DNA from: Planctomycetota bacterium
GTDB taxonomy: Bacteria > Planctomycetota > GCA-002687715 > DRQF01
DNA: 11,589 nt
Direction of reading: 5' to 3'
NCBI GenBank assembly: GCA_036479435.1
Contig: JAZGFI010000166.1
Coordinates: forward strand, 1 to 11,589
A program made the translations under genes and the position numbers. Under the pieces are notes generated by a model that did no database searches, was not told the DNA's origin, and saw only the letters and a program-made list of their open reading frames with translations. Below, piece after piece: positions 1 through 11,589 of this stretch. How positions within the stretch are numbered: the stretch's first letter is position 1; each line of letters starts with the position of its first letter.

Positions 1-1
1 G

Positions 2-505
2 CTTTCAACCCCGCTGTTGGTGACGACGGCCGACCACGCTTTTTTACGCGGCGAGATTGTGGACGACTTTTGCCGCCGGGCCGCCGCCGCCGCCGACGTC
101 GATCTTTGGGTTGGAGTCGTCAGGCACCAATCGGTCCAAGTTCTATTTCCCGGACTTAAAAAGACCGCACACAAGTTGCGAGGCGAAGCCTGGTGCGGCT
201 GCAATCTGTTTTACTTCGCCAGCAAAGACAGCCGGCGAGCCGCCGAACTTTGGCGCCGCGCCGAGAAGGACCGAAAACGCCCCTGGCGAATCGCACGTAC
301 CATCGGCTGGAGGTTTCTTTTGAGTTTTCTCTTGGGTCGCCACAGCCTCGAGCAGACGCTCGACCACATCGGAAAAAAACTCGGCATCCGTATCCGCGCC
401 CTGGAGTTGCCCTTCCCCGAGGCTTCGGTTGACGTCGACTCCGTGGAAGACTGGAAAATCGTTGAACAGTTGATCAAAAACTGCGCGAGCGCATCAACCC
501 CGTGA
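2..505 (+). CDS. MobA-like NTP transferase / nucleotidyltransferase family protein, C-terminal part (5' end outside window)
   Basis: Frame is open from base 2 (LSTPLLVTTADHAFL...), so the track start at 17 is not the real start. Motifs LLVTTADH, GCNLF, WRRAEKDRKRPWR and terminal SVDVD are typical of the GT-A MobA-like family I recall from bacterial sphingolipid clusters. TGA at 503-505 overlaps the next GTG. Confidence 0.75.
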   Translation, partial: LSTPLLVTTADHAFLRGEIVDDFCRRAAAAADVDLWVGVVRHQSVQVLFPGLKKTAHKLRGEAWCGCNLFYFASKDSRRAAELWRRAEKDRKRPWRIARTIGWRFLLSFLLGRHSLEQTLDHIGKKLGIRIRALELPFPEASVDVDSVEDWKIVEQLIKNCASASTP

Positions 506-1887
506 CCTCATCACCATCCCGCCCGCTCTTGCTGCTTCCCGTCGAAAATCAAGTCCGCGAACTCGACGCCAAACTCCTCGTGGCCACGATGGCCGCCCTC
601 GAAGGCTATTCTTCGGTCATCGGGTGGAAGGGCTATATCGACTATCAGATCGCGAGATTCGGTCCGAGCATCTACTTCGCCAAATCGATCTCACCGGCCA
701 ACACCAAGATGCTGGGCATCAAAAGACAGCTCGGCCATTTCGTGATCGCCTGGGACGAAGAAGCAGTCGTCCACTACCCCGCCGAAATTTACTATCGGCG
801 GCGCGTCGGTCAGGAGGCGCTTCAACTCATCGATCGCTACGTATGCTGGGGCGAAGACAACGACGAGCTCATGCGGGGTCATCCCGGATTTGATCCCAAG
901 CTATCGCGAATTCTCGGCAACCCTCGAATCGACCTTCTACGCCCCGAGTTACGAGAGTTTTTCCGCGAACGCGCCGAGACTCTGCGGTCCGAACACGGCG
1001 ACTTTGTTTTGGTCAACACCAATTTCGGCTCCGTCAATGGCTACACCGACAAGCTGAATCTAATGCGCCAAGACGAGAGCGGCACCTGGACCATGGGGCG
1101 CGGCTCCAAAGGCATGCCTTTGGACTATGCGCAGGGGCTCTTTGCGTTTCGATCCCGAGTCCTTGAAGGCTTCCGCGAGATATTGCCACGGCTTGCCGCC
1201 GCCAAGCCCCAGCGCCGTATCATCTTGCGGCCTCATCCCTCAGAAGACCACGAGGACTGGCGGCGCCGACTTGCCGACCATCCCAACATCGAGGTGATCG
1301 CCCAGGGCAACGTGGTGCCCTGGCTCATGGCCTGCTCGGCTCTGCTCCACAACGGCTGCACGACGGCGGTAGAGGGCTTTGTTCTGGGCACCAAGATCGT
1401 GTCCTTTGTCCCAGAGGACGATGACCGCTACGAGTTCGCATTACCCAACGCCTTGGGTCCGAGGTGTCGCAACATTGAGGAGGTTTTGGCCGCGCTTGCG
1501 GGCAGCGCTGAGTCGTCAGAGGTTCTCGCCAACCGCCGCAGCCTGGCCACGCGCTTCATCGGCTCTTTGGACGGCGAGCTCTCGAGCCAACGCATTGTCG
1601 CGATGCTCGATGAATGTCATCCGCGACGGGAACTCAGCGGGCTTGCGACCCGCACCTGGGGCAAGATGCGCGCCGAGTGGCGCCAACTGAATAAGATATT
1701 TAAACAGCGATTCGGCGTCGCGCGCTACGGCGAAGATTTTAGACGCCAGCGCTTCCCCGAACTCAGCGAAGAATTCGTTCAACAAAAAGTCGATCAATTC
1801 GCGACCGCCCTTTCTCTGCCAACTTCACCGCGCGTTCGCCAGCGCAGCCTCGATCTCTTCCAACTGACGCCAAGATCAAACCCTTAA
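502..1887 (+). CDS. Surface carbohydrate biosynthesis protein (TIGR04396-like), putative GT-B glycosyltransferase
   Basis: 461-aa ORF. N-terminal PVENQVRELDAKLL, then WDEEA, GNPRIDLLR, NTNF, LRPHPSE and HNGCTTAVE. GTGA overlap with the upstream gene. Confidence 0.75.
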   Translation: MTSSPSRPLLLLPVENQVRELDAKLLVATMAALEGYSSVIGWKGYIDYQIARFGPSIYFAKSISPANTKMLGIKRQLGHFVIAWDEEAVVHYPAEIYYRRRVGQEALQLIDRYVCWGEDNDELMRGHPGFDPKLSRILGNPRIDLLRPELREFFRERAETLRSEHGDFVLVNTNFGSVNGYTDKLNLMRQDESGTWTMGRGSKGMPLDYAQGLFAFRSRVLEGFREILPRLAAAKPQRRIILRPHPSEDHEDWRRRLADHPNIEVIAQGNVVPWLMACSALLHNGCTTAVEGFVLGTKIVSFVPEDDDRYEFALPNALGPRCRNIEEVLAALAGSAESSEVLANRRSLATRFIGSLDGELSSQRIVAMLDECHPRRELSGLATRTWGKMRAEWRQLNKIFKQRFGVARYGEDFRRQRFPELSEEFVQQKVDQFATALSLPTSPRVRQRSLDLFQLTPRSNP

Positions 1888-1967
1888 CGTTCGCGTCAGA
1901 CCATTTTCACTACCCTTTGACCGCACCGCAAAACTCAGCCGCGAAGGAACCGCGTCTAAGCGGACAC

Positions 1968-2687
1968 CTACAGTTCGAAGGTGTCGCCGAGATAAAGCTC
2001 TCTTACTGCCTCATTCTTGATGATTTCGTCCGGGCTTCCCGATGCCAGGACTCGACCTTCACTCAAGGTGTAGACGGAGTCGCAGAGTTTCAAAGCTTCG
2101 CGCACATTGTGGTCCGTCACCAACACGCCAATGCCGCGCGTGGTGAGATAGGCCACGAGGCGTTGGATCTCTCCCACGGCGACGGGGTCGACGCCGGCAA
2201 AAGGCTCATCGAGCAGCATGTAGCGCGGATTGGCGGCAAGGGCGCGCGCCAATTCACAACGCCTGCGCTCTCCACCAGAAAGGACCGCCGTACTTGAATC
2301 GGCAAGGCGCGTAATACGAAGATCTGCCATGAGTTTTTCGAGCTCGTCGCGACAGGCGCCACGACTCAAATCCCGGCGCATCTGCAGCACGCAGAGAATA
2401 TTGTCGGCGACGGTGAGGCCGCGAAAGATGGATGCCTCCTGAGGCAGATAACCAATGCCGCGGCGCGCGCGGAGATGCATGGGAAGGCTGCTGATGTCTT
2501 CGCCGTGCAAGATGACGCGACCGCCGAGTAGCGCAACCTGGCCCAAGATCGCCCGAAAACAGGTCGTTTTGCCGGCACCATTGGGGCCCAAAAGACCGAC
2601 CACTTTGGCGGGTTCAACCGAAAGAGTGACCCCATCTAAGATCGCGCGACCGCGAAACCGCGCACTGAGATTGTGAGCTTCGAGCAC
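1968..2687 (-). CDS. lptB: LptB-family ABC transporter ATP-binding protein (probably a paralogue of the housekeeping copy)
   Basis: Walker A GPNGAGKT, Q-loop GYLPQEASIFR, LptB-type signature LSGGERRR, Walker B LLDEPFAGVDP, TDHNVRE and LptB C-terminal tail YLGDTFEL. Start moved to GTG 2687, which has GGAG 6 nt upstream and gives 239 aa, the normal LptB length. Confidence 0.9.
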   Translation of the reverse strand: MLEAHNLSARFRGRAILDGVTLSVEPAKVVGLLGPNGAGKTTCFRAILGQVALLGGRVILHGEDISSLPMHLRARRGIGYLPQEASIFRGLTVADNILCVLQMRRDLSRGACRDELEKLMADLRITRLADSSTAVLSGGERRRCELARALAANPRYMLLDEPFAGVDPVAVGEIQRLVAYLTTRGIGVLVTDHNVREALKLCDSVYTLSEGRVLASGSPDEIIKNEAVRELYLGDTFEL

Positions 2688-2798
2688 CAGCGTCTCCGAG
2701 GAATTACTTACCGCGAGCCAGCCCGGGCGACGGTGGCCGCGCGATGATACCCTTTGATAGGTCGGCTTTCGAATACATGCCAGGGGACGCGGCAAGGC

Positions 2799-3902
2799 GT
2801 GACGATTTTCGTGCGATACCTGACGGGAGGAGTGGCGCGTCGCGTGCTGCTCATCGCTGGCGTTTTCTCGGCGGTTTTCTCCGGGTACTCAATGGCGATC
2901 TACCTCTCGCAAGCTGCTTCCGGCTTCATCAAGCCGCAGTTCGTCATTCAGCTCGTCTTGACGAAGACTCTGATCGCGACTGAGATCATCCTGCCGATAT
3001 CCGTCTACGTGGCCGTGCTCCTTGCCGTCGAACAACTAAAGCGCGGGCATGAAACCACCGCCATGCAGGCTTTGGGATTCGGTCCTCGGCAGGCGGCGAA
3101 GGCTCTTGCCGGCCTCTTGTTTGCGTTTGCGCTACTCGTCGCCCTGCTGTCAATGTGGTTGCGACCTCTCGCCTACCGACAGGTCTACCTCACCAACGCC
3201 CGGGCGGAAGCCGCATTCGATCTTCTCGCGTTGGAACCGAACCGCTTTTACGTCGGTCACGAGGGCCAGCGGGTCGTCATGGTGGATGGCAAAAGCGAAG
3301 ACGGTGAGTTGCGGCGCGTCTTTATTTGGAGCAAGAACGATCGCGAAGAGCTCGTGTTACGGGCCGACAGACTTCGCCCCAAGGGAATTGAAGACAGCCA
3401 AGGTCGCGACATCGTCGAATCAAAGAACCTTCGCATTTGGCGCATCGCCGAGCAAGGCTGCGAGATCATCGCGGACTCCGGCGAGTTGACGGCCAGCGTC
3501 GACTTCTCCGGTATCACGCCTTTGGGCTACAAACGTAAAGCCGCTTCTACTCTTCGGCTTGCAAGGTCAGATGACGCCGACGACATCGCAGAGTTTCAGT
3601 GGCGAGTTACCCGCCCGATATCAGCCTTTCTCCTCGGTTTCTTGGCATTGTTTGTGGCGGGATGGGCGCGGACTTCGCAGCGTTCAACCCGTACGATTGC
3701 AATTGGAGTCGCTGTCTGCCTCGCGTACTACTTGATCAGCATCAGCGCTCGGCGCTGGGTTCGCGATGAAATCGTCGACGCCTGGCCGGGAATGTGGTGG
3801 GTCGACGCGCTCTTGGCCTTGATCGTGATCGCCTTGTATACCCGTCGCGGACGCAGTCCGCGACGCAGCAGGGCGACAACGACCGGTGGGGCGAACTCAT
3901 GA
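2799..3902 (+). CDS. lptF: LptF/LptG (YjgP/YjgQ) family permease, LptF-like
   Basis: Start GTG 2799 (MTIFVRYL). Three N-terminal hydrophobic segments with the ETTAMQALG coupling helix, a soluble beta-rich middle, AEFQWR, then three C-terminal hydrophobic segments. Confidence 0.85.
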   Translation: MTIFVRYLTGGVARRVLLIAGVFSAVFSGYSMAIYLSQAASGFIKPQFVIQLVLTKTLIATEIILPISVYVAVLLAVEQLKRGHETTAMQALGFGPRQAAKALAGLLFAFALLVALLSMWLRPLAYRQVYLTNARAEAAFDLLALEPNRFYVGHEGQRVVMVDGKSEDGELRRVFIWSKNDREELVLRADRLRPKGIEDSQGRDIVESKNLRIWRIAEQGCEIIADSGELTASVDFSGITPLGYKRKAASTLRLARSDDADDIAEFQWRVTRPISAFLLGFLALFVAGWARTSQRSTRTIAIGVAVCLAYYLISISARRWVRDEIVDAWPGMWWVDALLALIVIALYTRRGRSPRRSRATTTGGANS

Positions 3903-4984
3903 AGCTCTTCGATCGCTACCTCGCCCGAGCGGCCCTGAAGGGCTTTTTATTGGTGTTGCTGGGTCTCGTCGTGCTGATTAGCCTGGCCGCGCTCGTGGGC
4001 GAGCTCAAAGACGTCGGCAAGGGCCACTACGGGCTGATCGATGCCGTGGCGCATGTCGGCCTGACGCTCCCCCAAAGGGCCTTAGACCTTATGGCCGTCT
4101 CTGCCCTCGTCGGGGGAATTCTAGGACTGGGCTCACTGTCTTCGCAGCGAGAGCTACTCATGCTTAGGGCTTTCGGCCAATCGCCACGCCGAATGCTGCT
4201 CTCCGTCGGTTTCGGCGCCGTACTTCTCATGCTCGGCAGCGCTGCGGTGATGGAGCAGCTGGCGCCCCTCAGCTCGCAAGAGGCATCGCGGCGAAAGCGT
4301 ATCGCCTTAGGAAGCGACCGGGCCGCCCTCACCGAAGAGGATCTTTGGCTCCGCAATGACAACTCTATCGTTCGCATCGGCATGGTCGAAGAATCGGGAG
4401 AGCTGAGCGATGTGCAAATCTTCGAATTCGGTGACCGTCAAAACCTGGCCGCGGTGATCCGGGCCGAGACCGCGACGGTCGAACCTGACGGTACTTGGAC
4501 TTTGAGTCAAGTCCGCCGCGATGACTTGGATGCCAAAACACAAGCGACCTTGGCGAACTTGACCTTCAAAGGAGCGCGCGATCCTGCGAACCTCGACCTT
4601 TTGATTGCCCGCCCCGCCGAACTCTCTATGCGCGCCATAAGCCACGAACTAACCAAAGTCCAAAACTCGAAAGCACCAGCTGAGGCTGCCGCTCGCAAAC
4701 GTCATGAAAGCCTCGAGAGGTGGTTTTGGCGAAAACTGGGCGGGATCCTACTTGGCGGCTGCATGCTGATGTTGGCTCTCCCGTTCGCCGTCGGCTCTTT
4801 GAACCCTGCAAGCAAAGGCAAGCGCTTGATCGTCGGCGTCATTATCGGCGCGATGATTCACGTCGCCGTGCAAGCCTCGCATTACGGTGGCGAGATCGGC
4901 GGCTATGACTCGAGGGTCATGGGACTACTGCCCGCCATCATGGCGTTTGCGGCAGCGATCGCGATGACTTGGCGGTTGCGATAA
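3899..4984 (+). CDS. lptG: LptF/LptG (YjgP/YjgQ) family permease, LptG-like
   Basis: ATG 3899 overlaps the lptF stop (ATGA). MKLFDRYL start, LGLGSLSSQRELLMLRAFGQS coupling helix, LWLRND periplasmic domain, FWRKL before the last three TM segments. Confidence 0.87.
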   Translation: MKLFDRYLARAALKGFLLVLLGLVVLISLAALVGELKDVGKGHYGLIDAVAHVGLTLPQRALDLMAVSALVGGILGLGSLSSQRELLMLRAFGQSPRRMLLSVGFGAVLLMLGSAAVMEQLAPLSSQEASRRKRIALGSDRAALTEEDLWLRNDNSIVRIGMVEESGELSDVQIFEFGDRQNLAAVIRAETATVEPDGTWTLSQVRRDDLDAKTQATLANLTFKGARDPANLDLLIARPAELSMRAISHELTKVQNSKAPAEAAARKRHESLERWFWRKLGGILLGGCMLMLALPFAVGSLNPASKGKRLIVGVIIGAMIHVAVQASHYGGEIGGYDSRVMGLLPAIMAFAAAIAMTWRLR

Positions 4985-4998
4985 ATGAGATCACCAAC

Positions 4999-5066
4999 GG
5001 TGGCAGGCACTGCGCCGTCACTATTCGGTGCCTGGCACGGAAAAGTGACGGCGTGGTGCCTCGCAC
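4999..5066. repeat. Array of three palindromic GGTGCCWGGCAC-like units at 28-nt period, forming a 28-bp-arm inverted repeat (REP-like)
   Basis: Units at 4999 (ggtggcaggcac), 5027 (ggtgcctggcac) and 5055 (ggtgcctcgcac). Arms 5005-5032 and 5034-5061 are reverse complements at 24/28 positions. Lies between convergent genes. Confidence 0.8.
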
Positions 5067-5101
5067 GAGATCAACGATGCCTGGCCGGCACCGTATGAAC
5101 A

Positions 5102-6160
5102 CTATCCGCGGAGGAAACGCAGGGAGCCAGCGATGCCGAGCCGCAAGCCGGGTCCTTCGTGATGAATGATCTGGCCGTCCAAGGTCACCCCACCATCGAG
5201 CTCAATGTCGATCTCACTGGCGATGCAGCTATGGTAACCCTTCATTGGAGTGTTGAAGGTACCGGTCTTCGCACGAATCGCCGCAAGGCCCGCACGAAAA
5301 AGGTGGCGGTGATCAGCAGAAACCGCGGTAAGACGGATCTGACCCTGGCCCTCGCCCTCGCCCCAAAACGGGTAAATGCCGAACACCAAACGCTCAAGCG
5401 TACTCGCCAGCGTTACGCACCAGCGATCTTCAGGCAGTAGCTTGCCGTCGGCGAAGATGCGCTGACGACTGGGCTTGAACGCGCTGCGATTCAAGAAGTG
5501 TTTCGCAACCAGTTTGGCAACGCTAACACCCGTACCAATTCCCGTGCGCATGCCGGGCAATTTGCTGTCGTCTCGGAATGCCCAAGTCTTGAGCGAACCT
5601 TCGTAGACCGCACCGCCACCGACGAAGAAGCCACACTCGGGCCGGCTGCCGTTCTTCGAGACAGCGATCACCGAACGCTCGACGATTTCAAATGGTGGGG
5701 CGCCGCCTTCATCCGTCCACTTCAAGAGACGTTGCAGTTGTTCGATCTGGTCGCCTCGAAGACCGACATCGTAAGCGGTCATGTTGGTGCGACCGCCTTC
5801 AAGTACCGCGAGGAGCGGCATCGATTTCTTGCGGTTGAGTAGGTGAGTCGCCACCATGGAGACGGTTCCGTCTCCTCCACTGACCGCAACCACATCCATG
5901 CCCGACTCTTGAAAGTCATCAAGCGCCGCGCCGACGTCATCTGGGTTTCGAACCACAATGTGAGGAACGGGCAATTCGTCGAGCACGCGCGTGACGCGAT
6001 CAAGGTCACCACACAGGTTTCGGTATCCGAGCCCCATGATGACACCCATTCGAAGAGCCGCGCCACGGGGCTTCCGTTGCGGCTCGAGGCGAGGCATCTC
6101 TGATTGGCCAGCGGCAGCAGTGCTCACCTGGCCCATCGTCAAATCGACCTCATGACTCAT
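5102..6160 (-). CDS. Diacylglycerol/sphingosine kinase catalytic-domain (DAGKc) family protein, ceramide-kinase (CpgB)-like
   Basis: VSGGDGTV motif (GGDGT at 5878-5864), LAVLEGGRTNMTAYDVG, GFFVGGG and C-terminal TLDGQ. Start is uncertain (ATG 6160, or later Met codons such as 6049). Confidence 0.75.
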   Translation of the reverse strand: MSHEVDLTMGQVSTAAAGQSEMPRLEPQRKPRGAALRMGVIMGLGYRNLCGDLDRVTRVLDELPVPHIVVRNPDDVGAALDDFQESGMDVVAVSGGDGTVSMVATHLLNRKKSMPLLAVLEGGRTNMTAYDVGLRGDQIEQLQRLLKWTDEGGAPPFEIVERSVIAVSKNGSRPECGFFVGGGAVYEGSLKTWAFRDDSKLPGMRTGIGTGVSVAKLVAKHFLNRSAFKPSRQRIFADGKLLPEDRWCVTLASTLERLVFGIYPFWGEGEGQGQIRLTAVSADHRHLFRAGLAAIRAKTGTFNTPMKGYHSCIASEIDIELDGGVTLDGQIIHHEGPGLRLGIAGSLRFLRG

Positions 6161-6275
6161 TTGTTCATCCCCACGTCAGCGTGTCGGCGGTATGCTAACG
6201 AGCCTCACTGCTCACACCCCGCCTTTCTCACCACCAAGATCAAACCCCTAACCGACTCCGACACAGCGACTTAAG

Positions 6276-6713
6276 TCACTTACCAGCTTCCCAGGCGTTC
6301 TTCAGGCGCCCGATCAAGCTCTTGGCAAGCTCTTCATCCACGTTTGCTCCCTGCGAAAGATCACAAAGACCGGGCCAACCGGGGTCAGCATAGTCCTTCC
6401 CCTCAAAACTAACGAGTTCGGCGTAACGCAGGATTACGTGAAAGTGAACCTGGCGATCGACCATCATCAGCATGAGGTAGTTGATCTTGTCGTAGGAAAA
6501 AGCGGCGGAAAGAGCGTGCTCGAGATCCACAATGACAGATCCGAATTCGGCAAACGCTTCCGCACTGATATCGGAAAAAGCCTCCGCAGGCTCACGGCAA
6601 ATAAGAACGCAAGACCCCAAGGTGACCTGTTTGCTGCGCAGCAACACCACCCAATGGTCGTATTCACGGACGAGTGTTCGCGGGTAGCCGAAGCTAGCCA
6701 TCGTCTCATTCAC
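6276..6713 (-). CDS. HIT (histidine triad) family nucleotide hydrolase
   Basis: Start GTG 6713 (MNETMASFGY) with GGGGGA upstream, overlapping the upstream stop by 8 nt. Motifs WVVLLR..QVTLGS and KINYLMLMMVDRQVHFHVILRY. Confidence 0.85.
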   Translation of the reverse strand: MNETMASFGYPRTLVREYDHWVVLLRSKQVTLGSCVLICREPAEAFSDISAEAFAEFGSVIVDLEHALSAAFSYDKINYLMLMMVDRQVHFHVILRYAELVSFEGKDYADPGWPGLCDLSQGANVDEELAKSLIGRLKNAWEAGK

Positions 6714-7812
6714 GAATTTGTTCCCCCAACCGTGCGACCCCAAAGGTCTCGGTTAACTTGTACAAGATAGTAAAAAGTGTCGACGCTTGCTCACTTCTTT
6801 TCAGAGAGGCCGAATTTGACCCGAGCCAGCGGGCCATTCCCTTGTCGACGAGATTGCTCGCCACGAGTTCACTGCGCCGCAACGGGACCACAAGGCCTTT
6901 TGCCACCAGCGCTTCCCGCCAAGCCCTCGGAACGACCGCCCGCGACAGCGATTCAAGCGCAGCACGGAACTTCTGCCAAGCCGAGGGTCGACGCGGTGGG
7001 GTAAACAGTCGCAGCTCCCCGCCGACCGCGAGGACATCGGCCATCATCGACACGCTGTCGGCCGTCACGACGAATAGCTGCGCTTCCGCAAGGTAGGCCA
7101 AGTAGGGGTTTTCGTCGCTAGACTCGGAGAAACGATGAAAGTGGAGACAGGTTGACTGAGTCGCATTCCGAAGGGCATCCGCGGCCTCTTTGGAGACGCG
7201 CCGGCCGCAAGTGATGAGCAACTGAGCCCCGGTCTCGGCCGCCAGGGCGCAAGCCTCTTCGCCCAATTTCGCCGCCGTCTCGGGGTCGAATCTGTAGGGC
7301 GGCGCATCGCCTCCGACGAGCAAGGCGATCTTAGGCTGCTGCTCAGCGCCCCAACGTAGCGCGTACTTTTCGGCGACGGCAGATTCGCAAGCCTCTTGGC
7401 GAGTAGCGGTTGAGATAGGAAGGTCGACACTGAAATGGCGGGCGTGAGGCGGCAGGCAGTATTGCGGCGTGGACACGACCAGATCGAAAGCCGCCAAAGG
7501 TGCTCGCGGCCGGCCCAGATGAATCAGCCGCGTCTTACCTCCGCTAAGGCGCTTGATGCCGCGGGCGATCGGGGCGCTGCGCCGACCGACGCCAATGACA
7601 AAGTCCGGCCAGGGCGCGACCAAAGACTCCTCCCCCTCCGCGAGGCTCCAAAAAGATGTGCCCAGCAACCAGTTCGGCAAGCGCCGCAACTCGCGATATT
7701 TGAGCATCTTTTTTTCGAAGGAATAGCCCCATCCTCGGGCAAGGCTTAGGGCCTGAGCGTTGTCGCCAACTTTGTCGCCAAGCAGCACCCAGACTTTGAG
7801 GTCTTCGGACAC
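6706..7812 (-). CDS. ELM1/GtrOC1 family putative glycosyltransferase (mitochondrial fission ELM1-like)
   Basis: 368 aa. VWVLLGDKVGDNAQ, PWPDFVIGVGRRS, FDLVVSTPQY, ALLVGG and NPYLAYLA...VVTADSVSMMAD match the ELM1-family pattern. Confidence 0.8.
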   Translation of the reverse strand: MSEDLKVWVLLGDKVGDNAQALSLARGWGYSFEKKMLKYRELRRLPNWLLGTSFWSLAEGEESLVAPWPDFVIGVGRRSAPIARGIKRLSGGKTRLIHLGRPRAPLAAFDLVVSTPQYCLPPHARHFSVDLPISTATRQEACESAVAEKYALRWGAEQQPKIALLVGGDAPPYRFDPETAAKLGEEACALAAETGAQLLITCGRRVSKEAADALRNATQSTCLHFHRFSESSDENPYLAYLAEAQLFVVTADSVSMMADVLAVGGELRLFTPPRRPSAWQKFRAALESLSRAVVPRAWREALVAKGLVVPLRRSELVASNLVDKGMARWLGSNSASLKRSEQASTLFTILYKLTETFGVARLGEQIRE

Positions 7813-7823
7813 GCCATCAAATC

Positions 7824-8978
7824 TCAGTATGTCAACCGCTTTTCAGTCTTTAGCGGTAGCTCGGCCAACAGTGCGGCGATGCGTTCTCCGGCACCGCCAG
7901 TTCCGTAAAGAGGGTCCGACTCCAAGCGACCCACTTGCCGCGCCGCTTCGACTCCCTTGATGATCTCACTGCGGTTGTAGCCGACGTCGATAACATTGGG
8001 TCCCCGGTCTCTTCCCGCTTGCCGACCGCCAATGTTGATCGCTGGAAGCCCCAAGAACGCACATTCGCGAATCCCCACACTCGAATTGCCAACGATGCAA
8101 TCGGCGCGGTTCAGCATTCGAATGAAGTGCTCAGGTGCGAGGCTCTTGAAGAAATGAATGTGATCGGGTGATTGGTTCTCGCGAAAAGCTCGAATACCGT
8201 TTGAGGTGCCATCGGATCCGGCATCGACGTTGGGCCAAAACCACAGGGTGGGCCGCTTGAGATCTTTGATCGCAAACAGAGTCTCTTCGATGTTGTGCCG
8301 GGAGGCTTTGTATTCGGTGGTAACCGGGTGCTGCATGACAACGACGTAGCCGTCGTCGAGCGCAATGCGCGGGCCAACGCCCGAATAGTGTTCGAAGACG
8401 TCGAAGTCCTTTGCGTCATCTTCGAGCGCCTTCAGCGCAACATCAATCGAAGGGCATCCCGTAACATGAACTTGCGACGGCTCTTCGCCCATCTTGATGA
8501 CGCGCTCGGCGGCGGGCCCTGAGGCGACAAAGTGGATGTCCGCGAGTTTCGTGACCGCATGGCGAACTTTCTCGTCAATCGAACCGGTAACTTCCCCGCC
8601 TTGGATATGAGCCAAAGGAATGTGGAGATAACTCGCCGCAATAGCCGTCGCCATCGTTTCAAATCGATCCGCAATCGTGACCACCACGTCGGGCTTTAGA
8701 TTGTCGAAAACGGTCGCGAGTTCCACGACGCCGAGTCCCGTCGATTTTGCGGACGTTACGAGATTCTCACCTTCGAGAATCATGTACACCCGGCGATCGA
8801 TGGAAAACCCCTCTTCGTCGATCGTGCGATCCGTGGCACCGTAGCGATCCAAGAGCGCGGAGGCGGCGATGACCAACTGAAGTTCTAGATCGGGATGATC
8901 TTTGACCGCCTTCAGAATCGAACGCGCACGCGAATAACTCGGCCGGGCGGTAACGACGACGCAGATCTTTCGTTTCAT
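7824..8978 (-). CDS. neuC: UDP-N-acetylglucosamine 2-epimerase (hydrolysing), NeuC family
   Basis: RKICVVVTARPSY, DRFE, AHIQGGEVTGSIDEKVRHAVTKLADIHF, QHPVTTE, PNVDAG, VGNSSVGIRE, IGGRQAGR. Directly downstream of neuB with an ATGA overlap. Confidence 0.92.
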   Translation of the reverse strand: MKRKICVVVTARPSYSRARSILKAVKDHPDLELQLVIAASALLDRYGATDRTIDEEGFSIDRRVYMILEGENLVTSAKSTGLGVVELATVFDNLKPDVVVTIADRFETMATAIAASYLHIPLAHIQGGEVTGSIDEKVRHAVTKLADIHFVASGPAAERVIKMGEEPSQVHVTGCPSIDVALKALEDDAKDFDVFEHYSGVGPRIALDDGYVVVMQHPVTTEYKASRHNIEETLFAIKDLKRPTLWFWPNVDAGSDGTSNGIRAFRENQSPDHIHFFKSLAPEHFIRMLNRADCIVGNSSVGIRECAFLGLPAINIGGRQAGRDRGPNVIDVGYNRSEIIKGVEAARQVGRLESDPLYGTGGAGERIAALLAELPLKTEKRLTY

Positions 8979-10054
8979 GACTGAGCGGCCTCAAGATCGT
9001 CGTGGGACAAAAGAGCGTTTCGCTTGACGTCCCGTTGTAACCGGCGCCCGATGAGGGTGGGAAGGTCATTGGCGGGGATTCCGGCTCCGGGCTTTTTCGC
9101 CGTCAGGTGTCGATCCTCCAAAACCGTGCCCGCGGCAAGATCGTCCTTCGCGACGACACTCTTCATGAACACCGAGCGCAAGCCCGCGATGTCATCTGGC
9201 ACTCGAGATTTGTCGACGGGATAAGCGCGAAGCGTCTCGGCGAATCGAATTCCCTCCACGAGCTGTGCGAGTTCCTCTGGAATCACCGAAGACGGCACGT
9301 CGGGTCCGAACATCTCACGACTAAACGTCAAATGGAGTTCCAAAAACTCGATGCCCACCGTCGCCGCCGCGATTCCCGCATAGATCGTCCCCGAGTGATC
9401 CGACAAACCGGCCGCGCAGCCCAGACGCTCGCGGATCTCGGCGATGACGTTCAGTCCGAGTTTCTCCGGTGGGCATGGGTAGGCGGAAGTGCACTGAAAA
9501 ACGCCAACGGGTGCTTGGTGACCGCGCACCAGCTCAACGGCGGCCTCGATCTCGGGCCAAGCGCTCATCCCCGTCGAAATCAAGACCGGTTTACCGGTTT
9601 GCGCCATCGCTGCAATCAAGGCGTGGTTATTAGTCTCACCAGAAGCGACTTTCCAGCCGGCGACTCCGACGTCGGCGAGTAAGTCGATCGCTTCGGCGGA
9701 GAATGGCGACGACAAAAAGAGCAACCCGGCTTCACGCGCGTGCGCCTCCAGCTCGCTCCACTGTGATTTAGAGAACTCCATGCGCTTCCAGTAGTCAAAA
9801 CGCGTCTCATCTTGCGACGAGAACTTCGTCCGCCAGGGTTCTGAGGGCGTGCTTTCGGCTTCGGCGATGTGAGTTTGAAACTTGATGGCATCGGCGCCGC
9901 AGCGCGCGGCACAGTCGATGTAAGCATGTGCCATACCAAGACTGCCATCGTGAGCCTGGGCGACTTCCACAATGATGGTGGCGGGAGCCCCAGGGCGCGG
10001 GTTGTGAAGCCAGGAGTCAGGCATGGGCATGGGCATGGCCTTATTCTTGCTCAT
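8975..10054 (-). CDS. neuB: N-acetylneuraminate (nonulosonate) synthase, NeuB family, with C-terminal SAF/antifreeze-like domain
   Basis: EVAQAHDGS, ADAIKFQTH, SSPFS, KVASGE, ISTGMS, QCTSAYP, GLSDHSG, ELHLT and C-terminal KSVVA...KKPGAGIP. ATGA overlaps at both ends. Confidence 0.93.
   Translation of the reverse strand: MSKNKAMPMPMPDSWLHNPRPGAPATIIVEVAQAHDGSLGMAHAYIDCAARCGADAIKFQTHIAEAESTPSEPWRTKFSSQDETRFDYWKRMEFSKSQWSELEAHAREAGLLFLSSPFSAEAIDLLADVGVAGWKVASGETNNHALIAAMAQTGKPVLISTGMSAWPEIEAAVELVRGHQAPVGVFQCTSAYPCPPEKLGLNVIAEIRERLGCAAGLSDHSGTIYAGIAAATVGIEFLELHLTFSREMFGPDVPSSVIPEELAQLVEGIRFAETLRAYPVDKSRVPDDIAGLRSVFMKSVVAKDDLAAGTVLEDRHLTAKKPGAGIPANDLPTLIGRRLQRDVKRNALLSHDDLEAAQS
10020..10037. repeat. 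Hexamer tandem repeat (GGCATG)x3 encoding MPMPMP at the NeuB N-terminus
   Basis: Read directly: ggcatg ggcatg ggcatg. Confidence 0.7.
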
Positions 10055-10809
10055 GATGGTTCGATTTCGTTTTCGTTTTCGTTTTTTGGTTGGGATCGTT
10101 GAAACATGAACTCGGCTAACTCCAGTTCAATGGGCTCGTCGATGTTGACGACAAAGCCATCGACGACGACTCCGGCGCAGTCATCTTCGACAATGTGCCC
10201 ATCATCAACAAGCGTCGACCTGGTCAAGGCGTAGCAGATTCCATTGCGGATGAAGTAGCTCTTGGCGTCCTGGCGCCGCGAAACCGCGCCGCCACCACCG
10301 GCAACGCTGTCCCAAAAGAACTGGATGCGGCCGCCATGATCGCGAAGGAGGCATTTTTCTGGGACGTAATGACCCGGCATCGCTGAAATCGTGGTCGCGG
10401 CTCGATGACCACCCTCGACCACCGCCTCGACGCAACGGCGAACATCTTCCGACCGCCGCAATGGCGTCGTGGGTTGCAGTAAGACCGAGACGTCAAATCG
10501 CTGATCGAAGTGCGCTTCGCTCTTCAGCCAAGCGTCCTGCCACATGCCCACAGAACTGGCCAGATCCGTCGCGTACTGATCCGGCCGCAGAAAGGGAACA
10601 CTCAGTCCACAACGTCGCCCTTCTTCGACCATCTCTTCGTCGTCGGTGGAAAGGACTGCGGCATCGATCCAGGGCAGTTCGGCGATGGTGTGAGCCGCCC
10701 AAGCGATAAGCGAGCGTCCCCCGACCCGGGCGAGGTTTTTGCGAGGTATGCCTTTGCTACCGCCGCGCGCGGGAACAACCGCAAGAACTGAAAGCCCGTT
10801 CCAAGCCAA
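10051..10809 (-). CDS. neuA: CMP-N-acylneuraminate synthetase (acylneuraminate cytidylyltransferase), NeuA family
   Basis: PARGGSKGIPRKN, STDD, PFLRP...ATD, LLQPTTPLR, RRQD, RNG..Y and NID. TTG start at 10809 preceded by GAGGAG. Confidence 0.92.
   Translation of the reverse strand: MAWNGLSVLAVVPARGGSKGIPRKNLARVGGRSLIAWAAHTIAELPWIDAAVLSTDDEEMVEEGRRCGLSVPFLRPDQYATDLASSVGMWQDAWLKSEAHFDQRFDVSVLLQPTTPLRRSEDVRRCVEAVVEGGHRAATTISAMPGHYVPEKCLLRDHGGRIQFFWDSVAGGGGAVSRRQDAKSYFIRNGICYALTRSTLVDDGHIVEDDCAGVVVDGFVVNIDEPIELELAEFMFQRSQPKNENENEIEPS
10065..10082. repeat. Hexamer tandem repeat (TTTCGT)x3 encoding NENENE in the NeuA C-terminal tail
   Basis: Read directly: tttcgt tttcgt tttcgt. Confidence 0.7.
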
Positions 10810-10817
10810 AAGCCGGT

Positions 10818-10823
10818 CTCCTC
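10818..10823 (-). promoter_or_regulatory. Shine-Dalgarno site for neuA
   Basis: GAGGAG on the minus strand, 8 nt before TTG 10809. Confidence 0.75.
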
Positions 10824-10876
10824 AATGTCTGCTGAGCTAGGCGGGCTGGCCCGCACCGCGAATCCTACCGAGGACG

Positions 10877-10892
10877 CCTCGAACATTCGAGG
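10877..10892. promoter_or_regulatory. Candidate operator palindrome CCTCGAA-ca-TTCGAGG upstream of the neuABC operon
   Basis: Perfect 7-bp inverted repeat with a 2-nt spacer in the intergenic gap, just downstream of a minus-strand TTGACT (10916-10911). No convincing -10 element. Confidence 0.35.
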
Positions 10893-10917
10893 ACACAGGT
10901 GGCGTTGTAAAGTCAAT

Positions 10918-11589
10918 TCATGCCACGGGGAAGTAGACGCTGAAGGTCGTGCCTTCCTTGGGCTCAGATGCCACTATAATTCGCCCCCCGGACTGCATGA
11001 CAATGCCGTGTACAGAGGCCAAGCCGAGTCCGGTGCCCCGATGCTCGGCCTTGGTCGTAAAGAAGGGCTCAAAGATATTCGGCAACAACTCCGAGGGGAT
11101 ACCCTCCCCGGAGTCCGTGACTTTCAACGCAACGAAATCACCGTCGAGCCCCTCCAACTCGGCGATGTCAGCCACCGCCATCTCGGTCAGCTCGATGGTG
11201 ATGGTGCCCATGCCAACAATCGCATCTCGTCCGTTCAACACCAGATTCATGACCACCTGTTCGAACTGGCTGCGATCGACCCTAATCAAACGGGTCTTGG
11301 GCCCCCCCGAGATGAGCAGTTCAACATCAACTGGCAACAAACGCTTGAGCATTGGCTTCAACGACCGGATGACCTCGCCCGGATTCAATGCCGTCGCGTG
11401 CAGAACTTGTTGCCGGCCAAAGGCCAAGAGCTGGTTGGTCAACCTTGCGGCTCGCTCCGCGCAAGCGGTGATCTCCGAGGTCTGTTCGATGTAATCGCGA
11501 TGGTTGTCGATCCTCTTTTCAGATTTGATTTGGCTCCGAAGCAGCTCGGCATTGCCGATGATGGCGGTGAGGATGTTGTTGAAATCGTG
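10918..11589 (-). CDS. Sensor histidine kinase, C-terminal HisKA + HATPase_c region (5' part outside window)
   Basis: Frame is open to the window edge and begins HDFNNILTAIIGNAELL (H-box). Then QLLAFGRQQ, N-box QVVMNLVLNGRDA, G1 DSGEG, F-box IFEPFFTTK and G2 GTGLGL. Stop after FSVYFPVA. Confidence 0.93.
   Translation of the reverse strand, partial: HDFNNILTAIIGNAELLRSQIKSEKRIDNHRDYIEQTSEITACAERAARLTNQLLAFGRQQVLHATALNPGEVIRSLKPMLKRLLPVDVELLISGGPKTRLIRVDRSQFEQVVMNLVLNGRDAIVGMGTITIELTEMAVADIAELEGLDGDFVALKVTDSGEGIPSELLPNIFEPFFTTKAEHRGTGLGLASVHGIVMQSGGRIIVASEPKEGTTFSVYFPVA

Follow-up and report, generated by a model that had tools for sequence, protein, structure and literature searches.

Gangliosides are sialic-acid glycosphingolipids of eukaryotes. 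Sialic-acid-modified glycosphingolipid (GSL) is also present in Emiliania huxleyi, according to the available part of PMC5371807. The literature searched yielded no bacterial route to a sialylated sphingolipid, in agreement with the first-pass annotation of the DNA analyzed here, which knew of no characterized pathway of this kind, and the main text of a paper on Black Sea sphingolipids, as far as it was available (PMC11334938), contains no match for sialic, neuraminic or Kdo.

The closest described bacterial system is the ceramide-phosphoglycerate (CPG/CPG2) cluster of Caulobacter crescentus, CC_1152-CC_1168 (PMC11324152; PMC10331486; PMC12275187; bioRxiv 10.64898/2026.04.12.717747). For the transfer of ulosonic acids, the available parts of PMC12856342 and PMC10936431 describe KdoT of Acinetobacter baumannii (A1S_2903) as an ELM1-family CMP-Kdo transferase, which adds Kdo to Kdo2-lipid A (PMC12856342). 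The nonulosonate transferases of Tannerella forsythia (Tanf_01245/TFUB4_00887/BFO_1060) are treated in the accessible text of PMC5420450, where BFO_1060 is reported to add a single terminal residue. Finally, an HP motif and a D/E-D/E-G motif are given as the marks of bacterial GT-B sialyltransferases in the portion of PMC2169525 available.

Results

The window analyzed here is an 11,589-nucleotide stretch constituting a whole contig (C166) of a planctomycete genome (G000; assembly GCA_036479435.1, 92% complete). Profile matches placed every gene listed in the first-pass annotation where it had been reported (Table 1), and the case for a sphingolipid cluster became stronger than could be seen from the window itself. 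A second contig, C278, joins the left end of the window through an exact 127-base overlap, with the MobA-like open reading frame continuing in the same frame, and this 127-mer is found in those two contigs only. The portion of this frame at 2-505 has no Pfam match alone, and the N-terminal half on C278 matches PF12804 (MobA-like). C278 contributes counterparts of cpgA, cpgC, cpgD and the phosphoesterase, an MsbA-like exporter, a SAM methyltransferase and a probable 2-oxoglutarate dioxygenase. Within the window, neuA, neuB and neuC overlap by 4 nt and are followed on the same strand by the ELM1, HIT and kinase genes, and the first 4 nt of the TIGR04396 gene coincide with the last 4 of the MobA-like gene. 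Both strands thus show sugar and lipid genes in close succession. Contamination was considered and rejected because C166 and C278 fit the genome in tetranucleotide composition (at the 99.6th and 94th percentile, respectively, of its 9-kb pieces) and because 7/8 genomes of the family have the kinase. Promoter and terminator scans gave no excess over shuffles, and for RNA there was no holder among the matches listed.

Table 1. Genes of the window, with the profile or sequence evidence for each
Feature	Position	Strand	Evidence
MobA-like NTP transferase, C-terminal part	2..505	+	counterpart of CC_1153; N-terminal part on C278
TIGR04396 GT-B protein, candidate CMP-nonulosonate transferase	502..1887	+	339 bits, cut-off 125
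LptB paralogue	1968..2795	-	TIGR04406 331 bits, cut-off 240; probable start near 2687
LptF2-type permease	2754..3902	+	PF03739; probable start near 2799
LptG2-type permease	3794..4984	+	PF03739; gene assigned to 3899..4984
CpgB-like lipid kinase, predicted ceramide kinase	5102..6160	-	PF00781 DAGK_cat; GGDG invariant
HIT protein, counterpart of CC_1157	6276..6743	-	PF01230
ELM1/KdoT-family GT-B protein, candidate CMP-ulosonate (Kdo or Neu) transferase	6706..7812	-	PF06258 153 bits
NeuC, hydrolysing UDP-GlcNAc 2-epimerase	7824..8978	-	TIGR03568 375 bits, cut-off 236
NeuB nonulosonate synthase	8975..10054	-	PF03102 + SAF; sole NeuB in genome
NeuA CMP-nonulosonate synthetase	10051..10809	-	PF02348

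The first-pass annotation had likened the lipid genes to the Caulobacter phosphosphingolipid cluster, and this assignment was borne out, with other alphaproteobacterial clusters standing in for the C. crescentus proteins in the comparisons. The window markers are the best matches of proteins from complete spt clusters in other phyla; the MobA-like protein, for instance, is the best match of its cluster counterparts at 31-43% identity, and the kinase is the single match in each of 5/5 cluster-bearing genomes and the best match in the reverse direction. Because the sequences in the kinase alignment (A1) were too divergent for scanning loci, the scan was made with HIT; of the 80 genome loci closest to it, 72 contain another cluster marker. 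The genome holds two LptF/LptG pairs, the other on C145, and in a 19-row tree the window LptF groups with sphingolipid-cluster LptF (support 99/97) rather than with the C145 pair, while the window LptG groups with sphingolipid-cluster LptG (support 91/86). A second lptB, on C53, is 46% identical to that of the window. Together, C278 and the window carry counterparts of CpgA, CpgB, CpgC, CpgD, CC_1153 and CC_1158, all assigned by domain and through best matches to loci (L069 and L082 among them) in which the genes follow the published order CC_1164-CC_1152. All nine non-core Caulobacter genes (CC_1152, 1153, 1155-1161; gene set from PMC11324152) have counterparts on the two contigs.

As the first-pass annotation had noted, spt, bCerS and cerR lie outside the window. 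They are absent from the recovered left flank as well, and the whole-genome check that it proposed found all three adjacent on C84, apart from both C278 and the window. The best solved relative of Spt is the S. multivorum SPT (388.6 bits, vs 263 for AONS/KBL), with a score below the NF047600 cut-off (498 vs 640), and bCerS and cerR are the best matches of cluster proteins in this genome. No aasR, specialized ACP, lptC2 or CC_1166 flippase was detected in C278 or the window; cluster AasR queries gave best matches in the genome of 22-41% identity and at most 147 bits, ACP queries gave no match there, and no structure was found for Caulobacter CpgD. Among the testable outcomes named beforehand as contrary to a sialylated sphingolipid pathway, none was found: spt and bCerS are present, and LptF and LptG fall with the sphingolipid-cluster clade.

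The genome also retains lpxC, waaA, kdsB and, separately, an lptFG pair and an lptB, with the LPS genes on contigs other than C278 or the window; it is predicted to make lipid A and Kdo. Since these genes are kept, the earlier proposal that the lipid acts as an LPS substitute is unsupported. The description of the product as ganglioside-like is an analogy only, because the expected link to ceramide is phosphoglycerate and not a neutral glycan.

With regard to the sugar, we infer that the product of neuABC is CMP-Neu5Ac or a close relative. The best solved relative of NeuC is human GNE (4ZHT; 236 bits, vs 185 for the bacillosamine-type enzyme), and that of NeuB is meningococcal SiaC (1XUU; 160 bits, vs 131 for PseI), with NeuB scoring below the TIGR03569 equivalog cut-off (296 vs 400). 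No Leg/Pse dehydratase, aminotransferase or acetyltransferase was found in the locus, and six Leg/Sps-type queries from the loci of relatives gave 26-36% matches elsewhere only, with no match for three of them. NeuA falls, with support 99, in a clade of 10 together with the NeuAs from other loci linked to sphingolipid genes.

Both GT-B genes have characterized relatives that transfer ulosonic acids, a point missed by the first-pass annotation. The TIGR04396 protein, a family not named in the literature searched, has a predicted GT-B fold (pLDDT 95) and groups (support 99) with the TIGR04396 proteins of G013, L108 and L167. RPHPxE, the HP motif, is present in 109/109 aligned homologues. At the position of the D/E-D/E-G motif, the window protein reads DEEA; DEE is invariant in the 109 homologues, and the fourth residue is A in 83, G in 16, S in 9 and a gap in 1. 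By sequence, the TIGR04396 profile matched no solved structure, and the ESM Atlas returned nameless clusters resembling TIGR04396, with PF04464 as one lead (19% of members). The ELM1 protein likewise has a GT-B fold, for which the fold search returned generic GT-B matches only; its motif reads GRRV, versus SRRT in homologues, and R205, the second arginine, is invariant in 11/11.

These similarities bear on two other functions for the module. The sole characterized sequence relative of the TIGR04396 protein is the BFO_1060 family (NF046086; available text of PMC5420450), as would be expected if the module glycosylated proteins, like the Tannerella transferases, independently of any lipid. We regard this as very improbable: the match (E 2.5e-19) is far below cut-off (69.6 bits vs 200), the locus showed neither an oligosaccharyltransferase nor a target gene, and the position directly after spt in other phyla would be left unexplained. 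Alternatively, the TIGR04396 protein might be a polymerase that builds an ulosonate chain on a Kdo linker, anchored on ceramide-phosphoglycerate and exported by LptFG, by analogy with group 2 capsule, which sits on a lipid anchor. The polymerases TarL (Z 20.7, rmsd 3.8, 310 aligned), Bcs3 (18.3) and TagF (17.4) are among its best fold matches, and genome G022 keeps two ELM1 genes where no NeuB or TIGR04396 was found, an arrangement that fits a Kdo linker. However, epimerases score the same (Z 20.2) and the polysialyltransferase 5wc6 reaches only 12.7, chain-length and capsule export genes are absent from the locus, and BFO_1060, although a weak sequence relative, is reported to add a single residue, making a polymer improbable in our assessment.

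The proposed survey of spt and nonulosonate pathway co-occurrence revealed that the pairing recurs in other phyla. Among the loci followed up, a nonulosonate synthase occupies the same contig region as sphingolipid genes in 16 genomes from four phylum-level groups, and three NeuB clades, including two other than that of the window, adjoin spt or cpg genes. In Nitrospiraceae L108, a single strand reads aasR-cerR-acp-spt-neuA-neuB-neuC-TIGR04396, with NeuA, NeuB and NeuC 55, 56 and 69% identical to the window proteins. Across 161 Nitrospirota genomes, TIGR04396 lies 2.6-3.2 kb downstream in 3/3 with Spt over cut-off, which are probably kin and include the centre of the draw, compared to 3/158 of the others. 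TIGR04396 was over cut-off in 0/14 control genomes, Caulobacter included. Co-occurrence of NeuB with the kinase (10/11 kinase-bearing genomes of the order) was rejected as support, since the NeuBs of the window's own family belong to other clades (31-38% identical) and the four NeuB regions examined (G001, G002, G004, G021) contain no sphingolipid genes.

It is conceivable that the cluster makes CPG/CPG2-type lipids while neuABC, TIGR04396 and ELM1 only travel with it in an envelope island and modify the LPS core, the O-antigen or a different surface glycan. The lipid A and Kdo genes of this genome and the action of KdoT on Kdo2-lipid A are in keeping with this, as is the occurrence of the NeuBC clade and distant TIGR04396 members in ordinary polysaccharide loci: most close NeuC relatives sit there, with a sphingolipid marker in only 3 of the 80 closest NeuC metagenome loci (2/36 among those of at least 9 kb). 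Of 10 kinase-bearing relatives, just 2 have window-type neuABC inside the cluster. These points, together with DEEA at a strict motif, were counted against capping. Nevertheless, the interleaving of sugar and lipid genes, the recurrence of the pairing with different NeuB clades, the location of the LPS genes on other contigs and the lack of profile matches to Wzx, Wzy or Kps genes in C278 or the window all argue against co-travel, which we consider unlikely.

Discussion

The gene pairing suggests an undescribed sialylated outer-membrane sphingolipid, and on balance the product is probably a nonulosonate-capped phosphosphingolipid. C278 and the window would represent a horizontally spread phosphosphingolipid headgroup-and-export cluster that acquired a nonulosonate capping module, with ceramide supplied, judging from homology, by the native spt-bCerS-cerR locus on C84. 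Following the steps shown in Caulobacter, the CpgB-like kinase would form ceramide-1-phosphate, and the CpgC, CpgD and CpgA counterparts would add phosphoglycerate. We infer a link between lipid and sugar in which the TIGR04396 protein would move the nonulosonate activated by NeuC, NeuB and NeuA onto the lipid headgroup, and the ELM1 protein would add an ulosonate, more likely Kdo, perhaps as a linker. The sugar may be modified further by the methyltransferase and probable dioxygenase of C278. The MsbA-like exporter would then flip the lipid, and the locus-encoded LptB-F2-G2 would extract it to the outer membrane alongside ordinary LPS.

More broadly, we lean slightly toward the view that, in bacteria from at least four phylum-level groups, an outer-membrane lipid of the ceramide-phosphoglycerate type is given a nonulosonate cap (sialic acid, KDN or another) by a TIGR04396 transferase and is exported through an LptB-F-G of its own. 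Such a lipid would be a bacterial counterpart of gangliosides, reached by convergence, and an analogue of lipooligosaccharide that is anchored on ceramide and whose sugar modules are interchangeable. If so, the known bacterial sphingolipid headgroups would be extended, TIGR04396 would gain a testable function, the ELM1/KdoT family would widen from lipid A to ceramide, a second Lpt system that has an ATPase of its own would be given a cargo, and sialylated ceramides in environmental lipidomes would not have to come from eukaryotes. The enzymes, which are soluble or associated with membranes, are assayable with known substrates.

Compared with the Caulobacter cluster, the planctomycete locus shares counterparts of cpgA-D, the MobA-like, HIT and phosphoesterase genes, lptF2 and lptG2, and spt, bCerS and cerR are present in the genome, but the ceramide core genes are unlinked, Spt is Sphingobacterium-like and no close aasR was found. 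The locus has its own lptB, whereas Caulobacter shares the LPS LptB; it has an MsbA-like exporter in place of a CC_1166-type flippase, and neuABC, TIGR04396, ELM1, the methyltransferase and the probable dioxygenase are additions. As in the Neu5Ac pathway of N. meningitidis and human GNE, NeuC, NeuB and NeuA occur in one run, but this NeuB, below its equivalog cut-off, belongs to an uncharacterized clade and the locus lacks neuD and a polysialyltransferase. The TIGR04396 protein resembles the Tannerella transferases in its weak profile match, GT-B/TagB-like fold, HP motif and nonulosonate synthase neighborhood, but falls below the family cut-off, and the Tannerella enzymes transfer Pse or Leg to the O-glycans of proteins, according to the part of PMC5420450 available. 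The ELM1 protein shares PF06258, the GT-B fold and the motif arginine with KdoT; it differs in its GRRV motif, judged from the aligned homologues, and in its position after neuC in a sphingolipid cluster rather than in an LOS core locus. Finally, the predicted product would resemble the sialic-acid glycosphingolipids of eukaryotes in carrying a nonulosonate on a ceramide anchor, and would differ from them in its expected phosphoglycerate link, unrelated GT-B transferases and export to the outer membrane.

Gene organization of the locus and its flanks

The window is C166 in full, one of the 299 contigs of genome G000 (5.47 Mb, 92% complete), and ORF and profile searches recovered every gene that the first-pass annotation had listed. 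G000 is probably a planctomycete, as its close homologues with a taxon name belong to Planctomycetota. The neuA/neuB and neuB/neuC pairs overlap by 4 nt each, and ELM1 starts 11 nt after neuC, followed on the same strand by the HIT and kinase genes; on the opposite strand, the MobA-like stop is overlapped by 4 nt by the TIGR04396 gene. Further cluster genes lie left of base 1, where that annotation had pointed. Contig C278 (8,971 bp), read as its reverse complement, closes with window bases 1-127, and the MobA-like frame runs on across the overlap; this 127-mer is absent from the other G000 contigs. A 15-kb contig from a public run reaches 10.1 kb left of base 1 (as a continuation only, letters not given), and the right end of the window overlaps contig C264. 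Of the seven runs with the locus, two bear the label invertebrate metagenome; both belong to one study, from which this DNA may have come. Host association, if real, would bear on mimicry.

Features of the flanking contig and other elements noted in the window, in G000 and in related loci
Location	Feature	Remark
C278	311-aa protein without Pfam match	CpgC-like, from position and homology
C278	Nucleotidyltransferase	CpgD-like
C278	CDP-alcohol phosphotransferase	CpgA-like
C278	Metallophosphoesterase	
C278	MsbA-like exporter	476 bits, below the cut-off of 602
C278 (L050:6661-7605)	315-aa protein without Pfam match	Invariant HxD...H...R pattern
C278	SAM methyltransferase	
Window 10918-11589(-)	Sensor kinase, C-terminal portion with HisKA/HATPase	Unrelated to the cluster
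Window 1889-1920, 5026-5066	Short elements between convergent genes	Small dispersed repeats, possibly terminator or REP-like; further long contigs in the runs with the locus carry them too
G000 C162:13483-16665(-)	1,061-aa methyltransferase-aminotransferase fusion	Resembles methionine S-methyltransferase
L061:15032-17407	~790-aa fusion of an unnamed domain and ELM1	Directly after spt; also in other Nitrospirales loci
L038:14241-15182	The same unnamed domain	Stands alone in planctomycete clusters
L035:93-1490 (G013)	466-aa protein without Pfam match	Kinase on one side, neuC on the other
L088:16524-19876	Gfo/Idh/MocA oxidoreductase, 515-aa NeuB (C-terminal cupin), HAD and NeuA	Beside spt clusters; also L158, L245, L248, L251, L258

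We read the 315-aa protein as a probable 2-oxoglutarate dioxygenase. Members of its family are neighbours of nonulosonate genes or of TIGR04396 in further loci (L232, L246-L249, L257, L258, L306, L318), and the family is a candidate sugar hydroxylase.

Cluster identity and the ceramide core

Between them, C278 and the window have a counterpart for each of CC_1152, 1153 and 1155-1161 from the Caulobacter cluster (gene content and order as outlined in PMC11324152; cpg names from PMC12275187). Alphaproteobacterial loci including L069 and L082 keep this published order, and such clusters served as orthology stand-ins for the C. crescentus proteins. Their marker proteins find their best G000 matches among window, C278 and C84 proteins, except for the ABC exporter and AasR, and the window kinase as query gave a single match in each of five cluster-bearing genomes (5/5); these matches to the stand-ins support the kinship with sphingolipid clusters proposed earlier. 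The core genes spt, bCerS and cerR, noted previously as missing from the window, are present in the genome, with cerR-like, spt and bCerS-like genes adjacent on contig C84. Among solved structures, the C84 Spt matches S. multivorum SPT best (388.6 bits), while Sphingomonas SPT scores 280 and AONS/KBL 263; the protein falls under the NCBIfam cut-off.

Among the best 80 of 509 confirmed HIT relatives (genome loci), 72 have another cluster marker; within 10 kb, 48 have spt or bCerS, 38 both, 13 TIGR04396 and 9 a nonulosonate gene. The phosphosphingolipid cluster is very probably genuine. Because the bCerS-like gene is widespread in the order (21 of 23 genomes) and the kinase patchier (11 of 23), we infer that the ceramide pathway is native and that the decoration and export cluster was acquired later. 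Across 301 planctomycete genomes (seven kinase candidates scored per genome), the kinase occurs in nine, all from the same order, and TIGR04396 in nine, with both in three.

Candidate transferases and the sugar

Decoration of the lipid, with the nonulosonate module providing a cap, is the reading we consider most likely, with moderate confidence; that the module puts a polymer on the lipid seems improbable to us. A record-level search of the open-access literature found no paper on a nonulosonate-decorated bacterial sphingolipid pathway. Compared with solved structures, NeuC is nearest human GNE and NeuB nearest meningococcal SiaC, and a search of the locus for Leg/Pse accessory genes found none; our best guess at the product is Neu5Ac or a derivative.

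The two TRANSFERASES of the locus are the TIGR04396 protein and the ELM1 protein. The predicted TIGR04396 model (pLDDT 95) has a GT-B fold, matching TarL (Z 20.7, rmsd 3.8, 310 aligned), UDP-GlcNAc epimerases (20.2), then Bcs3 and TagF; as modelled, the fold is not decisive on function. DEE and RPHPxE are invariant among 109 aligned homologues. Bacterial sialyltransferases are described in PMC2169525 as carrying HP and D/E-D/E-G motifs; TIGR04396 has the HP, but matches D/E-D/E-G in part only. It also weakly matches the BFO_1060 family, whose Tannerella members are needed for Pse or Leg addition, as mutants showed (PMC5420450). Nine genomes of the two phylum samples have a distant TIGR04396 but lack a sphingolipid kinase and an Spt above the cut-off; in six of these nine, the region retrieved contains a NeuB-family gene, so the TIGR04396 family looks like nonulosonate transferases generally, not specific to sphingolipids.

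As for ELM1, PMC12856342 describes KdoT as an ELM1-family CMP-Kdo transferase in which the second arginine of SRRT is essential, and this arginine appears to be kept in the window protein. Genome G022 (91% complete) has a cluster with two ELM1 genes, and searches there found neither NeuB nor TIGR04396. The reverse pattern is seen in G043 and G044: TIGR04396 is present along with a synthase, and an ELM1 search found none. These gene contents suggest that ELM1 serves Kdo and TIGR04396 the nonulosonate. Counter to this split, the cluster contig of G019 has neuABC with ELM1 alone.

Recurrence of sugar and sphingolipid genes

The extended loci were selected ones, not a random sample, and counts by NeuB type rest on them. 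The suggested co-occurrence of neu and sphingolipid genes recurs among these loci: window-type neuABC accompanies cluster genes in five genomes (G000, G013, G019, Nitrospiraceae G041 and alphaproteobacterium G042, the last with neuC and neuB only, up to the contig end). In seven others (G043, G049, G051, G058, G059, G060, G063), the cluster genes are joined by a 515-aa cupin-fused NeuB, mostly accompanied by an oxidoreductase, HAD and NeuA, and in four (G044, G052, G071, G222) by a short NeuB. Next after the short NeuB of G044 comes a CMP-synthetase with a fused domain that matches KDN-9-phosphatase best, though below threshold, so we call this set 'KDN-type' only tentatively. In G064 and G075 these genes are divided between contigs, and both genomes were left out of the counts. 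A FastTree phylogeny of 90 rows puts the three NeuB sets on different branches, and unlinked NeuBs fall between them.

Of 161 Nitrospirota genomes drawn evenly, three have Spt over cut-off, and in each of these a same-strand TIGR04396 gene follows 2.6-3.2 kb downstream (one is the centre of the draw, and the trio are probably kin); a TIGR04396 member occurs in 3 of the 158 others. Short NeuB and TIGR04396 also occur together away from sphingolipid genes in L252-L254 (CMP-synthetase in L252 and L254), from Nitrosomonas, Burkholderiales and a gammaproteobacterium, each with cluster genes elsewhere in the genome.

Evidence against a dedicated lipid link

G000 retains lpxC, waaA and kdsB, which counts against a lipid link. 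Among the 80 closest metagenome NeuC loci, a sphingolipid marker lies in three (2 of the 36 that are at least 9 kb), TIGR04396 in five and ELM1 in one; many are polysaccharide loci. The link between neu and sphingolipid genes is restricted to a NeuA-marked subclade (10 rows, support 99), where six have a sphingolipid marker, including an spt fragment (L167) and a CDP-alcohol transferase (L209).

The neu module is present in just 2 of 10 kinase-bearing relatives, which shows that it is dispensable; in the other eight we see ELM1 copies, sulfotransferases, methyltransferases or a Kdo-hydroxylase-like gene, and by gene content the headgroup modules read as swappable. Clusters of relatives (L036, L038-L046; G022, G004, G001, G005, G002, G006) contain one to three ELM1 genes with sulfotransferases. 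G001 and G005 additionally have ATP sulfurylase and a Kdo-hydroxylase-like gene close by, and G022 has a Kdo/WaaP kinase. These clusters are candidates for making Kdo- and sulfate-decorated sphingolipids.

Export genes

In an LptF/LptG tree (19 rows), the window pair joins cluster copies of Nitrospirota, delta- and gammaproteobacteria, and the other G000 pair, on contig C145, is separate. Since G000 has a second lptB on contig C53, the LptB of the locus may be dedicated to it, whereas the single LptB of Caulobacter is shared, according to a preprint (10.64898/2026.04.12.717747).
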